Below, piece after piece: positions 1 through 64,000 of a stretch of DNA of 64,000 nucleotides. Positions within the stretch are counted from its first letter, which is position 1, and each line of letters starts with the position of its first letter. Origin of the DNA: a virus (taxonomy: Duplodnaviria > Caudoviricetes); the IMG/VR virus record IMGVR_UViG_3300032116_000009, one strand, 5' to 3'. The notes beneath the pieces are model-generated. The model was not told the DNA's origin, ran no database searches, and was given only the letters and a program-made list of their open reading frames with translations. A program made the position numbers and the translations under genes.

Positions 1-609
1 AGGGTATTCATTCGTCTTCTCACGACCACTGTAGATGCGGTGGCAGTAGTCTTCTGCGTTCCATCCATAATCCTGGAAGTCTTTGAACATCTGTTCAACC
101 AGAGACGTTGTGGGGACAACTAGAAGAATCTTTTGATCTCTTTCTGCAAAGTATCTAACGATCGAATAGATCATCAATGACTTACCCGAAGCAGTTGGAG
201 AAATTAAAAGTTTACGATTATATCTAAGTGCATCATAAACTGCATCTACTTGATAGTCTCTGGGTTTATGCTTAGATATTCTAGTCATATAATCTCTTAC
301 ACCTTCATAAGAAATCATTTCATTTTCTTCTAAAGGAGTTCCGTAAAATTTATTGTTTTTAAATTCTACTTTGTAGTCCCACTTCTTAGCCCAAGAAACA
401 ACTTTATCAAGAAGACCGACATATATTTCCCCAGTATGGGTTGAAAAAAGACGAATCTTTCCATCCCAATACTTACTTCTATACTGGGGCATAAACTTAG
501 CCCCTGGTACATCAAAAGTAAAATGTTCCGAAAGTTCCTGATAGATATGTGGTTCCGCTTCTATTTTCAGGAATACTTCGTTCTTTTTCGCAATTACAAT
601 ATCAGTCAT
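1..609 (-). CDS. uvsW: UvsW RNA-DNA/DNA helicase (SF2), N-terminal part; 3' end runs off the window
   Basis: Not in the ORF track; translated by hand from ATG at 609: MTDIVIAKKNEVFLKIEAEPHIYQELSEHFTFDVPGAKFMPQYRSKYWDGKIRLF... It includes PRDYQVDAV and the Walker A motif SPTASGKS. Follows uvsY with an ATGACTGA overlap, as in T4-like phages. Confidence 0.95.
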   Translation of the reverse strand, partial: MTDIVIAKKNEVFLKIEAEPHIYQELSEHFTFDVPGAKFMPQYRSKYWDGKIRLFSTHTGEIYVGLLDKVVSWAKKWDYKVEFKNNKFYGTPLEENEMISYEGVRDYMTRISKHKPRDYQVDAVYDALRYNRKLLISPTASGKSLMIYSIVRYFAERDQKILLVVPTTSLVEQMFKDFQDYGWNAEDYCHRIYSGREKTNEYP

Positions 610-1030
610 ATCCTCTAATAAATTTCTGCCACTCAATTGCATTTTTGAGCTGATATGTTCTATTTAATATAGTTTTAAGAATGCTTTCCAGATAGTTGAG
701 CATCATTTGATAATACTCAATCTTTGTCTGACACTTGAGTAAGTCTTCGTCAGCATCCATGTACTTATCCAAATCTGGTTTAAGTACCTTATGATCAAAG
801 GGTTTTTCTACATAAACTTCTGGTTCAGCTTTACCAGTGTAGTATTGCCACTTTTCTTTTTTTAAGATCTTGTATTTGTTCTCTTGAGCTTTTTTAAGAG
901 TCAAGATATTATTAAAAATTTTATAATATTTTGCATGAAGACTTGGAATCTTTACCGATTCTGTGTGGAGGTTGTCTTCATCAATTTTAGAATCTTCTTC
1001 CCAAAGTGTTTGTATTTCATCCAGGTTCAT
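602..1030 (-). CDS. uvsY: UvsY recombination mediator protein
   Basis: MNLDEIQTLWEEDSKID...SVKIPSLHAKY...LKNAIEWQKF matches the UvsY pattern and lies between gene 3 and uvsW. Start moved from the track position (1054) to the ATG at 1030, which overlaps the gp3 stop. Confidence 0.9.
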   Translation of the reverse strand: MNLDEIQTLWEEDSKIDEDNLHTESVKIPSLHAKYYKIFNNILTLKKAQENKYKILKKEKWQYYTGKAEPEVYVEKPFDHKVLKPDLDKYMDADEDLLKCQTKIEYYQMMLNYLESILKTILNRTYQLKNAIEWQKFIRGYD

Positions 1031-1556
1031 AAGGCAAAATCTTATAAAGAACATACTTAAAGGTTACTGTCGCCACTGCATATTGCACATCGGCTTGAGT
1101 TGCATCAAAGTCAATTTCTGATAAGGAAGTCGGAAACATTCCTTGAAATTTTACTAGAGTTGATGGTTGGAAATTACTATTGTAGACAATCAAAGTTCCA
1201 TCTGATGTATTTGGATCTTGGCCTGGATTAGTGGGATCACTATTTTTCCATTCCGTGTATTCATAAACACTTTCTGGATACCCAAGTCCTCTCATCCAAT
1301 TTTGAACTGTATTATAATTTTCTAGATTTTCATCAATATTAAATGTTAATCTAAAATCATCAAAAATAAGTTTATCTCCAGGAATGGGGATATCTTTTAG
1401 ATAAGTTGGTTGGATGGCAACTCCAAGATTTAATCCTGGAATATTTGCTGATTTTGAAAAGAAATCAACTTTAGGAGTCCTTACAAGGTTAAATTTAAAC
1501 CCTAATGGACTAAGAAAATTTCTATTTGCAATTTGTCTATCAAAAGCACCAGACAT
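1017..1556 (-). CDS. 3: Tail completion / sheath stabilizer protein gp3
   Basis: NRNFLSPLGFKF...FFSKSANIPGLNLG...IPIPGDKLIFDDFRLTFNIDENLENY, tail-tube-like fold; position downstream of gp23. Confidence 0.9.
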   Translation of the reverse strand: MSGAFDRQIANRNFLSPLGFKFNLVRTPKVDFFSKSANIPGLNLGVAIQPTYLKDIPIPGDKLIFDDFRLTFNIDENLENYNTVQNWMRGLGYPESVYEYTEWKNSDPTNPGQDPNTSDGTLIVYNSNFQPSTLVKFQGMFPTSLSEIDFDATQADVQYAVATVTFKYVLYKILPYEPG

Positions 1557-1568
1557 TGTTTTTATTTT

Positions 1569-1576
1569 TATTTATT
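1569..1576 (-). promoter_or_regulatory. T4-type late promoter -10 box (AATAAATA) upstream of gene 3
   Basis: Plus strand TATTTATT in the short intergenic region between the gp23 terminator and the gp3 start. Confidence 0.6.
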
Positions 1577-1582
1577 TCCAAT

Positions 1583-1604
1583 AAAAAAGGGTCCTTTCGG
1601 ACCC
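1583..1604 (-). terminator. Intrinsic terminator after gp23
   Basis: Minus strand GGGTCC-GAAA-GGACCC followed by TTTTTT: perfect 6-bp GC-rich stem, GNRA loop and U tract. Confidence 0.9.
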
Positions 1605-1630
1605 CTGAATCTGAAGAGTTGTGAAATGAA

Positions 1631-3025
1631 TCACATGAGGTTGGAAACCTTGACTCTTCTGTAGTAACGGTTTGCATTGAGGCGGAGTCTTCCGAGTCCC
1701 TGATCGGTTCCTTCTGCAAATGGGTTGGCAACAATACCATAACGGGTCTTGAAGCCAATTTTTGGTTGGAAGGTGTCCTGACCGACGGCACGAACCATCT
1801 GGAGAGGAACATATGGGCAGTAGAAGATACCAGCATCATATGCGCTAGAACCCTTATAACCTACAACGTAGTACTGATCAGCAGCAACGTTAGCAGCATA
1901 TGGGTCAATGTATACACGATACTTACCTTGGAGAACACCAGCGAAGGTGTTACCAGTGTCATCAACGTTAAGGTTAGCGTTGAGTGCAGGGGTGTAATCA
2001 AGTACACCGGCCATGGTTAGTGCGGAAGCAACGTCTGCAGAACAGATGATGGTGTTGCCCTTTCCTCTACGAGTTCTTTGTGCGATTGCGTTAGCATCAC
2101 GCTCGATTTGGAAGAGTAGACCCTTGAACTTCTCAACGGACCAACGACCATTAGAGTCAACGTCAAGGTCGAATACACCAGCAGTAGCGGTGTTAACAGC
2201 AGCACCTTGCTCAGCAACCTTATAGATGGTTCTGATAACTTCTCTGTTGATTTCTGCGAGGATCTCAGTGGAGAGAATGTTAGCAAGTTCTGCTTCTGCA
2301 TTTAGACCATGAATTGCCTTGAGGTCTTGAGCGAGTTCTAGTGAATACTCAGCCTTGAGGGCGCGTGACTTAGCAGTTACGGTTACCTTCTCGATGCTGA
2401 ATGCCATCTGGTTGAAGGCATTAGCAGCAGCATCTCCAAGAGCTTCTGATTCACCAGTCGCCATACCCTGACCAACGTTGTATGGAGATGGGTTGGTTGT
2501 TGCGGTTCCAACTGGATTGAGAACGTTAGGATTGGTTCCATCCTGGTTGGTTGTACCGAAACCAACTAGACCATCGGAGAATCCGCTGGAAAGGTTGCGG
2601 CTGTTGTTCTGACCAGAGAAGGTGGTATCTACTTCATCGAAGAAGGTCTCAGTACCAGACTGGTTATCGTAGCGGGAACGCATTGCGAAGATGAGTCCAG
2701 TAGGACCACTCATTGGTTGAACGCCACAGATGTCATAAGCGATGAGGTTAGGCATCGAACGACGAATGAGGCTGATTAGAACTGGATCGAAACCAGCAAC
2801 TGGACCACCAGCAGTAGCACCACCACTAAATCCACCGGTACCGGCAGAGTTAACTGGGGAAGCTTCGCCGAGGAACTCAGCAGACTCACGGAGTTCTCTC
2901 TCTTGGTTCTCGAGCATTTGTGCAGTTACTGCACGTCTGTGGGAATCTTTGATTTCTCCTAGACCGTCGAAGTCTAGAACTGGAGCCCACTTCTCCATTA
3001 ACATTTGTGAATTAATTCCGTCCAT
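1631..3025 (-). CDS. 23: Major capsid protein gp23
   Basis: EKWAPVL...LENQ, FDPVLISLIRRSMPNLIAYDICGVQPMSGPTGLIFAMR, AKSRALKAEYSLELAQDLKAIHGLNAEAELANILSTEILAEINRE, FQPKIGFKTRYG. Probable maturation site FLGE|ASP. Confidence 0.99.
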   Translation of the reverse strand: MDGINSQMLMEKWAPVLDFDGLGEIKDSHRRAVTAQMLENQERELRESAEFLGEASPVNSAGTGGFSGGATAGGPVAGFDPVLISLIRRSMPNLIAYDICGVQPMSGPTGLIFAMRSRYDNQSGTETFFDEVDTTFSGQNNSRNLSSGFSDGLVGFGTTNQDGTNPNVLNPVGTATTNPSPYNVGQGMATGESEALGDAAANAFNQMAFSIEKVTVTAKSRALKAEYSLELAQDLKAIHGLNAEAELANILSTEILAEINREVIRTIYKVAEQGAAVNTATAGVFDLDVDSNGRWSVEKFKGLLFQIERDANAIAQRTRRGKGNTIICSADVASALTMAGVLDYTPALNANLNVDDTGNTFAGVLQGKYRVYIDPYAANVAADQYYVVGYKGSSAYDAGIFYCPYVPLQMVRAVGQDTFQPKIGFKTRYGIVANPFAEGTDQGLGRLRLNANRYYRRVKVSNLM

Positions 3026-3085
3026 TTGTTTTTAATACCTCTGTTAAAAGTGTTGTTGAACTGCGGTTTGAGTATTATCTAAAAA

Positions 3086-4261
3086 TCACTTTTTAGCAAC
3101 GTTGGAAAGCGCACGCAAATAAGCGTCCATAGAAGGTGAATGAGTCACCTCTTGGAAATTCGCTTCTTCTGATAGATTTTCCGTCTCGTTTGCTGGAATA
3201 CCAGCATTTCTTGGGAAATAAGACTCCCTAAGAGTTACCAGTTTCTGGTAATAGTCATCTTCACTCTCAAACTCAACACTTTCTACGAGGCTTGCAAGCT
3301 TATCCTTTTGGGAAAGAGCGAGACCCTCGGAAACCTGATTGAAAATGCTGTCAGCAGCAGATTCTGCAAGTTTCTTGTTAAGAGCAATATTTCTTTGAAT
3401 TTGCTCGTTGAGTTTTGTCTCCATTTCATCAAGTTTTTCTACCATGCTCTCTAGAACATCATATTTCTCTTCAGGCATTGATACATAATGTGCTTCAAAA
3501 AGTCCCTTCATACCATTGATGAAGGACTCGGTGATCTCAGTTTTGAGACCACTTTCAACTGCGAGAGCATTTTCTTCTAACCATTCGGATGCAACATACT
3601 CTAGGTATGAATCAACACGCTCGGTTAGTTCTAGTTTAATTTCTTCAACCTCTTCTGCAAGAGCAGTAGCATAGTGCTCTTCCATTACTGATTGAATTTC
3701 TTTTGTTTTGGCGTGAAGGGCAGCTTCAAATACAAGCTTTGCCTTTTCTTTAAACTCTTCGGAGAGTTCTTCTTCGCCAGATAGGAGAGCATTTACATCC
3801 TCTTCAATGATAGAATCTACATCTTCTTCTACCACTTCTTCAGCACCCTCTTCAGATTCTTCTGTTGCTTCTGTTTCTTCTTCAGTCGCTTCAGTTTCTT
3901 CTTCTTCAACTAGATCCTCATCTTCTTCTACTTCTTCCTTCATTCCACCACCTTGACCTGGTGTTGAAACAGGAGTTGCAGAAGTTTGAGGAGCTTCAGC
4001 TGCAGCAGCTTTAGCATTGACAACATCTTTAACTTGCTTCAGGGTTGCACCTGGAGTTTTTAAAGTATTTGAGTTGTCATCTGGACGACTGTTTTCTGGG
4101 GTTGGACCGCCAAGATCTTCCCAAGCACCAGTTTGTCCAGGAGTTGCAACAGGGGTTGCACTCTTGTGTGGTGCTTCTGCTGCAGCTGCATTAGCGTTTA
4201 CAGCAGTTTTGGATTGTGAAGTGCCGGTTTCCATTTCTTGTAAATTCTTACCACGGGACAT
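3086..4261 (-). CDS. 22: Prohead core scaffold protein gp22
   Basis: Very acidic centre, ELSEEFKEKAKLVFEAA, VDSYLEYVASEWLEENALAVESGLKTEITESF; located between gp21 and gp23. Confidence 0.95.
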   Translation of the reverse strand: MSRGKNLQEMETGTSQSKTAVNANAAAAEAPHKSATPVATPGQTGAWEDLGGPTPENSRPDDNSNTLKTPGATLKQVKDVVNAKAAAAEAPQTSATPVSTPGQGGGMKEEVEEDEDLVEEEETEATEEETEATEESEEGAEEVVEEDVDSIIEEDVNALLSGEEELSEEFKEKAKLVFEAALHAKTKEIQSVMEEHYATALAEEVEEIKLELTERVDSYLEYVASEWLEENALAVESGLKTEITESFINGMKGLFEAHYVSMPEEKYDVLESMVEKLDEMETKLNEQIQRNIALNKKLAESAADSIFNQVSEGLALSQKDKLASLVESVEFESEDDYYQKLVTLRESYFPRNAGIPANETENLSEEANFQEVTHSPSMDAYLRALSNVAKK

Positions 4262-4296
4262 TTGTACTCTCCGATTACCTTTGTATAATCTGTATT

Positions 4297-4304
4297 TATT
4301 TATA
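4297..4304 (-). promoter_or_regulatory. Late promoter, perfect TATAAATA, upstream of gene 22
   Basis: Minus strand TTATAAATAAATAC directly after the gp21 stop; exact T4 gp55 (sigma) consensus. Confidence 0.85.
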
Positions 4305-4306
4305 AT

Positions 4307-4957
4307 TTATAGATTTGATAAAAACTCATTAAACAGATTTAACTTCTGTTCATCAAGTCTTCTTTGATCAACAAGAGTATTAATTCTCTTTTGAGTTTTT
4401 GAAACGAGTTGTTCACGAAGGATTCCACCTTCCCAAACCCACTCTTTTCCTTCCATGATTCCAGAAACAAAAGCATCTGGAGCAGAAGGATCAGCGACGA
4501 TATCAGCTGCAGTAGCAAGCATAAAATCTTCACCAACTACTTTGTGACCTTCACTAGTTGTTTGGAGTGAACCAACACCACGAGAAGAAACGCCAAGCAT
4601 TACACCTTCATCAAGAAGTGAGGATGCAATTTTTCCCATTGGAGTATTCAAAATTTGTGCTTTACCGATAAAATTATTTCCCTCTTGAGTGAGAGAAGTG
4701 ATTTTATGTGAAACACGATCAAGGTTTACAGTAGGACCATCGGGGTGTCCGAGTTCTCCTAAAGCGCGACCTTTAGATACAAACTGTTCATTATAACGAT
4801 CAACCTCACGAGAGAGAACAGTGATGGGATACATTCTCCCATTACGGTTTTTAATTTCTCCTTGGAGAAATACTCCTTCAATATAAAGTTTTTTATTATC
4901 ACCTTTTCCTTCAGTGATAATTTTTACATTCGTTACTTCTTCGGTAATTAGTTTCAT
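4307..4957 (-). CDS. 21: Prohead core protease gp21
   Basis: LYIEGVFLQGEIKNRNGRMYP, ALGELGHPDGP, LDRVSH, GVSSRGVGS, DIVADPSAPDAFV. Confidence 0.98.
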   Translation of the reverse strand: MKLITEEVTNVKIITEGKGDNKKLYIEGVFLQGEIKNRNGRMYPITVLSREVDRYNEQFVSKGRALGELGHPDGPTVNLDRVSHKITSLTQEGNNFIGKAQILNTPMGKIASSLLDEGVMLGVSSRGVGSLQTTSEGHKVVGEDFMLATAADIVADPSAPDAFVSGIMEGKEWVWEGGILREQLVSKTQKRINTLVDQRRLDEQKLNLFNEFLSNL

Positions 4958-4962
4958 GGTTC

Positions 4963-5232
4963 TTAGTTGGTAAGTCCTACTTTGGCAGCTTTCACAGACG
5001 CAGAAGATGCAAAAATTACATCCGTTGCAGCTTTTTGAAGAAATTCAACATCACCTGTAGCCATTGTGAATGAATTGGTTGTTGCAGCTCCAACAGCAGT
5101 TGAAATACTTACCGTAGCTGCAGCACCAGAACCATTGTATAATCTTACGCAAGTTGCTTCACTAATACTGGAAGCAGCGCCTGCAGTTGTTGGCATTGCA
5201 ACTTCTGTTGCAATTATTTTTGTTCTTTGCAT
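4963..5232 (-). CDS. Small hypothetical protein (89 aa, beta-rich) between portal and protease genes
   Basis: Clean ORF with its own upstream ATAAATA box (5258-5264); Ala/Thr/Ser-rich. Confidence 0.75.
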   Translation of the reverse strand: MQRTKIIATEVAMPTTAGAASSISEATCVRLYNGSGAAATVSISTAVGAATTNSFTMATGDVEFLQKAATDVIFASSASVKAAKVGLTN

Positions 5233-5263
5233 CGTTATAATAAAGTCCTATAATAGTTATTTA

Positions 5264-5458
5264 TTATTCTGCATCTTCCTCTGCAACTTCATCATCACTT
5301 TCTTCCACATTTTCTTCATTTCCGAAAACTGATGCAGCAACCGCAGGTCTAATAATATCAATATTTTCTGCTGATTTTTGCATTAAAATCTCTTTAATTC
5401 TGTCGCTGATATCTGATGGGGATTGGTCAGCAACAATCATGTCAATTAAATCATCCAT
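5264..5458 (-). CDS. Small acidic protein, probable gp67-like prohead core protein
   Basis: Directly after gp20 where T4 has gene 67; MDDLIDMI... amphipathic helix plus acidic tail (EENVEESDDEVAEEDAE); upstream ATAAATA at 5486-5492. Confidence 0.6.
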   Translation of the reverse strand: MDDLIDMIVADQSPSDISDRIKEILMQKSAENIDIIRPAVAASVFGNEENVEESDDEVAEEDAE

Positions 5459-5491
5459 TTGTTTTAATTCAATGTTTATTTAAGGTATTTA

Positions 5492-7195
5492 TTAGATCCT
5501 ACCACCCTTAGGCATAGTGGCTTTAGGAGCTTCTTCTGTTGGTTGCATCTCAACAGAAGCAGTTGAAGCTTCTGGTGAAACTGGAACTTCGCCCATAGAT
5601 CCTTGATCAATAGGTGGTTGTTCCCCAACAGGAAGTCCAGTTGTAGGATCTACATCGGGTGGAATAATTCCTTTTTCTTTCTCTTTTACTATTTGTTCAT
5701 CAATTTCTACAATTTCAGAATCAGTTTGTTTGAGAATAACTCTTCTGACATAATCTACAGAAAAATATTTCCCAACGTATGGTTCAGCAACTGCAAGAAC
5801 ATTGAGTCTGTTTTGAATCAATTCTGCTTCTTTTAGTTCTGCAAAGTGATTGTCATAAACATAATCGAATTGAATGTGATCGGAAAGAATTTTCCAGTCT
5901 TCTGGAGTTACAATATTTTTGAGGATAAGTTGAGTCTTTAACATATCCATGAATAGTTGAGAAAATCTCTTTCTCATTCTTCCGACGAACTTAGTAAATT
6001 TAATTTCGTCTCTTAAAATCTCTGAAGATCTGCCTAGGTTGAATCCACCTGTTCCACCCAAACGAGACTCTGGAACACCAAGAGCTCTATAAAGTTTCTT
6101 CTGGAAATATTCAATATCAGCAAGTTCTCCAAGGTTTTGCCCACCTGGAAGAGTAGAGATTTCAGTTCCTCTACCACCTTCACGGCGAGGGAGCCAGAAA
6201 TCTTCTAGCATTGCCATCATTCTTTTATCATCACGAATTTCTCCAGTATTGGCGTCATAAACTAACTTATTGCGATAGCGAGTCATGACATCACGGAGAT
6301 ATTGTTCCGCTTTAATTTTTGGTAGATTGCCAACATCAATATAAAAGATACGACGTTCTGGAGCACGAGACAATCTGTATATAACAAGAGAGTCTTCAAT
6401 CATTCTTAATTGATTGAGAGCTTTGATTGCTTTGTGTAGGTATGAAAGAACAACTTGTTTATTCCTATCTACAAGACCGGAATGTACATATGTGATTGAA
6501 TCTTTAGAAATTCTTGCAGCGCCACCTACACCACTCTTAAAAGTACTTGTTCTTTGACCACCCCTAGTATTTGGATCATATTCATAAAATTCTTCCACTT
6601 CGGGAGTGCTCATACTAACGTTCCCTGATTTACCATCAGTAACCATAAAAGATGGATTCAAAACATGTTTTCCATCTCTTTTAATTTTTCTTACAAGTTT
6701 AATTTTTGTAGGATCAATATATCTTACTTCTTTAATTCCTTCTTGTGGTTTTTCTAAATCTATAACTTTATGATAATAAATTCTACCGTCTACGTACCAA
6801 TTTCTTAGAATCTCATGACATCTTTTATCAAAATCTAAAATTTCTTTAATATAGATAAACTCATCTCTAATAATTTTTTTGAGTTTATCTGAAGCGGGTA
6901 CATTCGATAAGTCTATTTGTACTGGAGAATCATTTTGATCAGATACTATTGCTTCATTTATAACGTCTTCTATAGCTCCATCCACCTCTGGATGTAAAGC
7001 CATTTCACGATATCTTTTAATTAAATCATATTCTGATTTATAAACTCCTTCAATGTCAACATATTGTCCATAAAATCCACTAGACACATAAAAGTCCGAA
7101 GAATCTTCTTGATTCTCCGGAACAGGAGAGACGATAGACTTTTTAGATCTATCGTCCTCCGAATCTTGGATTTTAAAACCAAATAATTTAGGCAT
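5492..7195 (-). CDS. 20: Portal vertex protein gp20
   Basis: LIKRYREMALHPEVDGAIEDV, WYVDGRIYYHK, LRMIEDSLVIYRLSRAPERRIFYIDVGNLPKIKAEQYL, MLEDFWLPRREGGRGTEISTLPGGQNLGE. Confidence 0.99.
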   Translation of the reverse strand: MPKLFGFKIQDSEDDRSKKSIVSPVPENQEDSSDFYVSSGFYGQYVDIEGVYKSEYDLIKRYREMALHPEVDGAIEDVINEAIVSDQNDSPVQIDLSNVPASDKLKKIIRDEFIYIKEILDFDKRCHEILRNWYVDGRIYYHKVIDLEKPQEGIKEVRYIDPTKIKLVRKIKRDGKHVLNPSFMVTDGKSGNVSMSTPEVEEFYEYDPNTRGGQRTSTFKSGVGGAARISKDSITYVHSGLVDRNKQVVLSYLHKAIKALNQLRMIEDSLVIYRLSRAPERRIFYIDVGNLPKIKAEQYLRDVMTRYRNKLVYDANTGEIRDDKRMMAMLEDFWLPRREGGRGTEISTLPGGQNLGELADIEYFQKKLYRALGVPESRLGGTGGFNLGRSSEILRDEIKFTKFVGRMRKRFSQLFMDMLKTQLILKNIVTPEDWKILSDHIQFDYVYDNHFAELKEAELIQNRLNVLAVAEPYVGKYFSVDYVRRVILKQTDSEIVEIDEQIVKEKEKGIIPPDVDPTTGLPVGEQPPIDQGSMGEVPVSPEASTASVEMQPTEEAPKATMPKGGRI

Positions 7196-7226
7196 TATTC
7201 AAGGGTGAACTAGTTTCTACTATTTA

Positions 7227-7898
7227 TTAGAGTTCCGCAGTTGGGGTCTCAGTAGTAGATAATTGTGAAGCTCCACCATTATCGAGAGCATCCCACCACT
7301 GAACTTGTAAATCTACAGTAAATTCTTCGATTGTATCAGCAGAATCATAGGAAAGGTCAATCGCACTTACTGAAGTTGGGAATATTCCGTAGAACTTATA
7401 AGCCTTTAGAACAGGTAATGTCGTTCCAATTGTAATTGCAGGATCAGCAACGTTTCCAGTAGCATTTTGGATAGAAGCTCTTCCAAACTGCTTTACTATA
7501 GCATCTCTTTGATACTGTGCTGGATTAATTAAACCAGAGTTATCATCATGTTTGTTGATTGCATTCATCCACTTTTCAAATGTTGTTCTTAATTTAAAAT
7601 CAACATCGTTAATTATTGTAATAGTCCACACATCAAAGGTTCTATCTCCAGCTATCTTTAAATTTCTTCCTCTAAAAGGAACTTCAATTACTCCAACATT
7701 TGAAGCTGGCAAGTTAGCTGCCTTGATCATAAATCTAGATAACTCTGAGATAGTAGTGTCATTACCAGTAGCGAATGTGGGAAAACCAAGTTCTACTTCA
7801 AATAGATTTGGTCTAGCACCACCACCAATTAGTTTTGATTTAAAATCTTCTAGAGTTCTTTGTTGAAAGGTTGATGTATTTGAAAATTGTGCAGCCAT
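7227..7898 (-). CDS. 19: Tail tube protein gp19
   Basis: GGGARPNLFEV, KAANLPAS, EVPFRGRNLKIAGDRTFDVWTITIIND, IEEFTVDLQVQWW. Confidence 0.98.
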   Translation of the reverse strand: MAAQFSNTSTFQQRTLEDFKSKLIGGGARPNLFEVELGFPTFATGNDTTISELSRFMIKAANLPASNVGVIEVPFRGRNLKIAGDRTFDVWTITIINDVDFKLRTTFEKWMNAINKHDDNSGLINPAQYQRDAIVKQFGRASIQNATGNVADPAITIGTTLPVLKAYKFYGIFPTSVSAIDLSYDSADTIEEFTVDLQVQWWDALDNGGASQLSTTETPTAEL

Positions 7899-7939
7899 TG
7901 TTTTTACCTCGGTAGGGATTGATGTTTTATCTTAAAGAA

Positions 7940-10348
7940 TTAAACGGTTCCGACAATCTCTTCGAAGCTAACTCCAGTTCTGTTAGCAACAAAAGTTAGA
8001 CCAACAAAGTTAATTGATCGTGCTGGTTTTACAAAAATATCAGCCCTAAATTGATTTGAATCAATAATATCTGGAGTATTATTGGATTCATCACAAATAA
8101 CTAAGAAGTCTGTTATACCTCTCTTTGCCCTTACATCACGGAGATATGGTTCAACAATATTCAAGAAGTTTGATCTTGTTACAGCATCATTGAATTCGAA
8201 TAGTTGGGCTCTTGCAGCTCTTTCAATGGTCTCTTCGATGGTTAGGAATAGACGACGAACATTTATTCTATCAAAAGCTGATGAATAAGAAAGTCCTGTT
8301 TTATCACCAAAAAGAATAATTCCGGATCCAGGAGAGAAAATAACTGGATTAATTCTCTTAGGATAAAGAAGATCCCTTTGACCTTGACTTGGATTGTATG
8401 CAAGTTTAACCGCATTGTTGATAGTTCCTCTTGCAGCTCCTGCTGGGGAGAACCATGGATAATTATTAATAGATGTTCTTGCCATGAGTCCAGCAATATC
8501 TCCATTCAATGGGATATATCTAAACTGATTATTAAATCTATCGAACATGTATTTGAATCCAGAATCAAATACTGCATAAGAACTTGAAGATACTGAATCG
8601 TAGAAATTAATTATGTTCGATGTTTGGGTATCACTATTGGTTACATTTACAACACCACTTCTGTGTGGGGATATGGTTACTACACAATCTTTTCTTGATT
8701 CTGCAATGGAAATAAGTTTATTTGCTTTTGCTTGAGAATCAAAGATTGTTTCTCCACCACTTGGACCACCGAGAATAAAGTTTATATTATATTCTGCTGG
8801 GTTTGATAGTATATCATAAGAACTTAGGATATTTGCCAGACTCACAGAATATCCATTACCAGCTCCATAGTTGTGGCCATTTTGTAATGAATAAGTTTTT
8901 GCACCAGAAAGTCCAAAAGTAGTTGAATTTGCTTCCTGACCCCAAGCGATTGACCCTCCACTGGATAATACATAACCATCCAGGGATGTGAATGAAGGAG
9001 AAAGTAAAGCATCTACTTCGCCAGCGTAAATATATTCTGAATTATTTTGAATATATGTCTTATAGTAAATATTTTCACTTGGAGTAATTTTGGCGTCTGT
9101 AGCTTTTGACAGATTGGTAAATTTCTCTAGAATGTTACCAGATATTCCAGAAACGGATCCACTATCATCGACTACAACTACGTGTACCTCATCATTTTTT
9201 CCATTTCTTGAGTCGGTATACTGAGATGTTCCTGGTCTAGGAGCAATGTTTTTCCAAAATACAGTAGAATTAGTTAATCCTAAAGTCTGTTGATCATACC
9301 AATCGACTACTGAATTAAGATCACTATTAGGAAGTAACCCCTCACCTCTACTTAAAGTTCCATCTATAGAATTTCTGACATAGGTTACAACTAAAGTTGT
9401 AGCTGCAAGCGCAACAGGAGAAACTGTATCTACGATGATTTGACCAGTTGCTAGTCCAACCACTCTTGCTTTAAATGTACTATTCAGTGATTGAATTAAA
9501 TCACCAACTTCAACATTATTTGATATTGAAGCGGTAGTTGCTACTACAGTAGATCCGATTCCGATTGTAGCTGCATTAGAAATTCTAAACTTCTCTAGGG
9601 AAGTAGCAGTTCCTACATTATTAAAGACTTGATAGTAAATACTTCCCTCACCTTCTGGTTGTTGAAATATTTTATTGAGTCCATTTGTTTGATATGAAAC
9701 GGAAGTACTTAATCCGGTAGTTGAATCATGTCTACTTACAATTTTTACATCCACACTACCAACATTAACTTTTGTAATAATTCCCTTGATGTATCCATTG
9801 AAAGTTTCTACAGTTCCTGAAGAAGTTACATATGAAGTGCTGACTCCGCAAGTCATAGCATAACCTACAGCTAAACCAAAAGTACCAATAGAAACTCTTT
9901 GGTCTGCAGCACTATCAATTACACAAACTTTCAATCCATTAGCCCAAGATCCTGCTTCTTTAGAAGCAAAAAACCATCCGGTTGAACTTGTATAATTATT
10001 TTGATAATCTTCTTGTGATTTTATTTTTAGAGTTACGGCACTTCCACCAACACCTGCATGTGCGTTGATTAATTCATCATCATCTGATCTAATAACTCTT
10101 AATGTTCCTCCATAAGAGAGATATGAGGATGCAGTTAACCAATATTCATACTGACCATCAGTATTAGATGGTTTGCCGAATGTGTTTAAAAGATCCTGTT
10201 CGGTCTCTACTAGAACTGGTTGTCCAATAGGTCCTCTAAGAAATGGGCCGGCGATTGCTGCAACTTGATCATTTACTGCATCGATTCTGCCTACAGTAAG
10301 ATCAACTTCTCTGACCTTTACGCCTGGTGATACTAAGTTTAGCGACAT
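7940..10348 (-). CDS. 18: Tail sheath protein gp18
   Basis: MSLNLVSPGVKVREVDLT, FGKP, WFSPAGAARG, FDRINVRRLF, IFVKPARSINFVGLTFVANRTGVSFEE; upstream ATAAATA at 10386-10392. Confidence 0.99.
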   Translation of the reverse strand: MSLNLVSPGVKVREVDLTVGRIDAVNDQVAAIAGPFLRGPIGQPVLVETEQDLLNTFGKPSNTDGQYEYWLTASSYLSYGGTLRVIRSDDDELINAHAGVGGSAVTLKIKSQEDYQNNYTSSTGWFFASKEAGSWANGLKVCVIDSAADQRVSIGTFGLAVGYAMTCGVSTSYVTSSGTVETFNGYIKGIITKVNVGSVDVKIVSRHDSTTGLSTSVSYQTNGLNKIFQQPEGEGSIYYQVFNNVGTATSLEKFRISNAATIGIGSTVVATTASISNNVEVGDLIQSLNSTFKARVVGLATGQIIVDTVSPVALAATTLVVTYVRNSIDGTLSRGEGLLPNSDLNSVVDWYDQQTLGLTNSTVFWKNIAPRPGTSQYTDSRNGKNDEVHVVVVDDSGSVSGISGNILEKFTNLSKATDAKITPSENIYYKTYIQNNSEYIYAGEVDALLSPSFTSLDGYVLSSGGSIAWGQEANSTTFGLSGAKTYSLQNGHNYGAGNGYSVSLANILSSYDILSNPAEYNINFILGGPSGGETIFDSQAKANKLISIAESRKDCVVTISPHRSGVVNVTNSDTQTSNIINFYDSVSSSSYAVFDSGFKYMFDRFNNQFRYIPLNGDIAGLMARTSINNYPWFSPAGAARGTINNAVKLAYNPSQGQRDLLYPKRINPVIFSPGSGIILFGDKTGLSYSSAFDRINVRRLFLTIEETIERAARAQLFEFNDAVTRSNFLNIVEPYLRDVRAKRGITDFLVICDESNNTPDIIDSNQFRADIFVKPARSINFVGLTFVANRTGVSFEEIVGTV

Positions 10349-10435
10349 GTCTTTCCCTCTAAAGAAGTTTCAACTTGACTACAAATATTTATTATTTGCT
10401 AACTTTATATTGGGGAAACAGTACATGAACAAAAA

Positions 10436-10666
10436 TTACCAGTCAGGATATTCCCATTTATCAAAAACTCTATTAGTCATTCTACTGGAGACTATTCTTT
10501 GAATAGTGCAATTTTTACACTCATATGAATATGCTGATGCTATGCCACCTCTACCTTTTCTCGTAAGATAAAAACCATCAATAAGATCTTTTACTTTTCC
10601 ACACTTTCTACATTTTCTCTCAGTAAGAAATAAATGTTCTAATTCAAATTGATCATCAAAATCCAT
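10436..10666 (-). CDS. Hypothetical zinc-finger protein (CxxC...CxxC), translationally coupled to gp17
   Basis: RKCRKCGKVKDLIDGFY...YECKNC; ATG overlaps the gp17 stop (TAATG). Confidence 0.75.
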   Translation of the reverse strand: MDFDDQFELEHLFLTERKCRKCGKVKDLIDGFYLTRKGRGGIASAYSYECKNCTIQRIVSSRMTNRVFDKWEYPDW

Positions 10667-12315
10667 TATCTATAATCCCACATATATTGCATGTCTCCAT
10701 ATTCATCAACATGCCAACGATCGCCATCTTCATCAACAAAGCTTTCTCCACTATCTAACCCATCAGAAATGAATCCGAAAGGGGCCATATCTTGTTCAAT
10801 TTGATTTTTTTGTTCTTCATAAATCCTTTTACGAACATCATTGTCCGTCATTTCTTTGAAGTATGGTTGCATGATTAACCATGCAAAAATAACTAGACAC
10901 ATTGCAAGATCATCATTACAACCATCTTCAGCCTCAAAAGAATTAGCTTTCTGAATGAAAGTTGTGAGTTCACTGATCACTTCATAGTCTTTAATGACTA
11001 ATTTATCTTCTTCTATTAAAGTCTTAAGATTCATGCATCCAATCTTTTTGACATTTTTGGACATCTTCACGCCCATTTGAGATTTCTTACCAGAAAACCC
11101 TTGACCCACTAATTGACCAGCACGACCCCTCATCGTACACATAAGGACGTTATCATATTCCAAATCCATATGAAGAATCTGTCCAACTTGTTCACCAACG
11201 TCATTAACTTCAACTAAAACATATGCTTTATTGTAAGCGACTGCAAGATCTTTGATAATACTCGGAAATAACATTGGTTTAATCTGGTTATTTCTGTATT
11301 TTGCTACAAGTCTATATGGAAAACTTGTTGTATCACAAATTGTAAATGCTGAATAATCTTTCTCTACGCCCCTAGCAACATCAACCGTTAAAACATAATT
11401 ATGATCCTTTTGAGGTTCTTCATAAATGTCAAGGCCTGCATTTCTTTTTATGGGATCATCGTAAACTAAAGATCTGAGTTTTGCTGCAGATATGAGAGTA
11501 TCGACAGATCCTAAAAATTCGCACTCAAACTCAACTTTAAATTGTTGTTCTGACGTGTTTGCAATAGTTTGTGCTTTCCACTTATCGTCTCTTCCTGGAA
11601 CTTCGGACCAATGAACATCTGTGGGAACGTATTCATTTTTACCGCGTTCGGCATCATGCCACATACGGTAAAAATGATTCATACCTTTTGGGGTAGAAAC
11701 AATTAGGACTTTTGTGCTTTGTCCAGACGATATAGTAGGATAAACAGAGGCAAAGAATTCATCAGCAATGTGATTCGGGATGAAAGCGAATTCGTCCAAA
11801 AAGATGATATTATACGATCCGCCTCGGACAGCAGATGCAGAAGTAGATGCGGCGATAATTTTTGAGCCATTCTCCAGTTCTAGAGATCGTTTGTTCCATG
11901 ATACGATACCTTGTTGCATCCATTTTGGCAGTTTTTCATATGCAAATTGTAATCTACTAAGTAGATCTTGTGCTGTGGATGCCTTGTTGGCTAGAATAGC
12001 TATGTTAACATTATCATTAAACACTGCATAATGTAACAAATATGAAACACAAGTTGTAGATTTACCTGTCTGACGAGGCATTCTACAAATGTTAAATCTA
12101 TTTTCGTGAAAGTTTGTAATTAACTTCTCTTGGAATGGATACATCCTAAAAGGTATTTCACCATAGTCTAGTGAAACAATCTTGATATAATTTTTAGCAA
12201 AATACACAGGATCGTTCTTGCACTTTACAAACTCAAGAACTTGTTCCTGTGTAAATTCTACGGCTACATTAGCCTTTTTAAGGTTGGGATTACCAAGATA
12301 TACCTGATCACTCAT
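10666..12315 (-). CDS. 17: Terminase large subunit gp17
   Basis: YLGNPNLK, Walker A PRQTGKST, ILANKASTA, Walker B IIFLDEFAF, VSTPKGMNHFY, nuclease VDVARG and DDLAMCL. No intein-sized insertion. Confidence 0.99.
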   Translation of the reverse strand: MSDQVYLGNPNLKKANVAVEFTQEQVLEFVKCKNDPVYFAKNYIKIVSLDYGEIPFRMYPFQEKLITNFHENRFNICRMPRQTGKSTTCVSYLLHYAVFNDNVNIAILANKASTAQDLLSRLQFAYEKLPKWMQQGIVSWNKRSLELENGSKIIAASTSASAVRGGSYNIIFLDEFAFIPNHIADEFFASVYPTISSGQSTKVLIVSTPKGMNHFYRMWHDAERGKNEYVPTDVHWSEVPGRDDKWKAQTIANTSEQQFKVEFECEFLGSVDTLISAAKLRSLVYDDPIKRNAGLDIYEEPQKDHNYVLTVDVARGVEKDYSAFTICDTTSFPYRLVAKYRNNQIKPMLFPSIIKDLAVAYNKAYVLVEVNDVGEQVGQILHMDLEYDNVLMCTMRGRAGQLVGQGFSGKKSQMGVKMSKNVKKIGCMNLKTLIEEDKLVIKDYEVISELTTFIQKANSFEAEDGCNDDLAMCLVIFAWLIMQPYFKEMTDNDVRKRIYEEQKNQIEQDMAPFGFISDGLDSGESFVDEDGDRWHVDEYGDMQYMWDYR

Positions 12316-12324
12316 AAGACAAAA

Positions 12325-12501
12325 TTACAATTTCGCTAAACTTGCTACGACTTCTTGTTGTTTGAGATATAGTTTAAAATAAGCTTTGGCAAATTCTATT
12401 GCTTCATCTCTATCTAACTTATCTATAACCCTCGATTGTTGTTCATAAATTAACATCTTATTAATATCTTCAAGTACTATTTCAGAGGGATTTACGTTCA
12501 T
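12325..12501 (-). CDS. Unannotated 58-aa helical protein, possibly NblA-like
   Basis: Below the track cutoff; translated by hand: MNVNPSEIVLEDINKMLIYEQQSRVIDKLDRDEAIEFAKAYFKLYLKQQEVVASLAKL*. It fills the gap exactly (1 nt after the upstream stop, 9 nt before gp17) and has an AAGGT SD-like sequence upstream. The ORF itself is well supported; the NblA call is tentative. Confidence 0.7.
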   Translation of the reverse strand: MNVNPSEIVLEDINKMLIYEQQSRVIDKLDRDEAIEFAKAYFKLYLKQQEVVASLAKL

Positions 12502-12502
12502 T

Positions 12503-14428
12503 TCAATTACCTTGAATAACTACAATTGGTTTTGTTGGGTCGGTAGGACTTGGATACCACTGCATTATAACTGCGCCTGGATAAAACTTTTCAATTTCCT
12601 TTTTCACTTCATCTTTTGATGGCCTCTTCATACTTGAGAAGAAAAGTTGAAGATTTGTCATTGGTCTACCTCTCCATGAAAAAAGTATAGTATAAACATT
12701 ACCACTAGATTGTATCCGTTGATAATCTTCGTTTGTCAATTGTCCTGGTTGAATAACAGAGTCTGCAAGAGGAAGAGAGGGGCCACTTAGTTTTCTAAGT
12801 GCGGCTTCTTTCTCTCCTTTGTTAGTAGTTCCAGTTGCAAGATTGCGAATTTTTGCTTGTCTTTGTGCATGTCTGTGTCCAGAACCGATTTCAAAACTCA
12901 CATTTTCATTTGCTGGGTGAACTTTTGCAATACTATATGGTTTTTCTGGAGCTAATGAAGAAGGTAGTGAGAACATTTTCCAATAACCTTCGCCGTATTT
13001 GCATTCGGAAGATGTTTCATTTTTTTGGCACTTTGGGCAATATCTTACTCCATTCATTTCTTCTGGAATAAATTCTTCTTTTTTGGTTTTATTGCCCCAG
13101 TTTGCAGCACCAACTTTACGACACTTAACTAACGCACCAGATGCATATGCAGAAGGCCAAACCTTATAACGAGATTTTACCTTTGAATAACATGCGTCCT
13201 TTTCTTCACCTAATTTTGCAGCCCTTCTTTTTGCTTTACTTCCTTTTCCTCTATCTCTGTTTTTACCTAAAGTGTCTGCCCAATAATCTTTATTCTTTCT
13301 ATTCATTTCACCACCAACAGATCTTTCTTCTGGAGGGGCACTTCTTCCACCACGACTTCTCATAGAATCAAATCTTTTATCCAATTCCTCAGTGGCAACC
13401 ATCTTAGCCTTACCCTTTCTATCTGGGTTTGGATCTTCCTGGTTCTTACGACGGAATGCTCTCTCCTCTTCTTTATCGGAGAGTTCTGCTTTCATTTTGC
13501 TGGAACCACACTTTGGTTTTGTGGTTTGTCCTGGTTGTTTTGCACAGGGTTTCCCTGCGTATTTACCACCCAGTTGAACCCAACCAGGGGTGCCATCAGA
13601 AGCGCGACTCTTAGTAAACCAGTCACGCAAAGAACTATCACCACTCTTGTTGGCTTCATCAATGGAATTCTCCTTCACACAATTAGGAACTATCTTCTTT
13701 CCTTTCTTTTTCATTCCGAGTTGTTTGTAACCATCCCAACATTTTTCGTTCACAGGCTCAGTAAAACTTTTGAATTTATAATCAGACCCTTTAACAATAT
13801 CAATAATAGTTGCAAAAAGATTTCCGTCTGCATCTAGAATCTCTAGATGTTCATTCATTCTTTTTTTACGACCTTGGCAGTGAGCTTTCTGGGAAAATCC
13901 TTTTGGATTATCACAATCAATTGACTTTTTATATTTTTCCGACCAATCTTCCTTTACCTTCTCCATTTTTCTAAGTTTGGAGTAGTAATTTGGAATTTCG
14001 TCTAAATGTTGCAATGCAATATCCATTGCTTGATCATTATCTGTAGTATGTTCCTTTTCAACTTTCATCCCCATCTCAAGTTGTTTTTCGATAACTGATG
14101 GAGATACTTTATGCTTTTTTGCGATTTCTTCTATGGATTTGTGTCCTTTGAACCCTTCTTTAACATCAGATTTTCTTTCTGTATCATCTTCTCCATGAGT
14201 AAGATGATCAGCTACTGTATCAAGATACTCTGCAGCTTTAGTGATTTTGGATTGTACCCACGCTTCTAGATCTCCTTCACCTTTGAGTTTGGTCATCAAT
14301 CTTGTAATTGCTGCCTGTGCAGTCTTAAGTTCTCCACGAGCCATTGAGAACTCAAAGTCTTCTCCAAGAGGTGCAATTGTTTGGAGGTCCGAGAGAATAG
14401 ACCACTCTTTAAAGGTAAGTTTTTCCAT
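12503..14428 (-). CDS. Modular basic protein, putative capsid-internal polyprotein
   Basis: Start moved from the track TTG (14461) to the ATG at 14428 (MEKLTFKEW), 1 nt after the upstream stop. A string of short K/R- and Cys-containing modules separated by hydrophobic-x-Glu linkers. From memory, EHTTD...HLDEIPNYYSKL resembles DUF5661 and KDACYSKVKSRYKVWPSAYASGALVKCRK resembles DUF5872; not verified. Confidence 0.8.
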   Translation of the reverse strand: MEKLTFKEWSILSDLQTIAPLGEDFEFSMARGELKTAQAAITRLMTKLKGEGDLEAWVQSKITKAAEYLDTVADHLTHGEDDTERKSDVKEGFKGHKSIEEIAKKHKVSPSVIEKQLEMGMKVEKEHTTDNDQAMDIALQHLDEIPNYYSKLRKMEKVKEDWSEKYKKSIDCDNPKGFSQKAHCQGRKKRMNEHLEILDADGNLFATIIDIVKGSDYKFKSFTEPVNEKCWDGYKQLGMKKKGKKIVPNCVKENSIDEANKSGDSSLRDWFTKSRASDGTPGWVQLGGKYAGKPCAKQPGQTTKPKCGSSKMKAELSDKEEERAFRRKNQEDPNPDRKGKAKMVATEELDKRFDSMRSRGGRSAPPEERSVGGEMNRKNKDYWADTLGKNRDRGKGSKAKRRAAKLGEEKDACYSKVKSRYKVWPSAYASGALVKCRKVGAANWGNKTKKEEFIPEEMNGVRYCPKCQKNETSSECKYGEGYWKMFSLPSSLAPEKPYSIAKVHPANENVSFEIGSGHRHAQRQAKIRNLATGTTNKGEKEAALRKLSGPSLPLADSVIQPGQLTNEDYQRIQSSGNVYTILFSWRGRPMTNLQLFFSSMKRPSKDEVKKEIEKFYPGAVIMQWYPSPTDPTKPIVVIQGN

Positions 14429-14429
14429 A

Positions 14430-14852
14430 TTACTTTTGATTAGATAAGTTTTTCTTTCCAAGTGAAATCACTTGATCTTTTGTCATACCAGTTGCTTTCA
14501 TCTTTGCTGCACCACCACCAGCAGCAAAATCATCCATTGGTTTTTTGACTGGTGTAGACTGCTGTTGAGAAGGTCTGTTTATTTTGTTAGAAAAATCTTG
14601 TTGTGCCTTTGCTGCTTTTGCCTTTTGTCCCGCATAAAGAACATCACTCACACTACTTCCTTTTTTTAGTGCTGCTTGTCCACCACCTGCTTTAAGGGCT
14701 GCATATCCACCTCTGTCAGAAAATTGCTTTGATCCAATCTGATTTGAAGCATAGGCATTTCTTTGAGCACTTGTAGTGAAACGACTATTTGGATTCATTG
14801 CCATTTCACTAATAGAATAAGCCTCGGCACAAAAATTTCGGAATGTCTTCAT
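14430..14852 (-). CDS. Putative internal head protein with T4-like capsid-targeting sequence
   Basis: Begins MKTFRNFCAE|A (T4 IPII/IPIII leader is MKTYQEFIAE); basic, Gly/Ala-rich; CTAAATA box at 14877-14883. Confidence 0.75.
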   Translation of the reverse strand: MKTFRNFCAEAYSISEMAMNPNSRFTTSAQRNAYASNQIGSKQFSDRGGYAALKAGGGQAALKKGSSVSDVLYAGQKAKAAKAQQDFSNKINRPSQQQSTPVKKPMDDFAAGGGAAKMKATGMTKDQVISLGKKNLSNQK

Positions 14853-14875
14853 TTCTTTACTTAGTGGTCTATCTA

Positions 14876-15307
14876 TTATTTAGATGTATCTTGATTCATG
14901 GAACTCTTCAAGAACTTTTGAAGTTCTGCAGTAGAACCAAAGAATACTGCATTGTTAGTAACACTTGTCGGTGTTGCTCCTTTTTCTTCCTTATTAATAT
15001 CTTTCATTTTCTTTTGAAGATCTAAAAGTTTATCTGTAACATCTCCAACATTCTTGATTAATTGTCCAGCAACTTCATATGCTCTAGGTGAATCTGATTC
15101 TTGGGCTAGTTCTAGAATTCCATTAATCGCTTCTTGACCCTTCTCGATAATTGAGTAAAGTTGACCCCTAGAATATTCATAATCCTTTTGTAATTGATCA
15201 AGATTTTCTGTAGGTTTTTGAATATCAGTTACTTCTGTTTTAACTATTTCGGATTTAATCGTTGTTGGTTCTATATCTAAAGCTTTGTCAATATCATCAA
15301 AGTTCAT
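14876..15307 (-). CDS. 16: Terminase small subunit gp16
   Basis: DYEYSRGQLYSIIEKGQEAINGILELAQESDSPRAYEVAGQLIKNV...NNAVFFGSTAELQK. Confidence 0.95.
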   Translation of the reverse strand: MNFDDIDKALDIEPTTIKSEIVKTEVTDIQKPTENLDQLQKDYEYSRGQLYSIIEKGQEAINGILELAQESDSPRAYEVAGQLIKNVGDVTDKLLDLQKKMKDINKEEKGATPTSVTNNAVFFGSTAELQKFLKSSMNQDTSK

Positions 15308-16356
15308 ACATCAGTTCCTTTAGTAGTACTATAAACTTTACCATCACCATAATCATAACGATATTCACTAAATCCAAAATCATCGTCAAGATCAATTAAA
15401 TCATCATCTACACTATTAATAACATTGACTGCAGTTCCAGAAGCATGTGAAGAAGCTATCGTACCATCTTGACTTCTATTAACCGTTAATGTATTTCCAC
15501 TTATCTTACGAATGTACATAGATTCGTCATCAATTTGAATATATGATTTTTCAACTAAAGACGTAGCATCAGAAACTGTAAATTCTGTAATATCTGTAGA
15601 AACATCCTCTGAAATTACCGTTATTTCATCATTGTTATAATCTCTAAGAGCCCTAGGTTCTACTACATATCTTAATTGTCTTGATGAATTGTTTCTATTG
15701 GTATTGGAATAGTAATCTACTTGAACTTGTTTAATTAGAGCATCATTACCATTTCCAGTAGGGCCAAATAGATATGTTTTAGCTGTGAAGTCAAGAGTAT
15801 AAATTAAAATTCTTCTTGTTGTAAAATCTCCTTCATATTGATCATCTATTCCAATTCTTTCCAAAATCATTGGAATATCTCTTTTTTCACCAATACTTGA
15901 GGCTAAATCTACTGTTAGATTTAAGTGTGGTTGGAAATAGGGCAATATTTGTTCTACTATTTGTAAAGCATCTTCATTCAATTTAGCCATTATTGAAAGT
16001 CTAATGTTTACATTATATGGAACTGGCAAAAAAGATTTTGTTATTTCATTATTATTATCAGAATCCAATGCTTTAAATGTCTGCATTGTAGATGACTTTC
16101 TGGATGGATCATAAGAGATACCAGTCATCTCAAATGACATTCTCGGTAGAGTTATAGCAACTCTTCTTTTTAAATCTGGTACTTGTTCAATTCTAGCTAA
16201 AAATTTCTGTATGGGTCCATAAGCTATAGGGACCGTAATGATACTAAAATCATCTCCAGCACTATCTTTATGTTTAATTTTTATATCATTAAATAACGTA
16301 CCAAAAGCTACTATGGTCTTTCTCAATATTTCGTGATAAAAATAATTTGATATCAT
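15304..16356 (-). CDS. 15: Proximal tail sheath stabilizer gp15 with extra C-terminal domain
   Basis: YFYHEILRKTIVAFGTLFNDI, VPIAYGPIQKFLARI, ITLPRMSFE, LQIVEQILPYFQP, YTLDFTAKTYLFGP. Confidence 0.95.
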   Translation of the reverse strand: MISNYFYHEILRKTIVAFGTLFNDIKIKHKDSAGDDFSIITVPIAYGPIQKFLARIEQVPDLKRRVAITLPRMSFEMTGISYDPSRKSSTMQTFKALDSDNNNEITKSFLPVPYNVNIRLSIMAKLNEDALQIVEQILPYFQPHLNLTVDLASSIGEKRDIPMILERIGIDDQYEGDFTTRRILIYTLDFTAKTYLFGPTGNGNDALIKQVQVDYYSNTNRNNSSRQLRYVVEPRALRDYNNDEITVISEDVSTDITEFTVSDATSLVEKSYIQIDDESMYIRKISGNTLTVNRSQDGTIASSHASGTAVNVINSVDDDLIDLDDDFGFSEYRYDYGDGKVYSTTKGTDV

Positions 16357-16382
16357 TATAATTTATTGGGAGTAATAATTAT

Positions 16383-17813
16383 TTAGTATTCACCAAAAGG
16401 ATTTCTTTGACTGAAATCTACAATTGCATCAGCGGCATTTTCAATCTGAATGTTTTCTGCATAAGCATCCAAAAACTCATTAGTTTGTACAGTGGATATT
16501 TTGTAACTCGCGGCAACTCCAACAATAGCTTCTCCTCTTGCAAAAGTACCGTCAACGATCGCTACTTTGAGTATTCTATTTGTAGAATCCCAACTCTTAA
16601 CATATCCGGTCGTTCCTGTTCTCGTTCCAGTTACAACCTCATTATAATCATAATCACCAAATGTAGTTGCAGTTGGATCTGTAAAAGATATTGTTGGAGT
16701 AAATGTATAACCAGCACCAGCATTCGAATATCTTACTGATACAACGACTCCATTAGAGTTAACAACTGCTTCAGCCTGTGCATTATTAATGTTTGATGAT
16801 ATTCCCGAACCAGATGGAATAAAGATTTTCTGTATCGTAACTTGTGGAGTAGTTGTATAACCAACACCACCAGAAGAAATACCAATAATTCCTAGAACTC
16901 CACTATTGATGACAGCTGTTGCGATTCCACCAGAACCTCCACCACCAGAAATACTTACTGTTGGTGGTTCAGTATATCCAAATCCGGGATTTGTGATTAA
17001 AATTCTGTCAATGGCTAATCTCTGATTAGAAGATCTACTTGTCATTATAGCAACAGCAGTAGCAGTCAATCCTCCAGTAGGTGCTGTAGATATTGAAACA
17101 ATTGGAGCAGAATTATATCCATATCCATCATTGATTAAATCAATATACTGTACAGACTTGGAATTTGGATTTGTAGTTGCAAATCCTACAGTAGCTGTTG
17201 CAACAGTTGCTCCAGTACCAACCATTTGAATAGTATAAATGTTTCCAAGATCTTTGATAGATTCATTGACTTCGATTCCAGTTGGATCGACCTCTGGTAC
17301 ATCAATAATTTCATCCTCATATTCAAATCTCTCACATCTTAATTCATATACATAAAGGTTGTTTAATTGATAGAAAGGTTTTTTATGTTCTACATATTTG
17401 ATTTCAAATAGAGACTCATCTAAAGGAAACCAGATTAAATCACCTTCTTGTGGTCTATATGCTATCTTTCTTTCAGTTTCTGGCCATAATTTAAGTAAAG
17501 GGGATATAAAATCGTCATATCTTTCTTTTGAAATTATTAAATTTATTTCATCGCTACTTCTAACACCAAATTTACTGAGAATATCTCCATTCCCACTAAA
17601 TCCCTCATAATTCATTAAATAAGCTTCTATACGAAAACTATCATCAAACTTGGATGCAGTAACTTCTTTGATGACAGTATTTTCACCAACTATTTTTCTG
17701 GGCATGTATAGAACATCTTGTCCATACATTTTAAGTTGTTCATTAATTAAATCTTGAATGAGTCTTTGCTCACTCGGAGATCCTTGGAGGAAATAAGAAT
17801 TTAATGGTGACAT
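16383..17813 (-). CDS. 14: Neck protein gp14 with Gly-rich inserted domains
   Basis: EQRLIQDLINEQLKMYGQDVLYMPR, GDILSKFG, PQEGDLIWFP, FEIKYVEH, YELRCERFEY, C-terminal DFSQRNPFGE. Confidence 0.95.
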   Translation of the reverse strand: MSPLNSYFLQGSPSEQRLIQDLINEQLKMYGQDVLYMPRKIVGENTVIKEVTASKFDDSFRIEAYLMNYEGFSGNGDILSKFGVRSSDEINLIISKERYDDFISPLLKLWPETERKIAYRPQEGDLIWFPLDESLFEIKYVEHKKPFYQLNNLYVYELRCERFEYEDEIIDVPEVDPTGIEVNESIKDLGNIYTIQMVGTGATVATATVGFATTNPNSKSVQYIDLINDGYGYNSAPIVSISTAPTGGLTATAVAIMTSRSSNQRLAIDRILITNPGFGYTEPPTVSISGGGGSGGIATAVINSGVLGIIGISSGGVGYTTTPQVTIQKIFIPSGSGISSNINNAQAEAVVNSNGVVVSVRYSNAGAGYTFTPTISFTDPTATTFGDYDYNEVVTGTRTGTTGYVKSWDSTNRILKVAIVDGTFARGEAIVGVAASYKISTVQTNEFLDAYAENIQIENAADAIVDFSQRNPFGEY

Positions 17814-17814
17814 A

Positions 17815-18645
17815 TTATCCTATGAGATCGAGTGGTGGTAGTTCGTACTCGTCTTTTAATTGTTGTTCTAGTTTTTCAACCTCGGCTACACCATCATCAT
17901 AAATTTGTCTTCCATTTAGTTGAACTCCACCGGGAAGTAAAACTCCATTAAATTTGATCATGTTTTGTCCCCACTGTTTTTTAATTAAAGCAGTAAGGTA
18001 TTTCTTTAACCACCAATCATTGTAAAGTTTTGGAGCATCTGAAGGATCAACGATTCTATAACAATCAATAATTACATACTCATTCTCACCAACTTGTTGC
18101 CAATCTATGTCTAAGTATAACTTATGATTCTTTTTGTTAAAACGAATTTGAGCATGAGGATTTAATAAGTAATCTAGATCTTCAAGATATCTTTTAACCA
18201 TAGCATAGTTAAGTAGATCTAATGCACCATAATAATAAACATCATTTAAAAATAACTGATATTTAATATTAAAAAGACCGTCCGAAACTGTACTAGAGTT
18301 TATCTTAAGAATACTATTAACACCAATAATTGAATCTGGAAGGGGTAGATAGTTTACTCCTTCAACATAAGAAAGAGATGTCAAACCAGCTCCAACAACA
18401 GTTGGAGATGTAGTAGCAGAACCTATAGGTCCAGGTTGAGCCAATGTTGATTTGGTTGCAGGAGTGAGTTTGTGTTTTAAAAACACACGATCAATACCAT
18501 CATAATGACGTTCATGATAATATTGAATTGCATCATCAATTAGATTATCAATTTGATCATCATCTACATTTATCTCTAAAACTGGCTTTCCTAGTTGTTT
18601 GAGGCAATAATCTTTCAACTCCGCTCTACTAGATGGTTGCGCCAT
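17815..18645 (-). CDS. 13: Neck protein gp13
   Basis: SRAELKDYCLKQLGKPVLEINVDDDQI, WLKKYLTALIKKQWGQNMIKFNGVLLPGGVQLNG. Confidence 0.97.
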   Translation of the reverse strand: MAQPSSRAELKDYCLKQLGKPVLEINVDDDQIDNLIDDAIQYYHERHYDGIDRVFLKHKLTPATKSTLAQPGPIGSATTSPTVVGAGLTSLSYVEGVNYLPLPDSIIGVNSILKINSSTVSDGLFNIKYQLFLNDVYYYGALDLLNYAMVKRYLEDLDYLLNPHAQIRFNKKNHKLYLDIDWQQVGENEYVIIDCYRIVDPSDAPKLYNDWWLKKYLTALIKKQWGQNMIKFNGVLLPGGVQLNGRQIYDDGVAEVEKLEQQLKDEYELPPLDLIG

Positions 18646-18676
18646 AAAAAAATACCCCTAGTTTCCTAGAGGTATT
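18646..18676 (-). terminator. Intrinsic terminator after the giant fibre gene, overlapping the gene 13 late promoter
   Basis: Minus strand AATACCTCTAG-GAAA-CTAGGGGTATT followed by TTTTT; ATAAATA (18673-18679) overlaps the 5' arm. Confidence 0.8.
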
Positions 18677-18689
18677 TATGTTTTTTTAT

Positions 18690-21600
18690 TTATTTTTTAA
18701 GTTCATTAATTTGATTTTTCAGGTCTTCTATTTGTGATTGTTGTTCTTTAATTGCCTCGATTAGAACTGCTACCATGTTTCCATAAGCAACAGACTTAGT
18801 TCCATCTTCAGTTTCAAATACTAATTCAGGGATTACTTCTTCAACTTCTTGAGCGACAACACCAATTTGATGTTCGCCATTCATATCAATACGATCATAT
18901 TCAACTCCACGCAACTTCAATACTTTTTCTAGAGCCTTTTCAATTGTATTGATGTTTGTCTTTAATTTAATATCAGATTGTGCAGTTACTGTGCCTGGGA
19001 AAGTAGTATTACCGGAACCATCAAGGAGAGTTGCAGTTCTGGTTAGAGTTGAAAATACGCCAGTATATTGTCTAACGTAAATTGGTTCGGTTCCATCATC
19101 TGCAGTTGCAATTTCAACATAACCAGCGTTAGAAGCAGTGCCTCCGATTAAAATGCGGAACTGGTCGTTGTCCGCCATGTTACCACGAACAAGTTCAGTG
19201 GTATTTGTTCCAGTTACAGTATTGGTTAAATTACCAGTTACATTACCAGTAACGTTTCCAGTCACATTACCACTTACATTACCAGTCAATGCACCAACAA
19301 ATCCTCCAGTTGAAGTTGTTACTCCAGTAACTCTAATGCCAGTGGAATTAACAATTACATTAGTACCAATAGTAGCAGAAGTAGCAGTTAATGCGTTAAC
19401 CGTAACACTTGGGGTTCCAGTTAATCCAGTAGCATTACCATTGATACTACCGTTAAATGTTCCAGAGAATGTTGCGGTAATTATTCCTGCGTTAAAGTTA
19501 CCAAAAGCATCACGAGCTACAATGGTGCTTGCTGTATTTGCTGCAGTTGCGTTTGATGTAACAGTAAATGTAGCTGCTCCAGAGTTATTATAAGTGGTGG
19601 AACCAGAAATACCAGTTCCAGATGTATTCATAGTTAATGTATTCGCAAGAGGTCTCTGCCATGTACCAGAGTCATTCCACAATTCTAGATTACTTGCAAC
19701 GTTCCAAGAACCAGTTGCATTATTAGATGCATACCATCTTGCGCCACTTCCAGGTTGGAGTAAGAACAATTGGTTATTATTGTTACCAGCTGGAGCACTA
19801 TGTACCCAAGATCCATCAGTATAGTAAATATTAGAACTTAAGAAGACTATTCCATCCCAAGTAAGAACACCAAATGATGACTGGGAAGGTTTCTTGATGA
19901 TCAATTGAGAGTCATTATCACCAGTTGTTCCGTTAACAACTAGTCCACCACCACCAATCGCTGTTCCAGTACCACCAACAATTGTTGTACCCGTAATAGT
20001 ATTTCCATTAATATTACCAGAAGCATCACGTCTTACAATAGTATTTCCTGTATTTGTGGTTGCAGAACTAAATCCATTGAGTAAAGCAGCATTTAAGTTA
20101 GTTACCTCTGTAGTTGAAGAAACTGTAAATGGAGCAGTTCCTGTTGCAACTGTTGAAATTAATCTTGTAGCAGAAATTGTTGAAGCGGCAGTTAAAGCTC
20201 CTGCAGCAGTTAGAGTTAATATTTCTGAGAATGATGTTTGGCTATTTACTTTATACCATCTATGAGTTCCTCCAGAATAATAAGAAACCGTATCACTATG
20301 AATTCCAAATCCACCAGCCCAAGTACTGCCATCATTATAAAGGGTAATTTTATTTGGACCACGAGCAGCATCATTAAAGGAATTATCAAATACTAATCTC
20401 TTATAAGTTCCAAATGCAGTGGTATTAGAAGAAGCACCACCATCATTGATGGTAACATTGTTACTGAATGTTCCAGCGCCGCCACTAAATGTTGTTGCAC
20501 TAATTGTACCAGCGCTAAAGTTACCAGAAGCATCACGAGAAACTATCGCACCTGCAGTATTTGCAGAAGTTGCATTAGATGTAACTGTGAATGTAACAGC
20601 ACCAGAACCATTATAAGTTGTAGAACCGGAAAGACCAGTTCCAGATGTATTCAAGGTTAATGTATTTAAATTTGATCCAAGTGAAACACCAGAAATGGTT
20701 GAGTTTGCTAGATTTGCATTTGTAATTCCAGCAGAACCACTTAAGTTTGCATTAGTCAGACCAGAAATAGTATTAGATCCTGCAGCGATTGTTTTGTTAG
20801 TTAATGTATCAGTTGAAGATACAGTTACAACATTAACGCCTTCAACGGCAATTCTACCTGCAGAAGCTCTAGTAATTGTAGTGTCAGTTAGATTTCCAAG
20901 TTCAATCGAAGTAATAATTCCCGATGTAGCTGTTATTGTATTAACAGTGATACTTGGTGTTCCACTTAAGCCTGTTGCATTTCCAGTGACGTTGCCAGTT
21001 AGTGGTCCTACGAATGAAGTTGCAGTTACTACGCCAGTTACGTTAATACCTGTAGAATTGAGAACTACATTTGTACCCACTACACCTGAAGTTGCAGTTA
21101 AAGCATTGATAGTGATACTTGGTGTTCCACTTAAGCCTGTTGCATTTCCAGTAACATTTCCTGTCAATGGACCTACAAAAGAAGTTGCAGTTATTATACC
21201 AGTTACATTGATACCAGTGGAATTAAGAACTACGTTTGTGCCTACTACAGCTGAAGTAGCAGTTAGAGCATTGATGGTGATACTCGGAGTTCCTGAGAGA
21301 CCTCCTGCTGTACCACTCACATTACCTGTTACATTGCCAGTAACATTACCAGTTAATGGACCTACAAATGAAGTTGCAGTTACAATTCCTGCAGCAAATC
21401 CACCAAGAACGTTACGAAGTACAATTCTACTTGCAGTATTTGCACTATCAGTAGAGTAACCTTCCAATAGTGATGCATTAAGATTAGTTACCTGTGTGGT
21501 AGAAGTGACAGTAAATGGAGCTGTACCTGTTGATACATTGGAAATAAATCTTGTAGCGGTAACAATACCTGGGAACGTAGTATTACCGGAACCATCAAGA

Positions 21601-24600
21601 AGAGTTGCAGTTCTCTGTAAGGATGTAAAAGTACCACTGTACTGTCTTACATAAATTGGTTCTGTTCCATCGTCTGCAGTTGCAATTTCAACATAACCAG
21701 CGTTAGAAGTTGTTCCACCAATAAGGATGCGGAAGAAATCATTATCAGCCATGTTACCACGAACTAGTTCTGTGGTAGCAGTTCCTGTAACAGTATTACT
21801 GATATTACCTGTTAGGTTGCCTGTAACATTACCAGTTAAATTGCCAGTTACATTACCGGTTAGAGGTCCAACGAAAGAAGTAGCCGTAACAATACCTGCA
21901 CTAAATCCACCCCAAGCATCTCTAGAAACAATAGTACTTACCGTATTAGTTGTTGAAGAGTTGAGTCCATCAAGTAAATCTGCATCTAGTCCAGATCCAG
22001 AACCATCATTACCTTGATGCCATAACTTGTTCCAAGCTGTTGTTCCACTACCATTTGTTGAACGATAGTAAATATCATTACTATTATAAAAACTTCCAGC
22101 AAACTGCATTGCATAGTAATTCGCTGTATTACTATGTGTAGAACTGAGAAGGTGATACCAAGTATTTGTTGTTTGTGGCCAACCTTCTGCAGTTGTAGCA
22201 GTGTCAGTCTGCCAGAAACCACTCTTAGTTCTTGTAGTAATATCGTCCTTGGTTTTAGCTTCAGCTTCAAATGAACTTGAGAATAATTGTGTTCCTGACC
22301 AAGTATTTGATCCGTCTAAAAGTGGAATTGTATTTCCAGATGTTCCAGTGTTCTTCCCATCAAGTAAATCTGCATTCAAATTAGTTACTAATGTAGTAGA
22401 AGAAACTGTGAATGGTGCAGTTCCTGTAGCCTGAGTTGATGTGAATCTTGTTGCTTGTATTGCTCCAGTAAATGTACCTGTTCCAGCAACACTAACTGTT
22501 ACAACATCTGTTCCTCCAGAATTTCTAAGAATCCAATTCGTTGTATACTGATTATAAAGAGAACCGTTGAAGTATTGAATCTTCGCAGCTTTATTGCCCG
22601 TCCAATTTGAACTATTTGCAAAAGAAATATCTTTATCAATTAGAACAGTGAATCCAGCACCCACTACTCCTGCAAATTCTGGACTTCCAGTTAAAGTATA
22701 AGAACTTCCATTTCCAAGTAAAGTAAATCCAAGTGAAGGAGCTGCAGTAAGATTAGTTCCACCTCTTGTTACTGGTAGAGTTCCAGTACTATTGAGAATA
22801 TCAAGATAATATGCACTGTTCTGACCACCTAGAGTGGCAGCATCCACATCTCCAGTCACAGAATTCTTAATACTTATAGCACCATCTGTACCAACTGTAA
22901 ATGTAGAAGACTTGAATCTAGATACACCAAGAGTTGAATATTCATCTGAAGAAGTTTGAGCTCTATTCAGAGTTATGTTGATATTTCCATAGTAAGTATT
23001 AACTCCAACTCCACCTGGGGCTAGTTCGGAACTAGTAGCAGTTACACCAATTGGTTGAGTTGTTCCAATTCCAACTGAAGTAATTACTTTCTGATATGAA
23101 GAATCACCTCTCAAGAATGTCTGGTCATTAGCAGTTCCACTTCCAAGTCTAGATGGTGATAATGTACCAGTAATAATGTTGGACGCATCTAAACTTCCTA
23201 CAGAAAGTAGTGACCAATTATTGGTATCTGAAGATGAAGTGTTAACAGTTCTAGAATACTCAACATTTTGCTCTGTAAGAGTCATAATTCCTACAGCACT
23301 ATTAATGGTGCCTCCTGCCAAACTTACAGTGTTTAGAAGTAGACCATTAATAGAAGCTAAAGCCGCAGCTCTAGTTTCATGGAATGTAAATGAGTTTGTA
23401 GTTACTGATCCAGCAAAGTAGAAACTACCAGTAGTAATTCCGGTTGGAGTATTACCAGTGACTTTTACTGCTTCACCCTGACTCAATCCATGGTTTTTAA
23501 ATGTTATCTGATCAGTTAAAGTATTGACCCCAACACGACTCAATGAATGAGTTAAAGTACCACTACTTGTCAGATCTTTAATAGTTACAAGTGCATAGGT
23601 TGAATAAAGTTGAACAGATGTTAAACCTACAGTCTTAATATAATATGTTGTAGTGTCCAGTAGTGGACCTATTGGAGTTCCACCACCACTACGGTAAATT
23701 ACTGGATCTCCATCAACAAAACTATGACCAGATCCAACAACAATTCTATCATTTGCAAAGTCAACACTACCGCCAACGCTAATATCCGTAGGGGTGAAGG
23801 TTACAGTATATCCTATTCCAATATTAGTTGAAATAGCAACTGCATTTCTATCAGAAACGAAGTCTGAAAGTGCAGAACTTCCTGGGAATTTCTGTCCATT
23901 AGAAAGGGCAAGATAGAGCCTTGTTTCTACAGTAGCTATGTTAACAGTAAAGTTAGATCCACCAGTTCTTCCACCAATTGGAGTGGGATTATTAAGAGTT
24001 AATACGTCACCTACAGCAAATTTGTATCCACCAGTATTAATTGCAACATTAGTAACTGTTCCACTAACACCAACTGTAATCGTAGCAGTAATTCCGGTTC
24101 CAATACCAGTAGAAGTATCAAGACGAACACCCGTATAGATTCCTGGATTATTGTATCCAGAACCACCAACTAAAGAATTCAATGTTAAAGGTACGCCTCT
24201 GACAAGACCAGTAGTTCCATAACCTACATTTGGGAAAGATAATGTAGTTGTACCTAAACCAACTCCAATTCTTGGTGGAGCAGTTACAACACCAATTGCA
24301 CCACCACCAGAAGTTACACTAACTACTTCATCCCCATTCAGGAAATTGTAGACAGTTGAATTGTTTAGAACCAAATATTGACCTACAGTATCAGTAATTA
24401 GAACGAATGAATCTGTTGGCTCAACTACAGTATCTCCGGATACTAAGCTAGTAGCAGGAATATAGTTAACTAACTGAGTTCTTCCACCATCTACTGAAGA
24501 CTTATAGTAATTGACAGTTTTTGGTGGAATTAGATCAGCATTAATTTGACCGATTGAATTGAGTTGAACAACAGCGTTAGGAATAGCGTTTGTAGAAACT

Positions 24601-27600
24601 GATTTATCAATAAAATCTCCAAGTCTATTATTCAAGAATGATCTAGTTGAAAGTTGTGTAGGAACTCTAGAGTGCTTAGGTCCACCAATTTCATTATCAC
24701 CAAGATCCGTATCCGTAGAGAACTCTTCAATTACGTTACCACCAGACAGCGATAATCTAATAGAATCAAGAGTACCAATAGTAACAGTATTATTGAAGAT
24801 AATGTTACCAGTTCTGTTATAGGCAACAATCGAATCACCAATCTTAAAGTCTCCAAGTTCATTGGTACCGGATGAATAAACTCTACCACCAAGTTCAGAA
24901 ACTTGTTCAGATCTTGGATCGGTTTGACCTCCATTTTGTGGGAGAGCATTATAATCTATACCAGAACCAGAGAATTCCCAAGTGTGTGATGAAGAGTTTA
25001 CAATAGATGGTCTGTGGAAGTGTAGTTTATACACTTCAGGTAAAGTTCCAATATTCTGAACGAGTGTTCCAGCTATTGTAGAATCTGTCTTAAATTCAAC
25101 AGTCCAATAAGTAGTTAATCCGACAACAGCACTTACCCCGATAGAAATCGGAGATGGACTGTGATCATTAATGTTTAATACTGTTGTTCCATTAGTAACT
25201 GAGAAATTCCTTCTAACTCCAGAAGAAAGTTCTAATGCGACAATAAGTTCTCTAGTAGTGTTGTTATACGTTACCGCAAATCCAGTTGCAGTTCCTCCAA
25301 CTACAGTTTGACTGATTAATCTACCAGAAACAAACGATGCTGTAGAACCCACTCCAGCAAGGGTTAGTTTTTGATATGAATTATGTGAATCAATAATTTC
25401 TTTTACGAAGAAGTCTTGAGTTGACTTTGTAATAGTATGAATACCAGTACTTAGTGAAGTCAAGTCAACGATGGTATTCAATGACTCATCTTCAGCTAAC
25501 TTGAAATTATCAGCATCAATATAAACAACATAGTATTGGTTGTCGTTAACCAGTCCACCAACAATTCTATTTGGAATTACTTGTTCGTCTCCATTGTAAA
25601 TAACTGGATCAGCATTATTAAATCCGTGAGTTGTAATTGTAATAGTATTCTCAGTTAGACCAACTCCAGTAGCTCCATTAAATTCTTTTACTGTTACTGC
25701 TGGTTTGAACTGTGAAGTTCTATCAACTCCATTTCCATCGAAGAATCTGAGAATATAGTTTTCAACATCAGATCTACCATATCCAACTGCCTTGAGTGTT
25801 TGTAATCCACCAGAAGTGCCAGTCGCGGCAACTCTACCACGATCAAAAATGAACGAATTTCTACTATATCCAGTAGATCTTAAAGCATATAAACCGAAGT
25901 TAGTTGCAGAGTTTGTAATGGATAGGTATCCACCAGACTGCGCTAGGGATCCATATCTACAGAAAATTTGGAAACAAGAAACAACCTGTGAATATCCATC
26001 GTTAATAACACGCCAACCGATACCACCGAAGGAAACCATCGTAAATGCTGCGGCAACCATGGACTTACCTTGTTCTGGTTGAATAGCATCTGGACCAACT
26101 TCTACCTCTTCAGAAATAAGAGGTACGTTTGGTGTTAGTACTTTATTTCCATCAACCAACATTCCATTACCACCTAAGAATGATAGAATGGAACAGTTCT
26201 GAATATATGGAGATCTAGTAATAGTTGGTTTGTCTAATTTAGTAGCATAACCGGCTCTGGAAGTTAGATTATCCGAAGGATCATCAAAAGCTACAGCGTA
26301 ATCAAATGTATTTTGGGGAACACCTGCGAGATCAATCGCATCCTTCATAGCAAAACCAGTGAGATAGATTCCATTTCTTACACGGAATAAATCTTTACCA
26401 GCATTTGCAGGTCTAATTATAGTATTTCTTAGGTTATCGCCAACGATTGCAACATCATCATAAAGAATGATTGGGTTATCTTCTACATAGTTTCCAGCCT
26501 CAACGATAATACAAACAGGTTGTGACTGTGTTCCTGGTGCAACCAATGCTGGGGCTGCAGTTGTGCCAAGACCAACAATAGTTGTAATGATGCCAACATA
26601 GTTAACTAATGCAGATCTGACATCCGCACAATCGGTTAAACCTAAGTTTGTAGTTGCAATTCCAACAATACTTCCACTAATGACTGCAGTTGTAAGAATT
26701 CCAACAAGGTTATCAATATTAGATCTTATGTTCGCACAAACATTTACATCTTTGTTTGTGGATCCAACACTAACATCATTTTGGATACTTAAATCCTGGT
26801 AATTTAACCAATTTGTTACAGCTCTCTTTGCATAAGTACCTAAACTCTGGAATGCGTAAGCTGAGATTACTTCTTCACCCAACAATCCATCTGTTCTTGC
26901 TGCACCAGCACCATCGAAGTACTTTTTAGTTGCATAAAGAATATGTTGGTTAGTTCCGTAAGAGATATCTTGAGCAACAGCATCGACAATGTATCCAAGA
27001 TCTCTTGCACATTTACGTCCACCAACAACATTAGTGGTTCCAATTCCTACAAAATCACTTACATTATAGGTAGAGTTGACCAAGAAATATCCATAATTTG
27101 TTGTTGCACCAATTCCAGCAGTACTACCAGAACCAACAGCTGTTGTAACAATTCCAGTCAACGTATCAATAGTTGATCTTACATTAGAACAAGAATTAGG
27201 ATCAGTGTTAAATCCAGTTACTGGATCTGCAGTAATAGTAAGATCTCTAGAATTAAGCTGATTGGTAACAGCTTTCTTCATGTAATCTCTAGCACTCTCA
27301 AACACATAATTAGATTCTGCGGTTTCTCCGGCTAAACCATCCGCAAGAAGATTACCTACATTACTGAAATAGAATCCAGTAAATGCACGAGCATAATTAT
27401 TACCACCTGTAAACACATCAGTAGAAACGGCATCAATAAAGAATCCGGTATCTCTAGCACACTTCCAGATACCCTCTGTCATTCCATATCCAATGACGTT
27501 GAGATCAAAATCACCGTAATTTACTGCAGGGAGTCCACTAGTATTTCCAACTCCTATTGCTGCAGTTACGATTCCAACGAGAGAAACAATGGTATTTTGT

Positions 27601-30600
27601 ACATCTGTACATGCAGTTGTACTGGAAACACCTACGTTACCTCCACCTCCGTTATATGTTTCTGGTCCACTAGAAACATTCAAATTCTTATTTGTGAGAA
27701 GATTTGTAATAGCTCTTCTCATCTGAGTTCCAGCTTGTTGGAATCCGTAAATTGTTTGTTGTTCTTCTCCAGCTAAACTGGTAGTTCCTACACCAACAAA
27801 ATAGAATCCTGTGAAAGCTCTTGCATAATTATTACCACCAGTAAAGACATCAGTAGAGACTGCATCAACAAAGTATCCCAAGTCTCTCTGACACTTAGCT
27901 GAAGAAACTCCAGAAGACCAAAGTGTTGGGTATTGAACGGATATTGCAGTTAAAGCGGTAGCAACAATCTCACTCTTATTAATTTGGATTAATCTATAAG
28001 CATCATAATATCTGGAATCTTCTGTAGTTGATGTGACTCCAGGGCCTGGAACATAGAATCCTGTTGGGAATCCAATAGCAATAGATGCGATTGATTTATC
28101 TACGATTTCTTGTTTGTTAATCTGGATTAACTTATAAGAATCATAATATCTGGATCTTTCATTAGTTTCTTGTTCACCTGGGAAGTAGAATCCAGTTGTA
28201 GCAGCAAGAGCTACAGATGCAAGAGACTTATCAATAATTTCTTGACGGTTGCCAATGATCAGATTTCTAGCATCTTTAGATCTATGGAAGTAGTTTGTAT
28301 TTGTATTCTCTGGATCATCAATAATTGTAAAATCAAAAGTTTGAGATACTGCAGTCTGATAAAGGGTTGGTGGCGACTGGTTATTAATAATATATTGACC
28401 AAGGAATTTAATATACTCATATGCAAAAATAGCCTCTTCTTCTTCACCTGCAACATATGAAGTAGCACCAGACCAATACGCTAATCCAGCTTCTCTAGAC
28501 TTGGAATTTCCACCAAATCTAATATCATAAGCTAATGCATCTACAAGATATCCAATATCTCTTTTACAAATTACTGGATCATAATCCATCAAACGAGTTG
28601 AAATATCCTCATAGTTGAATTCAAGATAAGCTACTACTTCTTCTTTAATGAATTCTTTGTTGGATTCAATTAAATTACCAGCATCAAGGTATCTTTGACC
28701 AGGAATGATAAAGCTATCAAAAGATGCTAATTGTGATGCCCTCTTAATGGTTTTAACTGGAAGAGTTTTACCATCATTTGCGTCATCACCATTAACTGAA
28801 GAAACATAATATCTGTTTTCATACAATCCAGTACCAGTTGCAAATCCCAGAGTTCCATCTGCATTTAAACCAAGTAATTGTCCATTCTGACCTAATGTTG
28901 GTGGTAAAACCAAATCATAATTGGTTGCAATTCCAAGTTGTGATGTCTTAAATGTAACGTTATTTCTAAGAGAAGTAAATGTATTAATTCCAGAAACTTG
29001 AACATTCGTAAATACACCGACGTTACCGGTAATACTGTTAACACCGCTTACATTATTATTGTTTCCATTTATTGTTACTGAAGACGATCCAATTGTTAAA
29101 ATTCCAGTAATTCTTGCATTACCAGTTACAACTAAACTTGTATTACCAGTACCAATTCTAACATTACCAAGTGTAGAAATACCACTTACATTGATGTTTG
29201 TTGCACTTAAGTGAGTAACGAATCCAAGAGTTGCATTTAAATTATCTACGTTACCATTAACAATATTAACATTTTGTCCTATTAGTGAACTTGCGTTTGC
29301 ACTGGTTATAATACCAGAATTAATATATGCAGTATTAATATTAAATGCAGTCGCTACCGCTGTTGTAATTCCAAGATAAGTCGCAATTCCACTATTTACA
29401 TTTAAAGTATTGACAGTAGCAGTTGTTATATTTGCATTTGTTATAATACCTGCATTGATTTTTGCTTCATTAGTTACACTACTAGTAATTCCAAGATAAG
29501 TTGCAATACCGGCGTTAAGATAAAGCAGGTTAGCAGAACCAGAAGTAATTCCTACATTTGTAATAATACCTGTATTAACATAAGAGGTTCCTGAATAAGA
29601 AACTCTTACATCCAAATAAGTTGCAACTCCAGTGTTTACATTTAATCTATCAATAGTTGCGGTAGTTATTCCAGCAGAGGTAATTACACCAACATTGATG
29701 TTTGCTCTATCAGTTAAACTAGTTGTAACACCGAGATAAGTTGCAAACCCAATGTTTATATTTGCTGATCCAATATATGCAGTGTTTATATGAGCAGTTG
29801 TTACAATACCAGTATTAATATTAGCTTGATTTGTATATGAAGTGGTAACATTCGCATTTGTTATTGTTGCCGCAGTAATTACACCAACATTAATATTAGC
29901 ACGATTTGTATAAGATGTAGAAATACTAGAATTTGTTACTACTTCTGAATCTATTATAGCCGAAGTAATAATTCCAGTATTAATATTAGCCACATTACTA
30001 TATGATGTGGTGATGTTGGCATTAGTTATTATTGCCGCAGTAATCACACCAACATTAATATTGGCTTGATTTGTATAAGATGTTGAAATTCCTGCATTTT
30101 GAATTGTTGCATATTCGATAGATGCATTAGTAATGATGCCACTATTAATATTAGCAGTATTAGTATAAGAATTCGTGGCATTTATATTAGTAACCGTAGC
30201 CGCAGTTATGAATCCTACGTTAATATTAGCTACATTAGTGTATGAACTTGTGATGCCTGCATTAGTTATTACTGCAGATGTTAAAATACCACTATTGATA
30301 TTAGCTTGATTTGTATATGAAGTAGTGATATTTGCATTAGTGATTATAGCACCAGTAATAATTCCCGTGTTAATATTGCCAGAGTTTACATATAGTGTTG
30401 AAACAGATCCATTAGTTATCGTCGCGGCGGTAATTAAACCTACGTTAATATTAGCTTGATTTGTGTATGAAGTGCTAATATTCGCATTAGTTACTATTGC
30501 ATTTGTTATAGTTGCATTAGTAATAATACCACTATTAATGTTAGCTACATTAGTATATGATGTAGTGATTCCTGCATTAGTTATTATGGCTTCAGTGATG

Positions 30601-33422
30601 ATACCACTATTGATATTAGCTTGATTTGTATATGAAGTAGTGATATTTGCATTAGTTACTGTAGCCGCAGTTATAAATCCTACATTAATATTAGCTACAT
30701 TAGTATAGGACGTAGTAATATTGGCATTAGTCGTTACTTCATTTGTTATAGTTGCATTAGTGATAATTCCACTATTAATGTTAGCTACATTAGTGTATGA
30801 TGTGGTGATTCCTGCATTAAGAATAGTTGCATATTCAATAGTTGCAGCAGTAATAATACCACTATTAATGTTAGCTACATTAGTATAGGACGTAGTAATA
30901 TTGGCATTAGTGATTATAGCACCAGTAATAATTCCTGTATTAATGTTGCCAGAATTGACATATAGATTTGAAACTGATCCATTAGTTATTGTTGCTGCAG
31001 TGATAATACCAGTATTGATATTAGCTGTATTTGTGTAAGAGGTTATAATATCTGCATTAGTTACTACTGCCTCAGTAATTACACCTACATTGATATTAGC
31101 TCTATTTGTATAAGAAGTAGAGATTCCTGCATTAGTAATAGTAGCGGAATCAATAGTGGCTGAAGTAATAATTCCACTATTAATGTTAGCTACATTAGTA
31201 TATGATGTAGTGATTCCTGCATTAGTTATTATGGCTTCAGTGATGATACCAGTATTAATATTGGCCTGGTTTGTATAAGAGGTGGTAGTAAAGGAGTTGT
31301 CAATAATACTAGTCTGGCCAGTTAACGAAGTTACAACGCCAAGATTAATATTAGCTACATTAGTGTATGATGTGGTAATATTGGCATTAGTAATAGTTGC
31401 GCCAGCAATAGTAGCCGAAGTAATAATTCCACTATTAATATTGGCTACATCAGTATAAGACGTGGAGATTCCAGCATTAACAATAGTTGCAAACTGAGTA
31501 TTAGAACTTGTAATTCCCGCTTGACTAATCGTAGCTGATGTTATAATTCCAGTATTAATATTGGCTTCATTAGAGTAAGATGTTGCAACAAATGAAAATG
31601 AGGTTATTCCAACATTAATATCTGCCGAACTAATAGTTGCACTAGTAATAATGCCAGTATTAATATTAGCAATGTTTGTATAAGAGGTGGAAATTCCAGC
31701 ATTAGAAATAGTCGCACTAGAAATAGTAGCTGTAGTAATAATTCCACTATTAATATTGGCTTGATTTGTGTAGGAAGTGGTAATATTGGCGTTGGTAATA
31801 GTGGCACCAGTAATCGTAGCTGTAGTAACAATACCGATGTTAATATTAGCTTGATTTGTATATGATGTTGTTATACCAACATTACCTATGGTAGCATTAG
31901 TAATAATACCTGTGTTAATATTAGCTTGATTAGTGTAAGACGTGCTAATATTAGCATTAGTTACGGTAGCACCAGTAATTGTAGCAGTAGTAATGATACC
32001 ACTATTAATATTAGCCGTATTTGTATAAGAATTCGTAGCGTTTATATTAGTAACAGTAGCTCCACCAATTGTAGCAGTTGTGAGGATACCAATATTGATG
32101 TTTGCCTGATTAGTTGTAGATGTCTGTACATTAAGGTTAGTAATTCCAGCACCAGTTATGGTTGCAGAAGTAATGATACCAATATTAATCCTAGCAGTAT
32201 TAGTATTGGAATTAGTAATATTGGAACCTAAAATTATAACACTTGTAATAATACCGGTATTGATATTAACATCATTTGAATATACGGTAGTTGCATTTAA
32301 ATTACTAACAACTGCTGAATTAATTGAGGCTGTAGTAATAATACCCGAATTAATATTAGCTTGATTTGTATATGATGTATCACTGAATAGTGTATTGACA
32401 ATTGCCGCAGTACTATTGATATCGCTTGTATCAATAAAATCGGAGTATACTCTTGGAATATCTGCTCTTCCGGCTTTTGGATTACCAATTACAATATTAT
32501 TATCAGTGATAGGAGGAGGTGTAAGAACAAAGTTGTAATCACGAGTAAGTCCTATGGTTGTTCCAGCGAGTGTCTGTGTAGCATTTGTGGATATAGTTAT
32601 TGTAGTTGTAGTCTTTGAGACTACAGTAGTACCTGCGGAAATATTAGAAGGACTATCTAAATCTTCAACAAACGCTCCAATTTCAACTTGAGCAGTATCG
32701 AGAGCGCTTACACCAGCAATTACATTACTTCCTGCTGTAGTATTTCCAAGAATATCTACTTCGCCAGAGAAAGGATTTGTTGCCCCGTAGGTTAATTGGA
32801 TTTGATCTATTCCTACAGAAAATACTTGTTCATCCGAACGTAAGTATTGCCCAGTAATTCCATATCCTACGCTAATACTTGCAGTGTTTATTCCAATAAT
32901 ACTAAAAGAACTTGGGAATTCAAATCGACCAGTCTTATTAACAAGACGACTTGCGAAATTATCAGCTAATAATATAATATCAGATCCAAATCCTGTAATA
33001 ATTGATGTACTTCCTGTCCCTAAAGTTACACCAGCTCCAATTGTTACAGTATCGCCTTTTCTGAGTCCTAAAGTAGCAATTCCTAATATTCTATTACTGG
33101 AAACAGCGGATATTATTCCAGTTTTTGTTAAAAGAAATCTTTCATTTATATTTAAATATTCTGAGTTTACAGAACCACTAATATCAGCATTACCAACTAC
33201 GACTAATTCAGAATTTGCAACTGTAGTTCCGATTCCTATTGATGTTTTATTAACAATAGTTTGTGGTGCTCTGGTTCCAACTAGAGGGTGGCCACCTACA
33301 GTACTACCATCATGAACAACACCCACATCAAGAGTGGTATCAATTGTTAATTCTCCGACAGCACCAGTAAATGATGCGTGTTCTGCACTTGTCCCTCTTC
33401 TTAGCTGTACCTGCTTAGTCAT
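18690..33422 (-). CDS. Giant tail fibre / receptor-binding protein (4910 aa)
   Basis: N-terminal Mtd_N-type anchor (QVQLRRGT...FTGAVGELTIDT...VVHDG...GGHPL); pentapeptide-repeat shaft; pectate-lyase-like beta-helix; pyocin-knob-like domain ending GSGLDADLLDG; C-terminal Peptidase_S74-type chaperone (SDIKLKTNI...LRGVEY...HQIGVVAQEVEEVIPELV...VAYGNMVAVLIEAIKEQ). Own CTAAATA box at 33459-33465. Confidence 0.9.
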   Translation of the reverse strand: MTKQVQLRRGTSAEHASFTGAVGELTIDTTLDVGVVHDGSTVGGHPLVGTRAPQTIVNKTSIGIGTTVANSELVVVGNADISGSVNSEYLNINERFLLTKTGIISAVSSNRILGIATLGLRKGDTVTIGAGVTLGTGSTSIITGFGSDIILLADNFASRLVNKTGRFEFPSSFSIIGINTASISVGYGITGQYLRSDEQVFSVGIDQIQLTYGATNPFSGEVDILGNTTAGSNVIAGVSALDTAQVEIGAFVEDLDSPSNISAGTTVVSKTTTTITISTNATQTLAGTTIGLTRDYNFVLTPPPITDNNIVIGNPKAGRADIPRVYSDFIDTSDINSTAAIVNTLFSDTSYTNQANINSGIITTASINSAVVSNLNATTVYSNDVNINTGIITSVIILGSNITNSNTNTARINIGIITSATITGAGITNLNVQTSTTNQANINIGILTTATIGGATVTNINATNSYTNTANINSGIITTATITGATVTNANISTSYTNQANINTGIITNATIGNVGITTSYTNQANINIGIVTTATITGATITNANITTSYTNQANINSGIITTATISSATISNAGISTSYTNIANINTGIITSATISSADINVGITSFSFVATSYSNEANINTGIITSATISQAGITSSNTQFATIVNAGISTSYTDVANINSGIITSATIAGATITNANITTSYTNVANINLGVVTSLTGQTSIIDNSFTTTSYTNQANINTGIITEAIITNAGITTSYTNVANINSGIITSATIDSATITNAGISTSYTNRANINVGVITEAVVTNADIITSYTNTANINTGIITAATITNGSVSNLYVNSGNINTGIITGAIITNANITTSYTNVANINSGIITAATIEYATILNAGITTSYTNVANINSGIITNATITNEVTTNANITTSYTNVANINVGFITAATVTNANITTSYTNQANINSGIITEAIITNAGITTSYTNVANINSGIITNATITNAIVTNANISTSYTNQANINVGLITAATITNGSVSTLYVNSGNINTGIITGAIITNANITTSYTNQANINSGILTSAVITNAGITSSYTNVANINVGFITAATVTNINATNSYTNTANINSGIITNASIEYATIQNAGISTSYTNQANINVGVITAAIITNANITTSYSNVANINTGIITSAIIDSEVVTNSSISTSYTNRANINVGVITAATITNANVTTSYTNQANINTGIVTTAHINTAYIGSANINIGFATYLGVTTSLTDRANINVGVITSAGITTATIDRLNVNTGVATYLDVRVSYSGTSYVNTGIITNVGITSGSANLLYLNAGIATYLGITSSVTNEAKINAGIITNANITTATVNTLNVNSGIATYLGITTAVATAFNINTAYINSGIITSANASSLIGQNVNIVNGNVDNLNATLGFVTHLSATNINVSGISTLGNVRIGTGNTSLVVTGNARITGILTIGSSSVTINGNNNNVSGVNSITGNVGVFTNVQVSGINTFTSLRNNVTFKTSQLGIATNYDLVLPPTLGQNGQLLGLNADGTLGFATGTGLYENRYYVSSVNGDDANDGKTLPVKTIKRASQLASFDSFIIPGQRYLDAGNLIESNKEFIKEEVVAYLEFNYEDISTRLMDYDPVICKRDIGYLVDALAYDIRFGGNSKSREAGLAYWSGATSYVAGEEEEAIFAYEYIKFLGQYIINNQSPPTLYQTAVSQTFDFTIIDDPENTNTNYFHRSKDARNLIIGNRQEIIDKSLASVALAATTGFYFPGEQETNERSRYYDSYKLIQINKQEIVDKSIASIAIGFPTGFYVPGPGVTSTTEDSRYYDAYRLIQINKSEIVATALTAISVQYPTLWSSGVSSAKCQRDLGYFVDAVSTDVFTGGNNYARAFTGFYFVGVGTTSLAGEEQQTIYGFQQAGTQMRRAITNLLTNKNLNVSSGPETYNGGGGNVGVSSTTACTDVQNTIVSLVGIVTAAIGVGNTSGLPAVNYGDFDLNVIGYGMTEGIWKCARDTGFFIDAVSTDVFTGGNNYARAFTGFYFSNVGNLLADGLAGETAESNYVFESARDYMKKAVTNQLNSRDLTITADPVTGFNTDPNSCSNVRSTIDTLTGIVTTAVGSGSTAGIGATTNYGYFLVNSTYNVSDFVGIGTTNVVGGRKCARDLGYIVDAVAQDISYGTNQHILYATKKYFDGAGAARTDGLLGEEVISAYAFQSLGTYAKRAVTNWLNYQDLSIQNDVSVGSTNKDVNVCANIRSNIDNLVGILTTAVISGSIVGIATTNLGLTDCADVRSALVNYVGIITTIVGLGTTAAPALVAPGTQSQPVCIIVEAGNYVEDNPIILYDDVAIVGDNLRNTIIRPANAGKDLFRVRNGIYLTGFAMKDAIDLAGVPQNTFDYAVAFDDPSDNLTSRAGYATKLDKPTITRSPYIQNCSILSFLGGNGMLVDGNKVLTPNVPLISEEVEVGPDAIQPEQGKSMVAAAFTMVSFGGIGWRVINDGYSQVVSCFQIFCRYGSLAQSGGYLSITNSATNFGLYALRSTGYSRNSFIFDRGRVAATGTSGGLQTLKAVGYGRSDVENYILRFFDGNGVDRTSQFKPAVTVKEFNGATGVGLTENTITITTHGFNNADPVIYNGDEQVIPNRIVGGLVNDNQYYVVYIDADNFKLAEDESLNTIVDLTSLSTGIHTITKSTQDFFVKEIIDSHNSYQKLTLAGVGSTASFVSGRLISQTVVGGTATGFAVTYNNTTRELIVALELSSGVRRNFSVTNGTTVLNINDHSPSPISIGVSAVVGLTTYWTVEFKTDSTIAGTLVQNIGTLPEVYKLHFHRPSIVNSSSHTWEFSGSGIDYNALPQNGGQTDPRSEQVSELGGRVYSSGTNELGDFKIGDSIVAYNRTGNIIFNNTVTIGTLDSIRLSLSGGNVIEEFSTDTDLGDNEIGGPKHSRVPTQLSTRSFLNNRLGDFIDKSVSTNAIPNAVVQLNSIGQINADLIPPKTVNYYKSSVDGGRTQLVNYIPATSLVSGDTVVEPTDSFVLITDTVGQYLVLNNSTVYNFLNGDEVVSVTSGGGAIGVVTAPPRIGVGLGTTTLSFPNVGYGTTGLVRGVPLTLNSLVGGSGYNNPGIYTGVRLDTSTGIGTGITATITVGVSGTVTNVAINTGGYKFAVGDVLTLNNPTPIGGRTGGSNFTVNIATVETRLYLALSNGQKFPGSSALSDFVSDRNAVAISTNIGIGYTVTFTPTDISVGGSVDFANDRIVVGSGHSFVDGDPVIYRSGGGTPIGPLLDTTTYYIKTVGLTSVQLYSTYALVTIKDLTSSGTLTHSLSRVGVNTLTDQITFKNHGLSQGEAVKVTGNTPTGITTGSFYFAGSVTTNSFTFHETRAAALASINGLLLNTVSLAGGTINSAVGIMTLTEQNVEYSRTVNTSSSDTNNWSLLSVGSLDASNIITGTLSPSRLGSGTANDQTFLRGDSSYQKVITSVGIGTTQPIGVTATSSELAPGGVGVNTYYGNINITLNRAQTSSDEYSTLGVSRFKSSTFTVGTDGAISIKNSVTGDVDAATLGGQNSAYYLDILNSTGTLPVTRGGTNLTAAPSLGFTLLGNGSSYTLTGSPEFAGVVGAGFTVLIDKDISFANSSNWTGNKAAKIQYFNGSLYNQYTTNWILRNSGGTDVVTVSVAGTGTFTGAIQATRFTSTQATGTAPFTVSSTTLVTNLNADLLDGKNTGTSGNTIPLLDGSNTWSGTQLFSSSFEAEAKTKDDITTRTKSGFWQTDTATTAEGWPQTTNTWYHLLSSTHSNTANYYAMQFAGSFYNSNDIYYRSTNGSGTTAWNKLWHQGNDGSGSGLDADLLDGLNSSTTNTVSTIVSRDAWGGFSAGIVTATSFVGPLTGNVTGNLTGNVTGNLTGNISNTVTGTATTELVRGNMADNDFFRILIGGTTSNAGYVEIATADDGTEPIYVRQYSGTFTSLQRTATLLDGSGNTTFPGIVTATRFISNVSTGTAPFTVTSTTQVTNLNASLLEGYSTDSANTASRIVLRNVLGGFAAGIVTATSFVGPLTGNVTGNVTGNVSGTAGGLSGTPSITINALTATSAVVGTNVVLNSTGINVTGIITATSFVGPLTGNVTGNATGLSGTPSITINALTATSGVVGTNVVLNSTGINVTGVVTATSFVGPLTGNVTGNATGLSGTPSITVNTITATSGIITSIELGNLTDTTITRASAGRIAVEGVNVVTVSSTDTLTNKTIAAGSNTISGLTNANLSGSAGITNANLANSTISGVSLGSNLNTLTLNTSGTGLSGSTTYNGSGAVTFTVTSNATSANTAGAIVSRDASGNFSAGTISATTFSGGAGTFSNNVTINDGGASSNTTAFGTYKRLVFDNSFNDAARGPNKITLYNDGSTWAGGFGIHSDTVSYYSGGTHRWYKVNSQTSFSEILTLTAAGALTAASTISATRLISTVATGTAPFTVSSTTEVTNLNAALLNGFSSATTNTGNTIVRRDASGNINGNTITGTTIVGGTGTAIGGGGLVVNGTTGDNDSQLIIKKPSQSSFGVLTWDGIVFLSSNIYYTDGSWVHSAPAGNNNNQLFLLQPGSGARWYASNNATGSWNVASNLELWNDSGTWQRPLANTLTMNTSGTGISGSTTYNNSGAATFTVTSNATAANTASTIVARDAFGNFNAGIITATFSGTFNGSINGNATGLTGTPSVTVNALTATSATIGTNVIVNSTGIRVTGVTTSTGGFVGALTGNVSGNVTGNVTGNVTGNLTNTVTGTNTTELVRGNMADNDQFRILIGGTASNAGYVEIATADDGTEPIYVRQYTGVFSTLTRTATLLDGSGNTTFPGTVTAQSDIKLKTNINTIEKALEKVLKLRGVEYDRIDMNGEHQIGVVAQEVEEVIPELVFETEDGTKSVAYGNMVAVLIEAIKEQQSQIEDLKNQINELKK
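18995..19225 (-). repeat. Copy 2 of an approximately 230-bp intragenic duplication (copy 1 at about 21570-21800)
   Basis: Both copies encode TELVRGNMADNDxFRILIGGTxSNAGYVEIATADDGTEPIYVRQYxGxFxxLxRTATLLDGSGNTTFPG with clear nucleotide similarity. Confidence 0.9.
20947..21400 (-). repeat. Tandem 165-bp (55-aa) coding repeat, about 3 copies
   Basis: GTGATACT(T/C)GG(T/A)GTTCC recurs at 20947, 21112 and 21277; unit GLSGTPSITINALTATSxVVGTNVVLNSTGINVTGxxTATSFVGPLTGNVTGNAT. Confidence 0.9.
29170..32430 (-). repeat. Degenerate pentapeptide (15-bp) coding repeat array, about 1085 aa
   Basis: Parses as ANINS/GIITT/ATITG/ATVTN/ANIST/SYTNQ in higher-order units of 20, 25 or 30 aa. Confidence 0.9.
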
Positions 33423-33472
33423 AGTACGACTACTTTCAAACTACTACTTTCTCTGATATATTTAGAGCAATT

Positions 33473-35740
33473 TTAAATAATACATACATAAGTTCTTGGT
33501 ATTTGGAAAGGATTTATTGTAGTTATTCCAACATTCTGTAGAATATAAATTGTTCCTAGTCCTGTGTACGTTGACCTTATATAAGACTCTCTTCCGGAAG
33601 AGACTGCAAATAGACTTCCTAACGCATTGTAGGTCTTCGATAGTGAGTTGTCCGCAAATCCACCAATTGAGACTATTCCAGAACCTTCCGGTGATGGTAC
33701 GAATCGATATGAAGTATCACCATATATCGTTACTAAACCAGTACCAGATTTTTCAAACAGATCGGTTTGTCTTGTAGACGCATCACCAGAAATTGTGATG
33801 TTTCCAACTCCAACATTAGAATATTCAAGTTCAATTCTTGTTTGAGCAGATCCAGTAATTTCAAAAAGAATTGTGTTCTGTGGAACATTAGTTACCCTAG
33901 ATTCCGAACCTCCGGACAACTTAAGTATTGTACCAATTCCAATATAAATCTCAGATTCTTTTTCAATTAGGTTAGAACTTATAGATAGAGTTCCTATTCC
34001 AGAATAAGAATTCGTTAGCTTAAGATCAGTAAATCCTCCAACAAACTGAACTGAACCTATTCCACTATAAACAAATAGATCAATTTCTCTAGTATCAGCT
34101 AATCCACTTAAATTAAATAGAACTGTATTTTCAGGTGGATTACTTACGAAACTTACAAGTGCTGCATCTTGATAATCACAAGTAACTTCTGTGGAATCGC
34201 AAGTGTCATATTCACTATCCGAAATATGAGTCTCGAAGTGGAACAAGACAGTTGATCCGTCATTTCGAGTGATACTAATATCGGAATATCCAACTATACT
34301 TAGATTTCCATCACCTTCATATACATAAGTGCGACTTGCATTAGACTCCCCAGAAATCTGATATAGAATAGTATCTTCTGTCGGATTGATAGTGAGACTT
34401 TGTACAGAAGTTCCGGAAATATTAAATAAGACCGAATCTCCAACTTGAGATATTGTTGAAGATTCGGAAGCACCGGAGAAATAACCTAATACACCAATTC
34501 CTACATAAGATTTTGTTTTCTTAATATCTGATGCAAATGCATCAATAACTACCAGTCCTTCACCAACATATGAATTAGAAATTCTTTCTTCGGCATTTTC
34601 CTGGTCATATACAACTGTTCCAAGACCAGCATAAGTATATGTTCCAAACTTACCAAATCCAGTAGCTCCACTGGAAATACCGATCTCACCTAATCCAAAA
34701 TAACTTGATCTTGTAAATGATTCGGAAACACTTCCATTAATTACAAAAAGACCTACTCCGAAGTAAGGAGTTAGTGGAGAATAAACAGCAAGGTTTCTTA
34801 CTTGATCAAATCTAAATGTACCTATACCAGAACCGGAGTTCGTATCGCCATTAACATTTCCATATCTGTTGGAATATGTCTTGGCATCACGAGGATTTCC
34901 ATCTCCGTCTGGTGTAAATCCAGCTCCAGGTACAAATCTAATTCCAAAAGTACCGACACCAATGTTTTGATCTATACCATAATGTGGAGTATAATCAACA
35001 AAAGGATGTACAGTATCAGAATTGTAAAGGCTAGGTAACGTTCCAAATCCAATATAGGTCTCGGTTTCACTCTCAATAACATTCGATGAGAGGTTTAATG
35101 TACCAAAACCTACGTAAGGTGTTAAACGAGAAGTATTTGCAGAATCTGAAAGAATTAATGAACCGGAACCAAATATGGATCCGGTTTGCGTAATGATAGA
35201 TGAACCATCAATACTTAGTAGTCCAGTGCCGTTATATGCGTCTACGTCTTTTTCTACAGCAAATCCAGAAATGCTGAAGAGTTGAGTATTTGTTGTATCT
35301 GCGGTTTGTACAGTTAGTGAGGATTCCGCAGAATTATTTTCACCAAGTCGTAAGGTTCCGGAAGATACGTAAGGTCTTAGTGTTCTTTCTAATCCGCTAC
35401 CTATTTCGAATAAAGTACCATTACCAACCCAAGTAAAGGTTACTTTCTCTGTCGCGGTCTTAGCTATAAAGGATATATTTCCAGAAGCAACATATGTAGC
35501 ATATGTAATAGACTCTCTACCTGAAGATAAGGTAAATAACGATCCATATGGATAGAGAGTTTCTCCAACTGATATGAGATACCAATCATCTTCAGGACTT
35601 GGAGCTGGAGTGTATACTGGATTTGGTTCTGTTATTAGTCCATTGTCTACTGATACTGTCGTCGCAGCTGAAATTAACCCATAATCCTCAGTAGAAAATG
35701 AGTTAATTCCAGTGGATTCATTGTAAACATAGACTGTCAT
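33473..35740 (-). CDS. Hypothetical virion structural protein (755 aa) with about 19-20-aa YxGxG repeats
   Basis: Recurrent YxGxGxLxIxG (YNGTGLLSIDG, YVGFGTLNLSS, YSGIGSVQFVG, YEGDGNLSIVG); Ser/Thr/Gly-rich; sits in the structural cluster. Confidence 0.8.
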   Translation of the reverse strand: MTVYVYNESTGINSFSTEDYGLISAATTVSVDNGLITEPNPVYTPAPSPEDDWYLISVGETLYPYGSLFTLSSGRESITYATYVASGNISFIAKTATEKVTFTWVGNGTLFEIGSGLERTLRPYVSSGTLRLGENNSAESSLTVQTADTTNTQLFSISGFAVEKDVDAYNGTGLLSIDGSSIITQTGSIFGSGSLILSDSANTSRLTPYVGFGTLNLSSNVIESETETYIGFGTLPSLYNSDTVHPFVDYTPHYGIDQNIGVGTFGIRFVPGAGFTPDGDGNPRDAKTYSNRYGNVNGDTNSGSGIGTFRFDQVRNLAVYSPLTPYFGVGLFVINGSVSESFTRSSYFGLGEIGISSGATGFGKFGTYTYAGLGTVVYDQENAEERISNSYVGEGLVVIDAFASDIKKTKSYVGIGVLGYFSGASESSTISQVGDSVLFNISGTSVQSLTINPTEDTILYQISGESNASRTYVYEGDGNLSIVGYSDISITRNDGSTVLFHFETHISDSEYDTCDSTEVTCDYQDAALVSFVSNPPENTVLFNLSGLADTREIDLFVYSGIGSVQFVGGFTDLKLTNSYSGIGTLSISSNLIEKESEIYIGIGTILKLSGGSESRVTNVPQNTILFEITGSAQTRIELEYSNVGVGNITISGDASTRQTDLFEKSGTGLVTIYGDTSYRFVPSPEGSGIVSIGGFADNSLSKTYNALGSLFAVSSGRESYIRSTYTGLGTIYILQNVGITTINPFQIPRTYVCII

Positions 35741-35767
35741 AGAGATAGCCCAACAGAATTTTTAAAG

Positions 35768-35803
35768 AAAAAGAGAGGATCGCCATAAAAATGCAATCCT
35801 CTC
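35768..35803 (-). terminator. Probable intrinsic terminator after the 335-aa gene
   Basis: Minus strand GAGAGGATTGC...GCGATCCTCTC followed by TTTTT. Confidence 0.7.
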
Positions 35804-35836
35804 ACCATCAAAAAATATTAAATTTTTAATATAAAA

Positions 35837-36844
35837 TCAATCTAGAGCAACGTTTAGAGTAATTTTGATTTGGTCTCCGTTGTTAGCAATTGTGTATGGT
35901 CCGTTAGTAAATCTTTCTGCATACATAATTGAACTATAAAGAGTTGCGGTACTCAATCCAGCAGATGCGTTTGGAGTAGCTGTGAGTGCTGGTGTAGTAG
36001 TAAACTCATTTGCATTAGGAACAGAGAATACGGTATATGTTCCAGATGTCAAAGTAGTATTACCAGTTCCTGCTGCAACATATAGGATATCTCCAGCAAC
36101 CAATTGGTGTCCAGTTGCAACAATTTTTCCAAAACTGAAAGTTACACTTGGATCTGTTGCAAGCTGAATGTTGTCAATAAGTGGTTTATCCAAATAAACA
36201 ACTTTTAATGCTCTGTCGATTCCAATAACAATTGTACCAGTTTGAATACCAGCGTTTCCTGCAACTCTCATTCCAAGAGTTAAATCATCAACGTTTTGAT
36301 CTGGATCAACAGTGATATAAGAGTTACCAACAACTCCAATAACTGGGTCGGTATTATCACCTTTGGTTATAGTTGTTCCAATACCTACAGATGCATAATG
36401 GACTACACCTTGTACGGAAACAGGCATGTTGTTTGCTCTGGTTACATAATAACCATAAACATCCCCGGCTGCTCCAGTGAAGGTAAATGTTTGTTCTGGA
36501 TATGTTGCAGTTGTTCCAGAACCAACCTGATTGATTCTCCAACGAGAACCATTCAAAAGAATACCTGTCTGTGAAGTATATGTCTGATCAGATCTATTAT
36601 TTACACAATATGGATAGCCTGTAGTAGGAGCAAACCCATAAGCATTCGTGTTACCTATACCATATGGCTCAAAATACGCAGAAGCTGAAGGAACATCACT
36701 CTCTGCTGGAGTAGTATTACTGGTAAAAAGTTTTAAAACTAAGTTTCTGGGAGACTGGTCAGCAAGACTTGCAGTGTGATTGTTTTGTGCAACTAGATAC
36801 CTAAGCGACTCAAGTTCTCCTATATTTGGGACTAATAGTGCCAT
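35837..36844 (-). CDS. Hypothetical virion structural protein (335 aa)
   Basis: MALLVPNIGE...LVLKLFTSNTTPAESD...ATYPEQTFTF...VYGYYV...MYAERF...GDQIKIT resembles small phage tail/baseplate beta-sandwich proteins with a central insertion; perfect late promoter upstream. Confidence 0.75.
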   Translation of the reverse strand: MALLVPNIGELESLRYLVAQNNHTASLADQSPRNLVLKLFTSNTTPAESDVPSASAYFEPYGIGNTNAYGFAPTTGYPYCVNNRSDQTYTSQTGILLNGSRWRINQVGSGTTATYPEQTFTFTGAAGDVYGYYVTRANNMPVSVQGVVHYASVGIGTTITKGDNTDPVIGVVGNSYITVDPDQNVDDLTLGMRVAGNAGIQTGTIVIGIDRALKVVYLDKPLIDNIQLATDPSVTFSFGKIVATGHQLVAGDILYVAAGTGNTTLTSGTYTVFSVPNANEFTTTPALTATPNASAGLSTATLYSSIMYAERFTNGPYTIANNGDQIKITLNVALD

Positions 36845-36889
36845 TCGAAATAACTCCCCTACAGGCTACGATTTTGTAATAACTATCTT

Positions 36890-36897
36890 TATTTATA
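36890..36897 (-). promoter_or_regulatory. Late promoter, perfect TATAAATA
   Basis: Exact T4 late consensus overlapping the stop of the 225-aa ORF, about 45 nt upstream of the 335-aa gene. Confidence 0.85.
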
Positions 36898-37570
36898 ATT
36901 TTAATTTCAGAGAGATTAGAAACCTATTAATGTTATTGACTGATATCACATCGAAAGTCAAAATGTCTCCAGCAATTATAGTTTTCGTCCAACCTGTAAG
37001 AACATCATCACGAACTTTTCTAGAGTTTGTCATTTGTGGATAAGTTCCACCAACAATAGAAGTAAATGTTGGAAATGTAGAATAGTTCGATTTTTTAATG
37101 TCTAGTGTTAAATCTCCCTGTTGATCAGATAAAATAGTTAAAGATTCCAATACACCACTAACATCTAAAGTTACAGATCCCTTATTACCAGATACCATTG
37201 ATATTGATCCACTATCAACCACATAATTAATGGTTCTTGTCAAATCTGCAGTTGTTGCTAAAGCTATAATAAAAACATCATCACCAGGATTTGGAGCAGA
37301 AGTGAAAATTATATTATTACTTGAAGTGGTATAATCTTCATTTGGTTCCATCACCAAATTATTTTTGACAACAATTAACTGTTGATCATTAATTGGAACA
37401 TATGATGTAGATGATGAATAAAGTCCAAAAGTATGGGCAACGCCAGTAAATTGGGAATTTATATTATCTAAAATAATATTCCCATACTGTATTGATTTTG
37501 TTGGAATTTCATAATCAACTCCAATCCTATACGGACCTGGTTCATTTAAAGTTACTATATAATCGGTCAT
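36893..37570 (-). CDS. Hypothetical structural protein (225 aa)
   Basis: Contains LDNINSQFTG...LIVVKNNLVMEPNEDY...IIFTSAP, a module also seen in gp7; coupled to the upstream gene by TAATG. Confidence 0.8.
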   Translation of the reverse strand: MTDYIVTLNEPGPYRIGVDYEIPTKSIQYGNIILDNINSQFTGVAHTFGLYSSSTSYVPINDQQLIVVKNNLVMEPNEDYTTSSNNIIFTSAPNPGDDVFIIALATTADLTRTINYVVDSGSISMVSGNKGSVTLDVSGVLESLTILSDQQGDLTLDIKKSNYSTFPTFTSIVGGTYPQMTNSRKVRDDVLTGWTKTIIAGDILTFDVISVNNINRFLISLKLKL

Positions 37571-37902
37571 TATGAAACTCCTGGAGTTACTAGAACATTT
37601 CCTTGAATAGCTCTTGTTCTATATGAATTTGGAGAAATAAGAACTACATCATAAACATATCGACCACCTTCTATAGAATCGGTTGCAGTATATCCCATAG
37701 ATACTGCAATTTTACCGTTTAGTCTATCTACAAAACTAAGAGTTAAAGGATAAGAAGTTGAAGATGATGGATGTTTCCTGATTGAAGAAATACCAGTGTA
37801 TCCAGTTAGGTTTAATGGTGCATTATTAGTATTCCTGATTGTAAAGGTGGCTTGAAAGTCAACCCCCTGTTCAAGAACTAGATTTACATTTCTTGCCGCC
37901 AT
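37570..37902 (-). CDS. Small beta-sandwich baseplate/fibre adaptor-like protein (110 aa)
   Basis: NLVLEQGVDF...PLNLTGYT...SIRK...GRYVYDVVL...RAIQGNVLVTPGV is typical of BppU-N-like adaptor domains (from recall); ATAAATA at 37923-37929. Confidence 0.7.
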   Translation of the reverse strand: MAARNVNLVLEQGVDFQATFTIRNTNNAPLNLTGYTGISSIRKHPSSSTSYPLTLSFVDRLNGKIAVSMGYTATDSIEGGRYVYDVVLISPNSYRTRAIQGNVLVTPGVS

Positions 37903-37928
37903 TATTCTACTGTATTTTTAATTATTTA

Positions 37929-38168
37929 TCAGTTAGAATCCATTTTTTTCAAAATCATTTTCATCATGTCCTTAATTTCATCTATTTCTTTTTGAAGTAA
38001 ATCAACCTTACTAACATTTTCCTTTAGTTGATTGATTTCTTCTTTTTCCTTTAACTTAAGTTGTTTCAATTGAACATAAGAATTGTATTCAGAATCGGAG
38101 CAATTTAGAATTGCTCCACTAGATTGATCACGATAAAACCCTGGATTACCTTCTACTGGAATTCTCAT
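37929..38168 (-). CDS. Hypothetical 79-aa protein with C-terminal coiled coil
   Basis: MRIPVEGNPGFYRDQSSGAILN followed by a heptad-rich helix; lies directly after the VrlC-like gene. Could be a fibre assembly chaperone (inference). Confidence 0.75.
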   Translation of the reverse strand: MRIPVEGNPGFYRDQSSGAILNCSDSEYNSYVQLKQLKLKEKEEINQLKENVSKVDLLQKEIDEIKDMMKMILKKMDSN

Positions 38169-38170
38169 AG

Positions 38171-41100
38171 TTATACTGAAGCAATTACTCGTAAATCTCT
38201 AATCAGAGGAACATATGCAAGATTTGTTCCTGTCATAATAATTTTAATTTGGAATCCATTAAACAATGGTAGATTCTTTGCAGTAAATTCATGTGATCTA
38301 AAATCAGCCAATGTGGATGATGGTACTACTTCAATATCTGGTTTTCCATTATTATCATATGGATTTATAACATTTTTATTTTCATCTAAGTTATCATATC
38401 CTGGGAATAATTCATATAACTGAGTAGTAGGATCTGAATCTGATCTGAAGAGTCTATACATTACTCGTATATCATTAGTACTATGTCTATATGCATCAAA
38501 GAAGACTTTCAAATTATCAGATCCCCTTTCCAATCTAACAACTTTAGTAACGTAACTAGCTGCAGAAGGGTCATTTAAGAGAGAATTTACTAATGGATTT
38601 GTAGCATAATTTGAAACTGTAGAATTCATTCTATTTCCAGTAGTAATTATATTAACTCTATCCAAATCAATAAGAGGAGAAACTCTAGAATCGCTGGTAA
38701 TTAAACTAACTTCCATTGTGAAAGATTTTTTACCTGGATAATCTTGCAAATAATTATTTTCATTTACCTCTGAACATATTATCCTTGGACTGGAAAGATA
38801 ATTTGTTGTGTCTAGTGCTATGTCCTCAAATCCCTGGTCAACGAATGGGGTAATACTATTATTATTTGGTGAACCTCCAGAAAATGTTCTTATTCTTGCA
38901 GATACAGTTGTACCTTGTGGAGTAGCTATAGCAATGTTTGGAGTAATTACGCTAAATGGTATATTTTGCGTAGCTTTTGGAGTCTTATAAGAATTTATTA
39001 GTTGTAAAGCATCATAAGAACCGCAAGATTTTGTTTCATTAAATGCTAAAGCTGGGAATCCATTACCATTACCTTCAGATCTATCTGGACCATTGGTACT
39101 TACACCTACTTTTAAGTAATAATGATCTAAATCTATTGGATACTTGGAAAAATTAGTATCAGCAAAACCATGTGTTTTGTTTATTCTTCTTAAAGAAACT
39201 CCATTAAGTTCATATTTAAATACTTGTTCTAATGCAGCATAATTTGAAGGTACTGTTGAATCTATACCTCTAGTAATGCCACTAAGTACATTTGTAGATG
39301 TAGTCACTCCAGTATATCTTATAATCTCATCTCCAATAAGAATATATCCAGGATTGGTGTTAGAAACTGGAACGTTTTCAAAACTAGTGAATATTCCTAC
39401 AGAACTCAGAACAATGTCCGATGTAGAAGTTGAAGTATAACTAGAATTTATGGTTTGTGGTCTTTGGTCAGATTGTATAGAAGAAAGAGTTACAAAATTA
39501 TTTGTGGCATACATTCCATGATTGGAATGTTTTACTTTAAAATGTAATCCATCAGTGACAACTTCAGAATAACTGACATTAGCACCGGCCAGTAAACTTG
39601 TTCCACCAGAACCAACAAAAATTAAATTCGATGAGCTATCTACGACTACATTACCTTGAACATTATCCAATAATAAGGTGTTGAATGATGATATGATTCC
39701 AACATTATTTGGTATTGATAGTAGAAGATTTTTTCCAAATCCACCCGTCTGAGAGTAATCTACTGTCAGAGTATCTCCATAAGAATATCCAGTTCCACCA
39801 ACAGAAACAGTTGCGGCTATAGCTACTCCACCAGAAACAGCAATATTAACTTTTCCTCCACTACCTCTACCAGTAATAGGTAGTAAATTAACATTTGAAT
39901 ATACTGTATAATTTGATGTAAAACCAGTTCCAGGAGAAGTTAAAGTTAACGTACTAGAAATTCCTATTGCTCCAATAACATTCCGTAGTTTTCCACTAAA
40001 TCCGGAGTTACCATACTGTAAAATTGTTAATCCAGGAGTCAGTGTAGTAACTTCAGAATTGGTTAGACTTCTACCAATACCAACTAAAACAGTCTTAGAT
40101 ATTGTTTCAATTGGATTGACTTGTAATGATGCAATTTGATTATTACCAATATTCAAATCTGGATTATAGAATCGTACTGTAGAAGTTCCATTGAAAAATT
40201 CCGCTCTATATACAACCAGTTTTAAATCTTCCAATTGACTTGGATCCCACGTTGCTCCGTTTTGGGACTTAAATAGGGATCCTAATAATGGTTGTTGAGA
40301 AACAATAATCTGTTCAGACTCAGATCTATTAATGGTTGAAATGTCTTTTTCACCCATTCTAGAAATCCAAACATTGTAGGAATTAGATGCTGATAGTAAG
40401 ACAACGGAATATTGACTATCTGGAGCTAAATAAACTGGGGATGGGAAAGTAAAAGCTGTTGGTACACTTGCATCATCGGAAACATTAACCTGTTCCGGAT
40501 CTAAAACAATTTCACCAAAAGGTACTATGGTTTGTGTTGGTAAACCAGTTTGCATTGTACGAATTTGCATCGTAACAGGGAGTCCAGTAGTATCTTTAGA
40601 TCTAAAGAAAACTTCAACTTTTGTGATATAAACACCGTTAGTTTCTACTACTTCAAAAGATTGTGCTAAAGGATCAACAAATCTCTTTTGATTTTTTCCT
40701 CTATTTTTTAACTCTTTACACTTAGCTTGTTGTTGTTTTTGTTTCTTTTCTGGTTTTTGATTTGCTTTTGGTTGTTTCTTTTGTGGTTTTTGATTTGCAG
40801 GAGTTTGTATTGATCTGGTTCTAACTACTTCTTCTGAAGTCACTACTTCTGTAGAAGTTGCGGCTTGCAATTCAGTAGTAGTTTCAGATTCTTCTCTTTC
40901 ATCAGATTGAGTAAGTCTTTCTACATCTGCATTTCTTGTTCTTATTGTAAGATTTTCTACATTAGCTAATGTTCCAGAAGAAGAGAAGTTTGTTTCTGCA
41001 GTGCTATCTGTTGTTCCAATTATTGTGGCGTTAGTCTTACTTGATGTAAGTGTAAAGGTTTTAGTTCCAGTTTCGAACTTAGGAGTTGATGGTAATGTTG

Positions 41101-44100
41101 GATCTGGAATAAAGAGAGATCCTATTATTGCGCCAGTATTATCAGCAATAAGTCTAATATTTGTAATATTAGCTACAGCTCCACTAGAAGCTCCAGTAAG
41201 AGTCATTCCAACAATAATATTGCCATAGAAAGCAGAATTTGACTGTAACTCTAAACTAGCGGTATCTACATTCAAAATAGTAGATGTAGTAGAATATGAA
41301 GTTGGTACTACTTCAGTTGTATTATAAGGGTTTTGCGAATAAGTTTGTGTTGGACTGTTATATGGACCATATTTGTGATTAGGACTTGCTAATCTAAATC
41401 TAACACTTACAGATCCAGAAACTCCAGTTACAGTTTCTCCTACAGAGAATGTTCCAGAAGCCATGGTAACTTCAAGAAGTTTTGGAATTATATACGATGA
41501 CATGTCAACGTTATCAAAAAATGGATATACTAATCCATTTGGTTTCATTCTTCTTGCAACAAATTCAATGTTTCTACTTCTCATCGTATGAATTATGTCA
41601 GTAGAAACTACTCTGTCTCCTACATTAACACTGTCCCATCTTTCATTAACTTTATACTGTATACCACTTCTAGATTGATTAGTAGTTGTTATTGTAGAGA
41701 CATTCTCAAACGTTGTAAATTCTTCTTCAATAGTAGTGGTAACTAGTGACTTACCTTTACCTTTTTTCTTAGCTTTATTGTTTTTATTTTTATTGTTATT
41801 TTTTTTCTTTTTTGGAATTTTAGAAACATCTGTAGACAGAACTGTACTACCAGTTTTTATGGTTTCTACTGTTTGTCTACCGGCTTCACGAGAACCCGTC
41901 CAGTTTGTTTCCCATGCACCCCAATTGACTGGAGAAAGTCCAGTATTACTGTCTATACCTAACTGATCAATAGTTGATTGATAGTTGCCGTCACGATCTT
42001 CAACTTTTTCGGTGACTCTTGTTTCTACCCAAGTATCGGAAGCTGGACTCAAATCAATTGATCCAATCCAGTTAACAACAGCAAAAGGATTTACATTTTC
42101 AGATCTAGTTGCAAAATTATTTCTAAAATAAACAACATCTGTATAGTTCAGACAAACTACATCACCTACTTTTTTTGTATTTGGGGATCCAAGATCAGTT
42201 ACAAATCTAAGATCTGCGTCAGGATTAGATGTATTTCCTACACCAATTACTGCTTCAGAACCTAAAAGAAGATCTAATGAAGTAGTATAATGTTGTGGTC
42301 TTAAATATCCATTCGCTGTGTCTATACTACATTTATAGGCAGGGTTTCCTAACCCACCACCAAAAATAGATTTAAAGTTGTCTACAAAAAATCCACATTT
42401 AAATCTATCTAACTGAGTTTGTTCATCTCGTAGAGTTAAATTTTTGGTATCCGTTTCCAATAGAGAGAGTGAAGTATAATACTCTACATTTTTCAATCTA
42501 TCTTCCAAATTGGAAATATCTTTCATTCTATATCTCTTATGAGATGATAAAATATTTTTAACATCTGAAACATCATAGACATATGGAGGTATGACTATAG
42601 TTGATATTTCAAGACAATTATCTACAGGATTTGGTTCTTTTGGTTCTAATGAAGGTACTCCAGCATTTACAAAGAACTTTCCATCTTTACTCAAATACAA
42701 TTTGTCAATTCTTCCCAAATAATATGAATAACCTAGATTTATCGATCTACCTTTTGCAAAATTATAGGGACTGGAATTTGAACCGGTGGTGAAGACTCTT
42801 GATCCAAATTCAAATGGAGATTTAGTTGCAGTAGAAACGTTAAATGGAACTACTCTTGGTCTTACATCAATAATATCACTAGCGGCAATATTTGAAATAA
42901 TTGGTAAATCTGAAGTATATCTATCCTTAGCGTATGAATCTACAGTAACGAAGTGACCATTATCATTAGAATCAATGGTATAATTATTGAAAATTATTTT
43001 TAACTTTTTAGTTGGAGGAGAATCATCAGATCTTCTTGTTACATACGAATAATCAGAATACTCCGGCTTTTGATTTGGATTTAAAACAAAACTAGAAGTT
43101 ATATCTCTATCACCTTGAACAAAGGAAGAGACAATAGCTGTTATTTGAGATTCTTTAAATGTAACTCTTTCTCCGGTTACAAAAGTTTTTTCATTTAAAA
43201 AGACAACCTCAACCTCATTTGTACTATTATTGGATACTAATCTAGCTGCTGCTCTACTTGCTTGTCCAAAAACTAATTCACCTTTTATTGAATTAAGTAT
43301 ATTTGCATTTAAATTTGTTAGAACAAGTCTTGGCAGATCTGGATCATTAGAATCCGAAGATTCATAAACAGCCAGTAGCTCTTCTACATCAGGTACATTT
43401 AAACATATATTTTTATCTTGAACTCTAGTTCCATATAAGGAATTATATGTCAAACCATCAGCTAGTGATGTTCCGGCTACACCAGAAGAAGTGTTTGATG
43501 ATCCACTTACTATAAGTTCACTACATCTATTATAAACTTTATTTTTTGGTTTTAAATCTTCTTTTAAAAATGTGACGGTCAATCTTGCAGGTCCGTCTTG
43601 ACTTATATTTTGCAGACTTACAGTTCTTCCCGATACAGTTAGTTTTTGATTGTTAAGTTGTTCAACATCCCCATTCGCAAAAGAAAGGTTGTAATATTCT
43701 TCATCGTATGGTTCTAAAGTTAAAGAAGTATCAGTTTCTAATACTTGATTTAGTCCACCAGAAGAAACTGTGACTGAATATGACTTTCTAATTACAATAG
43801 AAGATCCAGTAAGATCAGTTTCAGCAACGTTGTCATACTCCAATTCTGTATATAAGTATGCCTGATTTGTATTTAAAATCTGAGGAGTAACTTTTATCAG
43901 ATTAGTGGTGTTTATTGTACTTCCTGGTAAAGATCCAGAAGAAACTCCCACAACATCGGTGGTAGGCTCAATAATAATAGAATTTGAAGTTGCTACAACT
44001 TCTTTTACTCTATTATAAGTAGGTACAGTGTTTCCTGAAGAACTGTATGAGATTATATCACCAGTACTAACACCAACATAAAATGTTGAACTTGATGTAG

Positions 44101-45853
44101 TTACTGTACTAACTCCTCCAGAACTGCCGGTAATTGTAAAAGTAGAACCTTGTGGAGAAAGATCTATTCCCCTGGAAAGAACAGTATCTGCACTAAAAGT
44201 AACACCGTTACCAACTACTTGTTTGATATCGGAAATACTATAATCTCTTACGGATTTAATAGTTCTAGATGCATCTATACCATTAATTTTTATTTCTTCA
44301 TTTTGAGCAAATGTACCAGAAACTTGATAAAGTATTAACTGATTCGTTTCTGTGGCATTTTGTACTAAGTATCCAGATGCATTGCTGTTTTTGCCTTCAA
44401 TAAATGCAGGTGCTTGAAGTGTGATAGTTGCATTTAAATTTAAATAAACATATGTCTGAATATCATATAGTGAAGTTTCATATACAGTTGAATTATTGAC
44501 ATATTCTGAACTTTTTAATTTAAAATCATATACTCTACCAACACCAATTTCTAGTCCAGATGCACTTCCACCCGAAACTGTTCTATTTGAATAAAATTTG
44601 ACAGTAGAAGTAGAATCAAATCCTATTGGCACAGACCCATGAACATTGTTAAGTTCTAATTGTCTACCTAAAGTAAAGGGTACTGAAGAGTTTTGTACTT
44701 TTTCAGTTGTTCTAGTTTTTTCTAAATCAACCGAAATTGTATTGATGGTTTCTATTTCATATCCCCTTACATAAGCTTTACCTGGGGATATTTGAATAGA
44801 CATCAAATCTTCAGATGGAAGATTCCCCGATTTCGTAATTTGACCTTCACCGAATACTCCACCATTCCCCATATTGTCGTTTAGGGATTCTTTTATGTTT
44901 ACTGTAAACGGATTTATATAATAATCCCCAGATTCATCATAAGTTCTTCTAGCTAATTCATCCCTAATCAATGTTGAGTTAGTTTCTTTAACGAACTTTT
45001 GAATGATTCCATCTTCAAGTCGCATTAACTCAATAAAATCTTCATCATTTAAATCATTCAAAGATTTTTTAATTAGAGTTGCTGTTATCTTAAATCTATC
45101 AGCTCCAGGAGCCGCAAAATTAGAGAATCCCCTAGCATTATCAAATAGATCAGGATTTTGTTGAGAAGCTACAACAATAGACTCATTTATTAATAATCCA
45201 ACTCTATATGATGGAAAACTAGAATATTGATCTAAAATTATTGATTGAGCACTAACATCTACAAAAAATCCTCTTATAAAATAAACACCATTTTCAATTT
45301 TAGCAGCAGAAGCAGATCCAACAGCATCTGTTACGATAGTTGTAGCAAAAGTGGAATCCGATCTAATTGTAGAAAGAGAGTATTCTAGATCTTGCAATAA
45401 GATTAAATTTTCACCATTAACAAAGGAGTTGGTCGAAAAATCTATTTCACTACTACTTTGATATTTTACATAAAGAGTATAGTTACCGTTAGTAGACTCT
45501 TGATCAGTAATATATCCTTGTACTAAAGCTCTAACTCCACTAGTCTCGCCTTTTATATATTTTCCTACTAATTCGGAAATATAAAGAGATACTGGTATAC
45601 CTAAGTGGCTGGGGTCAATTTGAACGTAAAAATAATCGGGGTCGTAAGCAATTTGTCCAGGAATAACTACAGATCCTTCTTTAAAAAAGTGCTTACCAAA
45701 CTTTTCTATTTGGCTCTGTAGAATAGATTGTAGAGTTGTTAGTTCTCTAGCCTGTATTGGAGTTCCTGGTTTAAACAGTACCCTTTGATAATTTTTAGTA
45801 GCATCAAAATCATCAAAATATGGAGATGCATTTAGGTTGGTATTTTGTGCCAT
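38171..45853 (-). CDS. VrlC-like / DUF4815 virion structural protein (2560 aa)
   Basis: N-terminus NLNASPYFDDFD...YQRVLFKPGTPIQARELTTLQSILQSQIEKFG; YEL ARRTYDESGDY, DRFKCGFFVDNF, NVNPFAV and DPLAQSF motifs; follows gp8 as in cyanomyoviruses. Confidence 0.85.
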   Translation of the reverse strand: MAQNTNLNASPYFDDFDATKNYQRVLFKPGTPIQARELTTLQSILQSQIEKFGKHFFKEGSVVIPGQIAYDPDYFYVQIDPSHLGIPVSLYISELVGKYIKGETSGVRALVQGYITDQESTNGNYTLYVKYQSSSEIDFSTNSFVNGENLILLQDLEYSLSTIRSDSTFATTIVTDAVGSASAAKIENGVYFIRGFFVDVSAQSIILDQYSSFPSYRVGLLINESIVVASQQNPDLFDNARGFSNFAAPGADRFKITATLIKKSLNDLNDEDFIELMRLEDGIIQKFVKETNSTLIRDELARRTYDESGDYYINPFTVNIKESLNDNMGNGGVFGEGQITKSGNLPSEDLMSIQISPGKAYVRGYEIETINTISVDLEKTRTTEKVQNSSVPFTLGRQLELNNVHGSVPIGFDSTSTVKFYSNRTVSGGSASGLEIGVGRVYDFKLKSSEYVNNSTVYETSLYDIQTYVYLNLNATITLQAPAFIEGKNSNASGYLVQNATETNQLILYQVSGTFAQNEEIKINGIDASRTIKSVRDYSISDIKQVVGNGVTFSADTVLSRGIDLSPQGSTFTITGSSGGVSTVTTSSSTFYVGVSTGDIISYSSSGNTVPTYNRVKEVVATSNSIIIEPTTDVVGVSSGSLPGSTINTTNLIKVTPQILNTNQAYLYTELEYDNVAETDLTGSSIVIRKSYSVTVSSGGLNQVLETDTSLTLEPYDEEYYNLSFANGDVEQLNNQKLTVSGRTVSLQNISQDGPARLTVTFLKEDLKPKNKVYNRCSELIVSGSSNTSSGVAGTSLADGLTYNSLYGTRVQDKNICLNVPDVEELLAVYESSDSNDPDLPRLVLTNLNANILNSIKGELVFGQASRAAARLVSNNSTNEVEVVFLNEKTFVTGERVTFKESQITAIVSSFVQGDRDITSSFVLNPNQKPEYSDYSYVTRRSDDSPPTKKLKIIFNNYTIDSNDNGHFVTVDSYAKDRYTSDLPIISNIAASDIIDVRPRVVPFNVSTATKSPFEFGSRVFTTGSNSSPYNFAKGRSINLGYSYYLGRIDKLYLSKDGKFFVNAGVPSLEPKEPNPVDNCLEISTIVIPPYVYDVSDVKNILSSHKRYRMKDISNLEDRLKNVEYYTSLSLLETDTKNLTLRDEQTQLDRFKCGFFVDNFKSIFGGGLGNPAYKCSIDTANGYLRPQHYTTSLDLLLGSEAVIGVGNTSNPDADLRFVTDLGSPNTKKVGDVVCLNYTDVVYFRNNFATRSENVNPFAVVNWIGSIDLSPASDTWVETRVTEKVEDRDGNYQSTIDQLGIDSNTGLSPVNWGAWETNWTGSREAGRQTVETIKTGSTVLSTDVSKIPKKKKNNNKNKNNKAKKKGKGKSLVTTTIEEEFTTFENVSTITTTNQSRSGIQYKVNERWDSVNVGDRVVSTDIIHTMRSRNIEFVARRMKPNGLVYPFFDNVDMSSYIIPKLLEVTMASGTFSVGETVTGVSGSVSVRFRLASPNHKYGPYNSPTQTYSQNPYNTTEVVPTSYSTTSTILNVDTASLELQSNSAFYGNIIVGMTLTGASSGAVANITNIRLIADNTGAIIGSLFIPDPTLPSTPKFETGTKTFTLTSSKTNATIIGTTDSTAETNFSSSGTLANVENLTIRTRNADVERLTQSDEREESETTTELQAATSTEVVTSEEVVRTRSIQTPANQKPQKKQPKANQKPEKKQKQQQAKCKELKNRGKNQKRFVDPLAQSFEVVETNGVYITKVEVFFRSKDTTGLPVTMQIRTMQTGLPTQTIVPFGEIVLDPEQVNVSDDASVPTAFTFPSPVYLAPDSQYSVVLLSASNSYNVWISRMGEKDISTINRSESEQIIVSQQPLLGSLFKSQNGATWDPSQLEDLKLVVYRAEFFNGTSTVRFYNPDLNIGNNQIASLQVNPIETISKTVLVGIGRSLTNSEVTTLTPGLTILQYGNSGFSGKLRNVIGAIGISSTLTLTSPGTGFTSNYTVYSNVNLLPITGRGSGGKVNIAVSGGVAIAATVSVGGTGYSYGDTLTVDYSQTGGFGKNLLLSIPNNVGIISSFNTLLLDNVQGNVVVDSSSNLIFVGSGGTSLLAGANVSYSEVVTDGLHFKVKHSNHGMYATNNFVTLSSIQSDQRPQTINSSYTSTSTSDIVLSSVGIFTSFENVPVSNTNPGYILIGDEIIRYTGVTTSTNVLSGITRGIDSTVPSNYAALEQVFKYELNGVSLRRINKTHGFADTNFSKYPIDLDHYYLKVGVSTNGPDRSEGNGNGFPALAFNETKSCGSYDALQLINSYKTPKATQNIPFSVITPNIAIATPQGTTVSARIRTFSGGSPNNNSITPFVDQGFEDIALDTTNYLSSPRIICSEVNENNYLQDYPGKKSFTMEVSLITSDSRVSPLIDLDRVNIITTGNRMNSTVSNYATNPLVNSLLNDPSAASYVTKVVRLERGSDNLKVFFDAYRHSTNDIRVMYRLFRSDSDPTTQLYELFPGYDNLDENKNVINPYDNNGKPDIEVVPSSTLADFRSHEFTAKNLPLFNGFQIKIIMTGTNLAYVPLIRDLRVIASV

Positions 45854-45859
45854 GTTAAC

Positions 45860-47455
45860 TTAGAACTCCAGTACAACTTTGATATCTTCTTTTTGGCTAG
45901 CAGATCTAGGAATTGGTTGCCTATTATCTATGTAGATAACTTCACCAGACTTTTTATTGAATTCGGCAGAACCTATACCAGAAACAAAATCTATCCCTAA
46001 TTGGTATATTTTATTATTTATTGTAGTAGTAATACCGTTGAAATTTGTATCTATAGATAAAGCAGGACCTACAATAGAAGAACAATTAATTGTTGTACCA
46101 TATCCAGCGTCAGGATTTGAAGTAAATTTCAAAATCTTAAATCCAGTTTCACTGGATGCCAATCCAGTTGGTTGATAATATTTTAAAACACCAGTTACAT
46201 TGTCCCAAGAAGCAACAAAACCAATAGCAGTAGATCCAAGACCTACTGTTTGTTTAATTATAGAATCGACAGCATAGGTCGTATTTGTAGTAACTCCAGA
46301 TAATTTTAATGATTGTAAACCACTAACCATTGAAGTATTAAGAACTTCCACATTACTATTTGGAATAGTTGGATTTTTTAATATTCCAACTCTAGCAAAA
46401 TCATTACCAAGAATTACGTCTGGATTTGTTTCTAAAGTTTCAAATCTAGAATACAATAAAACTCGATAAGCACCAAGTTCACGATAAACATCATATCCAT
46501 GACCACCTTTTGGTGGAATAATAACATTAAATGAAGCTACAGATGTCGTACCTATACCGGTATTACTTAAATTATTAATTGGTCCTCCAACTTGAGAACC
46601 AGGAGCTCCTGGATAAAATTGAATAGTACCATAAGTATAATCTTTTCCACCATCAGTAACAAAAACTTCAGAAACTTTACCAAAAGAGTCTATAGTTATC
46701 GTAGCTTTTCCTCCACTACCATCTCCTAAAATAGGGACATTAGAGAAAGATGTGGAAATTGGTTGATAATTAGAACCTCTATTATTGATTAATATTACTT
46801 CAATTTTTCCGTCAATAGCATTATTTTTTGTCGCTATGCTTTCTCCAGACTGACCCCATTCTTCTGGAACTGGAATATATTCAACAGAATCAAATTTAAC
46901 TATTTCGGATGGTTTAATTGTATAAAGATATTTCCAAATATATCCATCTCCAGAAGTTCCTGCAGCTCTTGGTTCTAAGTCAATAAAGGATGGTTGATCG
47001 TAAGAAGGTCTTCCTTTAGGGTTCTCAGGATCAGTTCCATTCTGTAAACAGATATAAACTCTCAGATCTTCATTTACGACATAATAATTTGATTGGTAAA
47101 GAGAAGATGAATTAGTTACAGGAGTTAAATTATAAACATTATAATCATGTCTATACATTTCATAACTATTTCCTGCAACCCATTCTATTTTTCTAACCAA
47201 TCTTCTTACATCCTGAGATGTAATTTGTTTCATTGCTATAATAGATTCTTTTATTTGAGCCTCTTCTTTAAATCCATCCAAAGGAGATGGAACATTGGTA
47301 TTCCAAGTTGGACTACCTCCTGCAAGAGGATTGAGTGCATTAGGCATACCGATAAATGTATAATACTTATCAGTAGTACTAGCTGCACCAGTAAGATTCT
47401 TTACAAAATTTTCAGCATTCAATATTCTAAATTGATCTGATATAATAGCAGGCAT
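45860..47455 (-). CDS. 8: Baseplate wedge subunit gp8
   Basis: AIISDQFRILNAENF, WVAGNSYEMYRHDY, YVVNEDLRVYICLQN, DGYIWKYLYTI, SGEVIYIDNR...EDIKVVLEF. Confidence 0.93.
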   Translation of the reverse strand: MPAIISDQFRILNAENFVKNLTGAASTTDKYYTFIGMPNALNPLAGGSPTWNTNVPSPLDGFKEEAQIKESIIAMKQITSQDVRRLVRKIEWVAGNSYEMYRHDYNVYNLTPVTNSSSLYQSNYYVVNEDLRVYICLQNGTDPENPKGRPSYDQPSFIDLEPRAAGTSGDGYIWKYLYTIKPSEIVKFDSVEYIPVPEEWGQSGESIATKNNAIDGKIEVILINNRGSNYQPISTSFSNVPILGDGSGGKATITIDSFGKVSEVFVTDGGKDYTYGTIQFYPGAPGSQVGGPINNLSNTGIGTTSVASFNVIIPPKGGHGYDVYRELGAYRVLLYSRFETLETNPDVILGNDFARVGILKNPTIPNSNVEVLNTSMVSGLQSLKLSGVTTNTTYAVDSIIKQTVGLGSTAIGFVASWDNVTGVLKYYQPTGLASSETGFKILKFTSNPDAGYGTTINCSSIVGPALSIDTNFNGITTTINNKIYQLGIDFVSGIGSAEFNKKSGEVIYIDNRQPIPRSASQKEDIKVVLEF

Positions 47456-47490
47456 TTTAAATAACTGGTTTTTATTTATTTATTTGTAAA

Positions 47491-50400
47491 TTAGACTGAT
47501 ATCGTTCTAGTAACTTGTGGTGCTGTGGAAAGTCCGGTCAAACCATTATTTGTATTAATATCAAAAGCTTCTGGAGTTCCTAATGCCCTATTTTGATAAT
47601 CATATATTTTACTCCAACTATATCTTCCGTAGAATCCATTTGTATTAACACCACTTACATCTTCACCTCTCTTATAAACTTCTATGTAATTTCCTGCAGG
47701 AGATTCTAATGGAGCAAAATTGCAACTTACAGTTACAATTCCAACACTAGCGGTAGTTACGGACTCTACCCTGTAAACTCCATCCAAGTAGGTATATGCA
47801 GTACCAACTCTGGAGTTTGGATAGTTAGACATACCACCCAAACTTGTAGTAATGCCCGTTAATGCATGTCCAACAGTTACATTACTATCAGTAATAATGA
47901 AATAATCTCCCTTAGAAAGTTGACTGGAATCGACTCCAAAATTATTAAGAGATGAATACCCAATACCTAATGTACTATTATCATAAGTCTCAGACTTCAG
48001 TATAAATTCTATTTTTGGAGAAGTTGTTCCTATTCCTGGAGTACCTGCAACAAAAGTATTAATTCCGATAATAGTTCCGAAATCACCGATAACTTTAAAT
48101 GATTTAATAGTTTCTATCTTAACAATGTCTGGTTCAACTAAAACTGGAGGCTCATTATCTTGTTGATAACCAAATCCACCATTTGTAACTTCGACGGAAG
48201 TTAATATTCCTGAAGAAACATAACCAATAGCAGTGGCTCTATTGAAAATAGGATCACTATAAATTGCGGTTCCTGCAGATCCTACAGAAATATATCTTCC
48301 CTCTAAACCTAATGTTGGAACCTGTAAAATGTCCTTTAAATTATTAGGTTGATTGGTATCTCTATAAATCCATGTAGATAGATCAAAAGAGTAATACAAG
48401 TCGCCATTAGAAGTGATAGCAACGTAAAAATCATTATAATAAACATCTACTAGATTTTCAGAAATATTAACAGGCATTAATTGCAGAGAACTAGGATTCA
48501 TACCCTTTAATACTACTCCAAAGTCTCCTACGACTACATAATTACCATTTACATAAATGACTTTATTTAAATTAAAGGATGTTGGACTACTATTTGAATC
48601 CCAAATTACATTATTAGCGGAAGATAATATTACGCCATTGTCACCTACTGCAACAAGTCCACTTGGAGAATAAGTTATACTATTAATATTTTGAAGTGTT
48701 CCTGAGAATCTACTAATTAACATTGTAGATCCTATACCAACTCCACCAAATATTGATCCTGCAGCTCCAACAGCAGTCCATGAATCTAAATTTGGAGAAT
48801 AAACTATGTCATTTAGAGTTCCCGTGTAAGTTGTTGGGAATCTAGTTATAAGTCCTAAACCAGGAACTACACTTTCCTCCAGAAGGTTTATTAAAGTCCA
48901 TGGACCAACTGTACTTCCATATCCAAGTGATTTAGAAACTATACCATATTCACCAACAGCCATATAAACATTTGTTCCACCACAAGATACGGAAGTAAAG
49001 TTTATTGTTCCACCAAATCCGATAGATCCTGTAGACCAACTTTCAGCATCAATACTTGTGGCATATAGAGAAGAGGATCCAACAGCAACCAAAGTATTTC
49101 CATAAATTAATGAGTTTAATTCATATCCTGTGGTAATTCCTGTAGAAGGTTTCCAGTCTTTAATTGGATCTTTTCTAGAAATCAATGACTTAGAAATACT
49201 GATGACAGGGTTTTGAGTATAGGCATAACCAACTCCACCATCAACAACACTAATAGAAGAAATTGTTGAAGAACTTGAAACTATAGATGTACAGATTGCT
49301 GCTGATATATTTTTAACTTCACTTATAACAACATTTCTCTTATCTTCACTTAATAAGTCAACATCACTAAAAATTGGGAACGCATTATCAACGTAAATTA
49401 CAGAATCGGTTTCAGTTACAGACTTAATTAGTTTAGCAACAGGTCTAATACTACTCTTTAAACTTAATCTTGACTTAGAATAAAGTTGTCCGCTAATGAT
49501 TCTATCATATTCCTGTTTAATCCAAGTTAGAGGTCTATTTTTATTTGGATCAGTAATTATTCCAACACTATTATAAGTAAAAGTGTCTATTTGATCTGAA
49601 GCAGATATTTTTTTGACAATTCTTTCCAATTGATCAGTATCAAAAAGATCAAACTCATTTTCTTTAATAATAATAGTGTCACCTTCTTTAAGGGTAGGTG
49701 GTGGAGTTACCTCCTCTACATCTATAGAAGATCCTCTGTAATATAAAACTGTGCAGGTGGAATTTTGTTTTGGAGCTTCAGTAAATAAAACTCTAGATCC
49801 AGAGAACGTATAAGAAACTCCAGGAATTTGTAAAATATCATTAATATAGATGAAAAGATTATTTTCTAAGTTTAAATCAGTTCCAGCGAGAGTTTTTAAA
49901 CTCAGAATTTCTCTAACATTGTTATTAGTAACGGATAGTGTAAACTTTTTACGGAATCCATTGAATCTATCAGAAAAATCATCGAATAATATAAACTGTC
50001 CAGGATAAAAACCAGAAAACTTATCGGTTTGAACTTCTCTAACAGTTAGTCTAAATTCTTGGAAAACAGTAGATAATCCAGAATTTATCAGTAAATTTGG
50101 TACTTTTAATATATCACCTACTTTATATCCAATTCCAGGGTTATCTATTTTATAATCAATAATACTAGATCCTTGACCAACAGTAACTGAAATTTTTGCA
50201 CCCTGGCCTACTCCAGAAGAACCGCCAGTATATGCTACTCCCAAATTACTATAGGCAGTAGGTATTCCTATTACAACTTCTGGGATGGAGGTTGTAGTGT
50301 AACCAGATCCAGCGTTAACAATTGTGAACCCGGTTATTGTACCGGCTGCACTAACTGATGCAGTTATACTTGCTCCAGAACCAACAGTAGAATAAATGCC

Positions 50401-53400
50401 TACAGTTGGAGGTAATCTATATCCAGATCCACTTCCAGTAAGAGTTAAAGAAGAAATAGTTCCAGCTGCAGAAACATTAGCCACTGCACTCGCGCCCAAT
50501 AAAGGATAATATCCATATCCAGTAGTCACACCGACTTTAACTATTTTACCCGCACTAGGAGTTCCAGTTAAAAACTTAATTACATTTTCGGAAGTACCGT
50601 CTATATCATAATCCGTTCTAGGACGTTGGAAAACATTATTAATTAAAATTATAGGATTATTATTGATATTTGTTGATGAATTAGTATTATTGAATAGAGC
50701 AGTTGTTGTAGATCCTTTAGTTTTTGCAGTAAACTCTGTAGCGGCTATTCCAGTAAATGATAAAGATATATCATCCAAAATAATATTCTTATCTTCAGGT
50801 TCACCAGGATCAAATTGTCTAGAGAAAACTCTTCCACCAAATATAGATCCAGTTTTTAATCCTACTGGACCAATTTTTCCATATGGTGCTGTAGTGAAGT
50901 AAATTACATCTCCTACAATATTATAATCACCAGTTAATACGGTACAAGCTACTCCAACAGTATGGACTCCTGCAGAAGTTCCCAAATATCCCCTTTCTAC
51001 TTTAATAATATCAGTTCCTGCGACACCGATATTCTTAACAACAACATATTCGGAATTCATATTAATGATGTCACCAGTATAAAGAGAAGATATTCCAGTT
51101 AAAACTTGTATTAAAGTTGTAGAAGCTGAAGAAACAGGGGAACCTAAAGTTATGGATAATGATTTACTTCTAATTGGAGTCTGAATAACTCCATCTATGG
51201 TGATAATAGAACTTGTATTGGGTTCTTTGTACTCAAATGAATGGATTCCAGTACCAAAACCAACTATATTGAGTATAGTTGCAGTAGATAATCCTGATAA
51301 TTTAAACTTACTATCATCCAATTTAGTGACAAATACAGATTTTGGAAGTTTATTCGATCCAAGAACAATAGGTGTAAATGAAACATTATCGTTAGAATTA
51401 GAACCACCTATGTAAGTGCCTGCAATAGAAATTACGGAGGTAGATGCATATCCAGATCCGCCATTGGTAACTTGTATTGAACTTATTTCTCCATCATTGT
51501 TTCTAGAAACACTAAATGTAGCTCCATTTACATCCAAAGAGGGAACATTTGAATAGGTTTGATTTGCTGCCGCTTGAATTACTGTTGGTCCAGTTGAACT
51601 TACTACAAATGAGAGATTATTTGTTGGATTAGATCCTTTAAAATAAGTACCAGCTATAGATACTGTTTGTCCAACGGCAAATCCTTTTCCACCTGAAACC
51701 AGAGAAATTGATGTTGATAATGGTTGTCCTGTTGTTGCAGAATACGAAACTACTACATCGAACACAGCATTAATTCCACCAGAAGTACTGGTTCCTACTA
51801 CATCATTAAATAATTGCGTTGTTGGACCTGCTGGAACTAATACCGTAGAAATTCCAGTTATTGATGTTGTAATAGCAGCACCATACCCATTTTCATAAAT
51901 TGATGTTCCATTATAATTACCAACCTGCATTAAAATATCTTTAATTTCAGTGGTATATGAAGTAGTTGCTATTCCAATTGGAGTTCCAGAATAGGTATAA
52001 ATCAGTTCTTGACCACTTTGGAAATTGTGATTATTGAAAATAAAAGTATCAGTGTCAATCTTAATTACATTTGAATCAGATCCACTAAACTCTCTCTTAA
52101 ATAGTGGATTTCCATTTGATGTTAATTTAAATGTGGTTAAACCTACTATAACTCCACCTCTTGTTATGGATGGATAGGTTATTTCTGGACTAGAGGCTGT
52201 TCCTAATCCTATTATTGTAGTAATAATTCCAACATAATTCACAATTGAAGATTGAACATTAGCACAACAACTAGAACTATAAGATACACTACAATCCGAA
52301 TCTGCTAAAATTGAAAAATTATAGTACTGACTGGTAGATATAAATGCTTTTTCTACCGTGCCGCCACCAACATATGTGTGATCAATAGTAGATATTCCTG
52401 GATTTATTTCTATCGTACTCAAACCTATTCCAATAATTTCATATACAAATCCTTTTGGTGATAATGGGCCGTTTCCATCCAAACCTGCACCAAGATTTGG
52501 GAATATTGCAGTACTTATTCCTCCACCAGAGTTGCAAGAAAAAACTAGATTTTTAACTACAACGTAATCACCAACAGAGGCATTTAAATTAACTATATTT
52601 GCGGGAGTTAATCTAATAGTCTGAATTCCAGTAACATTATTATAAGATGAAGTTGTTATTGCAAATGGAGTTCCAAGTTGATATGAAGTTTTAACTCCAA
52701 CATTATTAATAATGTATTTTGATATATCTGTTATGTAATTATAAGCAGATAATCTTTCAGTGGTGATGCCAGAAATATAACTTGTTCCAATACCAGACCA
52801 ATAATCCAGTCCCTGGCCTACTGATTTATTGTTAGAATTGTACTTAATGTCATGAGATATAGCATCTACAACATTTCCTATTTCTTCAGTAAAACTGGTT
52901 TTACTCCATCCAACACTGGTAACTATTCCAGGATAAGTTGCAGTGATAAATCCAACTACTTCTTGCTGAATAAAAGCTTTGTTTCCATCTAATAGATCAG
53001 AAGCATCAGCATAAGTTCCATCAAGAGTTTGAATTGATGATCCATCAAATTGACTACTAATGTCATCTATTGTTACAACTTTATTTGTTTTATTTAAAAT
53101 ATAATTTCTTAAAGCAATACCTTCATTAAAGAATACCTTCTCTACAGAACCATCATCAAGAAAATCTTCCTCATAAACTAAATTAAAATTACTTCTTTCA
53201 CCAATAGAAATTTTATTATCAACATTAACTAGGAATGATGATGCTGATTCTAAAACTGTTGGTCTTAGATCTGTAGATTTTGATATACCAATTTGAACTT
53301 CGGGTTGAGTAGCCTCGGTAACGATTTCTAAGTCTGAAAATTCTTTAAATCCGGATGGATGCACCAAGGATCTTACAGATTCTCTCCAAGAATCATAAGG

Positions 53401-56400
53401 TATTTCGCTCTTAATAGCATAAGAAAACTTTTGATAATAGAAATTATCTGAAATTCTTTGTTGGAAATCATTTAATATTCCAACAGCATTGTCTATCACT
53501 CCAACTTTATCTCTGGAAACTCCTAAAGTAGAGTTTAGATTAAAAGTATCAAAATATTCAACTACTCCATTTATTTTGGAATTTTCTCCAAATATTCTGT
53601 CTCCAACTATCAAACTTCCAGCAGAATCATTTATTCTCAACTGGTTTAGTTCATTATCCCATCCACCCTCCATTACATTTCCAGAGAAGACTCTAGAAGT
53701 TACTCTTTCTCCAGACAGATAGTTAACATTATCATTTAAGATCATCTCAAATGATGGCATAGATTTTTTATTAACTACATATCCCAAAGTAATGGTATCA
53801 TCATAAGTACCAAAATCTCCCGTAGAAATACCAGACATACTATAAGTAATGGTTTTATTTTCTACGCTAGTGGAAGTAATTTTAAAGAATCTATATCCAT
53901 ATGATTTAGAATTAAAGTTTGCCTTGGATGAAGTGGAATTAGTCAGTCGGCAACCTTCAATAAAAATTTCATCTCCAACTGCGAAAGGAAAATCAATTTG
54001 TGTATTCCCAAAACCAACATTAATAAAATTAGTATCTAATAATTCTAAAGTTACATCATTTCCAGAAACAGAAACATTATCAATATCATATCCATTAGAA
54101 TTATAAATTGAGGAAATTTGTAGTGGTGAACTCAAAGAAGTTGAGTTGTTAACTATAGTGACTTTTGTTACTGAACCTCCAGTTATATCAGCTTTTAATT
54201 TTATTGATGGGTTATCCTTTACAAATAAAGTCGGAGCAGTATTATATCCTCTACCTCCAGTTAAAATACCAACAGAATCTATAGTTAAAATATCTCTTAT
54301 TCCAATAACTGTTGGTACACTTAAAGAAGGAGTTAAAGTTGGATCTGTTGGATAATCAAATCCATCTTTGATTCTCTCATAATCTTCGACTCTACCTATT
54401 TTGGAAGATTTGAGTTTAATAATAGCATTTTCACCAAATTGCGTGTCAATTCCTTCAACAAAAGGTAATTTTTTATAACCTCTTCCTGGGAAATTAATTT
54501 TAAGAGAATTTATTGGACCTAAAGCCGTTTTAGATTTTGTAGTATAAGTAACATTTTCATTAGAAGAAATATATGCCTGTTCTTCAAGCTTAGTTAATTT
54601 TTGACTTAGATTGAAAGTAAATGTAGTATCATTTGGCACTGAAACTATATAACTCTTATCTAAAGAGTGTTTAGTTACCGTTAATTTATTATTTCCTTTT
54701 ACTTCTCTATCGGATGTTATTTCTTTTTTTCTAAGATCTAGTGGATTTTTAGCGATTAAATTATAATACAGTAATTTAGGGTATTGTTTATTAGATGAAT
54801 CTAAAGTAACGTAAGATCCAAAAGTTCCTGGTGATTCCAAAGTTCTAGAAATAACAAAGTTATCAATATCATTTCCAATAACCTCTACAGTATTTTGGAA
54901 ATCGGGATCTTCATAGAATTGTAGATCCATTTCAAGAAGACTTGGATCAGACAAATCAAATTTTATAATACTACCTTCGACAAAATTCAATGGAGGGTTT
55001 ATTAGATAAAAACCATGCGATACATGTCCAGTTGATGTAAGATCTATTACATTGGAGTTCTTAATATCAGATTCATATTCACAAAGTTGAATTCTATTCA
55101 GATTTAGTCTTAAAATATAATAAGTACTATTATTTTGCAATCCACCAACAGTACTTCCCTCAGTATGATAAACTACTTTATCTCCAGTTTTTAAAATAGC
55201 TGACCCAATACCTATTGTATTATCAGCAATAGAAACATCAGTATTAGCGAAAGGTATTTTTGCAGTTGTTAATTTTCTTATTTCAGGATTATAAAGAATC
55301 TTTACTTCATCTAGTTCTCTATTATTAATACTGAGATTAACTATATCATTATTACTTAATCCATGACTACTAGTAGTAGTTACTATACCATTATGTTTGG
55401 AAATAGATCCTTTTATTTCTGGATATAATGTTGTCAGTGAGTGTGCTGAACCAATTATACTAAATGAGTAATCAAAATTAACAAATTCTACTGAATTTAA
55501 ATTAGTTCCTATACCACTAGTTGTGGTAAATCCAAGTGTCGATAATCCAATATGATCTTTACCCAAATTAACGGCATAAACTATTTGACCATCTAAAAGT
55601 GGAATACTTACTCCACTACCCACATTATTAAAATATAAACTAGTTCCACCTAAACCTGGACCATATAAAAGAGGTTCACCAGTGTAAAATCTATGATTTG
55701 GTATATAAATGGATCTGGATGGGATAACCCTGGCTTCAACAGTGCTGGTTCCAATACCGACAATATATCTTATAGTTTTATCTGTTCCTGTACCTACAGT
55801 TTCTTTTGGATTGAAAAATGTTACACTATTTTCAAAGGTAGCTTGAGTTACAGGACTCTTTGGTACAAACTCAAAACTTGTTGGCAATAACCTAACATTA
55901 TCTATTCCTGCTGTATGAATTCCTGGATTTGCTAACCTATTAACATAAAATCCAGATCTAGGAGCAGATATGTCAACTATCCTTAAAATTTCTGTTCCTA
56001 TGCCAATAACATCATTAACATTAAATCCGTTTATGTCCTTAACACCAATAAAAGTGGTAACACCAGAAGCAGCAACTGTAATATTTTCAGATAATTGAAC
56101 TGTTTTATTTTCTACTGATACTTTCCAGTTACCTTCCAATTCAGAAGCAGTTATGGTAGAAACACCAGTTATCGTTATCACTTCACCATTAGAAAGTTCA
56201 TGTGGTTCTGTTGTTTGGACGACTACTACATCATTTTTAAATAAGAATGTAACATTTTCTATTTTTACATCCTCGATCATAAAAGATTCTATTTCTTTTC
56301 CTTTTAAAGAATCTACTACAATATTTGCTCCAGTTCCAGATGTATTCTTATTATTAATTAAAAGTCTATCATTTATTCTATAATTGTCCCCAGGAGAAAA

Positions 56401-59400
56401 TATAACTGCACTCTCAATACCGGAATCCTGAACTTCCTTAACTCTAAATTCTTGTTTATAAGTATCAGAAATTTTATCAATCAAATCATATCCAGAATTA
56501 TTACTATTAATATAATATGGGCCAATATTTCTTGTTATTCTATATGAAGATAGATCCGTATCTTGATTTATTTTTTGTAAGAAATTGTCCTCTATTGGAG
56601 TACCTCTAAAATATTTTCCAATAATATATGGATATGTTGGAGAGGATTTGCCAGTAGGATCAACAGTTATTGAACTAAAGTAAGCATAAGTTCCATTAGG
56701 ATACTGTGGAGTTTTACACCATCTTCCATTATATTGATCTAAATCTCCGGATCCGGTAAAAATATAGTCATCAATGAAATACCCTGCAATAAACCCTGGA
56801 GGTCTAATTCCTGGCGTTAAATCAGGTTGAAGTTCATAACTTGTTTTTAATAGTCTTATAGTACCACCAACTAATGGATCATAGCCATATGGTCCGTAAA
56901 TAGGATATCCATCATAAGAAAATCCTAGTATTGGAGAGTGTACTTTATTATTTGGACTTTCTTTATTTGTTTCGGTAAAGTTATCATCTAATTGATATCT
57001 TAACTTTTTAGGTGCATAGAAATTTATAAATTGTAATCCAAGATCTTCATTTTTACTGGGGAACAATACTCCATCATCTTCATTGGAAATTTGTCCAGAA
57101 AGTTTAATTACCTGATTAATTTTCCATTCATTAACATTTGCTAGGAACTTAGCATCTTTACCTCTATTAACAACAGTTAATACGGTATTAGAAGATGCAT
57201 ATCCAACACCTCCACGTAATACATTGACACCAGTTACTCTACCATTCGTAACTATTGGGTCAATTTCAGCAAAAGATCCATCTCCACTTATTACAATATC
57301 TGAGTCAGCTCTATATCCATTTCCACTGTTTATTATCTTTACATCTATAATAGAACCACCAAGAATAATAGGTTTTAATACACACTCAGAAGTTACGGTC
57401 TGAACTGTAACCAAAGGTCTTCTATGGAAATTTAAAATATCTGTGCAACCATATCCAATGCCACCATCTTCAAGATAAACATCAGATATTGATCCCAAAA
57501 CCACAGGTTGTAGAATGGGAGTCACTATACTACTTTCACCAATTTCGGAAATAGTTTCTACATTAATTGTAATTGGCGGATATGCAATTATATGTGTACC
57601 AAGGCCTACACTAGAAAACTTAACATATTTTTTATTTGAAAAATCTTCTTTGGAAAGAGTAGTTCCAATACCAGCTACAGATAACTTAAATCTATTTGCA
57701 TCTAAAACTTTTACATAATAATTAATTGATGTCGATAATCCTGAAATTGGAGTTCCAGTATGATTATATGTTACTAATTCACCATCATTAAATCCATGTT
57801 TAGTCGCAAAAATGTAAGAATCAAAAGTGTTGATACCTACAGTTTCTCCTGTTGTAAATTGCGATGGAATTCTTACTGCTCTGTTAGAATAACCTTTACC
57901 GGGATCCTTTACATAAACCCTAGTAATAGTATTTTTATTTTTTAGTGTTTCTAAAGAATGAGAACCAGAACTAATACCAGTTATGTTTATTTCATTTGTT
58001 TTATCAACTGCATCTGTGAAGGTATTATATAGCTTAATAATTTTTTCAGAAGAAACCCCAACAAAATAATGAGATTTATCTACTAATCCAATTATGTTAG
58101 CGTTTCCATTTGAATTGTAAATTATTTCTTCGCCGTCTACGAGATTATGATTATTAATAAAGGTAATAGAGTTTGATCCAACATCTACAGATATACTTGG
58201 TCTAAAACCAACAGTAATCCTTGACTTTACTAAATTTGATTCTAATACGCATCCACTACCATTTCCGCCAGTTATAGTAATTTTTGGTTTTGTTTGATAT
58301 CCAATTCCTGGATTAATAACTTTAATAGATTTTACTTCACCACTTAAATTTAAGTGAGCTTTTGCATTAGATCCTTGTTCATCTTGAATTATTATTTGTG
58401 GAACATTTACAACATCATAATCTTTTCCAGAATTAGTTACCTCAATTGAACTCAACTTTCCATAGTAAATATTTTCGTCAAATAATGTTGGAGATAGTAT
58501 CTCAACTCCATTTGATAAAAGTCCTATTTGTTTATTATTGGTAGATCTTTTATTCTTATCATCAAAAATTTTCTTTCTACCAGTAAGATCAAACTTTTTA
58601 AATATCTTTTGATTTTTTATGATTTTATTTTGATATCCAGATTTATAGATAAAATCTAAATTACCAGTTAATGGATTCAGTGTAATATACTTCTTGGAGA
58701 AAATATCATTTTTACTGAAAGATAATTTTATGTTATCTAAATCTACTCTAGTTACAAAATAAAATCCAGTAGATAACCCTGAAGTGGAATTAGTACCTGG
58801 ATCATAATAAACAGATTCTCCAGTTTGTATATTATGTCTTGGACAATAAATTAAACTTGTGGAAGAAGCTCCTACTACCGAGATTGTTTTTTTAGTATCA
58901 GAAGCCTCAATAGTATAATTTGGTAAACCAGTAGAAGTTACATAAAAATTTTGTTCTTTAAAATCAATATAGGTATTTTGTACTCCGGATGGGATAATAT
59001 TAATATATGAATAATCATTGGAAAAATGACTAGATTTTATGATTAAAGTTTTTAATATTTTAGAATCCAAAACATTAAAAGTAGACCCAGTAACTTGAAC
59101 TAGAATTCTATTAGTATACTTTTTAATTGTATCTCCAGCTGGATACTCTACATCTAGAATGGTAGCATCAGAAATATTTCCTAAGATATCTTCCAGTTTT
59201 ATAGTCTGTTCTTTATAAAAAGAAACCTCATCATATAATATTATCCTATACTTATCGGAATCTACCTGAGATACATTTTTTATATTGTGATTTGTTGGAA
59301 CATTGTATATCCAGCTACTAAATTGATAGCTAGAAGACATATCCTTACCAAAACCTGATAGTCTTATCTTATCACCTACTTTTAAATTGGAAGTTTCTGA

Positions 59401-60609
59401 GAAATCTATAGAATCAATTACATTGATAACTCTAAAATCTACTTTAGATGTATTACCAACACCAATGTAACTGTAAGCAAATTTCTCTTCTACAATATCC
59501 AAAGAAAAGTCAAGAGGCTTAGTAACTCCACTAACTCCTAAAAATTGATTGCTACTCTTATCAGAGTAAGTAATTTCTATATAATTAGAATCTTTTGGTT
59601 TTACTAAAAGTTTTCCAGATTTAGAAAATCCAATAGTAGAGTCTACAAGAATACTATTTGAACCTGCAGGAGTATATTCTAATACTTTAGTTTTACCAGA
59701 AACTTGAAATACTCCACTAAAAGAAGTAGAGTCTAAAGATATTTCATAAAATAGTTTATTTCCTATAGGTCTATATTCTACGTTATAAATCGAAGCACTA
59801 ACTGTACCTATACCAGGAAGATTTTGGTATAAAAAATTTCCTTTTGTTTCTGTTGGATCTCCTCCAGAAATTTTTTCTACTAAAATATTTTTTGTTACAA
59901 AATAGCTATTAGATGAAGGTACTAGTGTATAATCTTGTGGTTTAATTATTTGAATATCTTTACCATATAAAATTTTGAATAAAATTTCATATGATGAATT
60001 TGTTCCTTTGGATCTATAAAAATCTTTAATTCTTGTTAAAATATTTTCTGAGGAAATTCCTTCAGAAAAAGATCTTGATTCAAATCCAGGTACAAATTCA
60101 TATTTAAACTTTTCAAAGAATTCTACTAAAAATAAATTACTTAAATTATATACAATAGAGTTATCTTCGTGTTCTTCTGCTTCTGTTTTCTGAAATTGTA
60201 AAAACTCTGAATTTTGTGTGGATTTTATTTGATCTATTCCACTAAATCCTCTTATACATCCGATAAAAGATGTGGCAGTTTTTTCAGTATAAGTTATAAT
60301 TTCATCATCTATCTTTAATAGTCCATATTTTTCTGGCCAAGAATCAGTACTATCGACATTAATGGTACTATCTGACGCATAAATGTACCCATTTAAAGTC
60401 GTTGACTGAACTAAATCATTATTATTAAAAGCCTCTACACTTTTATAAAACTTTATGTTATCAACTAAATCTATAGCACCAGACTTATGATCTAAAGAAT
60501 TATAGTAAGACTTCAAAAAAACTTTAAATAAAGGAGATTCCTCATTTAAAAACTCTGGAATCTGAGATTCCACGATGTCGTTGATTCTAACTCTCTTGAT
60601 ATCTGTCAT
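47491..60609 (-). CDS. 7: Baseplate wedge initiator gp7-like giant protein (4372 aa)
   Basis: N-terminal IVESQIPEFL...FLKSYY and IKDFYRSKGT...LFKILYG; central SDNFYYQKFSYAIKS...WRESVRSLVHPSGFKEF; located between gp6 and gp8. Confidence 0.85.
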   Translation of the reverse strand: MTDIKRVRINDIVESQIPEFLNEESPLFKVFLKSYYNSLDHKSGAIDLVDNIKFYKSVEAFNNNDLVQSTTLNGYIYASDSTINVDSTDSWPEKYGLLKIDDEIITYTEKTATSFIGCIRGFSGIDQIKSTQNSEFLQFQKTEAEEHEDNSIVYNLSNLFLVEFFEKFKYEFVPGFESRSFSEGISSENILTRIKDFYRSKGTNSSYEILFKILYGKDIQIIKPQDYTLVPSSNSYFVTKNILVEKISGGDPTETKGNFLYQNLPGIGTVSASIYNVEYRPIGNKLFYEISLDSTSFSGVFQVSGKTKVLEYTPAGSNSILVDSTIGFSKSGKLLVKPKDSNYIEITYSDKSSNQFLGVSGVTKPLDFSLDIVEEKFAYSYIGVGNTSKVDFRVINVIDSIDFSETSNLKVGDKIRLSGFGKDMSSSYQFSSWIYNVPTNHNIKNVSQVDSDKYRIILYDEVSFYKEQTIKLEDILGNISDATILDVEYPAGDTIKKYTNRILVQVTGSTFNVLDSKILKTLIIKSSHFSNDYSYINIIPSGVQNTYIDFKEQNFYVTSTGLPNYTIEASDTKKTISVVGASSTSLIYCPRHNIQTGESVYYDPGTNSTSGLSTGFYFVTRVDLDNIKLSFSKNDIFSKKYITLNPLTGNLDFIYKSGYQNKIIKNQKIFKKFDLTGRKKIFDDKNKRSTNNKQIGLLSNGVEILSPTLFDENIYYGKLSSIEVTNSGKDYDVVNVPQIIIQDEQGSNAKAHLNLSGEVKSIKVINPGIGYQTKPKITITGGNGSGCVLESNLVKSRITVGFRPSISVDVGSNSITFINNHNLVDGEEIIYNSNGNANIIGLVDKSHYFVGVSSEKIIKLYNTFTDAVDKTNEINITGISSGSHSLETLKNKNTITRVYVKDPGKGYSNRAVRIPSQFTTGETVGINTFDSYIFATKHGFNDGELVTYNHTGTPISGLSTSINYYVKVLDANRFKLSVAGIGTTLSKEDFSNKKYVKFSSVGLGTHIIAYPPITINVETISEIGESSIVTPILQPVVLGSISDVYLEDGGIGYGCTDILNFHRRPLVTVQTVTSECVLKPIILGGSIIDVKIINSGNGYRADSDIVISGDGSFAEIDPIVTNGRVTGVNVLRGGVGYASSNTVLTVVNRGKDAKFLANVNEWKINQVIKLSGQISNEDDGVLFPSKNEDLGLQFINFYAPKKLRYQLDDNFTETNKESPNNKVHSPILGFSYDGYPIYGPYGYDPLVGGTIRLLKTSYELQPDLTPGIRPPGFIAGYFIDDYIFTGSGDLDQYNGRWCKTPQYPNGTYAYFSSITVDPTGKSSPTYPYIIGKYFRGTPIEDNFLQKINQDTDLSSYRITRNIGPYYINSNNSGYDLIDKISDTYKQEFRVKEVQDSGIESAVIFSPGDNYRINDRLLINNKNTSGTGANIVVDSLKGKEIESFMIEDVKIENVTFLFKNDVVVVQTTEPHELSNGEVITITGVSTITASELEGNWKVSVENKTVQLSENITVAASGVTTFIGVKDINGFNVNDVIGIGTEILRIVDISAPRSGFYVNRLANPGIHTAGIDNVRLLPTSFEFVPKSPVTQATFENSVTFFNPKETVGTGTDKTIRYIVGIGTSTVEARVIPSRSIYIPNHRFYTGEPLLYGPGLGGTSLYFNNVGSGVSIPLLDGQIVYAVNLGKDHIGLSTLGFTTTSGIGTNLNSVEFVNFDYSFSIIGSAHSLTTLYPEIKGSISKHNGIVTTTSSHGLSNNDIVNLSINNRELDEVKILYNPEIRKLTTAKIPFANTDVSIADNTIGIGSAILKTGDKVVYHTEGSTVGGLQNNSTYYILRLNLNRIQLCEYESDIKNSNVIDLTSTGHVSHGFYLINPPLNFVEGSIIKFDLSDPSLLEMDLQFYEDPDFQNTVEVIGNDIDNFVISRTLESPGTFGSYVTLDSSNKQYPKLLYYNLIAKNPLDLRKKEITSDREVKGNNKLTVTKHSLDKSYIVSVPNDTTFTFNLSQKLTKLEEQAYISSNENVTYTTKSKTALGPINSLKINFPGRGYKKLPFVEGIDTQFGENAIIKLKSSKIGRVEDYERIKDGFDYPTDPTLTPSLSVPTVIGIRDILTIDSVGILTGGRGYNTAPTLFVKDNPSIKLKADITGGSVTKVTIVNNSTSLSSPLQISSIYNSNGYDIDNVSVSGNDVTLELLDTNFINVGFGNTQIDFPFAVGDEIFIEGCRLTNSTSSKANFNSKSYGYRFFKITSTSVENKTITYSMSGISTGDFGTYDDTITLGYVVNKKSMPSFEMILNDNVNYLSGERVTSRVFSGNVMEGGWDNELNQLRINDSAGSLIVGDRIFGENSKINGVVEYFDTFNLNSTLGVSRDKVGVIDNAVGILNDFQQRISDNFYYQKFSYAIKSEIPYDSWRESVRSLVHPSGFKEFSDLEIVTEATQPEVQIGISKSTDLRPTVLESASSFLVNVDNKISIGERSNFNLVYEEDFLDDGSVEKVFFNEGIALRNYILNKTNKVVTIDDISSQFDGSSIQTLDGTYADASDLLDGNKAFIQQEVVGFITATYPGIVTSVGWSKTSFTEEIGNVVDAISHDIKYNSNNKSVGQGLDYWSGIGTSYISGITTERLSAYNYITDISKYIINNVGVKTSYQLGTPFAITTSSYNNVTGIQTIRLTPANIVNLNASVGDYVVVKNLVFSCNSGGGISTAIFPNLGAGLDGNGPLSPKGFVYEIIGIGLSTIEINPGISTIDHTYVGGGTVEKAFISTSQYYNFSILADSDCSVSYSSSCCANVQSSIVNYVGIITTIIGLGTASSPEITYPSITRGGVIVGLTTFKLTSNGNPLFKREFSGSDSNVIKIDTDTFIFNNHNFQSGQELIYTYSGTPIGIATTSYTTEIKDILMQVGNYNGTSIYENGYGAAITTSITGISTVLVPAGPTTQLFNDVVGTSTSGGINAVFDVVVSYSATTGQPLSTSISLVSGGKGFAVGQTVSIAGTYFKGSNPTNNLSFVVSSTGPTVIQAAANQTYSNVPSLDVNGATFSVSRNNDGEISSIQVTNGGSGYASTSVISIAGTYIGGSNSNDNVSFTPIVLGSNKLPKSVFVTKLDDSKFKLSGLSTATILNIVGFGTGIHSFEYKEPNTSSIITIDGVIQTPIRSKSLSITLGSPVSSASTTLIQVLTGISSLYTGDIINMNSEYVVVKNIGVAGTDIIKVERGYLGTSAGVHTVGVACTVLTGDYNIVGDVIYFTTAPYGKIGPVGLKTGSIFGGRVFSRQFDPGEPEDKNIILDDISLSFTGIAATEFTAKTKGSTTTALFNNTNSSTNINNNPIILINNVFQRPRTDYDIDGTSENVIKFLTGTPSAGKIVKVGVTTGYGYYPLLGASAVANVSAAGTISSLTLTGSGSGYRLPPTVGIYSTVGSGASITASVSAAGTITGFTIVNAGSGYTTTSIPEVVIGIPTAYSNLGVAYTGGSSGVGQGAKISVTVGQGSSIIDYKIDNPGIGYKVGDILKVPNLLINSGLSTVFQEFRLTVREVQTDKFSGFYPGQFILFDDFSDRFNGFRKKFTLSVTNNNVREILSLKTLAGTDLNLENNLFIYINDILQIPGVSYTFSGSRVLFTEAPKQNSTCTVLYYRGSSIDVEEVTPPPTLKEGDTIIIKENEFDLFDTDQLERIVKKISASDQIDTFTYNSVGIITDPNKNRPLTWIKQEYDRIISGQLYSKSRLSLKSSIRPVAKLIKSVTETDSVIYVDNAFPIFSDVDLLSEDKRNVVISEVKNISAAICTSIVSSSSTISSISVVDGGVGYAYTQNPVISISKSLISRKDPIKDWKPSTGITTGYELNSLIYGNTLVAVGSSSLYATSIDAESWSTGSIGFGGTINFTSVSCGGTNVYMAVGEYGIVSKSLGYGSTVGPWTLINLLEESVVPGLGLITRFPTTYTGTLNDIVYSPNLDSWTAVGAAGSIFGGVGIGSTMLISRFSGTLQNINSITYSPSGLVAVGDNGVILSSANNVIWDSNSSPTSFNLNKVIYVNGNYVVVGDFGVVLKGMNPSSLQLMPVNISENLVDVYYNDFYVAITSNGDLYYSFDLSTWIYRDTNQPNNLKDILQVPTLGLEGRYISVGSAGTAIYSDPIFNRATAIGYVSSGILTSVEVTNGGFGYQQDNEPPVLVEPDIVKIETIKSFKVIGDFGTIIGINTFVAGTPGIGTTSPKIEFILKSETYDNSTLGIGYSSLNNFGVDSSQLSKGDYFIITDSNVTVGHALTGITTSLGGMSNYPNSRVGTAYTYLDGVYRVESVTTASVGIVTVSCNFAPLESPAGNYIEVYKRGEDVSGVNTNGFYGRYSWSKIYDYQNRALGTPEAFDINTNNGLTGLSTAPQVTRTISV

Positions 60610-60610
60610 T

Positions 60611-62482
60611 TTATCTAGTGTACTTTCCGTTTAAATAACTTGAAGTCGGTGTAAACAATGTAGCTGCTGTATTTTCACCTGATGTAATAATATCTTCTAT
60701 AGTATTTACCACAGAATTTTGAACATCAATTTGTAAGTAAAGATCTTTTAATCCAATAATATCATTTGATTCTGGAACTGCCTGAACCTCAATAAATCCA
60801 TTTTGAAGAGAAGATCCAGTTATATTTACAACGTCCAATAATATTTCTCCACTCTTATAATTTATTGTTCCAGCATTGGCTTTAATTATTACAGGAACAT
60901 TATTTTCCACTTTAAAGAAGAAAATTCTTCCACTAATATCATCAATCTGGGTATCCCCCATATATAGAGTTTCATCAACTCCACTTATAGTAAATCCAGT
61001 AGATTTTACTGAATAACCGCCTCGTTTGATGTGAACTCTATTACCAAAACAAACTTCATACGTTGCAAAAGTATTATAAGCAGGAGTAAAATCTCTCCTC
61101 ATTCTAACTTTAGTAATGTTGGAAGTGATTGCTTGATCAGTTCCATCAATCAAAGTATTGATTTTACTGAATTTAAATCTTCCACCAAAACTATTTACAT
61201 CACTAGATCTAGCATATGATGTAAGAGTATTTAATACTTTAGTGCGTAATCCATCTGCACTTGATACTTGGTTTACATTGTAATAAACTGTAGTATCAAG
61301 TTCAATATACAGATATGAAAGGTCTATTATTTCTGGTCTGATTCCTGCAATAGAATATTGTTTTAAATTTCTTAAAATATCTTCTTTTGTAATTTGCGAT
61401 AGAAAAGTACCATTTCTAGGTTTAATAGAAATAAAAACTTTTCCATATTCTGGAGGATCTAATTCTTCACCACCATATGCAGTAACAGATTCCACATTAC
61501 TGTATACATAAGGAACTAATCCTTTGAAATCATTTGCAGTAACTGCACGGAACTGGGATGCATAAACTCTTGGCGCTAGGTACTTGATAGAGTCTACACT
61601 TTCTATTTCATCGCCGTTTTGGGACGCAGAAAGTGTTCTGAGTAGGGAGATGCCAGTTGATACTGCAGCCTGGTTATTATCCCTTAGAACCCCTGCAAAA
61701 GTAAAATTAGAAGCACTGTTACCTAAACTACCATTAGTCACAATGTAGGTCACTATAATGTCACTACCGGATGCAGGTTTTTTTCCTAAGATACCGTCAC
61801 CAAAACGAATTTCATATTTTTGGTCAGCTACTTCTTCAATAAGAAACATTCTTGTATCTGGACCAACATTCAGAATATCAGTATAAAGAGTATATTGTTC
61901 TGTTACTGAGTTTCTTACTGATACCCTAATTGTTGTAGTATCAATATTTACATTAGGTAAAATAAATCTTTGATTTTTCTGGGATGAATCTACTGTAAAA
62001 GTACTTGTTAAATAAACCCCTTCATAGATTTCTAGGTTCTCAAATGTAGCAATACCGTTATTATCAACTGGAGTTGTTACATCCTCTGGAATAGAAAAAA
62101 TATAATTACCATCTCTTACAGCTCCAAGTGCTACTTGACCTGCTTGAATCTTTAAAGTTCTAGCCGCACTTGATGTAGTTAAGTCAACATTAAAACTTAT
62201 TCTAGCTTTTGCAGATCTTCTCGATCTTGGTGTATATCCAATGTTACGTGCAAGAGAAACAATATTTTCTCTTAGTGTTGCACTGTCCAAAAATACTTCA
62301 TTAACCGCCATGTTTGTATTAAAGGCGGTAACGTAGCTATTATATGCGAGTAAATCAATCAGCGTAGAAAAATTAGACCCTTCAAAATCAAAATCAGTAA
62401 AATCACTGTTGGATCTAAGGTAATCTTTAATTTGTGTTCTTAGATCATTAAAATCTAAGTTGGTAAACTGATTGAATGACAT
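60611..62482 (-). CDS. 6: Baseplate wedge subunit gp6
   Basis: LDFNDLRTQIKDYL...FTDFDFEGS...LLAYN...NEVFLDSATLRENIVSLARNIGYTPRS; APRVYASQFRAVTANDF; YGKVFISIKP. Confidence 0.97.
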   Translation of the reverse strand: MSFNQFTNLDFNDLRTQIKDYLRSNSDFTDFDFEGSNFSTLIDLLAYNSYVTAFNTNMAVNEVFLDSATLRENIVSLARNIGYTPRSRRSAKARISFNVDLTTSSAARTLKIQAGQVALGAVRDGNYIFSIPEDVTTPVDNNGIATFENLEIYEGVYLTSTFTVDSSQKNQRFILPNVNIDTTTIRVSVRNSVTEQYTLYTDILNVGPDTRMFLIEEVADQKYEIRFGDGILGKKPASGSDIIVTYIVTNGSLGNSASNFTFAGVLRDNNQAAVSTGISLLRTLSASQNGDEIESVDSIKYLAPRVYASQFRAVTANDFKGLVPYVYSNVESVTAYGGEELDPPEYGKVFISIKPRNGTFLSQITKEDILRNLKQYSIAGIRPEIIDLSYLYIELDTTVYYNVNQVSSADGLRTKVLNTLTSYARSSDVNSFGGRFKFSKINTLIDGTDQAITSNITKVRMRRDFTPAYNTFATYEVCFGNRVHIKRGGYSVKSTGFTISGVDETLYMGDTQIDDISGRIFFFKVENNVPVIIKANAGTINYKSGEILLDVVNITGSSLQNGFIEVQAVPESNDIIGLKDLYLQIDVQNSVVNTIEDIITSGENTAATLFTPTSSYLNGKYTR

Positions 62483-62880
62483 TAGACTCTAGTGGGTTGT
62501 AAAATAAATTCTATACTTTGTGTTGGTATTGGTAACCCAACTATATCATATGAAATTCTAATATTCAAATCATTCGACTCTTCTGTATATGTAACTAAAA
62601 CTGTAGATTGATTTATTCTTGGCTCATAATTTTTTAATAGAGTCGAAATTTCAAGTTCAAGTTGGTATGCAACTTCAGGACTTTGGAGTTCAAAAATAGA
62701 ACTATCAACATTAGTACCCAACAAATCATTAAAAAATCTCTCACCAACTCTAGTTCTAACTAAATTAATGATAGATTTTTTAATCGCATCAGAATCAGTA
62801 ATTGCAAGAATATCATTTGTCACAGGATTTCTCACAAATGACAGACTAATATCTTTGAATTTGCGAGAAATCCTTACCAT
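62482..62880 (-). CDS. 25: Baseplate wedge subunit gp25
   Basis: FKDISLSF..NPVTNDI...AIKKSIINLVRTRVGERFFNDLLG...YEPRI; upstream ATAAATA at 62896-62902. Confidence 0.96.
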   Translation of the reverse strand: MVRISRKFKDISLSFVRNPVTNDILAITDSDAIKKSIINLVRTRVGERFFNDLLGTNVDSSIFELQSPEVAYQLELEISTLLKNYEPRINQSTVLVTYTEESNDLNIRISYDIVGLPIPTQSIEFILQPTRV

Positions 62881-62920
62881 TACTTAAACTAAGGGTATTT
62901 ATTATATCTATAAGACTTTT

Positions 62921-63160
62921 TTACCACTTTTTACCGTAAGTTGGTTCTGTTCCATACTCCCAATCATCGTAATCTTGGTCATTACGGATCTTCTCATGCA
63001 GTTCAGTTTGTTTCTTTAGATCGTGATTGGGTGCAGTATCATGAACGATCTCTTGTAGAACCTTTTTTTCTGTAAGAGGACTATAATCTGTGACGAGTTT
63101 AGTAGTTCCCCACGTTTGAAACATGTAATTTTTGTCTCTATCTACTGGAAAATTGGACAT
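62921..63160 (-). CDS. Hypothetical protein (79 aa)
   Basis: Clean ORF with AGGAG SD; ends DDWEYGTEPTYGKKW. Confidence 0.75.
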   Translation of the reverse strand: MSNFPVDRDKNYMFQTWGTTKLVTDYSPLTEKKVLQEIVHDTAPNHDLKKQTELHEKIRNDQDYDDWEYGTEPTYGKKW

Positions 63161-63164
63161 TTTT

Positions 63165-63211
63165 AGCTCCTGATTGTAAAAATCAGAACTTTTTACGGGG
63201 TTGCTATCCCG
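63165..63211 (-). promoter_or_regulatory. Two-hairpin element overlapping the RBS of the 79-aa gene
   Basis: Minus strand CGGGATAGCAACCCCG (imperfect stem), then TAAAAAGTT, then CTGATT-TTTAC-AATCAG; the 3' arm overlaps the SD AGGAG. Confidence 0.5.
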
Positions 63212-63671
63212 AAATGTCGTCTTCTTTTACTAGTTCGTAGTCATCACCAAGGATTTCCTTCAAATATTCCTCATTCCAGTAATTATAGTACTCTGATTTT
63301 GATAATTGTTTACGAATCTTACTTAATTTAATCTTCGATTGACACAAAATTAAATTATATTTTGAATTATTAGTCTTTACGCCATTGATATAAGTATCTT
63401 TTGTTGACAAATCTTCAAAGAATTTGTAATAGGTAAACTTTTCGTTGTAAAATTCTACCCATTTTTGAATTTGATCAGGTCTCCAAAAACTTTCTACAAT
63501 AAAAACGATGACATCATGACCTGGCTCAGGTACGATGTCATCGATAGGAGTCTCTACAATGCTAGTTTTTGAATTAGAAGCGTATGGACAAACGGCGAAA
63601 CCACCTAATTCTAAACGTTGTTTAGATACTTCAGCGATCCACTCATGAATATACGCTTCTTTTTCGGTCAT
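63204..63671 (-). CDS. Hypothetical protein (155 aa)
   Basis: Clean ORF; WIAEVSKQRLELGGFAVCPYA and YYNYWNEEYLKEI look like a conserved globular domain; function unknown. Confidence 0.75.
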   Translation of the reverse strand: MTEKEAYIHEWIAEVSKQRLELGGFAVCPYASNSKTSIVETPIDDIVPEPGHDVIVFIVESFWRPDQIQKWVEFYNEKFTYYKFFEDLSTKDTYINGVKTNNSKYNLILCQSKIKLSKIRKQLSKSEYYNYWNEEYLKEILGDDYELVKEDDISG

Positions 63672-63672
63672 A

Positions 63673-63819
63673 TCAACCTGCAGCTAGGGGAGAGTTTGGA
63701 TTTGGCTTTACTTCTGGAGCGGCTTTAACTTGTGAAGCAACATCATAAGAAAAAACATTGGCTTCAGAAGGTGCTTCTGGTTCCGCATTAGGTGATGTTT
63801 TTGGATCTGAATCAGCCAT
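63673..63819 (-). CDS. Unannotated 48-aa Pro/Ala-rich protein
   Basis: Translated by hand: MADSDPKTSPNAEPEAPSEANVFSYDVASQVKAAPEVKPNPNSPLAAG*; stop lies 1 nt before the next ATG; CTAAATA box at 63844-63850. Confidence 0.65.
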   Translation of the reverse strand: MADSDPKTSPNAEPEAPSEANVFSYDVASQVKAAPEVKPNPNSPLAAG

Positions 63820-63869
63820 CTGTATAATTAGATTAATTTGAATTATTTAGACTTTTCCTTTGGTTGATA

Positions 63870-64000
63870 TCAACCTTTCCCTTGACCACGGTAACGTTTA
63901 CGTGCCCCATTTCGACTGGTGGCAGCATATTTAGTATGCTTTCCAGTTCCTTGACGACTTTTCTTAGGTGTCGATTCAATGACTACCTTGTTAGACGATG
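63870..64000 (-). CDS. Small very basic protein, C-terminal part (start outside the window)
   Basis: Translated by hand: ...SSNKVVIESTPKKSRQGTGKHTKYAATSRNGARKRYRGQGKG*. Confidence 0.7.
   Translation of the reverse strand, partial: SSNKVVIESTPKKSRQGTGKHTKYAATSRNGARKRYRGQGKG

Follow-up and report, generated by a model that had tools for sequence, protein, structure and literature searches.

A divergent NblA-like protein encoded beside the terminase gene of a T4-like cyanomyovirus

We identify a 58-amino-acid open reading frame in the packaging region of a T4-like cyanomyovirus as a real gene under purifying selection, whose product, judged from its sequence, is a new member of an already published clade of NblA-like cyanomyovirus proteins. 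The link to NblA runs through intermediate sequences and through the protein's fold, without a direct profile match, and sequence comparison and structure modelling together support the NblA reading at the level of family homology and of fold. In cyanobacteria, NblA is a helix-hairpin dimer that binds both phycobiliproteins and the chaperone ClpC, and so hands the light-harvesting antenna to the Clp protease. The explanation that best accounts for the observations, and that we consider probable, is that the viral protein is a divergent NblA of a T4-like, Kyanoviridae-type cyanomyovirus, acting as a dimeric adaptor for antenna degradation and made late in infection. By analogy with characterized NblA proteins, it would function as a dimer, bind phycobiliproteins and ClpC and bleach the host, and it would do so late.

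A small gene ahead of gp17

The window, by which we mean the whole stretch of 64,000 nucleotides that was analyzed, covers the structural and packaging region of a T4-like cyanomyovirus, and its long ORFs all lie on the minus strand. The first-pass annotation of this DNA had pointed to a hidden 58-aa ORF at 12325-12501, just ahead of gp17 in the packaging operon. Reading the sequence confirms both statements: the coding sequence occupies 12325..12501 on the minus strand, with its ATG at 12501-12499 and its TAA at 12327-12325, and its translation equals the 58 residues quoted in that annotation letter for letter. Upstream of it lies a gene for a protein assigned by Pfam and PHROGs to DUF5661 and phrog_727 (12503..14461, minus strand; 652 aa, or 641 aa from a later start), and downstream lies gp17, encoding the terminase large subunit with its Terminase_6N and Terminase_6C domains (10666..12315, minus strand). 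The ORF exactly fills the 187-nt gap between these two genes. The TGA stop codon of the upstream gene (12505-12503, minus strand) ends 1 nt from the ATG, giving TGAAATG, and the start of gp17 follows 9 nt past the TAA. Because the upstream stop lies so close to the ATG, the sequence suggests that the small gene is translationally coupled to the DUF5661 gene; a Shine-Dalgarno-like tetramer, AAGG (12510..12513, minus strand), is found 8 nt 5' of the ATG, within the final codons of that gene. The whole region forms a chain of genes, gp13-gp14-gp15-gp16-orf140-DUF5661-58-aa ORF-gp17-orf76, separated by gaps of at most 26 nt. Within this chain gp16, the terminase small subunit gene (DNA_Packaging, phrog_445; 14876..15307, minus strand), opens the gp16-to-gp17 interval that holds the insert, and a 76-aa ORF with two C-x-x-C pairs (orf76; 10436-10666, minus strand) follows gp17 so closely that its start codon overlaps the gp17 stop codon by one base (TAATG).

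An ORF this short, lying under the 60-aa track of an AT-rich genome with many spurious ORFs of similar size, could in principle have arisen by chance and be no gene; the chance of this is vanishingly small. Close relatives of the protein form 68 protein clusters at E<=0.01, an alignment of 31 of them (alignment A1) contains 12 invariant columns, and a scan of IMG/VR finds relatives encoded on at least 516 viral contigs, so that the frame is conserved free of stop codons across hundreds of contigs. The median dN/dS is 0.23 (pairwise Nei-Gojobori, 53 full-length copies) and falls to 0.01-0.11 against the closest copies, for which dS is 0.3-1.6. The identical 58-aa protein is indexed in 93 blocks of a metagenome assembly collection, and in all six of the places listed from these 93 blocks it is encoded immediately 5' of gp17; gene order is the same in contigs with the identical protein wherever their upstream sequence reaches far enough. 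In one contig (L017) the small gene is unchanged despite replacement of the DUF5661 gene. Residues 4-55 also match phrog_27081 (E 1.8e-11), a family with no function assigned in PHROGs. The clusters of relatives, the identical copies, the viral contigs and the dN/dS values, together with the exact fit to the 187-nt gap, refute a chance ORF.

The neighboring genes show variation of their own. The 652-aa form of the DUF5661 ORF begins with a TTG codon and overlaps orf140 by 32 nt (14430-14461), a doubtful start since the later one, giving 641 aa, is called on the identical contigs L016 and L020. In contig L017 (1137-2999, corresponding to 12503-14852 of the window), orf140 and the DUF5661 gene are replaced by four ORFs of 35, 109, 305 and 157 aa; since the flanking gp16, NblA-like gene and gp17 are unaltered, we take the gp16-to-gp17 interval to be a variable cassette site. 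RNA-library contigs from two runs join position 13205 to 13389 within the DUF5661 gene, skipping 183 nt (61 codons, in frame), which looks like a strain variant without one module of a modular DUF5661 protein rather than splicing. On the other side, orf76 is kept beside gp17 in most gp17-containing viral loci at 64-80% identity; its counterpart in phage S-SCSM2R is labelled 'PacI protein', and some relatives list 'endonuclease VII' under the aligned stretch.

Signals that might direct transcription of the small gene are sparse. The gp13-gp17 region contains no exact copy of the T4 late promoter, TATAAATA, nor is there a sigma-70-like site just upstream of the 58-aa ORF. Looser late-promoter-like matches, CTAAATA and ATAAATA, occur at gene junctions in the gp13-gp17 region, with CTAAATA heptamers at the stop codons of gp14 and gp16, the gp16 copy overlapping the stop. 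With no intergenic space, no sigma-70-like site and CTAAATA at the gp14 and gp16 stops only, we infer from gene order that the nblA-like gene is most likely co-transcribed with the late packaging genes, coupled to its upstream neighbor, and made late. Short contigs from three metatranscriptome runs of a single study, which cannot show strand or level, cover parts of the stretch and leave ORF bases 12405-12486 uncovered. One RNA-library contig (12236-12404) spans the junction between the nblA-like gene and gp17, and because DNA carry-over is possible it counts as weak evidence of co-transcription. Across the full 64 kb, the TATAAATA octamer occurs twice (4297-4304 and 36890-36897, minus strand), compared with 10.9 copies expected from shuffled sequence; both copies are on the coding strand shortly 5' of gene starts, and the motif seems to be avoided elsewhere.

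Homology to NblA through intermediates and fold

Direct family profiles fail to recognize the protein. The comparison with the Pfam NblA HMM that the first-pass annotation had proposed drew a blank: PF04485, whose gathering score is 25 bits, gives nothing at E<=10 against the 58-aa protein, and neither does the NCBIfam NblA model NF045916. PF04485 gives sub-threshold matches in four of the 31 close relatives (best E 0.033) and no match to the family consensus sequences. Searches of PDB sequences by phmmer and hmmsearch, using the protein and the profiles A1 and A2, return no NblA chain at E<=10, and Foldseek returns nothing below E 1 from the PDB or BFVD, with no NblA chain among its weak PDB rows. 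Aligning A1 and A2 by hhalign with an 11-sequence alignment of PaV-LD-type NblAs, a template too narrow for a fair test (Neff 1.3), gives E values of 0.0083 and 0.074 at probabilities below 5%, the best row having E 0.0083 and probability 4.8%. Word-based searches for canonical NblA returned 2 and 10 close homologues. The failure of Pfam is expected, since the NblAs of marine cyanophages and picocyanobacteria typically score below the PF04485 cut-off and needed dedicated profiles to be found (Nadel et al.).

Intermediate sequences bridge this gap. Searching 1.84 billion representative proteins with the A1 HMM under full HMMER gives 169 matches at E<=0.001, and these include P0193 (E 3.5e-5) and P0207 (E 1.6e-4); scored in turn against PF04485, the two proteins reach 34.9 and 25.1 bits and so exceed its gathering score of 25. 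BLASTP aligns the 58-aa protein with P0193 over 45 ungapped residues at 40% identity (E 2e-11). A wider family profile, built without P0193 and P0207, scores the two at 38 and 44 bits and detects PaV-LD-type NblAs with per-sequence E values of 1.5e-4 to 4e-3.

The wider family also contains unusual architectures. In the natural protein P0070, two NblA-like domains are fused in tandem into a covalent 'dimer'; an extra domain of ~70 aa is common to P0103 and P0135 but sits at opposite ends, following the NblA-like domain in one and preceding it in the other; and P0072 carries an 85-aa N-terminal extension to its NblA-like domain. Distant members with 'KKGWLP'-type C-termini (L102/L103:5001-5180 and L105:3001-3186) are encoded by genes that stand alone on the opposite strand inside a replication module with DNA polymerase A, primase and a sigma factor. 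A cyanobacterial origin for these last matches was ruled out, as their contigs (~42 kb) belong to a different type of phage.

The predicted fold leads to the same family. AlphaFold2 models the protein as a helix-loop-helix (mean pLDDT 88.4), with helix 1 at residues 10-27 and helix 2 at residues 31-57, in keeping with the two helices first predicted from the sequence. When the model is compared with 48,161 PDB chains by VIA-align, three NblA structures take ranks 1, 3 and 5: 1OJH (Z 6.4), 2Q8V (Z 5.9, rmsd 2.2 over 49 residues) and 3CS5 (Z 5.3, rmsd 0.9 over 46 residues). Unrelated helices interleave the NblA rows, and Z scores of 5-6 are common for short helical hairpins; the modest Z reflects how short a 58-residue hairpin is. 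An ESM-Atlas cluster that is 100% PF04485 matches the model at TM 0.72, and a search with language-model features, which we treat as a lead only, gives 'putative NblA' (0.79) as its first named cluster.

Sequence and structure agree on a single register. An ungapped superposition places model residues 9-58 on residues 5-54 of 1OJH, and the HMM alignment through P0193 gives the same register. I13 and L17 fall on L9 and F13 of the Nostoc LSLEQQF motif, and LDRDEAIEF falls on Nostoc MSHDQAKDF, where P0193 has MDRDQLIEF. Toward the C-terminus, L55 falls on Nostoc L51 and K57 on K53, the two positions at which the Nostoc protein binds phycobiliproteins (PMC12695635). The first-pass annotation had proposed a helix-2 match to Nostoc MSHDQAKDF...ELLK; this stretch is indeed present in 1OJH, and the superposition aligns LDRDEAIEF with it exactly so. 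It had also described the LSLEQQF motif as only weakly matched (LEDINKML), an assessment that stands: at that place the protein reads E11-D12-I13-N14-K15-M16-L17, and the two hydrophobic positions I13 and L17 alone are kept. Of 76 wider relatives, 68 have F at position 17 and 63 have L, I or M at position 55. The lysine at position 57 is retained in only 19, and the functional NblA of S-TIP37 carries T at the position equivalent to K53 (PMC12695635).

A homodimer is also predicted, with an ipSAE of 0.55 against 0.01 for the best control; runs share at least 92% of contacts, and the pLDDT of the partner chain is at least 78. This ipSAE mark is reached by 20 of 30 solved homodimers and by one of 23 single chains, and the modelled dimer may owe its pass partly to the existence of solved NblA dimers. 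The suggestion, made at the outset, that this ORF encodes an NblA-like cyanophage protein is thus supported by homology through intermediates, by fold, by the register of the alignments and by the predicted dimer.

Position in the genome and proposed role

Homologues of the protein are already known from isolated phages. A tblastn search finds them in 17 phage records at 36-52% identity, and every one of these phages infects a Synechococcus-type host. Such hosts carry phycobilisomes. Two homologues, S-SCSM2R ORF118 and S-SCSM1 ORF237, are annotated as NblA. ORF237 and seven cyanomyovirus homologues were assigned to NblA by HHpred, and these genes cluster with S-TIM5 and picocyanobacterial NblAs (PMC9602691). 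Nadel et al., so far as they are cited in PMC9602691, place S-TIM5 among cyanophage isolates with an unannotated nblA. The closest parallel is S-SCSM2R ORF118 (PQ898602.1; PMC12801897), which is 48% identical over 57 of the 58 residues (tblastn E 1e-9), has an NblA label that rests on remote homology only, and sits in the same slot, in the order gp15, gp16, a large hypothetical protein, nblA, gp17, a small Cys-rich ORF and sheath. It differs in having an extra 91-aa ORF between nblA and gp17 and in coming from a marine isolate, whereas the nearest copies of the window gene come from lake-labelled samples. The wider clade, including S-TIM5 gp189, S-SCSM1 ORF237, Bellamy gp115 and S-SRM01 gp198 (phrog_27081), is 36-52% identical over the full length and has been assigned to NblA by HHpred or relaxed profile searches (PMC9602691; 10.1101/494369). 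Its genes occupy other positions: Bellamy and S-SRM01 have theirs before gp13, S-SCSM1 has its copy close to a helicase gene, and that of S-TIM5 is surrounded by tRNAs.

A survey of the best 80 IMG/VR loci shows that these positions are recurrent. In 23 of the 80 the gene lies directly 5' of gp17, nearly always after a DUF5661 homologue, and in 50 of the 80 it lies 0.4-3.6 kb 5' of the neck gene gp13, the arrangement found in Bellamy and S-SRM01; of the remaining loci, one (L045) ends after the DUF5661 gene and six are too short to place. In all 80 the gene is oriented as the structural genes are. Outside this set, S-TIM5 carries the gene amid tRNAs and small ORFs, S-SCSM1 has it next to a helicase gene, and in DSL-LC03 it runs on the opposite strand. 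Because it occurs before gp17 or gp13 and elsewhere in such varied settings, we conclude that this auxiliary gene is mobile, prefers two insertion sites within the late module and keeps no fixed association with the terminase. The first-pass annotation had called a position before gp17 unusual for nblA; within this clade it is instead typical, as the 23 of 80 loci and the annotated nblA of S-SCSM2R in the same place indicate.

Compared with cyanobacterial NblA (PF04485; Nostoc PCC 7120 1OJH, T. vulcanus 2Q8V and S. elongatus 3CS5), the window protein has a similar length (~60 aa), the same helix-loop-helix (rmsd 0.9-3.1 over 46-50 residues) and a predicted homodimer, and it shares L and K at the L51 and K53 places and a D-x-A-x-x-F pattern in the turn and at the start of helix 2. 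It differs in being only ~10-16% identical and under the Pfam gathering score, in having LEDINKML in place of LSLEQQF, and in belonging to a family with its own strongly conserved helix-2 motif, K-L-Y-L-K-Q-Q-E. Viral NblAs tested experimentally are those of PaV-LD, Ma-LMM01/MaMV-DC, one metagenomic podovirus-like gene and the T7-like phage S-TIP37, and the NblA of T7-like cyanophages speeds infection and reduces light harvesting by ocean picocyanobacteria (PMC12695635). Like PaV-LD ORF022L and the genes of Ma-LMM01/MaMV-DC and S-TIP37, the window gene is a small cyanophage auxiliary gene, and by analogy its product may likewise serve as an adaptor to Clp proteolysis of the antenna. Unlike the window protein, NblA of the PaV-LD type is recognized by Pfam (48 bits) and closely resembles host NblA, and unlike the tested viral genes, the window gene sits inside a late packaging operon.

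These comparisons suggest a model for how the protein would act. We propose that the 58-residue helix-loop-helix pairs into a homodimer, as in cyanobacterial NblA, and that this dimer, by analogy with the proteins of cyanobacteria, PaV-LD and S-TIP37, would connect phycobiliproteins with the chaperone ClpC. Phycobiliproteins would be bound by the C-terminal end of helix 2, where L55 and K57 lie, and ClpC by helix 1. The host antenna, once delivered to the Clp protease, would be degraded, which would supply amino acids and reduce light harvesting while infection proceeds. Among viral NblAs, that of the T7-like S-TIP37 is the best studied, and its gene is expressed with the DNA-replication genes, before the morphogenesis genes, so that a position in a late operon fits known biology less well; if expression is late, the timing of the window gene differs from that of S-TIP37 nblA.

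The genomic setting invites other readings of the same family resemblance. One is that the protein, although truly homologous to NblA, now serves another purpose, still recruiting a Clp-type chaperone or another partner to targets other than the phycobilisome, which could be other host proteins or head and packaging components encoded by neighboring genes. We regard this as unlikely, although several observations are in its favor: members of the clade are almost always encoded amid virion and packaging genes (ahead of gp17 at 23 of the 80 loci and of gp13 at 50), the gene is tightly coupled to the DUF5661 gene, and the helix-1 motif and K57 are poorly conserved. The S-TIP37 NblA is also reported to direct cleavage of non-phycobilisome proteins, and nblA to occur in phages of Prochlorococcus, which has no phycobilisomes (PMC12695635). 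Against it, the gene has no constant neighbor, as its settings in S-TIM5, S-SCSM1 and DSL-LC03 show, a hydrophobic residue is kept at the L51-equivalent position in 63 of 76 relatives, and the known isolates with the gene all infect phycobilisome-bearing Synechococcus. A related reading, to which we give still less weight, concerns timing: the clade may represent a late-timed adaptor, produced solely alongside virion and packaging proteins and so unlike the replication-phase NblA of T7-like phages, that either supplies amino acids freed by Clp to capsid synthesis as infection ends or acts on non-phycobilisome targets, which could include the products of neighboring genes, and that is perhaps carried in the virion.

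More radically, the likeness to NblA could be convergent, with the protein a packaging or head-assembly accessory factor that resembles NblA only as one generic helical hairpin resembles another. Its gene does adjoin the terminase gene or the neck genes and points the same way as the late genes, and the lack of a direct Pfam match and the empty Foldseek searches of the PDB and BFVD would fit such a protein. We nonetheless find this account very improbable, given significant full-length similarity to proteins that pass the Pfam NblA cut-off, a structural ranking of 48,161 PDB chains in which the three NblA representatives all come within the first five, and the one register common to sequence and structure alignments. 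Moreover, most T4-like phages lack the gene, which is confined to cyanophages (17 records, Synechococcus hosts), a distribution that fits an auxiliary gene and not a core assembly factor. A divergent NblA that acts on the host antenna thus remains the reading that we favor.

Habitat and significance

By DNA, the nearest isolates are Synechococcus myoviruses, and gp17 is ~78% identical to that of S-SCSM2R. An 89%-identical copy of the small protein is encoded on a contig in an 'Acetobacteraceae' MAG whose isolate label (ME2015...) resembles a lake time series, and the label 'lake water metagenome' belongs to runs that share a sample or study with those in which the stretch occurs and that themselves contain almost none of its sequence. 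The phage is therefore probably from freshwater lakes, and its host is likely a freshwater or lake picocyanobacterium.

For the window itself, our analysis is a gain in annotation and reveals no new kind of system. More broadly, the NblA branch of T4-like cyanomyoviruses is separate from and very divergent from the T7-like type, and it is overlooked by standard Pfam and 60-aa cut-offs. The branch is widespread, with at least 516 viral contigs, and the exact window protein recurs in 93 blocks, many of them apparently from lakes. Including this branch would raise estimates of how many cyanophages attack the host antenna, and its constant placement in late structural operons raises the question of when the antenna is degraded in myovirus infections.

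A pattern-limited scan of MAG contigs, which says little about whether the gene came from a host, turned up phage contigs assigned to unrelated MAGs but no homologue in a host. Among these, L003-L007 are cyanophage contigs carrying the gene that are binned as Acetobacteraceae, Pirellulaceae, Crocinitomicaceae and Methanobacteriota, placements that look like binning errors. Also in the 'Acetobacteraceae' bin is a phage contig resembling PaV-LD that encodes a canonical NblA (48 bits; 96% identity to PaV-LD).

Follow-up and report, generated by a model that had tools for sequence, protein, structure and literature searches.

A mosaic protein of T4-like cyanophages as a candidate head-internal polyprotein for the prohead protease

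The DNA analysed here (the window, 64,000 nucleotides) belongs to a T4-like cyanomyovirus, and between its terminase genes gp16 and gp17 it encodes a 641-residue protein, P0001, that is built as a string of small modules. From its sequence we judge that P0001 is probably a head-internal polyprotein processed by the gp21 prohead protease, the cyanophage equivalent, in concatenated form, of the T-even internal proteins. The modules are each preceded by a motif of the T4 head-protease type, so the polyprotein is probably packed into the head and cut into about ten pieces. The leader would carry it to the scaffold core inside the prohead, and during head maturation gp21 (Peptidase_S77) would cut on the C-terminal side of Glu in the hydrophobic-x-Glu motifs of flexible linkers. 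Such cutting would remove the leader and free roughly ten to twelve pieces (3-10 kDa each), mostly basic and several with Cys pairs, which would remain with the packaged DNA; some would probably be injected alongside it.

The reading frame is real, since its ATG at 14428 lies one base past the stop of the upstream ORF, its own stop occupies 12503-12505, and more than 100 homologues open M-x-K-L-[TS]-F-K-E-W. T4-like head and packaging genes flank it, and the family gene has the same gp16-gp17 position in S-SCSM2R, Syn9 and S-SM1 and lies directly upstream of gp17 in S-SM2 and SynMITS9220M01 (gp16 is outside the stretch shown for these two). The family is large: its metagenomic members, grouped at 50% identity, give 9,378 representative clusters. 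P0001 matches the phrog_727 profile (E 1e-82), its S-SM1 orthologue is labelled T4-GC119, and residues 100-157 match Pfam DUF5661 (E 4.8e-14; 52.9 bits versus a gathering cut-off of 27); all three are labels without a function, and none describes modular processing. Searches of Pfam, PDB and PHROG with P0001 gave no matches to internal proteins and no homology to IPI, IPII or IPIII, and neither a PDB sequence search nor Foldseek against the PDB found a credible relative. In the literature on DUF5661 and on cyanophage capsid targeting or internal proteins we found no description of the family. The protein contains 13.4% Lys and 11 Cys and has a pI of 9.3, and the Lys richness, the Cys pairs and all twelve x-x-E sites listed in the initial annotation are present in it. 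An AlphaFold model of the whole chain has low global confidence (pLDDT 53, pTM 0.22), and we therefore used it only for telling domains from linkers; the candidate sites fall in low-pLDDT linkers. An Atlas feature search with module M9 linked it weakly to small viral proteins that stand alone, all below threshold and including a DUF5872 type that scored 0.82.

Table 1. Position of the modules of P0001 and of related head-gene features in the window.
Feature	Coordinates	Strand	Description
P0001	12503..14428	minus	641 aa; mosaic of small modules; T4-GC119 / phrog_727 member
Leader, residues 1-23	14360..14428	minus	MEKLTFKEW...PLGE; capsid-targeting-like; LGE23 is the first candidate cut
M2, residues 24-91	14156..14359	minus	Two-helix hairpin (model); ends VKE91
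M3, residues 92-160	13949..14155	minus	Pfam DUF5661, helical, pLDDT ~80; ends VKE160
M4, residues 161-193	13850..13948	minus	DWSEKYKKSIDC...AHCQGRKK, Cys pair; ends MNE193; separate small genes with the same boundaries also exist
M5, residues 194-228	13745..13849	minus	Beta hairpin (model); ends VNE228
M6, residues 229-258	13655..13744	minus	KCWDGY...PNC, Cys pair; two candidate sites, VKE253 and IDE258
M7, residues 259-347	13388..13654	minus	SLRDWF...GKPCA...KPKC..., basic; most widespread module; ends ATE347
Spacer, residues 348-408	13205..13387	minus	Basic, low-complexity, net +8; ends LGE408, weakly conserved
M9, residues 409-456	13061..13204	minus	KDACY...WPSAYASGALVKCRK, Cys pair; ends IPE456
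M10, residues 457-508	12905..13060	minus	RYCPKC...EC, three Cys; ends ANE508
M11, residues 509-567	12728..12904	minus	Ends TNE567
M12, residues 568-641	12506..12727	minus	C-terminal alpha/beta domain, pLDDT ~80 (model)
Upstream neighbour ORF	14430..14852	minus	140 aa; starts MKTFRNFCAE then A, a strict T4-type capsid-targeting sequence
gp21 prohead protease	4307..4957	minus	Peptidase_S77, E 1.9e-37; proposed cutter of P0001
gp22 scaffold protein	3086..4261	minus	29 [LIVM]xE sites, 74 per 1000 residues
gp23, residues 51-54	2864..2875	minus	FLGE then A; candidate maturation site

The initial annotation held that the modules are bounded by hydrophobic-x-Glu. In P0001 itself the motif count is at chance (12 [LIVM]xE versus 9.3 +/- 2.6 in shuffles; 6 strict [LI]xE versus 5.4 expected), and since a count in a single protein is uninformative alone, we used tests of motif placement across the family instead. 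When a position is called conserved if it is [ILVM]xE in at least 30% of aligned relatives, 9 of the 11 conserved positions (23, 91, 160, 193, 228, 253, 258, 408 and 457) lie at homology breakpoints, compared with 0 of 7 for [ILVM]xD and 5 of 15 for [ILVM]xK. Joint conservation of the motif reaches 92% of relatives at LGE23, where many alignments start, 86% at VKE91 and 87% at VNE228. The hydrophobic P3 residue is not conserved at four P0001 junctions: at ATE347, ANE508 and TNE567 the Glu alone is conserved, and LGE408 is conserved in just 37%. Family-wide, [ILVM]xE is found no more than 10 residues upstream of 572 of 876 distinct module starts (65%, with a peak at -6 to -2) against a background of 13%, the z-scores for which overstate independence because the relatives share ancestry. 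It still precedes 293 of the 459 starts (64%) at which the upstream neighbour is non-canonical, and for M6 it stands just upstream of 122 of 138 distinct starts and of 91 of 103 with a non-canonical upstream neighbour. Eight of ten module cores are depleted of the motif (seen versus expected: M2, 13 versus 134; M7, 3 versus 57; M12, 15 versus 74; M11, 1 versus 26), and the segments between cores are enriched in it (1498 versus 857 expected), 74% of short linkers carrying one; M3 has two conserved internal [ILVM]xE (101 and 144) and no depletion. Across the 268 relatives the pattern of bounded modules holds. The module boundaries of homologues coincide with the Glu sites, a point on which the initial annotation had staked its reading.

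That annotation also proposed comparing genomes to see whether modules shuffle or occur as separate leader-bearing genes bounded at x-x-E sites, and both comparisons support it, some of the separate genes having a T4-type leader. Ten modules form 138 architectures among 268 relatives, reordered ones included. SynMITS9220M01_096 is a separate gene of 39 aa that consists of a leader and module M4, and the boundary coincides with the protein start in 17 of the 62 small stand-alone M4 proteins and lies 0-2 residues from an [ILVM]xE in 31 of them. An unrelated virus-like contig has one such M4 gene away from any gp16-gp17 locus, so the modules are not restricted to that locus. These comparisons show that a linker motif and its module form a unit that phages can acquire, drop, rearrange or encode as a gene of its own.

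The capsid-targeting sequence of T4 is MKTYQEFIAE, ten residues of which 4 and 7 serve targeting and 8 and 10 serve processing (PMC9026906). The N-terminal leader of P0001 resembles such a sequence in that MEKLTFKEW contains a T-F-K-E-W core (T-Y-Q-E-F in T4), shifted by two residues, and lacks Glu at the residue corresponding to position 10; the N-terminus of P0105 reads MKTFKEWSIL. T4-like leaders are fused at the junction in 16 relatives (for example MKTFADFINE, MKSFRKFMSE and MKTFNEFMSE). These leader-bearing relatives begin with a different module than P0001, some reading MKTFADFINE and then SKSGDSSLRDWF, with M7 first. No recognisable leader is present at 127 of 261 family N-termini, some of them fragments and one of them that of the virion-detected S-SM1 protein. 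A scan of the window found its sole strict T4-type leader on the 140-residue ORF immediately upstream of P0001, for which no homologue was found among isolated phages; we considered whether this ORF might be T4-GC403, an abundant S-SM1 virion protein, and rejected the match since the sequences look unrelated by eye.

Both a gp21-type protease (PF03420, E 1.9e-37) and a gp22 scaffold (PF25623, E 4.7e-77) are encoded in the window. Its gp23 has the matching site that had been pointed out, AEFLGE54 followed by ASP, of which we take FLTE/A to be the T4 gp23 equivalent. T4 gp21 cuts after L/I-X-E (PMC9026906). The window also contains a small gp67-like ORF; apart from this, no counterpart of a T-even internal protein was recognised within the window.

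The expectation that the protein would be found in virions is upheld in part. In purified S-SM1 virions the T4-GC119 protein gave 13 peptide counts (PMC3037559 Table S8), and S-SCSM1 ORF29 is annotated as a 'virion protein' by mass spectrometry (PMC9602691); the family protein was undetected in the Syn9 virion. The gel slicing and filter-aided preparation used in virion studies suggest that some larger species persist. Since these methods favour larger species, they also lend some weight to a second, distinctly less likely reading, in which P0001 is an uncut or leader-trimmed multi-domain internal or virion protein, a long Lys-rich chain of small domains that bind DNA or metal, in which the motifs are capping or linker elements inherited with each module. 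The junction motif moves with the downstream module, and for any one module it could therefore be a structural element. T4 gp23, moreover, keeps many L/I-x-E sites uncut, and the gp23 encoded here has 7 [LIVM]xE. However, the same motif precedes more than 50% of the starts in nine of ten modules with unrelated folds, and besides being depleted in cores it is specific for Glu: with D, K, S, N or Q in that place the frequency is 1-9% over all starts and 1-10% over those with a non-canonical upstream neighbour. T4-type leaders and the starts of separate genes fall, in addition, at the same position as the motif.

It is improbable that P0001 is a non-head protein of the gp16-gp17 hypervariable region, either a host-takeover or auxiliary product or an external decoration that co-purifies with virions, any processing then being due to other proteases. 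Auxiliary genes are known to accumulate in this interval (PMC3037559, PMC4928673), an NblA-like gene adjoins P0001, and the family protein is absent from S-PM2 as well as from the proteins detected in Syn9 virions; but homologues appear in two independent virion proteomes, T4-type capsid-targeting leaders stand on relatives and on the gene immediately upstream, and the junction motif fits gp21 specificity. Least credible of all is that the pattern is a by-product of module recombination or of Lys/Glu-rich linkers with no function at the protein level, since, though the linkers are indeed Lys/Glu-rich and the sequences phylogenetically related, [ILVM]xK is not enriched even with Lys as the commonest residue, shuffling within linkers gives 234 motifs versus 456 observed, and P3 varies (I, L, V or M) while P2 is free, so that a conserved DNA word is not implied.

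The statement in the initial annotation that such a cargo system matches no characterised pathway was too strong, for the capsid-targeted internal proteins of T-even phages and the multi-site cutting of core proteins by gp21 are direct precedents (PMC9026906, PMC3012670). The T-even internal proteins (IPI, IPII, IPIII and their variants in T4 relatives) lose a leader to the S77 prohead protease, are basic and are packed with the DNA, and their repertoire varies between related phages with the leader alone constant (PMC9026906, PMC3012670). Their leader has aromatic residues at 4 and 7 and hydrophobic-x-Glu at 8-10, and this strict form occurs in relatives of P0001; in the P0001 subfamily, by contrast, the leader is longer, at 23 residues with a predicted cut at LGE23. 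The family differs further in joining many unrelated small modules in one ORF with a protease-type motif at each junction, and it has no sequence similarity to IPI-III; its packaging inside the head, cleavage and injection are predictions. In the T4 prohead core, gp21 cuts single precursors (gp22, gp67 and gp68) at several L/I-x-E sites, yielding 'internal peptides' (PMC9026906). P0001 is likewise a candidate multi-site precursor, and the gp22 of the window carries 29 such motifs; the T4 core proteins, however, are scaffold, and their fragments, mostly acidic, are for the most part lost from the head, whereas the units of P0001 are conserved, mostly basic and independently shuffled, which points to a function after the predicted cleavage. 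In the giant phages phiKZ, 201phi2-1 and SPN3US, a gp21-like protease acts on many head proteins, cutting behind Glu and in some cases at more than one site, and inner-body or ejection proteins are packed together with the DNA and later ejected (PMC9026906, PMC5694885). Unlike P0001, those inner-body proteins are large, carry an S/A-X-E motif and mainly lose a propeptide, and they are not strings of exchangeable mini-modules.

As to what the pieces might do, our leading guesses, drawn by analogy, are charge neutralisation of the DNA and anti-host or anti-defence roles such as those of T-even internal proteins. A more specific and tentative version is that P0001 is a combinatorial cargo cassette, which the prohead protease would cut into a set of small basic or Cys-pair peptides particular to each phage; these would be injected with the DNA as early anti-defence or host-takeover effectors, and the units of protease site plus module would be the currency of evolution, shuffled between phages.

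T4-like cyanophages are among the most abundant viruses of the ocean, and the P0001 family is very common in them. We found no paper that describes a cyanophage counterpart of the T-even internal proteins; if the polyprotein reading is true, the internal-protein repertoire of these phages would be identified, the targeting-and-cleavage logic of T4 would reach the cyanophages, and the polyprotein format would let phages mix and match small head cargo. The natural leader and junction sequences could then be used to direct cargo into cyanophage heads. A sizeable amount of 'hypothetical' sequence thereby becomes a testable prediction, namely exact neo-N-termini in virion proteomics.

The window is AT-rich, and all of its large genes lie on the minus strand in the T4 order, with neck genes and giant fibre proteins beyond gp16; DNA and protein searches place it with the T4-like cyanomyoviruses of Synechococcus. 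The nearest isolate, S-SCSM2R, has a 724-aa homologue of the target protein at the equivalent site between its two terminase genes. The target ORF begins with an ATG at 14428, one base past the stop codon of the upstream ORF, and this start codon position is common to more than 100 homologues. It encodes a protein of 641 aa (13.4% Lys, pI 9.3, 11 Cys) in which we found all of the hydrophobic-x-Glu sites quoted in the initial annotation. Between it and gp17 lies a 58-aa ORF (12325-12501, minus strand) that by eye is clearly like an S-SCSM2R gene annotated NblA (L001 6181-6348), whose position it matches. An ORF of 64 aa whose tail is acidic (5264-5458, minus strand) lies between gp20 and gp21 and is followed by an 89-aa ORF (4963-5232); the 64-aa product is similar to the T4-type gp67 prohead core sequences that the PMC3037559 supplement shows.

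Features of the target locus, positions in the whole stretch
Feature	Position	Strand	Domain match
gp23	1631-3025	-	Pfam Gp23
gp22	3086-4261	-	Pfam T4 scaffold family
gp21	4307-4957	-	Pfam Peptidase_S77
gp20	5492-7195	-	
gp19	7227-7898	-	
gp18	7940-10348	-	
gp17	10666-12315	-	
target	12503-14428	-	
140-aa ORF	14430-14852	-	
gp16	14876-15307	-	

The target matches phrog_727 (E 1e-82) and, at residues 100-157, Pfam DUF5661. At least 7,997 of 8,000 scored candidates passed as relatives in a word-indexed search, and an exhaustive search gave 9,378 representative clusters (E <= 0.001). The ends of local alignments to relatives cluster in the query at about 23, 91-93, 158-164, 193-196, 219-228, 251-265, 347-352, 405-409, 453-456, 508-519 and 564-574. 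Profiles of ten module cores taken from the query (M2-M7 and M9-M12, M3 being DUF5661), with the junction motifs purposely excluded, were mapped on 268 family proteins. These show 138 distinct architectures, in which modules are lost, duplicated or truly reordered (as in M7-M9-M6, M4-M2-M7-M9-M6 and M3-M10-M2-M6-M7-M9-M5-M12), so the self-contained modules that had been proposed are real. A 76-aa stand-alone M4 protein (5001-5231 of L020, a virus-like contig with many small ORFs) occurs on 58 contigs; no T4-like genes lie near it in L020, and on this basis M4 circulates outside the cyanomyovirus gp16-gp17 loci.

In the target by itself [LIVM]xE occurs 12 times vs 9.3 +/- 2.6 in shuffled sequences, and the strict [LI]xE 6 times vs 5.4; its motif density is about that of other window proteins, with the exception of the scaffold gp22 (74 per 1000 residues). 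With a count at shuffle level the impression given by the single sequence could have arisen by chance, and a comparative test was therefore required. Among aligned relatives, [ILVM]xE is jointly conserved (in at least 30%) at 11 query positions, nine of them at homology breakpoints and the other two inside DUF5661; the breakpoint controls gave 0 of 7 for [ILVM]xD and 5 of 15 for [ILVM]xK. The motif lies within 10 residues ahead of the conserved core at 65% of 876 distinct module starts, with a sharp peak at -6 to -2 from the core, the background being 13% for any 10-mer of these family proteins and the controls 6% (D), 9% (K), 5% (S), 3% (N) and 1% (Q). It is present at 64% of the 459 starts whose upstream neighbour is unlike the query's, and at more than 50% in nine of the ten unrelated modules, the tenth, M11, having A-N-E in its place. 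It sits directly ahead of the core whichever neighbour precedes, as seen with foreign neighbours (slashes mark junctions) for M6 (LDEK/CW, IVEK/CW, MLGEK/CW), M4 (VKED/WS, VSEG/WS), M7 (IDENKSG, LNEGNKSG), M12 (VDEATR, VKESYL) and M10 (VKEESES/MRYC). By eye, non-query modules of S-SM2 and SynMITS9220M01 obey the same rule: MNE/, VKE/ or MSE/ stands upstream of a Cys-rich KCKAGYYYC unit and of an inserted domain that we take to be DUF192-like, and HAE/ or HTE/ precedes a C-terminal unit similar to the DUF6321 domain that Pfam identifies in the S-SM1 family protein. In the family members of these two phages (L013 1635-3632 and L014 1686-3812) the DUF192-like domain follows hydrophobic-x-Glu and the C-terminal unit H-x-Glu. 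These by-eye assignments suggest that larger cargo can ride in the module-string format. Within cores the motif is strongly depleted (observed vs shuffled: M2 13 vs 134, M7 3 vs 57, M12 15 vs 74, M11 1 vs 26, M5 0 vs 13), the only cores without depletion being DUF5661 and M9 (3 vs 1.2, almost none being expected there); inter-core segments are enriched (1498 observed vs 857), and 74% of linkers no longer than 25 residues hold at least one motif. Since the family sequences are related, z-scores overstate independence, and the concordance over unrelated modules and non-canonical junctions is the stronger argument.

T4 gp21 cleaves after L/I-X-E, and residues 1-10 of IPIII make up the T4 capsid-targeting sequence, in which residues 4 and 7 are important for targeting and 8 and 10 for processing (PMC9026906); the T-even internal proteins are a highly diverse set with the leader alone in common (PMC3012670). 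T4-type leaders are joined to a module at the junction position in 16 family members that begin with a non-query first module (for example MKTFADFINE/SKSG, MKSFRKFMSE/NKSG, MKTFNEFMSE/GWS, MKSHEFLNE/ACW and MSVVSFKEFVIAE/AKDACY); chance alone would hardly produce matches of such length. In the query's subfamily (118 proteins) the canonical leader reads M-x-K-L-T-F-K-E-W...P-L-G-E/D, and the unshifted form, MKTFKEWSIL, occurs in one relative. Modules also occur as separate genes: just upstream of its large family gene SynMITS9220M01 has a 39-aa gene made up of MKTFKQFQE/G, M4 and a stop, and S-SM2 has a 142-aa gene that starts MKTLKQFLKE/ and ends KTFEEFRE/S plus M4. Among 62 small M4-containing proteins, 17 begin at the module boundary (Met and no more than 2 further residues), 31 have [ILVM]xE 0-2 residues from it and 27 end within 8 residues of the module end; thus gene boundaries coincide with the Glu sites, a test that the initial annotation had proposed. 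MKTFRNFCAE/A opens the 140-aa ORF that lies directly upstream of the target; it comes very close to a perfect T4 capsid-targeting sequence and is the sole such N-terminus in the 64 kb. The product of this ORF is Ala/Gly/Lys/Gln-rich, has no homologue among isolated phages and is probably a second head-internal protein. The matching candidate site claimed for gp23 is present (AEFLGE54/ASP), its T4 counterpart being FLTE/A. Near the N-terminus of gp21 itself, LITE6/ and IITE16/ recall the LIE-9 noted in T4 gp21 (PMC9026906) and would fit self-processing, as suggested for the T4 protein.

The S-SM1 orthologue SSM1_115 (T4-GC119) gave 13 peptide counts in purified virions, and the T4-GC119 protein was undetected in the Syn9 virion (PMC3037559 Table S8). 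S-PM2 is without a T4-GC119 gene, and our own homologue search likewise gave no S-PM2 match. In S-SCSM1, ORF29 belongs to the family and carries the annotation "virion protein"; the study of that phage used mass spectrometry to identify 45 proteins of the virion (PMC9602691). Directly after gp16 in S-SM1 lies T4-GC403 (L012 1999-2535), which at 60 peptide counts ranks with the more abundant virion proteins outside the core set, and the window has no equivalent. The gp16-gp17 interval seems to house several virion components that vary from phage to phage.

An AlphaFold2 model from 111 collinear homologues, of low global confidence (pLDDT 53, pTM 0.22), has small units (a helical hairpin 24-77, helical DUF5661 99-157, hairpins 194-209 and 234-252 and, in the C-terminal half, a small Cys unit 460-490 and an alpha/beta domain 566-638) with low-confidence stretches between them (18-27, 77-95, 158-162, 190-194, 209-228, 253-317, 324-410, 443-459 and 496-531). 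All candidate sites except TNE567 lie inside such stretches. Foldseek returned only family members from the viral library, the best being the S-SCSM1 "Virion protein", and no match in the PDB.

The combined evidence is best fitted by a head-targeted polyprotein, putatively processed by gp21 at inter-module sites, a reading that we hold to be somewhat probable. Its predicted products would be a 23-residue leader and pieces of 68, 69, 33, 35, 25 (or 30), 89, 61, 48, 52, 59 and 74 residues; the net charge is +3 to +8 in seven of these pieces, and two or three Cys occur in five. The main rival, which we consider rather unlikely, is that the chain stays uncut or loses its leader alone, the motif being a structural cap passed on together with each module. 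Speaking for this rival, DUF5661 retains two internal motifs, a hydrophobic P3 is missing at four junctions, about half of the family, including the S-SM1 protein, has no recognisable leader, and gel-slice or filter-aided detection hints at larger species.

In T-even phages, lysines of internal proteins contact DNA phosphates and IPI* blocks a restriction enzyme (PMC3012670); by this analogy, the likeliest candidate roles for pieces of a processed polyprotein would be DNA charge neutralisation and action as injected anti-host factors, and the extreme module shuffling fits the latter role. Targeting leaders, gp21 specificity, multi-site core protein cleavage and hypervariable internal-protein repertoires are established for T-even phages, and processed ejection proteins are already known in giant phages; in our literature searches, neither the T4-GC119/phrog_727 family nor a cyanophage counterpart was found described. 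The new element is that exchangeable "site plus module" units are strung together within one ORF.
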